A stretch of DNA of 64,000 nt, taken from Centroscyllium fabricii (taxonomy: Eukaryota). Position numbers and translations under genes: made by a program. The first letter of the stretch is position 1, and every line of letters begins with the position of its first letter. The stretch spans positions 72,664,001-72,728,000 of the forward strand of contig JBNRSN020000013.1 of assembly GCA_051313645.2 (NCBI GenBank). The letters run 5' to 3'. This document shows, piece by piece, positions 1-64,000 of this stretch. The notes below the pieces were generated by a model. The model had not been told where the DNA came from, did no database searches, and saw only the letters and a program-made list of their open reading frames with translations.

Positions 1-37
1 CGACGCGTTGGCGGATCTGTGCGGCCCATCCACACAT
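1..37 (-). CDS. Candidate start of an unidentified minus-strand gene (MCGWAAQIRQRV..., runs off window edge)
   Basis: Minus-strand ATG at 37-35 in context agcATCATGt (A at -3). In-frame stop upstream at 169-167. CpG-rich surroundings and a long polypyrimidine tract ending in TTCTCAG (candidate acceptor, exon starting at 289). Only 12 codons are visible, so the product cannot be named. Confidence 0.3.
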   Translation of the reverse strand, partial: MCGWAAQIRQRV

Positions 38-219
38 GATGCTGGTTATCGCGCTGATCGCCGCGGGGTACAAGCTCGGCAGGATTAACTGCGAGCGGCC
101 CGCTCCCCCGGGCCAGTTGGCAGAGGCGACTCCCGAGTCTACTGATAAAAGCGCTGCCTTCCTTCGTCAGTCGCACACAACCTCCAGAGACACAGGAGGG
201 AGGGGAAATGAGACACCCA

Positions 220-520
220 GAGCGAGAGAGAGAGAAAAGAAACAGACCTCGAGATAAGAGATATAAAGAGGGCGGAGGAAGAATCGAGACTGAGAAGGGC
301 GAGGGTGTCGAGAGAGAGAAATGAAACAGCAAGGGAACGCCGGGGGGAGGGAAAGAAGACAAAGGCGAGAGAGAAAGGGAGGGGGAGGCGAGAGAGAAAG
401 GGAGGGGGAGGCGAGAGAGAAAGGGAGGGGGAGGCGAGAGAGAAAGGGAATCCGGGGCCAAACCAAACCAGGCACCCGGAGGAAAAGGAAGTCGAGACAG
501 CGAGAGAGGTGTAAAGGGAA
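220..520. repeat. GA-rich low-complexity tract with short imperfect tandem units (gaggcgagagagaaagggagggg)
   Basis: Purine-only stretches with 3-4 near-identical units at about 363-450; it is a polypyrimidine tract on the minus strand. Confidence 0.85.
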
Positions 521-1759
521 AAAAGAGAAATCAACCAGAACAAAACAAACCAGCCGAGTCTCAACCCTGACAAACATTTGGGTTGGGTTTGTGTTTTGTT
601 TTGTGTGTGGTGTATTTTGGGGGGGGGGGGGGGGGGGGGTCGGTCATATTACCTGCAGGAAATCCAGACCTAACAAAGTCAACTGACCGATTCCCAGCAC
701 CAATAAATCTTGCTTATACAAATAATGGCCCCATTATGCATCTTTCTTGTTGGGGCGTGATGTTGTTTGGTGAACATAAAACAAACAAAAAGCGCCAAAG
801 ATGATCAAATTCACGTCACACCAAATGATTTATGGAGGTTTGGCCCCAGCACCAGATAAGACTATAAAAAACCGACATCAGTTCAACCCCAGCCCTCTTA
901 ACGTTCAGTGTAAAGTCCGCTCCGTTTTCGGTTTCCCTGTTTAAACGCTGCAGTCAGTGTTCGTGACCTCCCTCCCTCCCCCCAAGCTGCTGCTAATCGA
1001 TGTTAAAAAAAACCTCAACCAAACAAAGTCACGTCGTGGCCCGTTTGAAACCTGTAGCATCATTGTGAAATGATTCAGGTTATTGCACTGACGACACCCT
1101 CACCCTGCTGCAACTGGAGACCGCGCGTTGACTTTGTGGAATTATGAAATTGACAGCAGTTTTTAAAGCACACTTCGACTCGGTTAGAAATAAACTGTCT
1201 TTAACTGCAGGCTGAACTTTAAGTGAACTGCTGAACCCGCGAAGACGGTTGCCCCAGAAAACTGCGGCGCCAGCAATAATTTTATTTCAACAGTAACAGG
1301 CGTTAACTCGATGACCTCTTAAACAATAACAACGCCGAGGGATTTCAGTGGGGAGGGCAGCGTCATTGGTCTAAACATGCACAATCAGTTGATGTTCATT
1401 GCAATTGTTCTACACGGATACATTACTTGGCCAAGTATACCCAATGTGGAGGTGGAGTGTTTCGGATTTTTCTGTTCCCTTCCAGTCTACACAATTGCAT
1501 GTAGTTTTTTCATATATGCGTGTACAGATGATACACGGCTCCCCCCTCTGGTGGTAGGCTACATTGAGACCGAGTAAATTCGGCCAGAAAACCAGCTGGC
1601 ACTGACGTTGAGTTAGTTACAATGGTTTATTTTATTGTTATTATTAAACAATTGACTGTAACCCTGTACATTCCAACCTGGAATGTGTTGGTTGGCTCAT
1701 ACGCGGGGATCTGCCGCTGCAGTTGCTCATAATGCGGTGAGTAAAGGGAATGGCAATGT

Positions 1760-2245
1760 CACATCATCACCAAGAACACCATCATGGACACAGACAAAAA
1801 AGCAAAAGGATCCTGCGTGAAATACTGGTAGACGGTTCAGAGCTATCAGAACCAACACCACCCGTCATCTCAACAGTTTCTTTCCCCCGTGCCTTGGTCC
1901 TTACAAACCATCCATCTGGTCCGTAGCAGCCTTCCCACCCCTTGCCCTCCTTACCGGACCCCTCACCTCCGGAAATGGTGGATTGCCCCCCTCGAACCAG
2001 ATTTTACATCTGATACCTTCTTTAACTACTATGTTTATTCAGTACTATTGTAGATATGCTAATTACTCTGTCAATCTTGTAAACTTGTATATTTGCAACT
2101 CACCCCCACTCTATTCCTGACATTATATCTGGTAAGTTTGTGTATTTGGTGTATTTTGTTTTTCTTTGTGGATTTTATGTATTTTGTCACCAGGTTACAT
2201 TCCTTGTACATTTAATGCACTTGGCAATAAAGTTGATTCAACTCA
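1760..2245 (+). mobile_element. Old 3' fragment of a Rex1/Babar-like LINE
   Basis: Translates GRRFRAIRTNTTRHLNSFFPRA, similar to the C-terminus of the element at 45360-46141 (GKRYRSIRTNTERLRRSFYPQA), followed by an AT-rich UTR and AATAAAG. Confidence 0.6.
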
Positions 2246-4814
2246 ATTCCATACCAAACACACGGGCACCTCGCCTAATGGGGTCAACTAACTGTTCAAA
2301 TGTAAATGCTCAGATGGATAATAATCACTCCCAATCACAATTTAGTTGCTTCCGCGAAAATAGTGCATTGTCAATATTATTAAAATGAAGATAGAAAAAT
2401 CAACACCACTCAGCCAGGAGATCTTTGAAAGATCACCTGTACTCCTCCCTCCCCAGAGATTTTAATGTTATACACGCAGCGCCGAATCGTGTCTGGGACT
2501 AATAACTTCTCCCCTCCTACAGCACTCAAGCGTTAAGTGTAAGACCAGTGCGTCAGGAGTTTGCAGTGTTTTTCCATCTGCTACTTGTACCAAGCTATGG
2601 ATTTCTGTTAATACTGCATGCATATCTATTATATACACAAATATATCTTTACTTATATGTTTTTTTTAAATCTGCAGTGGGCACACAACACAGGACTGCC
2701 TGTTAAGTACTGTGATCTCATGACACAACTTGTAAGTGGTACCAGCTGGAGAGTCAGTTTTGTAAATAAACCAGCGACCTCTCCATGTCTGTGGTGTAAG
2801 CATGTGTACGGATGCATGTAGGTGTGTATTTATACTCAATGAAGAATGTTTTGAAATGGAAATATTTACTGTGGCCGGAACCTATGGTTCTATGCCATGT
2901 TTTATTATTTATCTGCCTCTTGGCGTGTTTAGCTAGGAGGCCAGTGGCGGGCTGATCGGACTGTGCAATAGTCCAGTTCTGGTGCAGCCAAATCGCCATT
3001 TGAGACTAAAAGGTGCATTTCCACTGAAGCTACCAGCCTGGGTCCTGCCCAACTGGAACCTGAACTACAGCTACCGGCAGCTTCCAGCCGGACATTGTCC
3101 TGTTTTGGAGAGAGCGCTCGCATCCCGGGATACAAACGTGGGTAGAACTGTGTCCCAACTGTTACAAATGGAAATTTGGAGAGCAGAGGAAGGGGACAAC
3201 GTCCTTCCCCGCTCTAAACATTTAAATTGGGGTTGGGTAGGTTTACAAACGGAGGACTTCGCGTACCTGGTTTGACACCACGGTGAAAATAGACTTCGTG
3301 CAGTGACAAACTGAATCAGCGTGAGACTAGCCCCGATTGCTTCACAGCATCAAACGTGCCCAAGACTCCAGTTACACTGACTGCTACTTCTGTGTCAAAG
3401 CAGACGGATTGGGAGTTTGTACGGAGGTGAAAACGACAGTTTAATTCAGTAGTTGGCGAGCTGACTCCTGCGCATAGTAACGAGAAAGTGAAAGACCACC
3501 TCTACCGAGTAGCCTTTATTTACATTTGGATGCAGTTCAGATTTCACCCAGGCAATACTCAGTTTATATTGGCTAGACCGACGTTCAATGCTGCTACTCC
3601 GGAGAGAACTCCGTGCTTGTCTGTTTAAAATGTAACTGCTAGAAGAGGATTTATGTAAACATGTGGGCAGCTGCATCGGCATTGTCTAAACGTTTAAATT
3701 AATTGCAGGCCAGCTTTAAAAAGTGTCCAGAAGGTCTAAGAATACATCTGATTTGACACCACGCTGAATTTACACTCCAGGAAGTCGCGCTCGGTTTTGC
3801 TCTAGCCAGGTCAGGCCACGGCTACCGATTTACGTGAGTACTGGTGCCACCCAGAAACTTGTTCGCATAAATGCTAAAGTTAGTGTAAACGCACCCTTGC
3901 ACTGATTGGATGTTGTATGCAGCTCCCGCCTAACTTGGCCTCGTCAGCTTGTGACACTTTTTCGAGCAGGCACCAATGTTAAAAAGCACTACTTCAGCAT
4001 TAAAGCGCCATAAACTTAGGCTTCTTTCTGTCTACGTCTGTGTTTATGGTTGCACATGATTTAAACATTCTTCTGTTTATCCAGTTCATGTGCAGACATG
4101 GAAAGTGACAAATAAACCGAAATATGACAAGCATAACTTAACTGAGTAAACAAAATAGCAAAACTAAAAGTACTGCACATTAATTTAAGTGTTCAGAGTT
4201 ATAATAGAAACTTAAGCAAAGACGAATATTTTCTGAAGCAATCGGCATTACAAAAGTACTGAAAAAGTGCATATCAAAAAAAGAAAATAAATGTGACAAA
4301 TGATGAGTTTTGAGAGCTCTGTAAACAGTTTGGCCTGGATGTCAGCCAAGACATGATCTGGCAACACTGCAAACTTGCCGGACACTAATTAACAGCACAA
4401 CACTAATTGGAACATACCAAGGCTTTAATCCACCCTCGTCAGAGAAAGCGCTTTAAAATATATATATTTTCTGGGACACAACCAGACGACATTTTTACCC
4501 CCCCCCCCCCCCCCACACCCACACACAAATTTTCACCTCACCACTCTTTAATGGTAACCTGCAAGTCAGGTGGAAACGGAGCATAAATCCTTTTAAGCGT
4601 TAGGAACTCTACGAATTCTACAATTGACAGGGAAAAGCTGTCTGAGGTTATTAGGCAGTGAAGAGAGAGATCTCCTAATCCAGTAGAATAGATTCACAAA
4701 TGATTATGTAGGTTCTCTATACAAGTAGTGGGGTCGGTGGGTGAAGGCAGGAGCAAAGGGGGTGAATTTGCCCTAATCAAAGGGATAGATGTCAGCCATT
4801 CAGAATGGAAATGG

Positions 4815-5480
4815 AAAGCGCAGGTAGATAAGGTGGTATATGGAATGCTTGCCTTTATTAGCCGTGGCATAGAATACAAGAGCAGGGGGGGGGGTTATGC
4901 TTCAACTGTATAAAACACTAGTTAGGCCTCAGCTAGAGTACTGCGTGCAATTCTGGTCACCACATTACAGGAAAGATGTGATTGCACTAGAGAGGGTACA
5001 GAGGAGATTTACAAGGATGTTGCCAGGAGTAGAGAATCTTAGCTATGAGGAAAGACTGGATAGGCTGGGTCTGTTTTCCTTGGAACAGAGGAAGCTGAGG
5101 GGAGACCTTATTGAGGTGTATAAAATTATGAGGGGGATAAAGTGGATAGAAAGGACCTATTTCCCTTAGCAGAGGGGTCAAAAACCAGGGGGCACGGATT
5201 TAAAGTAATTGGTGGAAGGTTTAGAGGGGATTTGAGGGGACATTTCTCCACCCAGAGGGTTGTGGGGGTCTGAAACTCACTGCCTGAAAGGGTGGTAGAG
5301 GCAGGAACACGAACCACATTTAAAAAGTACTTGGCTGTGCACTTGGGATGCTGTAACCTGCAGGGCTACAGACCAAGAGCTGGGAAGTGGGATTAGGCTG
5401 GATAGCTCTTTGTTGGCCAGCGCAGACACGATGGGCCGAAATGGCCTCCTTCTGTGCTGTAACTTTCTCTGATTCTATTA
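4815..5480 (+). mobile_element. 5'-truncated CR1 LINE (ORF2 C-terminus + 3' tail)
   Basis: LYKTLVRPQLEYCVQFWSPHY...LERVQRRFTRMLPG...RGDLIEVYKIM; tail GGGCCGAAATGGCCTCCTTCTGTGCTGT...GATTCTAT. Confidence 0.93.
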
Positions 5481-7879
5481 CACTTTCTGCACCAACTGTC
5501 AACATCAAGCATTGGTAGGTCAGGTATTGTTGCAAATTTCACCTTTACACTTATGGCACAACATTGTTCCCTCTATATGTAGTATGTGCGCAGTTGATAG
5601 TGCTGAGGTTCAAAAGCACTTTGGGACAAATTTAGTGTAGTCAAGAAAAGACTAGAAAATGTATAAATCTATCACATGGGTTACTTAAGAAATATCTGTC
5701 GTACATGGTATTAAACATTCTGTGTACATGGTATAGAGTAATAATGAGTGATCCTTACAAAGTAGCTTGATGACCGATTCTGGGTGGTAGTATTAGGGAT
5801 ATATGGCAAATAAATATTAAATATCATCATCTCTTCCTATACTATCATGCGAACTATTGTACATAACAGGATGAAATTATATTTACTGATGGATCACCAT
5901 GTAAATTAATCCTAGCATAGAGGCAGCAGATATCTATGTTTTAGAGCTGGCTTACATGGGGATCATTGTTAAATGTAATTTTATTCTGTTGTGTGCAATA
6001 GTTTGCTTATAAATTGATAAACTTAATCCAAAATAGACAAATAGATGACTAGAAGTGGGATATTATAGAATTATGGCAGGCAATATGGAATTCCAGTGGT
6101 TAGACTGATTTAGGGCACAACTGGGAATGGCTATTTACATAGCAACCCCATGGTAAATAAGAGCGACGCAGGGCCTTATTCACGTAGTTCTTTGGCAAAT
6201 AATCAAGTCTTTTTGTCTTTTTACAGCTGCCGGGTGAAAAAGGTTAAAGTACAGATTATTTTACCAGTTGTTGGGTGACGATCATTCATCCAGCTCGTTT
6301 TATTTTCCCATTAAACCACCAACATGGAGATCTACATTGACTCCTCTTGTCATATGAAACAGCAGTTTGGCGATGAAATATACTGTATGTTTCAATGAAA
6401 ACTGGCATATCAATATCCTATCTAGCAGATAGCAGTATGAAGCTTATGTACACACATTATGGTTTCCTATGATGGCAAATTTGTGCAGGTGTTATTACTA
6501 ACTACATTAAGTACATATAGTAATGGCATTTGAAAGTGTGATGTCTACAGTTGGAGATTATCCCACCACCCAGTTAACTTATCTGACCAATAGGTAGAAG
6601 GTGAATAAACATTTAGCCAAAACTTAAAGGTCTGATTGGTTTTATTGGTAGGACAACACAGACACATTCTTATTTCACTTCCTGGCTGATGTCCTTTTAC
6701 TCACTGTGAATATTACAAATCATCTCATGGCCATATATAATTAAGGAGGATCGTGTATAAAAAGTATTTTTTTCCTAAACAATATTTATGTAAAGGCCTT
6801 TCCCCCTCCTCCACCACCCCACCTCCAGAAAAGATCCCGGTGCACTCTCCCATCTGCACGTAACAGTACAACTATCAAATGTTAAGAGCAGAAAATAGAC
6901 TGTATTAACGAGCTCTCTTTCGATTTTAATGTCCATAAAATTAACCACACTGTTACGTTCAACCGGCTGAGCCATCCTTTCTATGGGAAGGATGAGATAA
7001 AACATTGTGCATTTGTGACATTTTACATGAATAAACAAGGAAAATAATCATATCGATTGCCTTAAAACTAACAATGTGGGCAGGTACAATAAAAATGTAC
7101 GGCATGTCATTCATTACTGTTAATATGAGCTTATTTTTTTCTCCACTGTCCATTCACGTTAAAACACAAAAATGAGAATTAACACAACGTAAATTGAATT
7201 AAGTCACAGCACCATACTCTTAACCCTCCCTTGGGACCAAGCTGCACATCATATTACACGAGCGGTGAAAAAAAGATTATGCCATTTCTGGAAAGCACTT
7301 GTAAATAACGTCGACACGCGTTGCTTTAACATCACCGTGCTGTTAAAAAAAACACTCGTGCTACCAAATCAATTCTATATTCTCTATCCATGTGCGGACT
7401 GGCACCGTGGGTTATCCTCTACGAATTGTTTCCCGTACGTTTTCTGTCGAGACAATCACATTGATTACATTGTGGGAAAATTAGTAGAATTTATTAATGG
7501 ACTAGTTATCTTGCCGACCCACCCCGGTAATTATTACACATGGCAACTCATTCTGGGCTGTCTGACAGCTGAAAGCGATCCATGAGCTCGGGAGAGGAGC
7601 AGAGCCGGACACTGAGAAATGACCTTGAGGGCTGGTCCGTAAACACATGTAACCTTTGCTCGGATCTGCTGGCGGGATCAAGTTGCCGGTTTGGAATAAA
7701 AGGGGGAAACGCCAAGAGAAATTTCACTTTCAGAATCTGACCGATCACTTTAATGAAAATCCTATACTCCTGTCCAGAGAACTCGCTGGAGGAAAACATG
7801 GCATTGGGGGGGAAACAACAGCCTTTTTTCCATCGACAGCAAGTTTCATCTGATGGTTTTCTTATACATTTACTGGCGC

Positions 7880-8810
7880 AGAACTGTTGATTCTCGCCAG
7901 TTTAAAATGGCGGCAACCCGTAGTTAACCAGACTCTTATTTCGAGAAGTCCATATTTACAATTTCAGAGGGGGTGGGGGAGATTTTCCCTAGGCCACTAG
8001 GCGAAGCAAAAAAAGTTGCAGTTTGGTCGAGTTGCACTGGGAGGCTTTGCTCGGGCGGATGGCACAAAGCCCTGTTTGTTTTTTAAGGGATCATTAACTC
8101 CGTTTGACACTTGGGTTCTTGGACGTTCGGCGGAAGCAGAAGCTGAAAGTCCGAGTGGACGGACGCTGTTTGGGCGGGTTGAATGGGGCCGAGCGCTTGC
8201 AGCCCGCATTGCCACAGCCCGCGGTCAGCGAGAGCCCGGGCCGAGCAATACACCAGGTGGACCGGGGCTCGGGGCTTTGCAGCGTTCGCTCCTCGGCATT
8301 TCAGTCGCCACCAGCCTCACTCTGCCCGGAGATGGGATTAACTTTAACGCCAGGACTTTCTCCATTCCGCACACCCTCCGCGCCATTTTAAAAGCAGCTC
8401 TTGCTCGCCAGACACAGCTCAGCTCAGCTCCATGGGGACCGAGTTCATTTTCTGGCTGCGCTCCCCTCCCCTCCCTCCACAGCTCTCCGATCGCGATCCT
8501 CTCACTCTGGGTGAATGTGCTGCATGCCCCCTTTAAACAGGATCATCAGATTTACAATGAAAAGCCGGTTGGCCCAAAAGCAGAGCTGCCAATCAAGAGC
8601 GCCTGAAAACAAAGATAAATTCGAAGGGACGTTAGGAGATATTGATCGCGGATGGTTGATTTCTGCATAATTGTGGAAGGCAGGCAACGAGCTGGATTCC
8701 CCTTTGAGGGAGCAACAGCTTAGTCGGCAGGATCGATTAGCGGAAATCCCTGGGGCAACCCGGGAATAGTCTGCAAGACTCCCTCCGCCAGGAGGATCCA
8801 GCAATCCGCA
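7880..8810. promoter_or_regulatory. CpG-rich block, candidate alternative promoter / 5' UTR exon
   Basis: High CpG density relative to flanks; YY1-type motifs AAAATGGCGGC (7904-7914) and CGCCATTTT (8381-8389). Confidence 0.5.
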
Positions 8811-9118
8811 TTACAAAAGCAAAGACCTTTAGGTGGGATTTCTTAAACGTCCCTCTGCTTTCTTCCAGCTAATTGGGGAGAAAACATAAATGCCGAGAGT
8901 CCAATGTATCCAGAATGTCAACTGGGACGTCACTCAAATCGATTTCTGATTTTGTCGAGAGGAACTTTCAGTTTTAGAAGAGATGAACTTGCGGCGACAG
9001 AATCTGTTACAGCGAGAGCTATAAATTTAGCTTGAATTTTATTTATCTCCCCGCCCACTAAACCTCAAAAGAGATTTGTTGCCAGAGCTGCGATCCGTTT
9101 GACTGCCTCCCATTAGCT

Positions 9119-9418
9119 TTAGCAGAAACGGCAGTCTGGCCCGGCTCAGCAGAATCGGTTCTCCCTTACTCTCGGGTTAGCGGAATCGGCAGCTTAGCTG
9201 CACAAATTGGGAGAAACAACAGTCTTATCAGAACTAGCAGAAACTGCAGTCTGGTCAGAGTTAGCGGAATCGGCAGGCTTCCGATTAGGCTTTGCAGAAA
9301 CACGGTTTTATCAGGGTTACCAGCAACTGGGTTATGGCGAGCAGAAATGGGTCGGCGGAAATGGCATCGGGATTGAAGGACGCGTCTCGTTTTAAAGTTA
9401 GGCTGAGCAGAAACAGCT
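9119..9418 (+). repeat. Degenerate ~27-30 bp tandem array with core YTAGCRGAAWC
   Basis: Core recurs at about 9119, 9146, 9177, 9207, 9234, 9261, 9291, 9317, 9338 and 9403. Confidence 0.7.
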
Positions 9419-10440
9419 CACCAATATTCACCATGCTGCTCAAAAAACAGCCCTACCCGCATTCATAAGCTGCCTTAAAGCGGCCAGGCATCATCACTAC
9501 GTCCACATTATGAGATCTAAAAAAGACAATCTCTATCAAGACTATCTTGCCTAACTATAGTGTACCAGTTAAGAGTAATAATAACTCCTCACCCACCCTC
9601 TCGATACTAACTTCATTGGTTTTCGACCAAATTCGGGGGGGGGGGGGGGGGGGGAGTGCTGAAAGCCAAACCATTTTCTCTAACATGATTACCCACACTT
9701 CGTTTCTCGATAACTATCTCTATCTCCCTCCCCTCCCCCATCCCTATCGAGTCAAACAGTTTCTTATTCTGACTGTTGCCTCTTTCAGCGAATGGGTTCG
9801 CCATGAGCAGCCAGCTGTATCTAGGGCACGGAGCTGGCGGTTCTTAATAGTTTGGATCACAGTATTTCAAGATCATGAATGTGGCATCAGTTTGATCAAC
9901 ATACCGCCCCCAGCACCTACAAGTACATTTTATGAACGGGGTTTTGTGCTGGCAACTCTACTTGTGACAACCCAATAAACAATGGCTCAATGGAGCCCTA
10001 ACGGAGTACTATGATTATGAGCTATTTTAATATAAAAGATATATCGCGTCCCTGCGTGCTGGTGTCCATTTTGTGTTGCTATCTTTAAAGAGCTGAAACT
10101 TGAGTTATACTGCACCCTGTGCGAACTCAACAGATGTTTGAAAGCTGCATTATATGTCACCAGCACGGACCTTATCTGACTCTGGAGGGAAGCGGTTTGA
10201 GACCCTATGGAGAAAGGGGTTCCCACCACTTGGGCTTGACATAGCAAGGGGTGTACCAGTACAGTGTCCACCCCATCTAAAAATGATCAGAGGTCCGTTA
10301 AAACAACTGGACATGTGTGAAATTTACCAGTATTTAGGCAGAGTGGCTCTCCCCTGGACAACAGAACTGTAGTTCCAGCCAAGCAGCATAAACAGGGTTT
10401 TGTCCGACTGGAACCAATACTACAACTACAGTACAATGAC

Positions 10441-11250
10441 CTAGAATTCACAGCACAGAAGCAGGCCATTCGGACCAACGCCTGTGTTATATAGAAACAT
10501 AGAAACTAGGAGCAGGAGTAGGCCATTCGGCCCTTCGAGCCTGCTCCGCCATTCAATGAGATCATGGCTGATCATCCAAACCCAGTACCCCGCCCCTGCC
10601 CTCTCCCCATATCCCTATCGAGCCTCCATCGACACATTTCCCACCCTATCCCCGTAACCCCACATATTCAAACCCCCTAACACTAAGGGTCAATTTATCC
10701 TGGCCAATCAACCTGACCAGCACATCTTTGGACTGTGGGAGGAAACCGGAGCAGCCGGAGGAAACCCACGCAGACACGGGGAGAATGTGCAAACTCCACA
10801 CAGATAGTACCCGAGGCTGGATTTGAACCCGGGTCTCTAGTGCTGTAAGGCAACAGTGCTAACCACTATGCCACCGTGCCGCCCCACACAGGAGCCTCCT
10901 CCCACTCTATTTACTGCATCTCACCCTATCAACATCTCCTATTCCTTTATCCCTCATATAATTATTTAGCTTCCACTTAAATGCATTGTTGTTATTCGCT
11001 TCAACCACTTCACCTGGTAGCCAGTTCCACAATCTCACTACTCTCCAGAAGAGGTTTCTTCAGAATGAGTGACTATCTAATATTTATGGCCCCTACTTGT
11101 GGACTCCTCCCCAAGTGGGAGCATCTCTCCGTCTGCTCTGTCGAACCCCTTCAGAATGTTGAAGACCTCTGTCAGGTCACCTCTCTCAGTCTCTTTTTCA
11201 GAGAAAAGGGCCCCAGTATAAATGCAGAGTTATAATATCCTCTGCTGCAC
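10441..11250 (-). mobile_element. Old CR1-type LINE 3' remnant interrupted by a V-SINE
   Basis: Tail-like CAGCACAGAAGCAGGCCATTCGG at about 10451; degraded ORF2 C-terminal sequence continues after 10885. Confidence 0.6.
10491..10884 (-). mobile_element. HE1-like V-SINE (tRNA head, V core, CR1-derived tail)
   Basis: Reverse complement shows A box (TGGCATAGTGG), B box (GGTTCAAATCC), V core GGAGTTTGCACATTCTCCCCGTGTCTGCGTGGGTTTCCTCCGG and CR1 tail ending in TTTCTATG repeats. Confidence 0.92.
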
Positions 11251-14200
11251 CCAAAACTGCTCGAGCTTTATACACTAGGAGCAGATACTGTGTGTCAAAA
11301 CTACAGGTGAAATTAATTTGGAAAGATGGTCAGGATAACTATTTACAATGTTTACGTTCCGTGCTTAACTTCTGATAGTTCAGACCGGAACACACAATAA
11401 GCGGGAAGTAAAAACTCGGCCTTGGGCGCTGCTGTCCACACATCGCAAATCCTCGTGTCCCCGAGACCAAAAGAGAGCCATTCGAGGCGATCGTCCATAC
11501 TTGGCCGCTTTTTCTTTTAACATCATGGATTAGCGAGCAGAATGTGGATATTAAGCAGCTCTTTGATCTAAGCCTTCGATTGGTAGGTCCAATGAATTAG
11601 TACATGCCTGCTTTAGGCTTTCAAAGTTGTGTTACTCATTGATCTTTTCATCTCCGAGGACTGTACTTCCCTTTCGGCTTCCCAAAGTAACAAGGCACTA
11701 TTTACATTAGAACAACTAAAACTGACGGAGCTTTAGGATTTTCGGTAACTAGACGAATAAAAGGAGAGTACAGCGCGTGCATGTTACTGGCTGAGGAGAG
11801 AACGTTTCATTTGGTGGCAGGGATGTCCTCAAAGGGTTAATCTACTACTTAAAAGTGTATTTATCAGATTTTTAAAAATCATACAGCGTTATTTTTTTTA
11901 AATCCGAGCAATGGTAAAAATCCCAGTGGCTGTGGGCTGTTAGCTCTTTTTGAAGAAGACGAGCAGGAGCTGGCATTAAAGGCCGTCTCCTCGAACAGAT
12001 GTCAGATTATTTCCACTCGTCTCTCAGGATCACCGCTGTAGAAACCAGACTACACATTCTCCCATTTGAAGACCACGAACCCGCCCAACAACAACATCAT
12101 TGTCTGTTCTTATTGCTTTAGAGTCTACAGCGGCAGCTGCGTTCTCTAATCACGATATCACCCCATTATATTTTATATATTGAGAGATATACACACACAA
12201 GCTGATTGCATCAACACAGGCCCAAGACTATTGGTGAACAGGGGCCCATATTTCCTCGCAGTGTTTTCTCACCCCAAACCTAATTGACTAACCAATTGCA
12301 ACAAATTACAGGGATTCTCTTGTACTGCATTGGACGGGGCCTTGATCGTCGAAAGCCTACATAACTACTGAAAGTAGCATGTGTGGATTTAGTGTGTAAA
12401 CAGACCCGCTGCATTTCAAAATGGACCAAACAACCCTTCCTTCAACTTACGATGTGCAACACTGTGAGCGGAATATAAAAGAAAACTCGCCAACAGAAAA
12501 AAAATGTAGATGCAGCCACATTTTGCACTATCAACGTATCTTGTTTCAATTCACAATACAAAGCTCGATCTACACCAATGGTATAATATCCCTTGGGCAT
12601 AGGTTTTAAACCAAACGGGTTACTAGAGAGGGCGTATCATTCAATTGTTAGACGATTCATTCAGGTTTGTAACCGGAAAAAAATTCTAAAACTTCATCAG
12701 CTGCCTTTAAAGATTTGACTGCACACGCTTTGTGCAAAAAACGGGTTTAAATGATTTTAAAAAATCCTCATCCTCTTTAAGCCAGTGTGTGATAGGACTG
12801 GAGTCTGGGGTGCTAAAGCCTTTCTGTGACCGCAAAACACATCAACACCATGTTTCAAATGCAGGGTGGGCATGATATGGGGGCATATGCAAGAACGTGC
12901 CCGAACTGGGCTCAGAAGTTTACTGCATTGAGATTGCGTCAGAGAGCCTATCTTTTTTTTACAATATTCTAATTATTTCAAATCATCAGCGTTACAAATC
13001 TGCTTGCGGAGGACCAACAGACTGCGCACTGGATGGTTCCTGTCAGTGGCCCAGTCTCCTGGCGCCGGTCACCTGTGTCATTCACATTGAAAATGGTCAT
13101 TTGGCCTCACGTGACTCACACGTCCTCCCGTGTAAACCCGGCCTAATCTTCCACTTTTCAGAAAGCGTTTGTTTAACATGTATCGTCAGGCAACAAGAAC
13201 ATGCTCAGTTGTCATCGTGGTCTGTTTTTCCATCCCTGCTATTTTTCATGAAATGTTTCCAATCCGTGTTCAAAGAGTTGATCAATAATTTATTCCACGC
13301 ACGTTTTTGGGGTGCGTTTTGTAAATAATTTGGATTGCATTTCAACATAAAAGGTGCCGTGCACCAAAGCTAGTTTTAATAAGATCGCCATCCTTTAGAC
13401 AGTCTCTGCTATTTTCTAATGCTGGTTATATTCATGTGACCTAGGCACGCTAGGGCTCATTTAGAAGCGGGTGCAGTCAGTCAAATTGCTGCAACTTAAA
13501 AATACATTTTACATTTTTTTTTAAGTGATTGGGGAAATGTAATTGTCTTCTGCAAATCAAATAAAAATAAAAGGATACCATGAGCAAAGTTCGACGCCTG
13601 GACTTAATGCCATCTATCCGATAAAGTTAAGCCACTACACACACATAATCAGGCCCAGTTTGGAAGATGCTGGGCATCACCAGAGTGCGTTTTATATTAC
13701 GTGGTTCCTGAAATGTGCTCTCTCAGTCAATCACCGTTAGAACACAACTCGATCTTCACAGCGGAGGCACAGGCCGCTCGGATCCTCCAAAGGGCTCAGC
13801 GAGCCGTGCCTTCTCGGCCCTTTTTTCCCACAAAGGTTTTTTTTTAACTGCTCGCGCTCTCAGGTTTCAGGGCTGGTCTCCCAGGGGAGGCAGGAGCGGA
13901 GTGCGCTTCAATCAAACCCTGACTTCTCCTCTGGGAGCACAGCCTGAAATCTGATCTCGTCCACTTACTGCCTTGCCTCATTCCACGCGTTTTCTTTGGG
14001 CGTAATAACCTTTTAGTTTATTGTAAACACAGTTGGGAGGGATGCTGGACCTTTGAACAGGATGTGTTGATTGGGAAATCGGTGGCGGGTGTACGCACGG
14101 CACATTCTGGCCGGCAGAAATGAAAAGAGGCGGCCACCAGCAAAGGCCGCACCGAGTAAATAGGTAACCAGACCAGCTCGTAATTAAATGGTTTCGTGCT

Positions 14201-17200
14201 TTCAGAAGGCCCCGTAAGAGGCCACATCGGCGAGCTGCTGCCGATTTGAAAGCAAACGCAGACGTTACAGGGAAAGTGAGAACAGATTCTGGGAGGGCAG
14301 TCGCGAATCTTTAAACAACATTGCGCAAAGAGCCGACTCACCTCGCCCTCAATACAGACTCTTAATACAATGGACGATTTCACCAAATTGTCAGGAGGGG
14401 TGTGACGCTCATTTTTACCCCACAACTTTTCTTTACCTTAGATAACGGTACAGAGAATACTTAAGGACACTCAGTGCAACGTAACCAACCAGAATGTGCT
14501 TAGCGTACTAAGGAATCAGGCATCCCCACAAATGCCTTTCCAAACTATTGTACTATCATGCCTTTAGTATTTTTTATAACAGCATACTATGCTCCATGCA
14601 AATAAAACATTACCACGTACTGCACATCCATGTGTCTTATAAACGTGAAGTATATTTGCACTACAGTGATGCATACAAAAACATTGGAAACTGTTATATG
14701 ACAATGTGAACTGGACAGGTTAAGACGTTAAGCAGGGTTCACGTTAATCAAGTCACCGGCACCGATCAGAGAACAGAAATATTTAAAGAGACAGAATCCA
14801 AAATAACAATAATCGGAAACTTCATATCTGATATTTTAAAAGTGAATGACATTTTGTTCTTGTGAAGATCGTGATAACCCATGCCACATGAGTACTTATG
14901 AAAGACACACACAAAAAATTCAATAACCTGTCTTTTAGCAGATGCTATTTGGTCGGCTGTGCAGCACCCGCATTTTTAAAAATCATTCAATTTACATAAT
15001 GTCAACAAAACGTATATAAAACAATTCGGGACAATGTGGGTCTCGATTCAGATTCACAAGTCCCTTTGCTGTCTTGTGGTCTCCAGTTAATCTAATCTGA
15101 TTTCAAATTCAACGTGACCACAATTGAACTATTTGAGCTATCCTGGTAACACGTGCCTGCACATGACGCAGTACTGGTGTGCAAATACCCGCCCCCATGG
15201 CAACATTTGATAGCAATTTGTATTTAGACTTCCTACAATTTACTGGTGTCTGGAGTGCAAGGCGAGTGCATTGTATTGAAATAATTCATACCAAATCCAT
15301 TTCAGTTCAGATGTGAATGCTTCTATAAACAGGTCAATATGTAATCAATTTAACATTTTACATGTAGGAGCCTAAACATTATAAAATTAAGATTCTAAAG
15401 ATCTGTATGCATTCAATGTATGACTTGCAATAGTCACGTTTTCTAGACGCTTTGATCTATCCATGTAAAAAAAAATTTAAAACGAGGCATGATGACTAAA
15501 CGCGTTTTTCTCCATATTTTCTGCGATGTTGTCAGGTTATAACACCCTCAAATAAATCAAATGCAATTGTAGTGTTATAAAAAAAACTAGTCAGAGGATT
15601 TCCATAATTAATATGCTAATTTGGAAATACTTAACTTTCAACATCTCTGTTCTTTAATCAAAGTGGCCAAAAACCTCTACATTTTTGTCTCGTGTTGTTT
15701 ACTTTCTGTTGTCATAAAAGTAGTTGCCTCCAAAATAATGCATTATGTTGCCTGTTGGAAATGTACAGCTAATTTTACAACAGGGAGCAGCTTTCAACCG
15801 CTGAATGCTAGTGGGCGCTAGTAACGGGTTTGCAGTTCCTCCAGAGGATCCAAGAAAAGCATCATCAGATATTGAAGTGTTAAATAGTGAATGAGTCTCC
15901 TGGTTTGTGTGTGATTCTGAAGCCGGCCTCCTAGTTACCAGTATGCATTGACTGCAGCTTGTAGAGAACAATGCAAGGACAGTTACAAATGGACAAGACA
16001 GAACGTTCCCAACAATAGTCTTTCCAGCCTTTCATTTATCGAAGCATGCGGCAAGGAGGCTCTGCCCAGTGTGCGCCTAACAGAGCAAGGTACAAACCTT
16101 CATATCAAGCAAGGCTTTTGCAGCTATAAAAAATACACAAAAGAAGCCACTCATAAAGCAGATCAAAACACCCACTGCAGGCCTCCTTATTGATGGAACT
16201 TTGTTCGGAAATATGATATTTTGTTAAAATGCGCGGGAGACAATATTTGCAAGAAGGTAATCTGTTTAAGCAATCGACAGACCACTGGGCGACAGCTGAA
16301 AACTCGGGAAACATGGGTTCAACACGCGCTGAAATGCAACTTGGAGATTAGAGTACATCGTGAAACTAGAGAACTAGCAGTGGAACTCTTGAATTGCGAA
16401 CTACAAAATTCATTTTCTATAGATTTCTGAACGTTGTTGTGCCACAAAACTCAACTAGGCGACGGTGTATTTGATCATACATCGAACTTTTGAATGTTAG
16501 TGGTCACAGCAGCTGTTACACCATTATGTATTCCCCGCAGCTGTTCTGATTCATTGTGTACTTTACAGAACCCTTATGTTTAATGTGGCCACGGACGTAC
16601 ACCGATGACGTTAGGAAAAGCTGCGGAATCAAATAATAGCATTATTGATAAATAATACAGGTAATAGATTCGTAAGGAAAATGGTCATCAAGAGTTGAAA
16701 ATAAGCAACACAATTAATGATTTCAAACTCTGCACTCTATTCTGGTTAAGCATTAGGTTCAATTATTGAAATGTAACACACCATCAATGCCAAAACATTA
16801 CACTTTATGGAACTTAGAAAAAAAATCGAGCTGTCATTTAGCTCGCTCTAATTTGTGCAAAGACAACTCGATGCATAAGTTAAAAATCCCAAAAGCTAGA
16901 CAACATTGTGTCAAGACACAGAGCCCCAATGCAATATTTATATGAGCGCGCAGGTGGCGAGTCCATGACCGTCCGGTATGAAACACGACCACCGATTGTT
17001 CCTATTGTCTGACTAGGGTTAGATTTCACTGCATAAAATGTGACTGATTGCAGCATCTATTGTAACTGATTGCAGCATCTACTGTAATATCATTTAACAA
17101 TAAATGTTTCTCCACAACTAAGTAAAACTTGGCATTAAGCATTCGTGTCCTTGTCCTCCGGTTACTATTCATTAACTGCAATGAATTCACATGGTCCAAT

Positions 17201-20200
17201 CTAAAAATCAACCTAATAATTAACCCCTGCAAACCTTTCAGTGTCTCAATGTGCGATGATGCTCTTGTATGTGGCACTTTAACCCATTCTTAGCAAAGAA
17301 CTGGATAGATAATGTCACGTTTGTGGGCCCTTGCATGATGAGAGGTTCCGCGTGCCTGTGCACCGATCTGTTATTCTAAGGGATTTTTTTTACTGTTGTA
17401 GCCAAATAGGTGTATTCTTGAAGATGCAACAGATGTCTAAAATAAGTACATTTTCACATCAGCGATTTTCAAACACTTATAACTAAAAATACAGCACTAT
17501 CCCCTTCTCTGGCCATGCCAGTAGTTCACATTGAATTTAATGAAACGTAGCTTGTTCGGTGTTTAGATACCTGTAAGTTATTTAACAGATTATTTGTCAT
17601 TTTTAATTTAGATTGATCATATGTCTGTTAATATGATTTCTCTTTATAAATCTGCTCGAGTACACGGACATCAGTGACGTGGCTGATTTGATCTTGAGTT
17701 AGAAATATTGACCTGATATCGACAGCCCGATGTTTACTAAATGGGACACTGTCGAGCCAGTGGTGTTGGAGCGGTCGGTGGGTGTGTGGAGGGGGAAGGG
17801 GAGCAGATGAAAAATCCCCAACTACGTCACTTATCAACCGTGTGTAAATATACAAAATAAATGACCACCCATGTATCAAGGGAGTCGTGTAAGTCAAGAA
17901 AGTGCATGTAGCGGATAGTAAAACCTTACATTTTAATGTCCAAAGTCACACACGCGTTCTTTTGGAAAACATGAAAGCATTGGGATGTTTTAGTTTTGTG
18001 TGAAATATACAACAAGCGCAGGGTAAATCTATTACTTGAGCGGCCAATTTGTTGAGAGGATCTAATGATGTAGTATTTCCGCCACTTCAAAAAATATCAT
18101 ACCTAATTACTGGCTTTGGCCACTGGAAAGCAAAGTTGGGCTACCTATTTTGTTGTACAGAATATGTAGGTTTGTGCAAATGAGCTTACTTTAGTCGACG
18201 TGCGTATCCAATAGTTGGGTTCAAGCACCAATGGTCCCCAATAATTGTGCTGAAATCACACACAGTGAACCAGTGTATCTTTCAGATGAATCTCTGAGCA
18301 CTGAACTGGTAGGCATTGTATGGTCTTAAACTAATGGCTGTAGAAGGCACAGCAGAAGTGAATGGTTTTGGTTTTGCGTTTTTGGAGAATTTTTGTGTAA
18401 AAGAACACGTTTTTTTCTTGCCCTGTCTAAACCCTACCAACGCCATGTCAACATCTAGTGCCGATCCTGTGGAGGTATTTAATAATATTTTAATTCCAAC
18501 CTTGCCCACACAGCTGGGTATTTTCGACTCTAATTAGGATTGTGAAGTCTGGCCAGTTGTTCTTGAAGTTGCCATAACACTTTCAAAGGGTATTTAAATG
18601 GACAAAGAGTACCTGTATATAATGTTCCCATGCAATGTTCCTATTTCAACTTATTTATTGATGTCCCTGATTTGAAATAGCCCCAGTAAGCAGAATGTTT
18701 GGCTTCAATTGGAATGTGTAAGCTGCCCTTAACTGGAGGAACAGGTCGTCCGGCGTCGAATGTTTAACGTGGATACGTCCTGGTTTAATTACATGCCATT
18801 TCAAAAATATTCGTGTGCTTTTAGTGAAAGTGTAACCCAATGAGAAGCAATTGTGATTACTCATTGATAAAAGGCACTGCACTGGTTAACTAAACATTAA
18901 AGGCTAGTGGAATTGTGGCATGGTCTACAGTTATAGTCAAAGCAAAAAATACCGTTTACTAATATAAAAAGTTACGGTGAAACTGAGATTTAGGTGACGA
19001 GAATGCCACTTTTAGAGTTGCAGAGAAGCTGAAATCATTTTGGTTGGAGATCGGCAGCATTAAGGTGTTTGTTTACATCCAACAGCGCGGCGGGACTCGA
19101 GTGCTCGCCAATTCAGTCGGTGTTGATCAGGGCACCTTGTGTAATCTGACAGAACAGCTTCACAGCGCCAATCAATAAACAATATTAGCAAAACCTTGAA
19201 AGTTGTAAATACTATAGATTCGAACATTTATCAATAACTGAAACGTATATAATCGATATATTCCTCAGACTCTTGACAAGAGAAATCGGTACACCAGCGC
19301 TAAACAAGCTCGCAGGATACTAATAAATCTGGTTGGTTTTTCTTTTAAACTGTATATTCCGATCGCGCAGACCGTGTTCACGCAAGTCAGCCAGCAGACA
19401 AAGGGAATGGTCCTGTTGTATTGTTGCCACTTCTACCTCAATCAACTCTTTTCATTCAGTGGAAACCCTTCAATCATTTCAGCATTACAAAAAGTTCGAG
19501 TAAATTTGCTGAACGAACGTGAAAGTACCCTAATAGACATTCAGTAATTGTATAAATGCAATTTAAAAAATCCACAACATATGTGTACGCGCACTCAACA
19601 AAGTTGTATCGTTTATACGCGGTGTATCAAGTGAAGATGGTGACACACGCACATAGCGACATGGAGGATGAACACACGTACAGATTTGCAAACACAAACT
19701 GCACAACACCCACAGCACCACACTCTCAACTAAACTTTCAACCTCCGATCGCTCCCTTCACAGGGCTGCGGTCCGTCTTTTAAGGAGACCTATCTGAGGT
19801 TCTGCTTTACTTCCCCTCACTTTTTTTCCTGCGATTGTCAGTCCCTCCTCCCTGAGATTGCAGGGAGCCGGCCACTGTTGTCTAGACCGATCGATCACTT
19901 AGACAGAGACATACAATACGGTCAAAACCTCTCAGTCAGGCAGAGCTGGTAGTTGCCACACGGGTACATGTCACCTTCCAGGTAACCAGCTAGAACCAGA
20001 ACAACCTTCACCACTAGATCTCACCTCAACAACATTCTGCTGGACTGCCAAAGTGACTACTGACATGATAGCCGGACGGACGATGCATTATTTATGCATT
20101 AATATTCTACAGCACAGACATATAGCAACGTTACCTTAAAAGGTGCTCCCGCAATAACCTCAAAAACACAGCTTGGACAACATAAATCATCACTGTGAAC

Positions 20201-20499
20201 CACAAAGTCCTTTGCTGTTACCGAACTCTTCGCTAATCGCTTAGTAGGCTGCAGTTATTTGTAAACTACCAACATATATGCAAATAATTCCGTTTTAAAC
20301 GATCAGTTACCTCTTTTTTTTAAAATAGGCTCTCATCTACTTACATTTTCTACTTGAGAAGGGGCACGATGTTTAAAAATAACCACGTTTCCGTTATGAA
20401 TTTTACCTGTGCTGATTGTTGAATAAAGATAACAAGCGCATTAAGTGAAATTCATTTAAAGCATTTGGTTAAATCCTGGGAGCGCAATTCAGCGGTGAA

Positions 20500-22035
20500 A
20501 TCGTCAGCGCTGTGTGGGGGGAGGGGGATCTCTGTGCTCGGTTCGGCTTTGCACGACTATCCTTAGTGGAAGTGGTCCGTGTTCCTTTGTACGACAGAGG
20601 CAGAGCGAAACACAATTCGCAAAAGCCCCAGTTCCTCTGCGGACAATGTCGATCGTATTTTACAATGCTTTAAAAAAAATAGGTGAAATTGGCGTTTGCA
20701 AGACAGCAAAACCTTACCGGCTGGGTAAAGAGAGCGACCGATGCTGTGCAGTAACGCCAAATAGATCGGGTCGTGTGCCAGATTACCAAAAAGTTGAGCT
20801 CGGAAGCACCGCGATCGCGCTCTGGCGATCCGAGACTGGAAACTTGTCCTCAAACATTCACACCAGACCCGCAACCGCGGGGCACAAACTGGGGGTCCAC
20901 TCTTCCTGAAACTGAAAAGTAACTGAAGATCGCAGGTTCGAGGGAAAGTCGACACCCAGACAGTCTCCGCTCAGCGCCTTCCCACAGCCATTCCAGTCAG
21001 TAGAAAAGCCCGGTTACAACCAATCCCTTCACTAAATAAAACCTCCGCTCACCTGATTCCAAGCTCTCCGCGGACTGAACACAGACTGGCTCCGCTGGTC
21101 AGCGCTCCTGCCGCATCCACGTGCCGTTTATGTTTTCTAATCGCCAAGAAAGACACAGAGAAGACTTCTCCCATCCGAGCGTGTGAAATGTGCGCCAGGC
21201 TAAGCTCGCTTCTCACCTCCCACAAAGTCCGGATATCCACTAGAAAAGAAATCCGTTTTATAAAAAAAAGTCAAAGGAGCGGCCGCTTGCTGAGCCTTGC
21301 CGGTCCCCCTGGGCTGGGCCGGACGGTGCGTTGTTGCAGCGCCGCGGGTCAGTGGCAATCCTCACTGTACAGGTGGTGATCGGCTGCGATCCTCTGGCAC
21401 CGAACACTTCGCAGCGCCATGTTGGCTTCTCAGCATGTCTGCAGCGGCCAAACCATCCGGTCTGTCGGCTCACTCTCACTCTCACTCCATCGCCTCACAT
21501 CCCCCAACTTGTCCAACCTCGGGGCCCGCTGGCTTGTGGAGGGAGGGGGTGGGCGGCGTTGGGGAGAAGAGCCCTCTGGCAGCTCACTGGAGCAGACGTG
21601 GTTCAGCGTCTACACACCAAGCTGGGGTTATTTTTTTAAATTTCCGATCCAGCCCAAGCGTGCAGCTCCGCTCCGAGACTGAGAGAAAAAAAACTCCTTA
21701 CCCAGAAGGCCAGTCGTTAACTTCAATTACCATAAACATCAGCCCCCAGCTCGCAACCCCGACACCACAATCTCCAGCCCCCTCCCTCCCTCCCTCTGCA
21801 GCGGGCTCACAGGCCGCCGCAAACACTCGGCGCCGCAACACGCTCGCTCATCATTGCACATCGGTTTCTGAGCCGGAACATCACCAAACAAAAAGTCGTC
21901 TGTATCATCAGAGCACATCACGTGAGATGTAAACAGCAACGGCTGGAGAAAAGTTTCTCTCGTTCGTTTCATTCGGTTCCAGGCTGCGGTCCTGTGTGTT
22001 GCTGAACTGACCTTTATATACTATATATATAGATT
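20500..22035 (-). promoter_or_regulatory. Main CpG island / probable promoter and non-coding first exon(s)
   Basis: Strong CpG enrichment. Minus-strand donors CAG|GTGAGC (~21052), TGG|GTAAGG (~21702) and CCG|GTAAGG (~20717). E-box CACGTG ~21918, forkhead GTAAACA ~21929, TATA-like tract with adjacent AAAGGTCA at ~22007-22031. Orientation is inferred from the donors. Confidence 0.6.
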
Positions 22036-23089
22036 TCAAAACTAATCGCTAGTTAGTGGGTGATCTTCAATGTGGAAAGATTAGTTCAGGGTCTGGTTTA
22101 CGGTTTTTTTCTGGTTATTGCCACTGATGAGCAATTCAATGTGAAATTATTACCCACGATGCTTATACATTATCCTACTCACTCACATTAGGGCTCTGAC
22201 ATGTGGCTGTTTCGTCTGCAGAGACACATTTGTACCATTTCCTATAATTTTACATTCAAATCAAATATATTAATTAGGTGATTAACCAGTTCCATTGTTA
22301 GTGTGTCTTTAAGGCTGGGATCCACTGTATTTCATGTCAATCAGTCCAGAAGTTTTGGTTACTTCCAATCATACTTTCCTTTTCAAAATTTCCACAGATT
22401 CCAGCTGGTAGCGTCTTCAAACTTATTTATTTGCTTTTATTGTACTTTGTGAATAAACATCACTCATCACGAATCTACCGACCGAAGTATAAAGACGCGA
22501 GCCACCCCATGGCATTTATTTGGAAATTGCAACATAGTGCAAATATGTAGCACACACACTTCATCACTTCCCCGGGATACAAAGTGCGTTTTTTATCGGG
22601 AATAGCTGCAGGCACGAACGATGAAAGGTGTAATCCCAGCGCTGGTGCTCGGCTTAGTGCGAGTCTCCAGCGCCACAGAAGCGCTTCCTTGGCCGGTCCC
22701 TGGGGAGTTGACCCGAAGGTCAGGCCGCTGTGCGCACGTCTCGCGCGGGAAACCTTCCATCAGGCGCTCAGTCACACGTACACTGCCATTCACGCACAAG
22801 GGACACCTATCGATAAATGACATGTATACTCGCATTCACACGTAGTCACAGTCTCACACACTCCTGCAATGAGTTCTACACACACATCTCCCCGCAGCCA
22901 CACTCACACAGCACATTCTGCCAGTCACACACACACCCTTCTCACACTCAAGTCAGTTACGCAGACAGCCGTCCAAACAATTGCAATTACAAATACAAAC
23001 TCAAGGCAAATCCCTTCCCTGGCACTAGCAGAATCACACTCCCGCAATCAGTTTCTGAAACACACACTCTCACTTCTCTCTCTCACACA

Positions 23090-23477
23090 CGGCACGGTGG
23101 CATAGTGGTTAGCACTGTTGCCTCACAGCCCAGGGGCCCGGGTTCAAATCCAGCCTCGGGTACTATGTGTGGAGTTTGCACATTCTCCCCGTGTCTGCAT
23201 GGGTTTCCTCCGGGTGCTCCGGTTTCCTCCCACAGTCCAAAGATGTACGGGTTAGGTTGATTGGCCATGATAAATTGACTCTTAGTGTTAGGGGGATTGA
23301 ATATGTGGGTTTACGGGGATAGGGTGGGATATGTGTCGGTGCAGGCTCGATAGGGATCGAGGGATATGGGGACAAGGCAGGGACAGGGTACTGGGTTTGG
23401 ATGATCAGCCATGATCTCATTGAATGGCGGAGCAGGCTCGAAGGGCCGAATGGCCCACTCCTGCTCCTATGTTTCTA
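23090..23477 (+). mobile_element. HE1-like V-SINE
   Basis: GGCACGGTGGCATAGTGGTTAGCAC...GGTTCAAATCC head, V core, tail GATCAGCCATGATCTCATTGAATGGCGGAGCAGGCTCGAAGGGCCGAATGGCC. Confidence 0.93.
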
Positions 23478-25710
23478 CTCACCTCACACTCTCACCTTCT
23501 CTCTCACACACTCTCACCTTCTCTCTGACACACACTCTCACCTTCTCTCTGACACACACTCTCACCTTCTCTCTGACACACACACCTTCTCTCACACACA
23601 CTCACCTTCTCTCACACACTCACCTTCTCTCACTCTCTCTCTCTCTCGCCACCTCTCTCTCTCTCGCCACCTCTCTCTCTCTCGCCACCTCTCTCTCTCT
23701 CGCCACCTCTCTCTCTCTCGCCACCTCTCTCTCTCTCGCCACCTCTCTCTCTCTCGCCACCTCTCTCTCTCTCGCCACCTCTCTCTCTCTCGCCACCTCT
23801 CTCTCTCTCGCCACCTCTCTCTCTCTCGCCACCTCTCTCTCTCTCGCCACCTCTCTCTCTCTCGCCACCTCTCTCTCTCTCGCCACCTCTCTCTCTCTCG
23901 CCACCTCTCTCTCTCTCGCCACCTCTCTCTCTCTCGCCACCTCTCTCTCTCTCGCCACCTCTCTCTCTCTCGCCACCTCTCTCTCTCTCGCCACCTCTCT
24001 CTCTCTCGCCACCTCTCTCTCTCTCGCCACCTCTCTCTCTCGCCACCTCTCTCTCTCTCGCCACCTCTCTCTCTCTCGCCACCTCTCTCTCTCTCGCCAC
24101 CTCTCTCTCGCCTGCTCTCTCTCTCTCGCCTTCTCTCTCTCTCTCTCGCCTTCTCTCTCTCTCTCTCGCCTTCTCTCTCTCTCTCTCGCCTTCTCTCTCC
24201 CACTCTCGCCTTCTCTCTCCCACTCTCGCCTTCTCTCCCACTCTCGCCTTCTCTCCCACTCTCGCCTTCTCTCCCACTCTCGCCTTCTCTCCCACTCTCG
24301 CCTTCTCTCCCACTCTCGCCTTCTCTCCCACTCTCGCCTTCTCTCCCACTCTCGCCTTCTCTCCCACTCTCGCCTTCTCTCCCACTCTCGCCTTCTCTCC
24401 CACTCTCTCTCTCTCACCTTCTCACTCACACACACTCACCTCTCTCCTCTCTCAGACACACCTCGCACACTCACCTTCTCTCACATTCTCACCTCTCAGA
24501 CACACACCTTCACACACACTCACCTCTCTCCTCTCTGACACCTCGCACACTCACCTTCTCTCAGCTCTCAGACACACCTCCACACTCACACTCCCCTCTC
24601 TCACACTCCCCTCTCTCACACTCCCCTCTCTCACACTCCCCTCTCTCACACTCCCCTCTCTCACACTCCCCTCTCTCACACTCCCCTTCTCTCACACTCC
24701 CCTTCTCTCACACACTCCCCTTCTCTCACACACACTCCCCTTCTCTCACACACACTCCCCTTCTCTCACACACACTCACCTTCTCTCACACACACTCACC
24801 TTCTCTCACACACACTCACCTTCTCTCACACACACTCACCTTCTCTCACACACACTCACCTTCTCTCACACACACTCACCTTCTCTCACACACACTCACC
24901 TTCTCTCACACACACTCACCTCTCTGACACACCTCGCACACTCACCTCACCTCTCAGACACACCTTCACACACACTCACCTCTCACACTCACACACCTCT
25001 CACACTCACACACACTCACCTCTCTCCTCTGACACCTCGCACACTCACCTTCTCTCAGCTCTCACAGACACACCTCCACACACACTCACCTCGCTCACCT
25101 CTCTCATGCTCTCACCTTCTCTCACCTTCTCTCACACTCTCTCACACTCTCTCACACTCTCTCACACTCTCACCTTCTCTCACACTCTCACCTTCTCTCA
25201 CACTCTCACCTTCTCTCACACTCTCACCTTCTCTCACACTCTCACCTTCTCTCACACTCTCACCTTCTCTCACACTCTCACCTTCTCTCACACTCTCACC
25301 TTCTCTCACACTCTCACCTTCTCTCACACTCTCACCTTCTCTCACACTCTCACCTTCTCTCACACTCTCACCTTCTCTCTCACTCTCACCTTCTCTCTCA
25401 CTCTCACCTTCTCTCTCACTCTCACCTTCTCTCACTCACACCTTCTCTCACACTCACACCTTCTCTCACACTCACACCTTCTCTCACACTCACACACACT
25501 CCCCTCTCCTCTCGGACACCTCGCACACTCACCTCTCAGCTCTCACAGACACACCTCCACACACACTCACCTCTCTCTCTCTCTCACACACACTCACCTC
25601 TCCCACACTCCCCTCTCTCACACTCCCCTCTCTCACACACACTCACCTTCTCTCACACACACTCACCTTCTCTCACACACACTCACCTTCTCTCACACAC
25701 ACACATACAC
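23478..25710. repeat. 2.2-kb compound CT/CA mini/microsatellite
   Basis: Successive arrays such as (ctctctctctctcgccac)n, (ttctctcccactctcgcc)n, (ttctctcacacacactcacc)n and (ttctctcacactctcacc)n. Confidence 0.97.
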
Positions 25711-28700
25711 TCTCCCTCACACTCTGGCAATCTCACAGCTGCACAAACGTACTCCCTCACGCTATGGCAGTGGCACACATTTAACATTCCCTCCCTCAGC
25801 CACTCTCGCACTCTGCCCGAGTTTACACAGACGTGCTCCCTCCTTCACACTCCCCCCTTCCCTCACACTATCGCAGTGACACACTTCCTCATTGTGCCAG
25901 TTACACATACCACTCCCTTCCGCACGTTCTCGCAGCCTCAAACATTCGCACAGACTCTCTCACACACGCCCACACCACAGCCTCCCTCGCAACCACACAC
26001 ACACTAGCATTCCCTCCATTACACGCTGGTAGTCGCAGTCACAGTTGCACAGTACTCCCCCGCAGTCGCTCTCTCAGTCACACACACTCGTACCCCGCCC
26101 GCACTAACAGTTCACAGCAGCTGCCTCTCGGGCTGCGCCGCGCCGCGTTAGCAGAATCGCTGTCTGCTTCTCCGAAGCAGGGCGGAAGCTGGGCGGTGTG
26201 AGGCGGTCTGTTCTCATGTACAAGACTGGGGGCTTCGACGCCACCACAAGGAAGCTCAGTTGTTAATTCGGAACCTATTTCCACCCCTCTCACGACTTTA
26301 AGATCTTTTCTCAAAAACACGTTGCTGCGGTATCCTTTTTTCCAAATCAAACCACTAAAACGCTTTGCGATCTGGGGCTTTTTGTTTAAAAAAATGAGAA
26401 TAGTTATGGAACATAGTTTCGCAATTTAGGGTTAATAACTTTGAAACGAAAATTGATCGGAAGAGAATGGTTCTGGACACTCACAGTGCACGAGGTTCGC
26501 TGAGTCGCAGTTTTGGCAAGAGTTGAAGGCCTTTTTATACATGTGTTATCATTTACACTCAGTACTGTCTAAGTTCCCCTTTAACGATAACAGGAAAATA
26601 ACTGGGGTTAGATTAACAATTACACGAACCGTGAAATAAGTGCAAATACTGTTCTGATCCACTGCGTCGTTTGAAATGACCCACACCAGTCCTATCCATC
26701 CTGGTCACTAAATGCGAGAGATTAGATTCCCAGTATTAAGAATGCTCGATTCACAGATAAGGAAGGGGGGGGGGGTCACTGAACCGAACCCCCTCCTCCC
26801 CAAGCGCCAGATTGTTACCACCAAAAAGATTAGGCACAATAGAGGAACTGCTGGTTTGTGTTCAGCGCATTGTGTAATGGAACAATCATTCACCAGTTGG
26901 AGGTGTTCTTTCACAGCAATCTGTGTCAGCGTGTAGCGACAGCGTGCCGCTTTACTTTTCTCGGGTCTTCCGCCCTGTGTACATGTAGTTTGCGCTCTCT
27001 AATCACTCACAGCCCCGAGCGGTTGGCCTACTCGAACATGCAGCGCAGTGAATGCTGCACAGCTCCCATTACTGCTCCCCAGATCCTTTGATTTCCAGCA
27101 GAAGCAATAATAAAGGTTCACTTTAAATAACACATCTTGCCGAATGTCTCGTTTCACATCCTGGTTCACGGAACCGCATCCTTCTCTCGGAGTGAGCAGC
27201 GATACTAAGATAACTGACGCCAGTAATTCCCCCAAAGGAAACTTCGCTTTAAGAGGCAACAGCCATGGCTCGCTGGTTTGTTATCTGTTCGTTGCAGAAC
27301 TGTGACTAGTTGCGTTTGTTTCCACATTCTTTGTCCCATATTTTAGTTTTCAATGAAAATAAAGCCATGCGTGTCCATATGTATTTGGTTTAAGGCGACC
27401 GGTATAGAAGGTCACCGTTAATAATGAGATTTGTGTAATTGGATATACGTTTCGGTTTTTAAAAAACTATTCAGTGCGATTAAATGCCTTTTTCCATTGA
27501 ATGCAATTGCCTATAGCGAGGGAGTGGGGCTCGGAGTGCGCCACCTGTCTCGCTGATAACACTGCGCTCCAGCACAACACCAGCACAAGCACTTCACAAG
27601 ACAAAGATGGCGAAAGCTCCCATCCCCCACCAGTTAGTGCCACTTCCTCGACCCGGCCGCCTCGCTGTTGTATGTACAGCGCCAATCTCAAGCTTATTAC
27701 CAAGATCCAAACGCCGGTTTCGAAACAGACGCAGGAATCAAGCAATAGAAGGCATTGAAAAAAAAGACCGACACAAGACGCCACACAGTTTAAACGCAAA
27801 ATCCCCACCACCACCCGGAACCGTCTTCGCTTTGTCGGACACGCAAAGCTTTCTCGAAAGGTTGCATTATTTTCAAGTTGCAGCCACGAACAAAGGAGGT
27901 GAAAAATACTGCGAAATGCGCTTGGGGTGCCGGGCTAAGGACGAGACCCGACAGAGTATCGCTATTCCGTGACAAAACAAGGCACAAGAAAAGCCCAACA
28001 GTAACAAAACTGCACACAACTCCCGAGCACATTATAAACACACACAGCTGCATTAAAAGAGCAGCGGCTTGCATCATAAACTACCGGAACGTTAAGGGTT
28101 CGTCGGCTATTGGCTTCTTCTGCAGAAACAGATGCACCTCGACGCCAGTTCGGGCTTTAAACGTTATTCCACATGCTTTGCATCGCACTTCAAAGCTGCA
28201 GAACACACCAGTTCTGACCCGACTCCAACACAGGCTGTGCAGGCAGGAGTTTGGCTTTGGTGGGTTCGTCACTTCAAGCAAAATAAAAATTCAGGGTGGA
28301 ACTTTGTCACATCCAGCCGAGAGAGAACTCCGCTCCGCATTCGCCATTGTTGTGGGTTTTGTATTTGGAAAACTTACAAAAAAAAGTTAAAAATTAAAAT
28401 GAGCAAGACAGCTCAAATGAATGGAACAGTAACCTCCCCTTCCCCATCCATACACACAATCTCAGCAAAGTAACAAAACGCTCTTTTAGTATCAAGTTAC
28501 AAAGCTTAGGAGGTTCCTTCGTCCACAGCATCGACCTTTAAAGCACACGCCGTTAAACAGCACACACCATTTAACATGTTGTTCAGACAAGTGCTATAAA
28601 CTTAAAAATGTCACAAATTGAATAAATTATGGCAATGAATTTCCAAATAGGAAATACTTCAATGTGATACAACGCACTTAGGGCAAACATAATTTGTTTG

Positions 28701-30547
28701 TATATTTTGCAAAAAGAAATGAAACATATCGATACAATTTTTCTCGCAGCATTCCCTACTTGCCAAGGTTTCAGCTTCAGTGCCCAAATCACCCGCCCAA
28801 CCCGAAAATCTAAAAACGTGATTATTGAAACTCCACCAGTGGAACAGCTTTGTTATGCTCCAAAATTTGCTCAGGAACGAACAACGGAAATAACATCAAA
28901 CAATTCAAAGCAACTGAATTGAGATCAATCTAATGAATGATATCAGTAATGATTTCTGGGATGTAAAAGGCCCATACTGACTACAAAGGGAAGTGGAAGG
29001 GGGAGAATCAAAGTTCCCACTTCTGGAAAGGGCGAGTGTATGGGTGAAAATCAAGGCTCGGATTAGGCCGTGAAGCCCTTGTGGTCAAATAACATGCCAG
29101 CACTCACTGTCCATTCTTATACATAAACAATGGGCACTTGTGTGAGGTACTGTAGGACTCAACACTCATGGAACTGTACCCCAAGCAAGAGGCAGCGCTT
29201 CACAAGGTGGTTAGGGAGAAAACCGGCAAGGACAAAGACTGCAAATGTGTTCGAGGTGCAAAGGACTTCCTGTAGCACTACATCTGGGGCACCAATGTGC
29301 ACCTCTGCAGCATTAAATAGCGAGATGACAACACTGGGGTAATGGACTGCTGATTCGCTGGAGAAACATAGGGGGCAGCTAATGAACAACAGATACCGAG
29401 TTTATTTCAGACCTATGTCACAAGTGAGTTATAAAGATCTTCATTGTGAGTGGATTAAATAAGCTAACCCATTGTTTCCCCATTGTGTACTGTTCAAAAA
29501 CAGCTGTGGGGATTGATTTGTATATAAAATAAAATTTAATTAAATTATATTTTTCTGTTATTAAGATTTTACAATGTGCAGATGGCACTTTAGAATCATA
29601 GAACATCACTGCATGGATTAAACCCATTCGGTCCACTCACTGTACCTAACACGGACCCCAAAGAGCTGGATATCCACTTGGTCCCATTTTTCTGCCCTTC
29701 CCAAAACCCTTTTCTTTTTGCTTTTTCAACTGGAGGGTCAGTAAAGAAATGGGACAGGAGCTCATTGCCTGTATCTTTACTAGTTCGCTGGAGTCGAGCA
29801 CTGCGCTCAGACTGCGAGGACACTATCATAGTTACAATTTTTTTTAAAGGGTGATAAGGCAGAACTGGGTAACTAGACCCATTTGCTGGACTTCATTAAT
29901 AGGTAAGATGCTTGAATGCATCACTAGAGATGCCTTATATAACCACTTAGAGAAGGTCTTATCAGGGACACCCAACACTGTTTCAGGAAAAGAAGGTTGC
30001 ATCTTACAAATCTGATTTTATGAAGAAGTAATCAGGTTAGTGGATGAGGGTAACCCGGTGGATATTGTCCACTTGGACTTTCAGAAAGCTTTTGATAAGG
30101 TACCTCACAAAAGGTTTCGCTGCAGAATAGAATCTTGCAGAATTAGTGGTAATCTACTGATGAAGACTGAGAATTGGCTGAACACGTGTAGGCAGAAAGT
30201 TGTCGTCAAATTGTTGTTGGATCTGCTTGGAGACCAGTTACAAGTGGCATCCCACAGGGATCGGTGTTAAGATCTTTGCTATTTACTACATTTATTAATA
30301 ACCTAGATGTAGGTGTTGGGAGAAATGATAGCAAGTTTGCAGACTCCGCCAAGATATGTGCGAGTGTTAGGACTGAAGAGGATGCTGAACTATTCCAAGC
30401 ATATTTCAAGGTGTAGGGGGAATGGCCCATGTTTGGCAAATTATGTTTAACTTGGAAAAGTATAGTGTTATGCATATTGGCAGGTCTAATGCTAAACATA
30501 CATACACCCTACAGGGAATAGAATTGAAACTAGTGGTGAAAGGAAGA

Positions 30548-30795
30548 GACCATGAACCTACCAGATTGTCATAAAAACCCATCTGGTTCACTAATGTCCT
30601 TTAGGGAAGGAAATCTGCCATCCTTACCCGGTCTGGCCTATATGGTGACTCCAGACCCACAGCAATGTGGTTGACTCCTAACTGCCCTCTGAAATGGCCC
30701 AGCAAGTCACTCAAGGGAAATTAGGGATGGGCAATAAATGCTAGCCTTGCCAGCAATGCCCACATCCCAGGAACAAATTAAAATTAAAATTAAAA
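30548..30795 (+). mobile_element. 3' part of a SINE-like element sharing its tail with the LINE ends at 34250 and 50615
   Basis: Tail AATTAGGGATGGGCAATAAATGCTAGCCTTGCCAGCAATGCCCACATCCC matches about 34355-34400 and 50697-50746. Confidence 0.7.
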
Positions 30796-30883
30796 TCTGG
30801 GTTTTATGGTATATCACTCGATAAAGGTTCATGATCAATGCCGTGACACTATAACTACAGCAAACAGGGTTCTAGGTGGTATT

Positions 30884-31286
30884 CATAGAAACATAGAAGA
30901 TAGGAGCAGGAGTAGGCCATTCGGCCCTTCGAGCCTGCTCTGCCATTCAATGAGATCATGGCTGATCATCCAAACCCAGTACCCCGGTCCCTGCCTTGTC
31001 CCCATATCCCTCGATCCCTCTCGAGCTGCACTGACATATATCCCACGCTATCCCCATAACCCCACATACTTAATCCCTCTAACACTAAGGGTCAAGTTAT
31101 CATGGCCAATCAACCTAACCCACACATCTTTGGACTGTGGGAGGAAACTGGAGCACCCGGAGGAAACCCACGCAGACACGGGGAGAATGTGCAAACTCCA
31201 CACAGATAGTACCCGAGGCTGGATTTGAACCCGGGTCTCCAGTGCTGTAAGGCAACAGTGCTAACCACTGTGCCACCGTGCCGCCC
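30884..31286 (-). mobile_element. HE1-like V-SINE
   Basis: Near-identical to the other copies (head, V core, CR1 tail). Confidence 0.93.
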
Positions 31287-31588
31287 AAGACAATTCTCTA
31301 CAGAACAAGTATACTATTTTGTCTTTGTACAAGACCTTGGATAAGGCCTCAGTTAGAATACTGTATCCAGTTTTAGCCTCCTGGTGGAAAATATTGAGGC
31401 TTTTGGAAAGGGTTCAGAGAAGGGCCAGAAGATGAATTCCCAGTTTAAAATGCCTTCTTACCTAGATAGGCTCAAAGAGGCAGGTCTGTATATTTTAGAA
31501 AGTACAGACTCTGGTAATTTGACTGAGGTTTACAAAATAATGAAGGGAGTAGATTATGTTTGTTTGGACCAATTATTTCAACTGGATA

Positions 31589-31696
31589 AATGCAAGAAGT
31601 CACACAACATCAGGTTATAGTCCAACAGTTTTATTTTAAATCACAAGCTTCTTGCATTTGACCACCCCAGTCCAACACCGGCACCTCCACATCACG
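31589..31696. mobile_element. Short Penelope-like terminal fragment with internal inversion
   Basis: Matches the termini of the element at 49424-50115; flanked by 12-bp TSD TTCAACTGGATA (31577-31588, 31697-31708). Confidence 0.85.
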
Positions 31697-32235
31697 TTCA
31701 ACTGGATAGATTAGGAAGGACCACGGGTCACGCTTGCAAATTATGTATGGGCAGAACTAGGTTGGATGTTAGACAGCTCCTCTTTTTCCAGTGAATAGTG
31801 TACCTATGGAACAGGTTGTGGCTCATGTGGTGAACACTGATTTGCTGTATAGAGCTAGACCTGTATCTGACTGGGGCACAGATCACCACATAATTAGATT
31901 ACTGGATACCTACCACTTTTAAGGGCCAGTGAGCTTGCACTAGTTTCGATTCCCTAATTGGCTTGGGTTTTTATTTGGTTTCTCACCTCTCCCAGGAGAT
32001 AACATGGCTGGCTAGAGAGTGCCTGTATCATGATGCATAAGGCACCACAATTGTATGGTACAGACGAGATGGACCAGTGGGTCTTTTGCAGTCCCTCATT
32101 TTAGTATGTTTGTATATATTGAACAGTAGTGTTGTGGTTATGTTATATGGACTAGTAACCCACCAGACTTGGGCATAATCCAGAGAACGTGAGTTCCAAT
32201 CCCACCATGACGGTTTGAGAATTTGAATCACGTTT

Positions 32236-32425
32236 TAGGGATGTGAATCTTTGGAATTCTTTACCCAAAAGGGCTGTGGATGCTCAGTCATCGAGTATAT
32301 TCAAGGCTGAGATAGATAGAGAAATCAAGGGATATGGTGATTGGGCGGGAAAGTGGAGTCAAGGATCAGCCATGATCTTATTGCATGGCCATATGGCCAA
32401 CTCCTGCAAATAATTCTTATGTTAT
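32236..32425 (+). mobile_element. CR1 3' end fragment
   Basis: TGGAATTCTTTACCCAAAAGGGCTGTGG...AAGGGATATGG...GATCAGCCATGATCTTATTG...CTTATGTT. Confidence 0.8.
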
Positions 32426-33024
32426 GTTCTCATATTTCCCTTTCAAAATCTCTTATGGATTCTGCTTTCAACATTGCTTCTGGTGTGCCATTCATTCCAT
32501 GATCCAGCAAAACCTCTGCATTAAAAAAAGAATTCTCCCAACCTCTCCCTTCATTCTTTTGGTGGAGATCTTAAACGTGTGCCCTCTAGTTACTGTCTCA
32601 CTGACCAGAGGAATTCATTTTCCTATTTATCTTCTCAAAATCGCTTAATGGTGAATACCTCTATCAAATTTCATCTTAAGTTTCATATTACAGTGAAAAT
32701 AAAGTTGTCAGTATTCATCCCATAAATACAGCCACTAATCCTGATCTGATCAAATCTCTTATGTACCCTGTCAATGGCCTTGACTTCCTTCCTAAAGTAT
32801 GATGCTCAAAACTGGATACAATATACTAACTGTGGGTTTGGCATTGCAGATATCTCTTAGCTATTCTACTCTCCGCCCAATTTATAAAACTGGGATGCCA
32901 AATGCCTTTTTCTTAAAAAAAAGACAGCTTTGTCAGTTTGTCCTTCCACTCTATACTCTTCCATTCTTTAAGTTTTACTATTTAGTGCATACTTTCTTCC
33001 CCTTTTTTTCCAATCCAAGTGCAT

Positions 33025-33418
33025 CACGGTGGCATAGTGGTTAGCACTGTTGCCTTACAGCACTGGAGACCCGGGTTCAAATCCAGCCTTGGGTACTATC
33101 TGTGTGGAGTTTGCACATTCTCCCTGTGTCTGCGTGGGTTTCCTCCGGTTTCCTCCCACAGTCCAAAGATGTGCGGGTTAGGTTGATTGGCCATGATAAA
33201 TTGACCCTTAGTTTTAGGGGGATTGAATATGTGGGGTTGCAGGGATAGGGTGGGATATGTGTCGGTGCAGGTTCGATAGGGATCGAGGGATATGGGGAGA
33301 GGGGAGAGGGCAGGGGCGGGGTACTGGGTTTGGATGATCAGCCATGATCTCATTGAATGGCGGAGCAGGCTCGAAGGGCCGAATGGCCTACTCCTGCTCC
33401 TATCTTCTATGTTTCTAT
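33025..33418 (+). mobile_element. HE1-like V-SINE (inside an old minus-strand CR1 remnant)
   Basis: Same head, core and tail as the other copies. Confidence 0.92.
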
Positions 33419-34249
33419 CATCTTAATAAATTTCAGCCAATATCTATCGGTCCAATCTCTCTATGCCTCCTGAAGTGCCTTATAGACCTCTTTGGCTAAT
33501 CATACATCCTTTGCTTGTGTTGTCTGCAAATTTTAATGAGCCTGTTAAAAATTCCAGTCCGCCATAGATACCGTCTTAGGTTCAGTGGCATCAATCGCTC
33601 CTGTAATTAATATGAGCATCTTACGTTATGGGAGTTAACTCACACTGCCTCATCTCTACTTGTGTGATAGTGTAAGCCAGAATTCAACAATAGTATCCCT
33701 TGTAACCTGAATTGGATATTTGTGTCTTTTGCATGAGTACTTCTTCAATCTCTCCAGAAGTGGACCAAGCAAACAGTTGGCATGAGGCCTGATATAAATC
33801 AATAAACTGCTATATTTCACATTAAGGTGAGCACACAGAAAGGGAGTTACCAACAACCAGACTCACTTAGTTCAAACAGTACAACTTATCATTGCATTAT
33901 GATACAAAATGAAGAATATGCCATGCTTCCCCATGTCAGTGGGTTTTCTTACTGGACTTAAGCAAGGTGCTTTCTAATGGTTCCTCTGGCATTTCTGACC
34001 TCTGTCTCAGCTAAAGCCCTCACAGCTTCCTCTTTAAGAACATAACCACTTGTGCAGCATCTAGTTTCAAATAATCTCTGTCTACCTGTGTCATAAAGTC
34101 TGTAATATCACCCTCTGTTCACTGCAAAGAAAGGAAAGAATGATTTCACAACACAATGAGTGAGATGTTTTCCAATTGCTGAGAGAGTCTAACTAGTCTT
34201 TTATTTCTGTACTGTCTATGGGGGAACAACATCGATATCAGCTTATTAG

Positions 34250-34420
34250 CATTCAAAATCCTGGAACTCGGTACCCAACAGCACTACGGGAGCACCTTCA
34301 CCACACGGGCTGCAGCGGTTCAAGGTGGCGGCTCACATCACCTGCTCAAGGACAATTAGGGATGGGCAATCAATGCTGGCCTTGCCAGTGACACCCACAT
34401 TCTGTGAATGAATAAAGAAA
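34250..34420 (+). mobile_element. LINE 3' end (family also at 50615-50757)
   Basis: Encodes WNS.PNST.GAPSPHGLQRFK.AAH-like C-terminus followed by the shared GGGATGGGCAATCAATGCTGGCCTTGCC tail. Confidence 0.7.
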
Positions 34421-34429
34421 ACTACCTCC

Positions 34430-35590
34430 CCTCTGCTCTCCAGCTGGGTGGGACTGCTCTAGTCTGGTTACACTCTTAACTATCCAGTCGTAGCCACAGA
34501 ATCACTTGCAATGGCTTCTCTTCCCCCTCCCACACCGTTACGTCTGAAGTCCCCCAAGGATCTATCCTTGGTGCCCTCCTATTTCTCATCTATACGCTGC
34601 CCCTCGGCAACAATGAATGCATGTCAGGTTCCACATGTACGCCGATGACACCCAGCTCTACCTCAACCTCACCACCACCTCACTCAACGCATCCGGTGCC
34701 TCTGATTTGTCATGTTACTTGTCCAACATTTTGTATTGGATGAGCAGAAATTTCCTGCAATTAACTATTGGGAAGACCGAAGCCATTGTCTTTGGTCCCC
34801 GCCACAAACTCTGTTCCCTAGCCACTAACTCCATCCCTCTCCCTGGTCACTGTCTGAGGTTGAACCAGACTGTTCACTACCTTGGCATCCTATTTGACCC
34901 CGAGTTGAGCTTCCAATCCATATCCTCGCCATCACCAAGACCGCCTACTTCCACCTCTGTAACATCGCCCATCTGGGTCCGGCCTCAGCTCATCTGCTGC
35001 TGAAACCTTCAATGATATCTTTGTTACCTCTAGACTTGACTAGTCCAATGCTCTCCTGGCCGGCCTCCCACCTTGCACCCTTGTAAACTTGAGCTCGTCC
35101 AAAACTCTGCTACCTGTATCCTGACTCACATCAAGTCACGCTCACCCATCACCCCTGTGCTCACTGACCTGCATTGGCTCCCGGTCCAGCAATGCCTCAA
35201 TTTTAAAATTATCATCTTTGTTTACAAATCCCTCCATGGTTTCGCCCCTCCTTACTCTGTAACCTCCTCCAGCATTACAGCCCTGTGAGATCGCGGTGCT
35301 CCTCCAATCCTGGCCTCTTGTGTATCCCCTATTTTCTTTGGCGGCCATGGTTTCAGCTGCCTAGTCCATAAGCTCTGGCATTCCCTCCCTAAACCGCTCT
35401 GCCTTGCCACCTCTCTTTCCTCCTTTAAGACACTCCTTAAAACCGACCACTTTGCTAAAAAATTGGTGCCCTGTCCGAATATCTCCTTATGTGACTCGGT
35501 GTCAAGTTTTGTTTGATAATCATTCCTGTGAAGCACCTTGGGATGTTTTACTACATTAAAGGCACTATGTAAATGAAAGTTGTTGTTGTG
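34430..35590 (+). mobile_element. L2-clade LINE, RT C-terminal part and 3' tail
   Basis: VPQGSILG, FHMYADDTQLY, HWLPV motifs; tail GTGAAGCACCTTGGGATGTTTTACTACATTAAAGGCACTAT...(GTT)n. Confidence 0.9.
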
Positions 35591-35699
35591 CATTCCCAGC
35601 CTTTTTTAAAGAAAACTTGCATAAATGTATTTTGGTTTAAAACAGAATATTTAAAGTAATCCTCTTTCCAAATCCTTGTTTGTGGAAAAATTATCAAAG

Positions 35700-36900
35700 A
35701 TCCCAAAGCATGAGAGTGAATCCCGATCATTTATATGTATTGAGAAGAGCAATGGGACCCAACACTAACCCCTGGGGACACAACTGTTTACATCCCTATT
35801 GCTCCAAAAGATAATTACAAATCTCTGTTTTCCGTCCTTGAACTAATTTTCTACCCATGCTCCCAAATCCTCTTTGATATCATCTGCCCTAATTTATCAA
35901 CAAGCCTCCAATGTGGCGCCATATCAAACATCTTCTGACAGTCATAGATACATAGATGATAGGAGCAGGAGTCGGCCATTCGGCCCTTCAATGAGATCAT
36001 GGCTGATCATGTCCCTGTCTTGTCCCCATATCCCTCGATCCCCCTCGAACCTGCACCGACACATATCCCACCCTATCCCCGTAACCCCACATATTCAATC
36101 CCCCTAACACTAAGGGTCAATTTATCATGGCCAATCAACCTAACCCGCACATCTTTGGACTGTGGGAGGAAACCGGAGCACCCGGAGGAAACCCACGCAG
36201 ACACGGGGAGAATGTGCAAACTCCATACAGATAGTACCCGAGGCTGGATTTGAACCCGGGTCTCCAGTGCTGTAAGGCAACAGTGCTAACCACTATGCCA
36301 CCGTGCCGCCCATATACATATACACACCATCCAATTTATTTCATTTATCAATACAGCATTATTTCCTCAAAGAATTCTATTAAATGTCAGGCATGAGGTG
36401 TGATTTACAAATCCATGCTAGCAGTCCTGAAGTAACCCATGTCTTTGAGTATCAACTGTATCCCATATTATAGCCTCTAGAAAGTTTACCCAATATTGAT
36501 GTTAGGCTCACTAGTCTATAGTTATCTGGTTTATCCCTTTCTCCCTTCTTGAATAGAGGTGTAATGTTGTGTTCTGGGGCATATCTAGGGATGTTTGAAA
36601 GATTATGGTTAGAACCTCTGCTATTTCTGCTGACTTCCCTCATCATTCTAGAATGTGTGTCATCAGAGTCCAGCACCTTTTCCAGTTTGAGCTGCACCAA
36701 CTTTTTTAGTGCTTCGTAGCTATCCTATTTAATTTCTCTACCTCCTCCTCTTGTATCCTTGCATTTCCATGATTACATTCTGCTCTGAAAACCAAGGCAG
36801 AGCAGTCATTTAGTAACTTCACCACTCCTTCATCCATCATGAGATTTCCCTCACCTCTTACTATTTCCCTTTTGTTTCCTGCAAGTCTTTTTTTCATACT
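35700..36900 (-). mobile_element. Old CR1 RT remnant (interrupted by the SINE)
   Basis: TPLFKKGERDKPDNYRLVSLTSILGK in ORF 36452..36700; VPQGLVLGP-like sequence near 35760. Confidence 0.75.
35943..36311 (-). mobile_element. HE1-like V-SINE with internal tail deletions
   Basis: Same head and core; tail lacks GAGCCTGCTCCGCCATTC. Confidence 0.9.
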
Positions 36901-37779
36901 CCCTCTTAGTCTTCCTAATGTTTTTGCTTCCCTCTATATGTTCTATACTCTGCTTGACTGTCTTCTGTATTACTAGCCTCGAATCGAATTGTCATGCAGG
37001 GTACCTCTTATCTTAATGCAGACATTTCTCTCAAGAATCCTCTGTGGGTTGAAATACTGTGCCATTTGGCCTCAAATAATCTCTCTTTCATCAAGCAGTC
37101 ATCACACCACTTGGAATATTTAGCTCCATGGCGGAGTATAAATGTTCTTAACATGCTTCCAAATTAATTGCCGGCAATTATACAGAAAGAAATTCTACCC
37201 TCTCTACTTGAATTATCTACAGAAATGTGTAGCTGTACAACTAGCATCAATTGCTTGAAGAGAGCTGATTTACAACATTTATCAGATTTTTTAAAAAGTA
37301 GATCCGGTCATATTATCAGACCTTGCAACAATGTATAATTTATCAAAATATATATGTTTAAATAAAAAATATCACAGACAGAATACAATTCATTCAATGG
37401 AAGTTAACATATCCCCAAATACAAGCACCAATTCCACTGGTAAACCAGTCTTGTGAACAAACCTATATAATTTGTTGTAATTAATTCCAAAATCAGGTTA
37501 TTTATACAAGCACTAAAAATATTGCAAACTAATATTTATTTATTATGAACATGCTTGCTTTTTAATGAACACCCCATATTCCAGACAATGGCCACACTGT
37601 CAACTTTTTTTGAATTGTATTTCTAATCAGCAATCAGCCTTTTTATTACACACAAGCAAGTCAACATGTCTGTAATCGATTAACAAACCAAGCCCTAAAC
37701 ATTATACATCTATGCAATATTATGAAAACTTTATATATGTACAGTCAACTTTATGTCCATCACACACTTTCAACACCAC

Positions 37780-39232
37780 ACATAAGAACATAAGAAATAG
37801 GAGCAGGAGTAGGCCAATCGGCCCCTCGAGCCTGCTCCGCCATTCAATAAGATCATGGCTGATCTGATCCTAATCACCAACCTACTATCACAGGACCATC
37901 TCCTGCATCTAACAGAATTAGACACACGAAATAGGAGCAGGATCAGGCTACTCGGTCCCTGGGCCCGCTCCACTACCCACAGGGCCATGACCGATCTGAA
38001 CCTAGACTCATGTCCAAATTCCTGCCCGCTCCCCGTAACCCTTGATTCCTTTTACTTCTAGGAAGCTGTCTATTTCGGTTTTAAATTTATGTAATGATGT
38101 AGCATCTACAGCTTTTTTGGGCAGCATGTTCCATAGACCTACTACCCTCTGAGTGAAGTAGTTTCTCCTCATCTCAGTTTTGAAAGAGCAGCCCCTTATT
38201 CTAAGTTTATGCCCCCTAGTTCTAGTTTCACCCATCTTTGGGAACATCCTCCCCGCGTCCACCCGATCCAACCCCTTCACAATCTTATATGTTTCAATAA
38301 GATCGCCCCTCATTCTTCTGAACTCCAATGAGTAGAGTCCCAATCTACTCAACCTCTCCTCATATGTCCAACCCCTCATCCCTGGGATTAACCGAGTGAA
38401 CCTTCTTTGTACTGACTTGAGAGTGAGTATGTCCTTTCTTAAGTATGGACACCAAAACTGTACGCAGTATTCCAGGTGCGGTCTCACCAATACCTTGTAC
38501 AACTGAAGCAATACCTCCCTATTTTTATATTCTATCCCTCTAGCAATGAAAGCCAACATTCCATTGGCCTTCTTATTCACTTGCTGCACCTGCATACTAA
38601 CCTTTTGAGTTTCGTGCACCAGGACCCCAGATCCCTTTGTACTACAGTACTCTCCAGTTTCTTGCCATTAAGATAATAACTTGCTCTACGATTTTTCCTA
38701 CCAAAGTGCATAACCTCACATTTTCCAGTATTGTATTCCATCTGCCAAATCTCTGCCCACTTACTTTGCCTGTCTATGCCCCCTTGCAGGTTTTTTATGT
38801 CCTCCTCCCTCACTACTTTCCCTCCCATCTTAGTATCATCTGCAAACTTTGATATGCTACACTCGGTCCCCTCCTCCAAATCGTTAATATAGATTGTAAA
38901 GAGTTGGGGTCCCAGCACTGACCCCTGCGGAACACCACTAGTTACCGATTGCCAGTCTGAGAATGAACCATTTATCCCAACTCTCTGCCTTCTGTTAGAT
39001 AGCCAATCCTTTATCCATGCCAGAATATTACCCCCAATTCCGTGATTTTTTATTTTAAGCAATAATCTTTTGTGTGGCACCTTGTCAAATGCCTTTTGAA
39101 AGTCTAAATGCACTACGTCCACTGGTTCCCCTTTATCCACCCTATATGTTACTTCCTCAAAGAACTCCAACAAATTTGTCAAACAAGACTTCCCCTTCAT
39201 AAAACCATGCTGACTTTGTCCTATTAAATTAT
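37780..39232 (-). mobile_element. Young 5'-truncated CR1 LINE with double 3' tail
   Basis: KGKSCLTNLLEFFEE...DFQKAFDKVPH...PQGSVLGP...KFADDTK, one frameshift near 38620, then C-terminal domain; ends in (TTCTTATG)n. Confidence 0.96.
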
Positions 39233-39558
39233 GTTATTTAATATAAGCTTTTGCCTCACACTTGAAAAGTATAAAGAAACAAAGACAAATATTTGGAATG
39301 TACAGACAAACCGTCCAGTAACAGAACATACTGAAGCCACAATGTCCCTCGCCTCTTAATTTGCTGGTGTATGAACTCACCCCAGGTTTATTTATCAATT
39401 AGACTTTGTAGCCTTAAAAAGGGACACAATTCTACACTTTTTGCAACAGAATAATACATTTTGTTTTACACGAAGCAATCTTCCGGTCATTATAAAACAA
39501 CCGACTTGCTGCGATTAGCACCATGGGGGATTTGCTTATGTATAAAAAAAAGACTTGT

Positions 39559-41545
39559 CATAGAGTCAAGAGTTTTACAGCACAGAAAGAGGCTCTTCGG
39601 CCCATCACGTCTGTGCCGGCCATCGAGCGCCGGCCATCGAGGCCTCTCTACTCTAATCCCATTTTCCTGCATTTGGTCCGTAATCTTGTATGCTATGGCA
39701 CTTCAAGTGCTCATCCAAATGCTTCTTGAATGTTGAGGGTTCCTGCCTCTACCACCCGTTCAGGCAGTGAGTTCCAGATTCCTATCACCCTCTGGGTGAA
39801 AAAGTTCCTCCTCAAATTCCCTCTAAACCTCCCGCCCCTTACCTTGAAACTATGTCCCCTTGTTATTGACCCCTCTACCAAGGGAAAAAGTTCCTTTCTA
39901 TTTACCATATCTATGCCCCTCACAATTTTATACACCTCAATCAGGTCCCCCCCTCAGCCTTCTCTGCTCGAAGGAAAACAACCCCAGCCTGTCCAGTCTC
40001 TCTTCATAGCTGAAGTGCTCCAGCCCAGGTAACATCCTGGTGAATCTCCTCTGCACCCTCTCCAAGGCAATCACATCCTTCCTACAGTGTGGCGACCAGA
40101 ACTGCACACAGTATTCCAGCTGTGGCCTTACCAGCGTTTTGTACAGCTCCATCATAACCTCCCTGCTCTTATATTCTATGCCTCGGCTAATGAAGGCAAG
40201 TATTCCATATGCCTTTTTAACCACCTTATCTGCTGCCTTCAGGGATCTATGTACATGCACGTACACCAAGGTCCCTCTGGTCCTCTGTCTTTCCTAGGGT
40301 CTTACCATTCATTGTGTATTCCCTTGCCTTGTTAGTCCTTCCAAAATGCATCACCTCACACTTCTCAGGGTTAAATTCCATTTGCCAATGCTCCGCCCAT
40401 CTGACCAACCCATCTATATCGTCCTGCAGACTGAGGCTCCCTTCTCGCTTTCCACCACCCCACCAATTTTCGTGTCATCAGCGAACTTACTGATCATACC
40501 CCTTACGTTCATATCCAAATCATTAATATAGACTACAAACAGCAAGTGACCCAGCACCGATCCCTGCGGTACCCCGCTGGACACAGGCTTCCAGTCACAA
40601 AAACAACCTTCGACCATCACCCTCTGCCTTCTGCCACTAAGCCAGTTTTGGATCCACTGTGCCAAGGTGCCCTGGGTCCCATGGGCTCTTACCTTCTTGA
40701 CCAGTCTCCTATGCGGGACTTTATCAAAAGTCTTACTGAAATCCAAGTATACCACATCCACTGCACTACCCTCTTCCACACGCTTAGTCACCCCCTCGAA
40801 AAATTCAATCAAGTTGGTCAGACATGATCTTCCCTTGACAAAGCCATGCTGATTATCCTTGATTAATCCTTGTCCCTCCAAGTAAATACTAATTCTATCC
40901 CTCAGAATTTTTTCCAATAATTCCACTGATGTTAGGCTCACTGGTCTGTAATTCCCTGGTTTATCCCTACTACCCTTCTTGAACAATGGTACCACATTAG
41001 CTGTTCTCCAGTCCTCTGGCACATCCCCTGTGGCCAGAGAGGATCTGAAAATTAGTGTCAGAGCCCCTGCAATCTCCTCCTTTGCCTCGCACAGCAGCCT
41101 GGGATACATCTCATTAGGGCCTGGGGATTTATCCACTTTTAAGCCTGCTAAAACCGCTAGTACCTCCTCCCTCTCGATGGTAATATGTTCAAGTATGTTG
41201 CAGTCCCCTTGCCTGATTTCTAAGCCTATGTCGTCCTTCTCCTTAGTGAACACAGATGTAAAAAATTCATTTAAAACCCCACCTACTTCCTCTGGTTCTA
41301 CACACAGATTGCCACTTTGGGCCCTACTCTTTCCCTCGTCATCCTCTTGCCCTTAAAATACTTATAAAACATCTTAGGATTATCCTTTATTCTGCTCACC
41401 AGTGTTATTTCATGGCCCCTCCTCGCTCTCCTAATTTCTTTTTTAAGTACCCCCCCCTGCACTTTTTATACTCCACTAGGGCTTCCTCTGTCTTTTGCAC
41501 TTTGTATCTGCCAAAAGCCCTCCTTTTTTTGCTAATCCATTCTCG
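39559..41545 (-). mobile_element. CR1 LINE, ~2 kb of ORF2 plus tail
   Basis: KSPGP...WRTANVVPLFKKGSRDKPGNYRPVSLTS...FADDTKIGG in ORF 40414..41253, continuing with frameshifts to the tail at about 39559. Confidence 0.96.
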
Positions 41546-41546
41546 T

Positions 41547-41856
41547 ATAGAATCATAGAATCCCTACAGTGCAGATAGAGGCCATTTCGGCCCATTGAGC
41601 CTGCACCCACATATCCCACCCTGTCCCCGTAACCCCACATATTTAATCCCCCTAACACTAAGGGTCAATTTATCCTGGCCAATCAACCTAACCCGCACAT
41701 CTTTGGACTGTGGGAGGAAACCGGAGCACCCGGAGGAAACCCACGCAGACACGGGGAGAATGTGCAAACTCCACACAGATAGTCACCCGAGGCCGGATTT
41801 GAACCCGGGTCTCTGGCGCTATGAGGCAACAGTGCTAACCACTATGCCACCGTGCC
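41547..41856 (-). mobile_element. V-SINE with the alternative short tail
   Basis: Same head and core, but tail GGTGCAGGCTCAATGGGCCGAAATGGCCTCTATCTGCACTGTAGGGATTCTATGATTCTAT. Confidence 0.92.
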
Positions 41857-43000
41857 ACAACAGCTGCCATCCGAAAAGATGGGGGCGGAAGTTATGATCT
41901 GAAATTGTTCAACTCAGTGTTGAGTGGCTGTAAAAATTTCAAGATTGATTATTCTAACCTGCATTCTTAAATTTACAATTAGCTTCAATGATCTATTTAT
42001 GCTACTTCTCCACACAGAGTACTTCAGCAGTGGCCTTAAAAGGGACACTCCAGGTTGGCAGCTAGACTTTACAACTGTATTCCTGATGTCAAAACAGTTA
42101 AGAGCAATGCCACAAGGGATGTTAGTAATTAAATAATTATTAAGTCACAAAAAGTTAATGTTGCCTGCCACTAGAAAGCAAAATTGAAAGAAACATGAGT
42201 GTTACAAGGAAAGGAAGCCGCCAAATTAGTAACAGCATAATCACAATCCTAATGCAGTTGAACTAAATGTGTAAATATGTCTTTGCTTTGTTTAATTGAG
42301 ATACATTTAGAAGTACTTACTGATCCAGACATCATGGAATATAAAAGTTTCAGGATAAATTGAAAATTAAAGACTAACATTGAAATGTAAATGACTCATA
42401 GACAATGCTGTAATCCTCACTATCTAGATGAATCTCTCTTCCACAAGTAAGTGCAACCATGAAGCCACCTCGCAAACTGATGCTGTGTGCCCCCATTCTA
42501 ACAGTTTTCGCGGGAATGTCTCAAGCCATTACTTTAAAAAAGATTCTTTGCAATTTTATCTCCCCCTTCTGATATTTTTAACTATTTGCTGGGGTCAGTA
42601 CCATTGGCACTGTTCGGCACCCCATTCTTCCTATGTGGATATCCAATCTCGCTTTCTTCTCCAAAGTCCTTGAACATGTGGTTACCTCTCAAATCCATGC
42701 AGATCTTTCGCTTAATTCCTGTTTGAATCCCTCTGTAGATGATGTAATTAAGGGGCAGCATGTAGATGAGGAAGAGGAGGGTGCCAAGGATAGATCCCAA
42801 CATGCTGGAATAGAGAAGGGTCATTGGAGGAGGATGGTGTGGTTGACCATATCAAAGACTGCAGAGAGATTGAGGATGGTAAGGAGGGATAATGCAGCAC
42901 AGTGAGACTTTGGCTGGGGGTAGCTTGATGCTGTGGCAAGGGCAGAAACCCGACTGGAGATATTGATTTACCCTCCCCTAGATATTAATTTTACTTCCCC

Positions 43001-43276
43001 TAGAAGTAAAAGCGATTAAGGGTTACGGGGAGCGGGCAGGAATTTGGACATGAGTCTAGGTTCAGATCGGTCATGGCCCTGTGGGTAGTGGAGCGGGCCC
43101 AGGGACCGTGTAGCCTGATCCTGCTCCTATTTCGTGTGTCTAATTCTGTTAGATTCAGGAGATGGTTCTGTGATAGTAGATTGGTGGTTAGGATCAGATC
43201 AGCCATGATCTTATTGAATGGCGGAGGAGGCTCGAGGGGCCGATTGGCCTACTCCTGCTCCTATTTCTTATGTTCT
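43001..43276 (+). mobile_element. Severely 5'-truncated CR1, double-tail family
   Basis: Nearly identical to the reverse complement of 37785-38060. Confidence 0.93.
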
Positions 43277-43789
43277 CCCTAAGCTAGCAGTACTGAGGCC
43301 TATTACAGAATTCTACTTTTTGCAGGCTGAGATCATCTGACTCAGCACAGACCAAAGATCAAACCAGGGCCCTTCCCTGTTTGTGTGGCTTAATTACTCA
43401 CTGTGTAAACCTGTTTAGTCATTGAGCAAGCTGCAGCCATAACATTTTTCATTCTGTATCAGTACAGTACATATGATGTCATATATATATATTGGTTAAA
43501 AAAAATAGATTTTAACATAGTGGGGAAAATATGGCTGATTGTGTCCCAGTCAATGCTAGCTTGGATTACGGATTTGCTGCTAGAACTAGAATATAAATTG
43601 TAATATTGGGCTACTCAGTCTAGCTGAATTATTAAAAAGTATGTGATATACATCCAATAATTTATTGAGCTATCCTGAGCACTATGTTATCTCCAGCTCT
43701 GGAAGGGAGTTCGATATATTACAGTTGTGGTTGCCCTATTCACAGTGGTGAGCATCTCGAAACTACAATTGAGTGCGTCCTTTGGTCCT

Positions 43790-44214
43790 TAAGTCGTACG
43801 AGGAGAGGTTGAGGGAGCTGGGACTCTTCTCCCTGGAGCGGAGAAGGAAGAGGGGGGACTTAATAGAGATGTTTAAGATGATGAAGGGGATCGATAGAGT
43901 AAACGTGCAGAGACTGTTTCCCCGGGTGGGAAGAACGACAACAAGAGGGCACGAACACAAGATTCAAGGAGGAAGATTCAGAAGGGATGGCAGGGGCAAG
44001 TTCTTTACACAGAGAGTGGTCGGGGAGTGGAATAGGCTACCATCTGAAATAGTGGATGCGGACAGTCTGGGAGCTTTTAAAAGAATGATAGATAGGTACA
44101 TGGAGGGGAGGGAAGAGTAGGGGGGACAGGAAAAATCAGAGACGGACTAAGTGCGGCACTACATTGAGGGCCCAAGGGCCTGTACAGTGCTGTATGTTCT
44201 ATGTTCTATGTTCT
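43790..44214 (+). mobile_element. CR1 3' fragment of a further family
   Basis: SYEERLRELGLFSLERRRKRGDLIEMFK...FFTQRVVGEWNRLP; ends in (TATGTTC)n. Confidence 0.92.
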
Positions 44215-44394
44215 GCCTTTAAAGCAAGGTTTAAAATGAGAAAAGTTGTTGAACTAATATCTTGGGTCTTAAAACTTTAGATCTTAACCACCACTCCCAT
44301 TTTCTCCTGGACTGCGGGTGCTGGTAATGAATGATGGCTACACCAGAGTCACTGGGAGTGGAGGTGTGGGCTGGTGCTTGGGGTGCGGATTGCA

Positions 44395-44805
44395 CCTCAA
44401 CCTTTCGTCTGCCACATTCCCGGCTACGGGAACGTTCTCCTCTTGGACAGATTTCCCATGCTTCCCTCCCCCTGTGCTATTTGGTTGTAAAGATTTACAC
44501 CTCCTCTGGGCCCATCATTTGTTTCTTTACTTGTCTATTTATCACCTCCTTTTGTCTTGCACTATAATCCATTTTGGCATTTAATGACTCTTGCCCTCCA
44601 TCCTGTCACAGACATTTCCCTTTGTTCTTTTCTTGCCCGCCCACCCCTTTTCCCTGGCTTTCTATTTGCTTAAAAGCAGCTCATCGCTAATGTCTTCCAG
44701 TTCTGATGAAAGGTCATGGACCCGAAACGTTAACTCGGTTTCTCTCGCCACAGATGCTGCCTGACCTGCTGAGTGATTCCAGCATTTACTGTGTTTTATT
44801 TTTGG
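44395..44805 (+). mobile_element. Penelope-like element terminal repeat remnant
   Basis: Pyrimidine-rich segment, hammerhead core, then CACAGATGCTGCCTGACCTGCTGAG..TTCCAGCATT tail also seen near 60475, 60680 and 63808. Confidence 0.75.
44697..44738 (+). ncRNA. Minimal type I hammerhead ribozyme
   Basis: AGTT-CTGATGA-A-AGGTCATGGACCC-GAAA-CG-TT-AACT: intact core, stem II GGTC/GACC, palindromic AACGTT at stem III, stem I AGTT/AACT. Confidence 0.75.
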
Positions 44806-45359
44806 ATATTTCTCTCTCCATCTCCCATATATCTTATTACTTTACACTTAAATGTGGAAAGCCAAAATTGCTGCAGCGTGATTTCTGATCTCAACTTGCA
44901 ATCTTGGACAACCTCCGTACTTATAAAGTTGACCTCTGTTACATTGTCTGATTATGTGTGATCATATCTGGATTAGGTAATCTTGCAGAAGGGCTGTCCA
45001 TTCTGTTGGCAGAAACAAGCCTGTTTATCTGCGAGCTTGTGTACTGAGAGGCAAGGTATCGCAGAGTGCTGTATCTGTCGTCATTAAATAGTAAAAGGAA
45101 ATATCCTCTTGAAATTCAGTCCCTCAAGGAATAATTTTTCCAGGAAGCTCAGCTGAAGACAGAAGAGGAGCCTGGCTTTAGCATTTACTAGGACTGTTGT
45201 CAGAAAACCATTATGATGTGAGGCACACAGATTGCAGGGTTTGTTTGAAAGGGATTCATGAAAACAGTGTCTCTTGGCATTGGGGAGTCTCTGGTATTGA
45301 CAATAATCCCTGAATGCTAAGATTTTACAAGATTACAACTGGTATTTCTAAATTTACTA

Positions 45360-46141
45360 AGAAACTTGACTGTTGGTGCCAGGACAACAACCTCTTCCTG
45401 AACGTCAGCAAAACTAAGGAGCTGATAGTAGACTTTGCAAGGAAGCAGGAGAGGTACTATAACTCTCTCACGATTGATGGAACCCCAGTAGAGCGGGTGA
45501 GTAATTTCAGATACTTCGGGGTCCATCTTTCTGATGACCTGACATGGTCCCTTCATATCGACACCGTGGTGAAGAAGGCGCGGCAGCGTCTTTACCATCT
45601 CAGAAGCCTGAGGAAATTTAGAATGTCCCCCCAAATACTAAACAACTTTTATAAATGTACTATTGAGAGTATCCTGTCAGTGAGCATCACCGCCTGGTAT
45701 GGCAACGGCACTAAACAAGACCATAGGGCCCTGCAGAGGGTAGTATGGTCGGCAGAACGTACCACCGGGGGTGCACTCCCTAACCTGCAGGATATCTACA
45801 CCAGGCGGTGCATGACTAAGGCTAAGAAGGTCATTAAGGATCCTAGTCACCCGAACAACGGCCTCTTCTCACTGCTGCGGTCAGGAAAACGCTACCGCAG
45901 CATTAGGACAAACACAGAGAGGCTTAGGCGGAGCTTTTACCCCCAAGCCATGCGGATCCTAAATGAAGACGTTGCCAAGAGCCGGCACACTGACGACTGA
46001 ATGCCTTTCTTCTTATAATTGTTAATTTATTATTTGTATTTGTTATCCGGAGAGCACAGACATGGAGCCTGCGACTAAGCATTTCACTGCACTTTGTACA
46101 TGTATAATGAGGAATGTGACAAATTAAGTAAACTTGAACTT
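45360..46141 (+). mobile_element. Rex1/Babar-like LINE 3' portion, open frame
   Basis: WCQDNNLFLNVSKTKELIVDF...KKARQRLYHLRSLRKF...IESIL...ITAWYG...LRRSFYPQA; tail AAACTTGAACTTG. Confidence 0.9.
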
Positions 46142-46790
46142 GTTGAAAGGTAGATTGTACTCCCAAATTGCTCGGAGTTAATGTATGGTATGGTACTGGT
46201 TGTGCACAACAGGAAATACCTCAGGTTTGACCCCTTGTCTGTCCTGATCAGTAGGGCGGCAGTAGGGATGGTGAAATTTGCCTCAGTGTCTCTGGACTAT
46301 GAAAGGTGGGGGGGGGGGGGAGGTAATCAGTCAGCTCCTGGTCGCTATCCCATGATTCCTGTTGGAAAATTAGTTTATGGTTGCAGATGAGGATAGAAAT
46401 AGGCTTGGTTGTTTTGTCCCCTCTCATTTCCCCAGGTGATTGAAAAACTTGCTGACGAATGGCCACTTGGATGAGATTTTTGAGATGCTCCAGCAGTTGT
46501 GAATATGTTCCTCTGTGTATATCAAACATTAGGGAGAGAAACATAAACAGAGAATTGTAAAAAAAAAAAACTTCACGATTGACAGAATATAGTTTATCTG
46601 CTACTGTTCTCAAAGGGTCCTCTGATTAAGGGTAGGGATAAATGTGGTACCATTTGAGCTAATATTGGTAGTCAGTAGTAAACATCCTCAGTACCTCAAA
46701 ACAGGCATGTCGAAGGACTGGTAGGCATTTTTTTTTGCTACTGTAAAGCAGACATTTCTGAGCTCCTATCTTACTTGCACTAGGAATAAT

Positions 46791-47529
46791 GGCCCAGAAA
46801 TTAGGGCCGCAACACGTGAGTACGGACGGGGTACTCACGCATGCAGCCCTCAGAAGTGCTGTTTCCTGGCGTACACCGCGCATGCGCACAGAACCAGCAC
46901 TTCCGATGCCGGGTCTGGAGGGGGCAGGAGCCCCAGCACGTTGGCCTGCACTGCACAGCTCCTGCTGCGCAGTGCACTTCCGATTTTTTACACAGGTTTG
47001 TATCAGGGTAAGTATTTAAATATTAACGGCTCCTTTTTCGAGTGCAAGGAGTGGATTTCATCAGGTAAGTCTTTATTTTATTCAATTTAAGCATTTTTTT
47101 CTCACAGGTTTTTCATTTGTTTAAACTTTAAAGACAGGTAAGTTGATTTTTAGGCCCATTTAAAACTTTAAATATTTTTTCTAAATTTTTATTTTTTGTT
47201 TAAAATAGCTAATTTATGTTATTGATAGTAATTTTTTTTAATGTGATTTAAAAAAAATGTATTTTAAGGTTTAGTGTGGTTTTGGGGCTCTAGTATTTCA
47301 TAAGTTTGACAGATCTTTCTGTCAAACTTATGAATGGAGCATTCTTTGCTCTGATTGGCTCCCCGCGGACCACGTGATCCCGCGCGGAGCCTCGCACTAA
47401 CTGCGACGTTCAGTAGCCCCAGCGCGGCACGTGGGGCTTGCAGCAGGGCCTAGGATCGAAAGTTCAAGTCCCAGAAATCGAGAACGGCAGGTGCACTCGC
47501 GGCAAGCCTCCGATCCTAATTTCTGGGCC
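46791..47529. mobile_element. Non-autonomous DNA transposon (PIF/Harbinger-like MITE)
   Basis: 15-bp perfect TIRs GGCCCAGAAATTAGG / CCTAATTTCTGGGCC, 3-bp TSD AAT (46788-46790, 47530-47532), GC-rich ends and AT-rich core. Confidence 0.88.
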
Positions 47530-48734
47530 AATAGTTCTTTTTTAAATGCTATAATCTTTTACTTCCAATTCTCTCCTGTCTAGTCTCTCGGGCTTAGACT
47601 GCAGCTGAGAGAATGGGCAGCTGACAATATGCTGCGCATATCTCCAAAGCTGAACTGTGGTTGCCTGATGGGACATATTGAAACGTAATTAGGGCAAGTT
47701 ATTCCAGGCACTGTGAAATCCTGAGACAAACCCCATAAATTTCTATGTTTGCCGAATGTGGCACAACATGCTGCTCAATTACTGCATGTTTGCATAAAAA
47801 GTCCCGAATCAGTTGAAGTGCTAGTTTCTGAGCCGATCCAAAAACATTTGCTTTAAATATAATACAAGGTGAAACCCTTGCTAGTTTGCCCTGTTTATAA
47901 TAGCAACTCACTTTACCTCCATTTAGTGTTATGGGCAGTTTCTCAAGCAAGACTAAAACTCACCTTCTGGTAGAATCCAGAGTGCAAGGGAGCGAGGGAA
48001 GGAAGGAAGCCAGTCAAAAACTAGCATTTATATAGCACCTTTCATGTCTTCAAGATATCCCATTGCGCTTCACATCCAATAATCAGTTTTGAAGTGTAGT
48101 CACTATTATTATCTCGGCAAATCGACTGACAACATAATTGTAACTTAAATCTGAAGTCCATGGCAAAGCACACTAACATGTTACAATGCTGGATATGTAG
48201 CATGGTATATTCATTGGGAGTGACAAAGCAATTTTACATGATTTTGGCAAATGTTTATATTAAGACTTCAGTCCGAGAGTCATCCGTCTGATATAATCCT
48301 GGAACTTTGTGCAACTATACTTTCTTGTACATATTTTATTAATTAAGTTGAAAACCAAATAAATTAGCCCAGTGTAGATACTAACCCTAAACAAGTATGT
48401 TTTAACTGAACAGACAAAGTTGGGAGGAGCACATCTGTACTTGCAATGTTAGCTCTGCTACCCACGAATATGTAATCTGCCTACAACAGCCTTAAGATAT
48501 TTGAGGATAAAATATTTTCCAACTTCATGCAATCTCCAAAAGGGAATAATAGACTGGTAATAGGTTAATTATTCAGAGTGACTGTTGCCAATGAACCGGA
48601 AGCTGCGCAGAAGAATTCTGCGCATAAATGTTAACTTTCATAAGCCGATCGAAACACCAATTCAACTTTTAATTTTTCATTTATTTTCGGCTCAGTTCAG
48701 CAGCATTCATTCAGCAGTGTCCCAATTCCTTCTT

Positions 48735-48972
48735 TTACTAAAATTGAAGTCAATTGGAATCAGGGGGCAAATGCTCCACTGGCTGGAGTCATATCTAGCA
48801 CAACAGAAGATGGTTGTGATTGTTGAGACAAATTATCTCATCCCCAGGACATCGCTGCAGCAGTTCCTCAGGGCAGTGTCCTAGGCCCAATCAACTTCAA
48901 CTGCTTCATCAATGACCTTCCCTCCAACATAAGGTCAGAAGTGGGAATGTTTGCTGGTGATTGCACAGTGTT
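48735..48972 (+). mobile_element. LINE RT remnant hosting the CR1 insertion
   Basis: KLKSIGIRGQMLHWLESYL...PQGSVLGP...FINDLP...degenerate FADD. Confidence 0.75.
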
Positions 48973-49510
48973 ACATAAGAACATAAGAAATAGGAGCAGG
49001 AGTAGGCCAATCGGCCCCTCGAGCCTGCTCCGCCATTCAACAAGATCATGGCTGATCTGATCTTAACCTCAATTTTATTTTTACTCTCCATCCCGCCCAA
49101 ACCCATGTGATCACCCGGGAGAGGCGAAAAACCAGATAAAAAACCCAGTGGCCAATTTGGGAGAAAGAATCTGGAAAATTCCTCTCCGACCCATCTAGAT
49201 CGAAAACTTGTCCAGGAGATCACATGGCCGATCTGAACGTAGCCTCACATCCACTTACCTGCCCGCTCACCATAACCCCTAATTCCCTTTACTTCCAGGA
49301 AACTGTCTATCTCTGTTTTAAATTTATTCAATGTAGTAGCTTCCACAGCTCTCTGGGGCAGCAAATTCCACAGCCCCACCACCCTCTGAGTGAAGACGTT
49401 TCTCCTCATCTCAGTTATGAAATAATGCGGAGGTGCCGGTGTTGGACTGGGGTGGACAAATGCAAAAAGTCACACAACACCAGGTTTAAAGTCCAACGTT
49501 TTATTTTAAA

Positions 49511-49548
49511 TCACAAGCTTTCGGAGCTTTTGCCCCTTCGTCAGGCAA
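49511..49548 (-). ncRNA. Minimal hammerhead ribozyme (inverted copy)
   Basis: Exact reverse complement of 50030-50067. Confidence 0.72.
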
Positions 49549-49606
49549 AGAGAAACTGAACTCAAAGATCACACATGGGGGAGGGGAGAAATCTGATCCA
49601 ACCCAA

Positions 49607-49726
49607 CAGGGTGGCCTTCAAGATACACGACAACGCAAAATCGTCGAGCAGAGGCTGATTGCCAAGTTCTGCACCCATGAGCACGGCCTCAACCGTGATA
49701 TTGGGTTTATGTCACGCTACATGTGA
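49607..49726 (+). pseudogene. C-terminal fragment of a Penelope-type GIY-YIG endonuclease
   Basis: QGGLQDTRQRKIVEQRLIAKFCTHEHGLNRDIGFMSRYM*, matching the R..EQ.LI..F.T...GLN.D.GF pattern of vertebrate PLEs. Confidence 0.8.
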
Positions 49727-50029
49727 CCCCGCCTGGCGTGGAGTCGTCCAGACCCGAACCATCTTCGGCTTTTTTATAAAAAAAGTAATTCTGTGGGATT
49801 TACAGCAGACTAGCGTTAGGCCCTGTGACTGCACCCCTTTGATGTGTCTTTTTTTTTGCTTTTAAAAAAGGAAAAAAAATCACACTGTTTTGCAGCATGT
49901 GACCCCCCTGCAATTGTGCCCCATTGTTCGCAGACTGAGGTGTTAAGGTATGCTAATATGCTTGTGTGCTCTAGGGTTGGATCAGATTTCTCCCCTCCCC
50001 CATGTGTGATCTTTGAGTTCAGTTTCTCT

Positions 50030-50067
50030 TTGCCTGACGAAGGGGCAAAAGCTCCGAAAGCTTGTGA
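50030..50067 (+). ncRNA. Minimal type I hammerhead ribozyme
   Basis: TTGC-CTGACGA-A-GGGGCAAAAGCTCC-GAAA-GC-TT-GTGA: core, stem II GGGGC/GCTCC, palindrome AAGCTT at stem III, wobble-rich stem I. Confidence 0.75.
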
Positions 50068-50614
50068 TTTAAAATAAAACGTTGGACTTTAAACCTGGTG
50101 TTGTGTGACTTTTTGCAGTTATGAAATGGCAGCCCCTTATTTTAAGATTATGCCCCCTAGTCCTAGTTTCACCCACCATTGGGAACATCCTCACCGCATC
50201 CACCCAATCAAGCCCTCTCACAATCTTATATGTTTCAATAAGATCGCCTCTCATTCTTCTGAACTCCAATGAGTAGAGGCCCAATCTACTCAACCTCTTG
50301 TCATATGTCAGCCCCCTCATCCCCGGAATTAACCTAGTGAACCTTCTTTGCACTGCCTCGAGAGCAAGTATGTCCTTTCTTAAATATGGATACCAGAACT
50401 GCATGCAGTATTCCAGGTGTGGTCTCACCAATTCCCTGTACAACTGCAGCAAGACCTCCCTGCTTTTATACTCCATCCCCTTAGCAATAAAAGCCAACAT
50501 TCCATTGGCCTTCCTGACCACCTGCTGCACCTGCATACTAACGTTTTGTGTTTCCTGCACCAGGACTCCCAGATCCTTTTGCATTATCGTTAGGTGGGAC
50601 GTTCCAGGATTTTG

Positions 50615-50757
50615 ACCCAACAGCACTGTGGGAGTACTTTCACCACACGGACTGCATTGCTTCAAGAAGGCGGCTCACCACCACCTTCTCGAGGGCATTT
50701 AGAGATGGACAATAAATGCTGGCCGTGCCAACGACGCCCATATCCCTTGAATAAATA
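50615..50757 (+). mobile_element. LINE 3' end (same family as 34250-34420)
   Basis: CCCAACAGCACTGTGGGAGTAC...TTCAAGAAGGCGGCTCACCACCACC...AATAAATGCTGGCC. Confidence 0.75.
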
Positions 50758-51541
50758 ATGTTTAAAAAACATGCTTGGTAGTTAACTAATTAACCTTAAA
50801 TGAAATAGCTCACCCTAATTTTAGACTCGACAGAACCACCGAGTTCACCAAATCTGTTTGAATGCAGTAGCCGGCCTCTTACCTGATCGGAGACACCAAA
50901 CACATAGCTCTCCATTAGTAAAATAAATGTGGCCATTAGATCCCTCCTTGATCACAGGAAACAGCTATCCACTTTGTAACAGCATGGGACAAACTTTCTT
51001 TTCCAGGTACTAAGAGGCCTGGTGCACCAGATTTCTAGTTATCTCTTGATTGGAGTTTGGTTTAAGGAGATTGAGGAAATCATTTTCATGCACACTGGAA
51101 CTCTATTTAGTGCCTTGCCCAACCAACATTAAGGTTACTGGAACAATTTAATCCCAATATCACCTCTTTATGCTTTTGATTGCCTTTTCCATTCTGTGAT
51201 TATTTTAGCTGGATTTGTTCCCAGCAAGCACAGCAACACTGCTGGTTTTAAAAGTGTGCCTGAAACCAAAGGCAATGAATCTGGGGAAGAAGAAGCAGGA
51301 ATGGATGACATCACTGATGAATCAAAAAGTACCAACAAATAGGATTTAGTACTGGTACCTTTTGTTTATTTTTCCATCTTCTTAAGGTAATTACATGCCA
51401 AAGGCTTGGACAGAAAAGATATGGATCGCATCCATCAGACTTTATTGCAGTTGTATACAATTTGGAACGGTTACATCAAAAATGTTGAGAACAGTTGCTC
51501 CCGATGACAATCCGACAAAGAATTTTGTCAAAATTGATTAT

Positions 51542-52180
51542 TGGCTGGGCTCCCTTTGCCGGGCTGGGGTGGGGTGGGCACCCTGGGCCGAGCTGGGCTC
51601 CGGAAGTGGGCTCTGCTGGGCCGGGCTGGGCTTCGAGTGGGCTCCCTTTGCCAGGCTGGGGTGGGGTGGGCCGGGCTGGGCTCCCTTTGCCGGGCTGGGC
51701 TCTGAGTGCGCTCCCTTTGCCGGGCTGGGCTCCAAGTGCGCTCCCTGGTCCGGGCTGGGCTCCGAGTGCACTCCCTGGTCCGGGCTGGGCTCCGAATGCA
51801 CTCCCTGGTCCGGGCTGGGCTCCGAGTGTGCTCCCTGGTCCGGGCTGGGCTCCGAGTGCGCTCCCTGGTCCGGGCTGGGCTCCGAGTGCACTCCCTGGTC
51901 CGGGCTGGGCTCCGAGTGCGCTCCCTGGTCCGGGCTGGGCTCCGAGTGCACTCCCTGGTCCGGGCTGGGCTCCGAGTGCGCTCCCTGGTCTGGGCTGGGC
52001 TCCGAGTGTGCTCTCTGGTCCAGGCTGGGCTCCAAGTGGGCTCCACTGAGCTGGGCTGGGCTGGGCTCAGAGTGGGTTCCCTTTGCCGGGCTGGGGTGCG
52101 GTGGGCTCCCTGGGCTGGACTCCAAGTGGGCTCCGCTGGGCCGGGCTGGGCTCCAAGTGGGCTCCGCCGGCCCGGGCTGC
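51542..52180. repeat. 30-bp GC-rich minisatellite built on GGGCT pentamers
   Basis: About 10 near-perfect units cgggctgggctccgagtgcrctccctggtc at 51721-52020, with degenerate flanks. Confidence 0.95.
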
Positions 52181-52279
52181 CTACCAGGTCCTACATCTTT
52201 CTGAACCGGCCCAGCTGGCTCTGAACGGTGTCCAGCGGGGCTGCAGAGAGTCTCCATCTCCCTCTCCTCACATACATAC

Positions 52280-52397
52280 AGCCCATGTACATAAAAATAA
52301 AATGGCCACCATCAACCTGCATCGAAAGGCCACCTGTCTATAAAGGCCACTTTTTGCCTTTCCTGTGAGTGGCCTTTCTGTACAGGTTTGACTGTAT
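52280..52397. mobile_element. One end of a Tc1/mariner-pogo-like DNA transposon
   Basis: Terminus ...ACAGGTTTGACTG|TA (reverse complement TA|CAGTCAAACCTGT) with repeated subterminal AAAGGCCAC motifs; partner TIR not found. Confidence 0.55.
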
Positions 52398-52990
52398 CTC
52401 AGCCTTGAATATACTCAATGACTCAGCATCCACAGCCCTTTCGGGTAGAGAATTCTAACGATTCACAACCCTCTGAGTGAAGAAATTGCTCATCTTAGTC
52501 TTAATTGGCCGACCCCTTATCCTAAGACTATGTCCCCTAGTTCTAGACTCTCCAGCCAGGGAAAACAACTTTTCAGCATCTACCCTGTCAATCCCCTCAC
52601 ATTTTTCTATGCTTCAATGAAATCACCTCTCATTCTTCTAAACTCCAGAGAGAGCATAGGCCCAATCTACTCAATCTGTCTTCATAGGACAACCCTCTCA
52701 TCCCACAAATCAATCTACTGAACCCTTGTTGCACCGCCTCAAAGGCATGTATGTCCTTTCTCAGATAAGGAGACCAAAACTGTGCACAGTACTCCAGGTG
52801 TAGACTCGCCAAAGCCCTGTACAATTGTAGCAAGACTTCCCTACTCTTGTACTCCAACCCCCTTGCAGTAAAAGCCAACATGCCATTTGCCTTCCTAATT
52901 CCTTGCTGTACCTGCATGCTAACTTTGTGTGTTTCCTGTACGAGGACACTTAAATCTCTCTGAACACCAATATTTAACAGTTTTTCACTA

Positions 52991-54388
52991 TGTAGCCCTG
53001 TGAATAATTGGGCTATTAAGGGGGTGGACTTTAGGACCTGGGAGACACAGACACAAACAGCCCAGAGCCAGCAGCTGTTGATAATTAAAACAGGAGTGCA
53101 AAAAGGGGTCACATGACCCCAGGAGAGGAGTATAAAACAGGCAGTTTAAGTTGGAGTCTGCCAGAGGAGGTTGGAGTCTGGAGTCTGGACAGGAGAGAAG
53201 AAGGAGCTTTTTGGAGCGTGGGCTGAAGGAGAGAAGGAGCTTTTTAGAGCGTGGGCTGGAAAAAAGGAGCTTTTTGGAGTCTGGGTAAGGGAGCAGAGCT
53301 GGAAGCTGTGAGTAGCAGTCCTCGGATAGAGGGCTGTGTAATGCTCAGCAGTTTTCCTAAGCCGTGAGTAGCAGTCGTCGGATAGAGGGCTGTGTAATGC
53401 TCAGCAGTCTTCCTGGAGCCACTGGGCTACCTCTGAGTGGCACAGAGCGAACCCCAGAGCGGCAGAAGCCCGGAGAGGCAGTATACCATTGAGAGAGAAG
53501 GGGGAAGGAGTTGGAGAGCAGTGGACTCCTTTAAGCCATAACTGGTCTTGGGAATATGCTTTAACGAGATTATAGAGGGCTTTGAACCAAAGTTTAATAC
53601 CGATAACTCGTGAGAAGATGTTCGACTAGTTAACAGAGTTTAAGCAGTGATGTGGGCTGACTGAGGCTGTAAAATACTCGTGGAGCTTGGGGCAGTAGCT
53701 TGGTTCAGAATATTCCTGAGCGGAATGAACCATTATAACCAGATAGCGTTTTGAGTGACCTGGAGACAGCTCAAAAACTCCTCTGGCTACGCTGGATTTA
53801 CTCAACACTTCGTGAAAGGCCAAGCCGCTGATTGTTTGTTCCTGGTCCAAGATCTATTGATTGTTTATTGCTCTAATGAGAGTGAAGAACCTTTACGTTT
53901 GAGTTACAAAGTCTGCAAGCAACTTAACAGGCCTGCTACGCTTTTCCATTTTGTAAATTCAATCTGCCGGCTTAGAGTATAGTTGATAGTAATGGGCACA
54001 AGGTGCGTGAGTTCATTGATGTAACGTAAAGTCTAAATTATTTTAACTCATTGACTGAAAAGAGATTAAGGTAACTGAATGCTGTAACTCTAAATTCTTG
54101 GTTAAAGACAGAAAGTTAGAAATGTGCTAAGGTTTACTTTGACTGTTGAATATTTTACCTTGCAAATAAATTTACAAGTTACTGTTTTAATTGTTAAAAT
54201 AGTTTCTGAGTGTTAATTGTTGTAGAGGTTAATGTTTAGTCTTGAAAGTATGAGACTGAAGAGTGTTTGCTCATTGTATTCAAATTTACTGGAATTGTAG
54301 TTATAAAGGATCCAAGATTCACTAACGAAAGATGGAGTTAAAGAACTCAGGGCCCCCTCAATTCACGGAACGGATTGACTGGGCTACA
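52991..54388 (+). mobile_element. Solo LTR (1398 bp), probably Gypsy-type
   Basis: TGTAGCCC...GGGCTACA inverted termini, 4-bp TSD ACTA (52987-52990, 54389-54392), TATAAAA ~53130, AATAAA ~54165; host CR1 rejoins across it. Confidence 0.9.
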
Positions 54389-54772
54389 ACTATTTAAAAA
54401 ATATTCTGTTTTTCTATTCTTCCTAACAAAGTGAATAAACTCACATCTGCCACCTTATTGCCCACTCACTTAATCTATCTATATCCCTTTGTAGGTTCTG
54501 TGTGTCCTCCTCACAGCATATTTTCCTACCTAGCTTTGTATCATCCGCAAACTTGGATATATTGCACTCGGTCCCTTCAACTAAGTCATTGATATAGATC
54601 GTAAATAGCTCAGGCCCCAGCACTGATCCTTGTGGCACCCCACTAGTTACAGCTTGCCAACCGGAAAACGACCCGTTTATCCCTACTCTCTATTTTCTGT
54701 CCATTAATCAATCCTCTATCTATGCTAATATATTATCCCCCAACCCCATGAACCCTTATCTTGCATCGCAGC

Positions 54773-54996
54773 TGACATGAATCAGTCATTCATGAAAGAA
54801 AAATTTATGAAATAATACTGAGCAGCCTGCAGGTGGCGCTGTCCAGGGAGAGTATAAATACTCGGGCACGGGCCCAGCTTGCACAGGACATTCTTAACAG
54901 GAACAAATTAAGTACACTAGACCTCCATGTTGTAAAATAGTTGATTAAAGCTTTGTTTAACGCTTAGACCAAGTGCCTAGTAGTTTTCTTACATCA
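54773..54996 (+). mobile_element. Candidate short solo LTR
   Basis: TGACATGAA...TTCTTACATCA termini, TATAAATA ~54853, ATTAAA ~54944; TSD imperfect (gcagc/tcagc). Confidence 0.5.
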
Positions 54997-55182
54997 GCTA
55001 CCTCTCTTTCCTCCTTTAAGATGCTTCTTAAAACCCAAGTCTTTGACCAAGCTTTTGGTCACCTGCCCTAATTTCTCTTATGCGGCTCGGTGTCAAATTG
55101 TTTGTCTCTCAATACTCCTGTGAAGTGCCTTGGGATGTTTTACTATGTTTAAGGTGCAATATAAATACAAGTTGTTGTTGTT
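54997..55182 (+). mobile_element. L2-type 3' tail fragment
   Basis: Matches 35408-35590 and ends in (GTT)n. Confidence 0.85.
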
Positions 55183-56147
55183 GTAGCAACCTTTTATGTG
55201 GCACCTTATCGAATGTCATTTGGAAATCCAAATATAAGACGTCCACTGGTTCCCCTTTATCTACCCCGCTAGCTACATCCGCAAAAATCTCAAACAAATT
55301 TGTTAAACACGATTTCCTTTTTATAAAACCACATTGACTCTGCCTAATCATGTGATTTTTTAAAACCTCTTTCTTAATAATGGATTCCAGCATTTTCCCG
55401 ATGACTGACGTCTGGTTGTAGTCCCTGGTTTTCTCTCTCCCTCCTTTCTTGAATAGCATTCAATTACATTTGCTATCTTACAATCCACTGGGACCGTTCT
55501 AGAATCAGGGAATTTTGGAAGATCACAACCATTGCATCCACTGTCTCTGTAGCCACCTCTTTTAGAGCCCTCTCTTTTCCTGCTGGAGTTGAATAGATGC
55601 TGTTCAATCACAGAAGGGGGAAAAGAGCATCACAGCCAAACCCAATCCTGTCCTTACCCAACGCTCACATTCATGCACTTCCAACTTATGCCACTGGATA
55701 GATACTATTCTAGGAACTCTGGCCGATTTACCTTCAATAATCTAGAAGTGCTGAGGTCAAATACAGTAAACCTCCTTCTACCCCAGCTGAAACCAGTAAA
55801 CACAGCAGAAACCAGATTTCAAATCTGGGACCGTCCTGGTCTGTATAGCTAGCTACTCATTGGGTAAACTCATTGCGCAACTGAAAGTATGGCTTGTATT
55901 TTTAAAGGAATCAAATTTTCACCAATGTATGCAATTATATCAACTTTATCCTATTTACTTCTTGGGTATATGTTGTAGTAAATGTGCCTTGAAACATTAA
56001 AATGGTTTGTATGAGTGTTGCAACAATTAATGCTGCATTATAAATTAACAGATAAATTTGATGGAGACACTACTGATGAAAGAGGTGTATCATGATTTGC
56101 TGAATGGCACCATTGCAACGCTAGTATTACTGCAAAAGCAAGACCTA

Positions 56148-56864
56148 GGCCCGTATTTTCCGATCGCAGGTCTCCCGTGAGCAGAGGCCTGCGATCTGGA
56201 AAAATCTGCGCCCTTACCTGAGGACTCCTAGGACGTGCACACTTCCGATGCTGGGCCTCACCAAACTGCAGGTGCGCAGGGCCCACATATACCAGGGGCG
56301 CAGGTAGTTCGCAGCATCCCCGGGATCACATGGGCCATGGGGAGCCAATCACAGAAGGGAATCTCCCTTCATACATTTGACAGGAAGACCTGCCAAATAT
56401 ATGAATGGGGATCAATGAAAAAACATAGTAAAACTTTAAATACATTAAAAAATTAAAAATAATTTTTTTTAAATGACTGAAATTGAAATTACATTAAATT
56501 AAGTATTTTAAACAAAAATTTAATTTTTTGAAAAAAATAAAGTATTTTACGGGGCTAAAAATAAACTTTCCTTCTTTTAAAAGTACTTTTAAATGATAAA
56601 TCAGTGATTTTTTTTTACTTTTTTCTACTCTTATCCTGGTAAAAGCAAGCGTTGTCTACTTTTACTAGGTGTAAGAATTGTAAGGGTTTTCTGTGGGCGG
56701 AGGGTCTCCAAAAAGTGGAACTATCTGCCCAGAGGCCCTTCTCCAGGGCAGCCGGAGAATCTGTCAAGAAGATTCTTGACAGATCGAAAATGCTGGCATT
56801 TCCGATGTCCCTACAGGTGGGTACACAGCGCGTACCCACCCGTAGCAATCAGAATATCCGGCCC
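56148..56864. mobile_element. Second Harbinger-like MITE, related to 46791-47529 in opposite orientation
   Basis: Imperfect 20-bp TIRs (15/20), flanks CTA/ATA; shares GATTGGCTCCCC..GG.CCA.GTGATCCCG and hairpins with the first copy. Confidence 0.75.
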
Positions 56865-57026
56865 ATAAAGTTGTAGTCTTATGGTGATCTTGTTAGGCAC
56901 CCATTCTGATTTAACAGTATGGTTTTATGCAGTGGGAAAGTTAATTAAGTTGCCAAATAGTTTAGTTATAAAGCTTTACTATCTGATGAGAGCACAGATA
57001 GTAATGAATTAGTGTTTCTCAGTTCA

Positions 57027-57470
57027 GTGTCAAACGTGGCTCAGTGGGTAGCACTTTCACCTTGGAGTCAGAGGTTGTAGGTCCCACTCCAGGGACTTGA
57101 GCACAAAAATCTAGGCCAACACTCCAGTGCAGCACTGAGGGAGTGCTGCACCATCAGAGGTGCCATCTTTCAGATGAGATGTTAAATGAAGCCCTGTCTG
57201 CTCTCTCAGGTGGACGTAAAAGATCCCATGGCACTATTTTAAAGAGCAGAGGAGTTCTTCCCATTGTCCTGGTCAATATTTCTCCCTCAAAAACAGATTA
57301 TCTGGTCATTTTCACACTGCTCTGTGTGGGAGCTTGTGGTGTGCAAATTAAACTGGCTGCTGCATTTCCGATATGACAACAGTGACTACACTCCAAAAAG
57401 TACTTCATTGGCTGTAAAGCACTTTTGAGTAATAGTGAAAGGTGAAATATAAAGGCAAGTCTTTCTTTTC
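57027..57470 (+). mobile_element. Deu-domain SINE (SacSINE1/AmnSINE1-related)
   Basis: tRNA-like head GTGGCTCAGTGGGTAGCAC; core GAGGTGCCATCTTTCAGATGAGATGTTAAA...AAAGATCCCATGGCAC; L2-like tail. Confidence 0.85.
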
Positions 57471-58801
57471 TCTTTTAGAACAATTATTTTATTGATTGGT
57501 TTAGTATTTGGTGTGTTTTGTTCCAGCAATAATTAAAGAAACTTTTGGCTGCCTAAAATATAGAATAATTTAATTCAGTTTTCATTCCCCTTTTACTGAT
57601 AAAAAAACACGGAGATGGCCCAATTCACAATAAACGTTATTTTAAATCACCACAGCTAGCTATTGAGTGCATGTGACTGAGACAAGACACCATAACTACA
57701 CAGCCTGCTGCAGTAATTTGGCAAATACTCATGAACTGGGCCAGCACGCTGTCACGATGCTTATACTAGCAACATAATGAGGGTTAGCAGCACGAGAGTG
57801 AAGTGGCATTTAACAATGCGGTTTTGCTCATGCCAGCAGCATTGAAACTCTGCTCTTCAGAATTGGAGCATCACTGTGTACAAGCACGTCCAAACTGTGT
57901 CTGTGCATGTAGAGTGATGCTCTTAAGTTACAGAAGAAATCATAACGGCCTGTGCATGCAACCCACTTCACCCAGCCAAGCACTCAGCTGGTGTAAGTCA
58001 ACTAGCCCAATAGCAATCAGATTCACAATCAAAGATTCCGGCTCATCTGCACGTCATAATGTTATCACATAATGATGGACATCGGTTGCTGGGCATTATG
58101 TCAGGCTTCAATTGTTATACTTGGGCCAAGACAGTCAGATCCCCATTATCCTGAATGGAGGTGATGTAGGGGCACAGTTCAAGAAGAATTGTTTACTGTA
58201 TTATTGTTGAATTTATGCCTATACCAATGTAAATTGTGCACTAAGTTGATTGTGTTAGTCATCCTGATGCCATAAAACCAACTGTGTGGATTTGAGTGAA
58301 GGTATCTATACTCACCAGCACCTCAGGTGCAACAAAGATACAAGACTAAATGATAATTCCTTGGCAATTAGAATTTACTATACAGGATAAAGTAATATGT
58401 CATATTATGCATTGCATATTTTTACAGTAAAATAGAATTCTACTTTTCAATTTACTCTGTGCAAATTGGCTGCCGTGTTTGCATATAAAACAAGAGAGTG
58501 ATATACTTCAAAACTAGTTCACTGGTTGTGAAGTGCTTTGGGACATCCAGACATGAGAAATGCTATAAATGTAAGTTCTTGCTTTTTTTCATGAATAGTA
58601 GAGTTTACTAAATGCATTTTACTGCCTATAGATTATTGTCTGCAAATATTTACCTTCAGCAAAACTTGGCATCCATATTATTGGCTTTATTGGGAAATTG
58701 AAGAATGATTGACAGAATGTTATGGGGAACTACAATACCTGTACTATAAATTGTTACCATGACTTTTAAAAGCAAGCAGTACACTGGAAGGGTGGAGATA
58801 G

Positions 58802-59300
58802 TCATAGTTTATACAGCACAGAAAGAGGCCCTTCGGACCATCGCGTCCGCGCCGTCCATCAAGCCCAGTCTATTCTAATCCCATTTTCCAGCACTTGGTC
58901 CGTAGCCTTGTATGCTATGGCGTTTCAAGTGCGCATCTAAATGCTTCTTGAATGTTGAGGGTTTCTGCCTTGACCACCCTTTCAGGCAGTGAGTTCCAGA
59001 TTCCAACCACCCTCTGGGTGAAAAGGTTCTTCCTCAAATCCCCTCTAAACCTCCTGCCCCTTACCTTGAAACTATGCCCCCTGGTTATTGACCCTTCTAC
59101 CAAGGGAAAAAGTTCCTTTCTATCTACCCCATCTATGCCCCTCATAATTGTGTACACCTCAATCAGGTCCCTCCTCAGCTCCAAGGAAAACAACCCCAGC
59201 CTGTCCAGCCTTTCTTCATAGCTGAAGTGCTCCAGCCCAGGTAGCATCCTGGTGAATCTCCTCTGCACCCTCTCCAAAGCAAACACATCCTTCCTATAGT
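58802..59300 (-). mobile_element. CR1 3' fragment (same family as 39559)
   Basis: LERVQRRFTRMLPGLEHFSYEERLDRLGLFSLE...FTQRVVGIWNSLP. Confidence 0.93.
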
Positions 59301-59399
59301 ACAACACTCATCTCAGTTTAACCCCCATATTCTACTGGCAGATTTTCCTCATTTCAATACTTCACTCTTTAGCATCCTTCCCACATCTCCTTCAGATCT

Positions 59400-61090
59400 T
59401 TCATTGTCCACTATCTCCATTCAAAGCCCCTGGTTCCATCTTTGTGGAATTACCCCTTGCTTGTCCTCACCCCATCAATGCTCTGATTACTTCTCATTCT
59501 CAGGTGACCTTAATCTGTAACTAAATTCACTTTGCCCTATCTCCAGTTTGTTGGTCCTCCTCTGCCACCTCCACCCCATTATTCACAAACTCTCCCAGCG
59601 ACATGCATGGCCAACCCTCAGCCTTGCTATCTGTCAATACTTAGCCACCTCCAAGGTTACAATCACTGACTGGGTCATCTTAGATCAGTTCTTCATCAAT
59701 TTCATCATGCACATCTCCTTGTCTGCTTCCAACACCTCCACTCTCCTTCTGCCCCCGCAAAAACTACCCCAAATCACGCACCTTCCTTCTCCAACTCTTT
59801 CTACAGTGGGCTACCATCCACACTGAATTCGGTGCCATACCTTCATAATTAAAAATTCCTCACCCACACCAGATCCTAGACAATCTCCCATCCCCACCAC
59901 TCCCTGGATGTAACTGCCACCTCCATGGTCTCGTGTCCATGGACCTCATACTGGAGCACGCACGGCAAACAACTAGTGTGGCTGTCCCCCCTCCAGAATG
60001 GTCTTGACTAGGTCAAGCAACACCACTCCTCTCTCTTCATGGCCAAATCCAAATCCTCCCATTACGCCAGAATCATCCCGGAAGGCAAGGACAACCCAAA
60101 TCAACTTTTCATATCAAAAGGCCTGCTCCAAGACCCCTCCCTAACATGCTCCACACTTGTCAATAAATCTAGGTATGAATGAATGGATTATTTGTTTTCA
60201 AAATCAAGGCCATCCACTCAGCCACCCAATATTTGCTTCACAGCCCCATGTTCATGACATCTTCAATCTCTCCATTACTTCAGGCACTGGGCCCACTCCT
60301 CTTAAAACCACCATCATATCCTCCACTCCATAAAAAGCTACCCTTGGCCTCTCTATTCTCACAAGGTCATTAAATGTTTTGCACATCCAACTATGAGCTT
60401 AATCTTTTCAAGCCCAGCAGATCCTAACCTAGTTTGTCAACTTCTCCTATTTTCACTTTGGTTTTCTCTCCCCACAGGTGCTGCCTGACCGGCTGAGTAT
60501 TTCCAACATTTTCTGTTTTTATGTCATCTATTTATCTTCTGTTTTTCTTTTAAGTATGTTGCAGGTCATTCTACCAACACTTTATCCTTCCCTTTGTTCT
60601 AATTCAAGAAAAATCTTTTACTTTTTTCAATTCTGATGAAAAGATGCAAGTTTGAAATGTTAACTTAGCTGATCTCTCCACAGGTGCTGACTAGCCTGTG
60701 TGTTTCCAACATTTTGTTGTTGTTTTTGTTTCAGATTTCCAGCAGTTACAATTTTTTTTTGCTTTTTATTTAATTAATCCAGAACTCTGCGACCCAAGTC
60801 CTCCTGCACACAGTCCCACACACCAATCACTCCCATTCTCACCAATGGATCAATATGCTCCAGTGAATCGCTTCAAGATTCTGGTCTTCATTTTCAAATC
60901 CCCCATGGCCTTACCCCATCCTATTTGGGTAATTCACTCCAACCATTCCTCTCCAGCCATTCCTCACCATCTGACTCTCAGTTCCTTTCCTCTTTAAACG
61001 GTCATGCCCCTGCCTCTGGAAGTGCCCCCAAATCTCATTGCCTTCCCACCTTTCTCCCTGCCTTCAAAAGCCTCAAGAAAACCTCTACTT
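59400..61090 (+). mobile_element. Highly degraded L2-like LINE remnant
   Basis: C-rich sense strand, GDLN-like, PW and FKILVFIFKS remnants similar to the element at 34430. Confidence 0.5.
60450..60770 (+). mobile_element. Degenerate tandem Penelope-like terminal repeats with decayed hammerhead
   Basis: Two CACAGGTGCTG...TTTCCAACATTTT tails; CTGATGA...GAAATGTTAAC at 60633-60664. Confidence 0.6.
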
Positions 61091-61114
61091 CTTCCCATAC
61101 ATTTCTTGAACCCT

Positions 61115-61540
61115 TGATTCAGAGAGCTGGGGTTCAGGTTCCTGTCCAGGACTGGAGCAATTTGTCTAGGCTGACACTTCAGTACAGTACTTGGAGTGCA
61201 CCGTTGTCAAAGGTGTCGTTTTCTGGAAAAGACATCAAACTGAGGGAAGTCCTGTCTGCCCACTTCAGATGGGAAAAAATGATCATGTTGGCACCATGTG
61301 AAGTAGCACAGGGACGTTTCCTGGTGTCCTAACCAACATTCATCCCTCAGCCAAGATCAACAAACAAATTAATTGTTTATGTATCTTGTTTACTGTTTGT
61401 GGAGCCTTGATGTGTGAAAATTGGCCCACCTTTGCCTACAAAATAGCATTAACATCACTTCAAAAATAATTGGCTGCGAAGAACTTTGGTAAGTACGGAG
61501 GATGTAAAAAGGCACTTTATAAATGCAATCTCTTTTTTCC
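61115..61540 (+). mobile_element. Degenerate Deu-domain SINE
   Basis: Collinear with 57027-57470. Confidence 0.7.
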
Positions 61541-61813
61541 CTGCTTGGTGTTCACCTTTCTCCTTTGTAAAGTGCTGAGAAATCACTTTACCTGAACTGC
61601 ATCACAATGTGTGGTAGCACTCTCGCTGAGTCAGAAGGTCATGGGTCATTGATACAGTCTAGTAGAAACATTAATTTTCACGAAAAACTGTAAAGCAAAT
61701 TACAGGTACAAAACTTTTTCTGAACTTTAACTGGGGTTGTGACTGGATCCGTGGAAGCACGCACATGCAAGAATGTGTGTTACCTCCATTCCTATGGTAC
61801 AACTGCAAATAAA

Positions 61814-62270
61814 GTGTCAGCCTTAACTCCATGGTAGCACTCTCACTGAGTTAGGAGGTCATGGGTTGAAGGTCGACTCCAGAGACTTGAAAATCCAGAC
61901 TGACACTTCAGTCCAGTACGGAGGTCGTGCTGCACGATCGGAGGTGCCATCTTTCAGCTGAGATGTTAAACTGAGGCCTTGTCTGATCTCTCAGGTAAGT
62001 GTAAAGGATCCCATGGCACCGTTGGAAGAAGAGTGAGGGTATTCTTCTGAGGTCCTGGCCAATGCTTATCCCTCACCCAACATCACTAAAGCAGATTGTC
62101 TGGTCATTACCACATTGCTGTTTGTGGGGACTTGCTGTGTGCAAATTGGCTGCCACATTTCCCTGCATTACAACCATGACTACACTTCAAAAGTACTTTT
62201 TTGGCTACGTAGTGCTTTGGGACATCCTGACAATGTGAAAGGTGCTTCACAAATGCAAGTCCTCTCCTTT
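61814..62270 (+). mobile_element. Deu-domain SINE
   Basis: GGAGGTGCCATCTTTCAGCTGAGATGTTAAACTGAGGCC...GATCCCATGGCAC; L2-like tail. Confidence 0.85.
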
Positions 62271-62289
62271 TACCTAAATCAAGTATTCT

Positions 62290-63755
62290 ATAGACTCGGG
62301 CACAGTTCCCATGGATTGGAGGGTAGCTAATGTTACCCCCCTATTTTAAAAAGGTGGTAGAGAGAAAATGGGGAATTATAGACTGGTAGGCCTGACATCG
62401 GTAGTGGGGGTAATGCTAGAGACCATTATAAAAGATGTAATAGCAGAGCACTTGGAAAACAGTGACTGGATCGTACAAAGTCAACATGGATTTACAAAAG
62501 GTAAATCATGCTTGGCTAATCTACTGGAATTTTTTGAGGATGTAACTGGTAGAATAGATAAGGGAAAACCAGTGGATGTGGTGTATTTGGACTTTCACAA
62601 GGCTTTCGATAAGGTCTCGCATAAGAGATTAGTGTGCAAAGTTAAAGCACATGGGATTGGGGGTGAAGTACTGACTTGAATAGAGAACTGGTTGGCAGAC
62701 AGGAAGCAAAGAGTTGGAATAAATGGGTCTTTTTCCGAGTGGCAGGCAGCGACGAGTGGGGTACTGCAGGTATTGGTGCCATGATCCCTGTTATTCATAA
62801 GATATATTAATGATCTAGACGAGGGAACAAGATGTAATATCCCCAAGTTTGCAGACGACACAAAGCTGGGTGGGCGTGTGTGCTGTGAGGAGGATGCCGA
62901 GAAACTCCAGTATGATTTGTACAGGTTGGGTGATTGGGCAGATGCATGGCAGATGCAGTATAATGTGGATAAATGCGAGGTTATCCACTTTGGTGGCAAA
63001 AACAGGAAGGCAGATTATCTGAATGGCAATAGATTGGGAAAAGGGAAAGTGCAACAAGACCTGGGTGTCCTTGTGCACCAGGCACTGAAGGTAAGCATGC
63101 AGGTGCAGCAGGCGGTTAAGAAGGCAAATGGTATGTTGGCCTTCATAGCGAGAGGATTAGAGTACAGGAGCAAGGATGTCTTTCTGCAGTTGTACAGGGC
63201 CTTGGTGAGACCACACCTTGAGTATTGTGTGCAGTTTTGGTCGCTTTATCTGAGGAAGGAGTGCAGTGAAGATTCACCAGATTGTTACCTGGGATGGCAG
63301 GAATGACATATGAGGACAGATTAGGTCTATTAGGCTTATATTCGCTAGAGTTTAGATGAGAGAGGATCTCATTGAAACTTATAAAATTCTAACAGGACTG
63401 GACAGACTAGATGCAGGAAGGATGTTCCCAATGGCGGGGGAGTCCAGAACCAGGGGTCACAGTCTAAGGATAAGGGGTAAGCCATTTAGGACTGTGATGA
63501 GGAGGAATTTCTTCACCCAGAGAGTGGTGAACCTGTGGAATTCTCTACCACAGAAGGCAGTTGAGGCCAATTCATGAAATATATTCAAGAAGGAGTTAGA
63601 TATAGTTCTTAAGGCCAAAGGGATGAAGGGATATGGGGAGAAAGCAGGGACAGGGTACTGAATTTGGATGATCAGCCATGATCGCATTGAATGGCGGAAC
63701 AGGTTCGAGGGGCCGAATGGCCTCCTCCTGCTCCTATCTATGTTTCCATGTTTCT
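62290..63755 (+). mobile_element. CR1 LINE ORF2 RT to 3' end; donor-type tail of the main V-SINE
   Basis: GNYRLVGLTS...QHGFTKGKSCL...DFHKAFDKV...FADDTK; 3' end AGGGATATGGGGAGAAAGCAGGGACAGGGTACTGAATTTGGATGATCAGCCATG. Confidence 0.95.
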
Positions 63756-64000
63756 CCTGTGCACTTGGGTTCTGACAATCTGAAACATTAAATCTGTTCC
63801 TCCCTCCACAGATGCTGCCTGACCTGCGGAGTATTTCCAGCATTTTCCCTTCTCATTTATTCTCCTGTACCTGGGTTGGATCTTATTACAACTACACATG
63901 AGCTTGAGCACCCGCAACGAATTCCAATAACACTGGGCTCCATGGTAAACCTGCAAGGTCAAGCGGGGATTAAAGTACTGCTGATAATGGATTCTGTGGA

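Follow-up and report, generated by a model that had tools for sequence, protein, structure and literature searches.

The stretch of DNA analysed here, referred to as the window, comprises 64,000 nucleotides of the Centroscyllium fabricii genome. Between its positions 49412 and 50127, a truncated Penelope-like element (PLE) has inserted into a host LINE, whose reading frame it interrupts. From its protein motifs we take the host to be a LINE of CR1 type. The features of the locus, with window positions and strand, are as follows.

48972..49423, minus strand: presumed CR1-type host LINE, 3' part, left of the insertion; 93-96% identical to 7 paralogues
49412..49423, no strand: left copy of the target-site duplication, 12 bp; single copy in 7/7 host paralogues
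49424..49460, minus strand: unpaired PLE tail, 37 bp, pseudo-LTR (pLTR) positions 145-181; a tail as defined in the available text of PMC8557442 and PMC11167929
49461..49604, minus strand: left inverted pLTR arm, tailed, pLTR positions 1-144, from the arm alignment
49511..49548, minus strand: left minimal type-I hammerhead motif, from motif comparison; predicted cut between 49515 and 49514
49605..49606, no strand: two additional bases between the inner ends of the arms, from the joint alignment
49607..49726, plus strand: final 39 codons, with stop, of the RT+GIY-YIG ORF, from the match to the parent ORF
49727..49973, plus strand: 3' untranslated region of the element, 247 bp; 98.8% identical to the full-length reference across 49607-50120
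49974..50117, plus strand: right pLTR arm, untailed, pLTR positions 1-144; its final two bases also belong to the duplication
50016..50038, plus strand: pLTR positions 43-65, where the 5' ends of sister copies pile up (21/95 arm ends)
50030..50067, plus strand: right minimal type-I hammerhead motif; C-U-U triplet at 50061-50063, predicted cut after 50063, where sister-copy ends peak
50116..50127, no strand: right copy of the target-site duplication, 12 bp, direct repeat
50116..50583, minus strand: presumed CR1-type host LINE, RT-coding part, right of the insertion, 5'-truncated; 97-98% identical to paralogues

Anatomy of the insertion

An earlier note, made from the sequence alone, had described a truncated Penelope-like insertion with an inverted pLTR, and this description stands: the arms, the duplication, the ORF end and the parent element were all found. 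The inverted repeat is as perfect as claimed, the arms being reverse-complement identical at 144/144 positions and not extendable. The 12-bp duplication reported there is a direct repeat of exactly that length, and it is a true target duplication because 7/7 host-LINE paralogues read through the 12-mer once, uninterrupted; each outer end of the element has two bases in common with it. Both arms carry the opposed putative hammerheads, with the motif CTGACGA...GAAAGCTT. The 39-aa GIY-YIG C-terminus said to lie between the arms (frame 49607-49723 plus stop) corresponds to the C-terminus of the parent ORF at 98.8% DNA identity, with one Arg-to-Cys change relative to most copies, and these last 39 codons are all that is retained of the RT+GIY-YIG ORF. 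Two features were absent from the note, namely the 37-bp tail of the left arm and the LINE host. In the parent element, the tail ends immediately 5' of the ORF start codon. We infer that the end of the tail marks the downstream start site of reverse transcription and the outer end of the right arm the upstream one. The additional two bases where the arms join may reflect a short slip that duplicated their neighbours.

Of the ORFs of at least 150 aa around the locus, those identifiable by eye represent LINE fragments or simple repeats, and when public contigs of 4 runs were aligned to the left flank, the matches were swamped by repeat copies. A GC-rich minisatellite (30-bp unit, ~13 copies, 51617-51999) lies 1.5 kb to the right of the insertion. 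At 31583-31692 the window also holds a short and older stub, likewise head-to-head, from a related PLE subfamily (untailed arm 85-152, tailed arm 136-180), which has its own duplication.

The parent element and its family

The parent expected by the earlier note is present in the genome as a 3.1-kb RT+GIY-YIG Penelope-like element, of which an intact copy (L041) encodes 888 aa with no stop. Its RT domain matches RVT_1 above the cut-off (E 8.6e-10), its last 129 aa match GIY-YIG slightly below the Pfam cut-off of 22.6 (E 2.6e-4, 21.7 bits), and the motifs YIDD, DKG and VVY..YIG are present; searched against PDB, the protein has no match at E<=0.01. With a single ORF in which RT is followed by a C-terminal GIY-YIG domain, the parent and, with it, the window copy would be classed by sequence as EN+ Penelope-like elements. 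The RT-EN linker carries CX4CXXC at residue 750, in agreement with the CX2-5CxxC motif that marks the Neptune/Nematis clades in the available text of PMC8557442, which suggests that the family of the window copy is of Neptune/Nematis type. Three loci (L039, L038 and L047) are partial tandems with a period of ~3.1 kb, the arrangement by which PLE pLTRs are recognised. On contig C822 (192547332-192562744, L281-L285), at least 5 full-length units stand head-to-tail with a 3,095-bp period; all have one stem II change in common, and the ORF is broken after 168 codons in both units checked.

A search of the 7.2-Gb genome with the window element returned 1,997 candidates, and 41 of the 45 matches listed are 98-100% identical over most of the query. 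A 30-nt pattern from the pLTR end has 9,336 exact matches in the genome and a 54-nt ribozyme pattern 3,805, the reversed controls giving 0 in both cases. Identity as a non-LTR retrozyme, that is, a short non-coding hammerhead unit in head-to-tail tandem copies, was rejected, given the head-to-head layout, the coding remnant and the separate joint and duplication of each insertion.

The layout of the window copy is common in this family. The first 100 ribozyme matches on contig C1 come from 76 sites, all of which we sampled: at 42 of them the matched copy lies in a head-to-head insertion with a duplication, and the remaining 34 carry single arms or more complicated arrangements, making the window layout the majority outcome for the family. 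The first 100 exact hammerhead matches on C1 include 24 head-to-head pairs and 0 tail-to-tail or tandem pairs within 7 kb. Dual minimal hammerheads on opposite strands, 100-700 bp apart, have already been published (PMC4209133), as has an inverted copy with a one-sided tail (PMC8557442 and PMC3846280, in the parts available); the layout and the opposed hammerheads of the window copy are of an already known kind. The insertion is real but ordinary: truncated copies of this kind of retrotransposon, itself already known, number in the thousands in the genome.

Neither is it exceptional in age. The earlier note had judged it very recent from the identity of its arms, a reasoning that fails since identical arms are found in 29/56 sister inverted copies and so are not distinctive; they occur in 19/43 inverted copies having at least 100 comparable bases. 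The long arm of the window copy differs from the subfamily majority at 2/497 positions (0.4%), and the subfamily mean is 0.22% (57/26,274 positions, 21 copies). By this comparison the copy appears not unusually young, that is, no younger than the average of its subfamily. The family itself is young relative to the host LINE.

One tailed and one untailed arm per insertion

In every distinct inverted insertion whose duplication could be detected (108/108), one arm is tailed and the other is not. These insertions comprise 56 copies (13 best hits and a positional sample of 43 on C1), in 34 of which the duplication is 12 bp long, and 52 further copies, where it is 12-13 bp in 41. Seven copies of one insertion carried inside another repeat were counted once, the inner joint of L009 was set by hand, L108 stands outside the asymmetry count, and 19 pairings without a duplication (8 untailed/untailed, 1 tailed/tailed and 10 mixed) were set aside from the second sample. 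Apparent exceptions were rejected on inspection: L138 and L195 each prove to be a tailed arm that has lost an internal segment, L175 combines a tailed arm with a tandem piece, and L198 and L246 are pairings of separate insertions, as are L146 and L153, which were judged from the alignment table only.

The inner ends of the two arms lie no more than 30 nt apart in 25/43 sampled copies, compared with a permutation mean of 5.6 (0/20,000 shuffles as high), part of this coincidence coming from short copies that end at the pile-up at pLTR 43-65. Among copies with a long arm, the ends lie within 45 nt of each other in 15/39, where a mean of 3.3 is expected. In 18/43 sampled copies, the arms differ by more than 30 nt, and do so in both directions (8 and 10). 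When the difference is 10-45 nt, the untailed arm reaches further in 10/11 (p=0.012), an asymmetry noticed post hoc; among the 25 strongly unequal copies, the untailed arm is the longer in 14 and the tailed arm in 11. Subfamily alleles agree between the arms at 91/99 informative sites, and private changes are found in both arms at 6 sites and in one arm at 67.

If the duplication is set to 12 bp throughout, the match between primer end and template averages 1.5 nt (68 ends), 31/68 having a match of at least 2, where the chance rate of 0.09 is an assumption and a site preference of the endonuclease could mimic such matches. Target sites of PLE copies are 70% AT. Both end types are also present among single-arm copies. 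Within L051-L126, a duplication (cut-off 9 bp) accompanies 11/17 untailed and 4/17 tailed single-arm copies, which hints at a different resolution of the two start sites in cases where a single end is primed.

One such insertion has been multiplied by other means. At least 528 copies of a 179-bp tailed/untailed PLE palindrome with a single duplication lie inside a carrier element of ~720 bp, with which they were co-amplified (L137, L138, L139, L143, L145, L160 and L161 on C1, 23-56 Mb); some copies show later internal deletions. The carrier has terminal inverted repeats and TA flanks, for which reason its reading as an LTR was rejected, and is presumably MITE-like, of Tc1/mariner type.

Copy ends mark a candidate RNA start and the predicted cut

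The 5' ends of 95 arms were placed in another positional sample, this one selected downstream of the ribozyme. Twenty-one of these fall at pLTR 43-65, a density of 0.9 per base as against 0.07-0.2 in most other intervals, making this interval a candidate for the start of the element RNA. The left edge of the pile-up sits on TCAGT, which we take to be initiator-like and which is also splice-acceptor-like (YAG); no spliced copies were seen in the sister-copy alignments. Genome-wide, an estimated 92 copies end at position 91, the first base past the predicted cut, compared with 34, 33, 45 and 9 at control positions 81, 88, 93 and 103, a peak of ~2.5-fold, the counts at these five positions each being corrected by classifying 20-30 loci. 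The peak, which amounts to ~1% of the 9,336 ends and to which local sequence effects on joining could contribute, suggests that at the family level the ribozyme probably cleaves a minority of RNAs in vivo. Both arms of the window copy extend past the RNA-start and cut points and would therefore have been primed at the downstream pLTR of the RNA.

At L175 (1438-1640), the tailed arm ends exactly at the predicted cut and a second copy sets in close to the upstream start site, which would be in keeping with a backward jump of the RT after it ran off a cut RNA.

The hammerhead motif and its predicted folding

Curated models, to which the earlier note had looked for confirmation of the hammerheads, do not recognise them: an Rfam scan of window 47000-53000 at E<=5 returned no hammerhead and four unrelated weak matches. 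Because no curated Rfam model matched, identification of the ribozymes relies on comparing the motif with the minimal descriptor published for PLE hammerheads, to which the core, stem I, stem II and the palindromic stem III of the window motif all conform. Common to the motif and the minimal hammerheads of metazoan PLE pLTRs (PMC4209133) are the CUGANGA core, an extra base before stem II, a G-C first pair in stem II, a short stem I and a loopless palindromic stem III. Stem II, however, has 5 bp rather than the 7-8 of the Schistosoma examples (PMC4209133), and the window subfamily differs from the hammerheads of that study in having two G-U pairs in stem I, where a sister subfamily has four Watson-Crick pairs, and a predicted competing hairpin. 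One pair of stem II is A-U or G-U among copies. In 310 motif-like matches, which include a few unrelated repeats and in which copy relatedness inflates the variant counts, variants of stems I and II mostly keep pairing.

For the isolated motif of the window subfamily, in which the competing hairpin is predicted, the active stems have a predicted probability of 2-4%, versus 99% in the sister subfamily. When 60 downstream bases are added, the prediction is 0-18% in all four variants, and folding in vivo therefore likely needs protein, as reported for the Poseidon element PAc of Anolis carolinensis. Hammerhead dimer cleavage is described by Lunse et al., as cited in the available text of PMC6765202. 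The two window motifs are on opposite strands, which leaves no dimerisation in cis, and the predicted energies are -84.8 kcal/mol for the antisense duplex across the motif and -4.3 for the dimer helix. Owing to the head-to-head layout, the antisense arm would be transcribed ahead of the sense motif from either side. The 144-bp hairpin that the earlier note had proposed for read-through RNA is thus borne out in prediction, the whole 144 bp being predicted to pair, whereas self-cleavage loses its standing as a live alternative, with the antisense arm made first from either strand and the motif predicted to be misfolded alone.

Discussion

The window copy is a truncated, non-coding PLE insertion, and its opposed arms, to judge by completed insertions in a single assembly, are likely the products of two target-primed reverse transcription events on one RNA, one at each end of a 12-nt staggered cut. 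The endonuclease would nick both strands 12 nt apart and leave two 3' ends, of which one would prime where the tail ends and the second ~37-40 nt upstream, each event being aided by 0-3 matching bases. From both primers, synthesis would proceed along the same RNA in the direction of its 5' end, after which a few matching or added bases would serve to join the two cDNA ends. In the window copy, the tailed cDNA would have stopped after ~180 nt and the untailed cDNA after ~510 nt. The lead of the untailed arm in 10/11 nearly equal copies is as expected if that arm leads on a shared RNA. Because each arm contains the pLTR, the two hammerheads would be a by-product, locked in the 144-bp duplex in any read-through RNA.

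In LINE-1 twin priming, two target ends prime on one RNA and produce an inverted segment, the second primer starting far inside the RNA so that the segments barely overlap. The two target ends on one RNA and the inverted segment would be alike here. The two starts, however, lie no more than 40 nt apart at the RNA's 3' end, and the same sequence is therefore copied twice, unlike in LINE-1.

Two alternatives for the origin of the arms were weighed. The first, which we consider unlikely, is that each cut end used a separate RNA, the first-primed end receiving one start site and the second the other. This would account for the one-tail rule and for unequal arms in both directions, and a dimeric protein could hold both RNAs; nor do shared subfamily alleles tell apart a single RNA molecule and two RNAs from the same source. 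However, it leaves unexplained the inner ends that coincide deep in the ORF (-965/-973, -869/-869, -1131/-1159), and no clearly mixed-subfamily arms were seen in 56 copies, although the subfamilies may have differed in their active period.

Ranking below it, and likewise improbable, is fold-back self-priming, in which the cDNA started at the tail folds back and copies itself, the second arm stopping before the tail. Such a process also yields one tail per insertion; many copies form palindromes that are almost perfect, 1-6 bases matching at their centre, and PMC3846280, in the text available, argues from such palindromes for self-priming on an antisense template. Yet under fold-back the untailed arm should never outreach the tailed one, which it does in 14/25 strongly unequal copies, in 10/11 nearly equal copies and, by 370 nt, in the window copy. 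Strongly unequal arms in both directions therefore cannot come from simple fold-back, although later central deletions could rescue the model. Moreover, since untailed single-arm copies with duplications exist (11/17), the untailed end is a start site in its own right.

That the copy is very young, transcribed and possessed of its own function, with an RNA that toggles between cleaving itself and forming a long hairpin, is very improbable. In its favour, the arms are identical, both catalytic cores are intact and a transcript starting inside the spacer would hold the sense motif only. Against it, the layout is the commonest insertion outcome (42/76 sampled sites), in read-through RNA the sense motif always comes after the antisense arm, misfolding is predicted for this subfamily's motif even in isolation (2-4% vs 99% for the sister subfamily), and the copy is not younger than average.

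Related elements offer close parallels. Complex insertions of endonuclease-bearing PLEs, among them Adineta Pen2/Pen2a, consist like the window copy of a 5'-truncated copy and an adjacent inverted copy, with a pLTR on either side, a one-sided tail of 30-40 bp and a short duplication (PMC8557442 and PMC3846280, in the parts available), which is 9-10 bp in Pen2/Pen2a (PMC3846280). In line with double priming, the available text of PMC11167929 reports for PAc that both strands are nicked and extended in vitro, that two RT start sites bound the tail and that the protein is a predicted dimer. As here, the start sites lie ~35-40 nt apart and define the tail, the targets are AT-rich, and the hammerhead lies upstream of the tail. 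Different from PAc in that text are the CX4CXXC linker motif of Neptune/Nematis type, the ORF, which starts directly after the tail here and inside the ribozyme in PAc, the strict pairing of the start sites in each insertion, and the short primer matches and cut-site peak, which were not found in the PAc study. The main text of PMC11167929, as available, does not link the two start sites to the two ends of one insertion. In the freely accessible literature searched, we found no published twin-priming account of PLE inversions; Figs S1B and S2 of PMC11167929 (cut versus start sites) may bear on novelty. Further literature is found in the available part of bioRxiv 10.64898/2026.07.22.740005.

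More broadly, and with even confidence, we propose that the genome may be read as a fossil record of PLE integration, in which a dimeric RT-endonuclease would make a fixed 12-nt staggered cut, the ends would always be assigned to different start sites on one RNA and the polymerases would travel in convoy, with copy ends also marking the RNA start (pLTR 43-65) and the hammerhead cut (91), the latter as evidence of germline cleavage. A single locus is of little weight here; it is the family statistics that matter, PLE integration being still only outlined. These counts turn an 'optional tail' into a strict rule that is directly testable in the existing in vitro system, and the mapping of copy ends offers a route to the RNA start and the ribozyme cut from DNA alone. 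If transcribed, these thousands of inverted copies could give rise to double-stranded RNA.

The most abundant young subfamily, that of window 50030-50067, carries the stem I changes predicted to favour the inactive hairpin, and the sister subfamily (L154, L164) is predicted to fold correctly; the two form a natural pair for the question of cleavage versus spread. A different repeat family contributes further hammerhead-like cores (CTGAAGA/CTGATGA with a CGTT palindrome), seen at window 44703 on the plus strand and at L047, L048 and L138.
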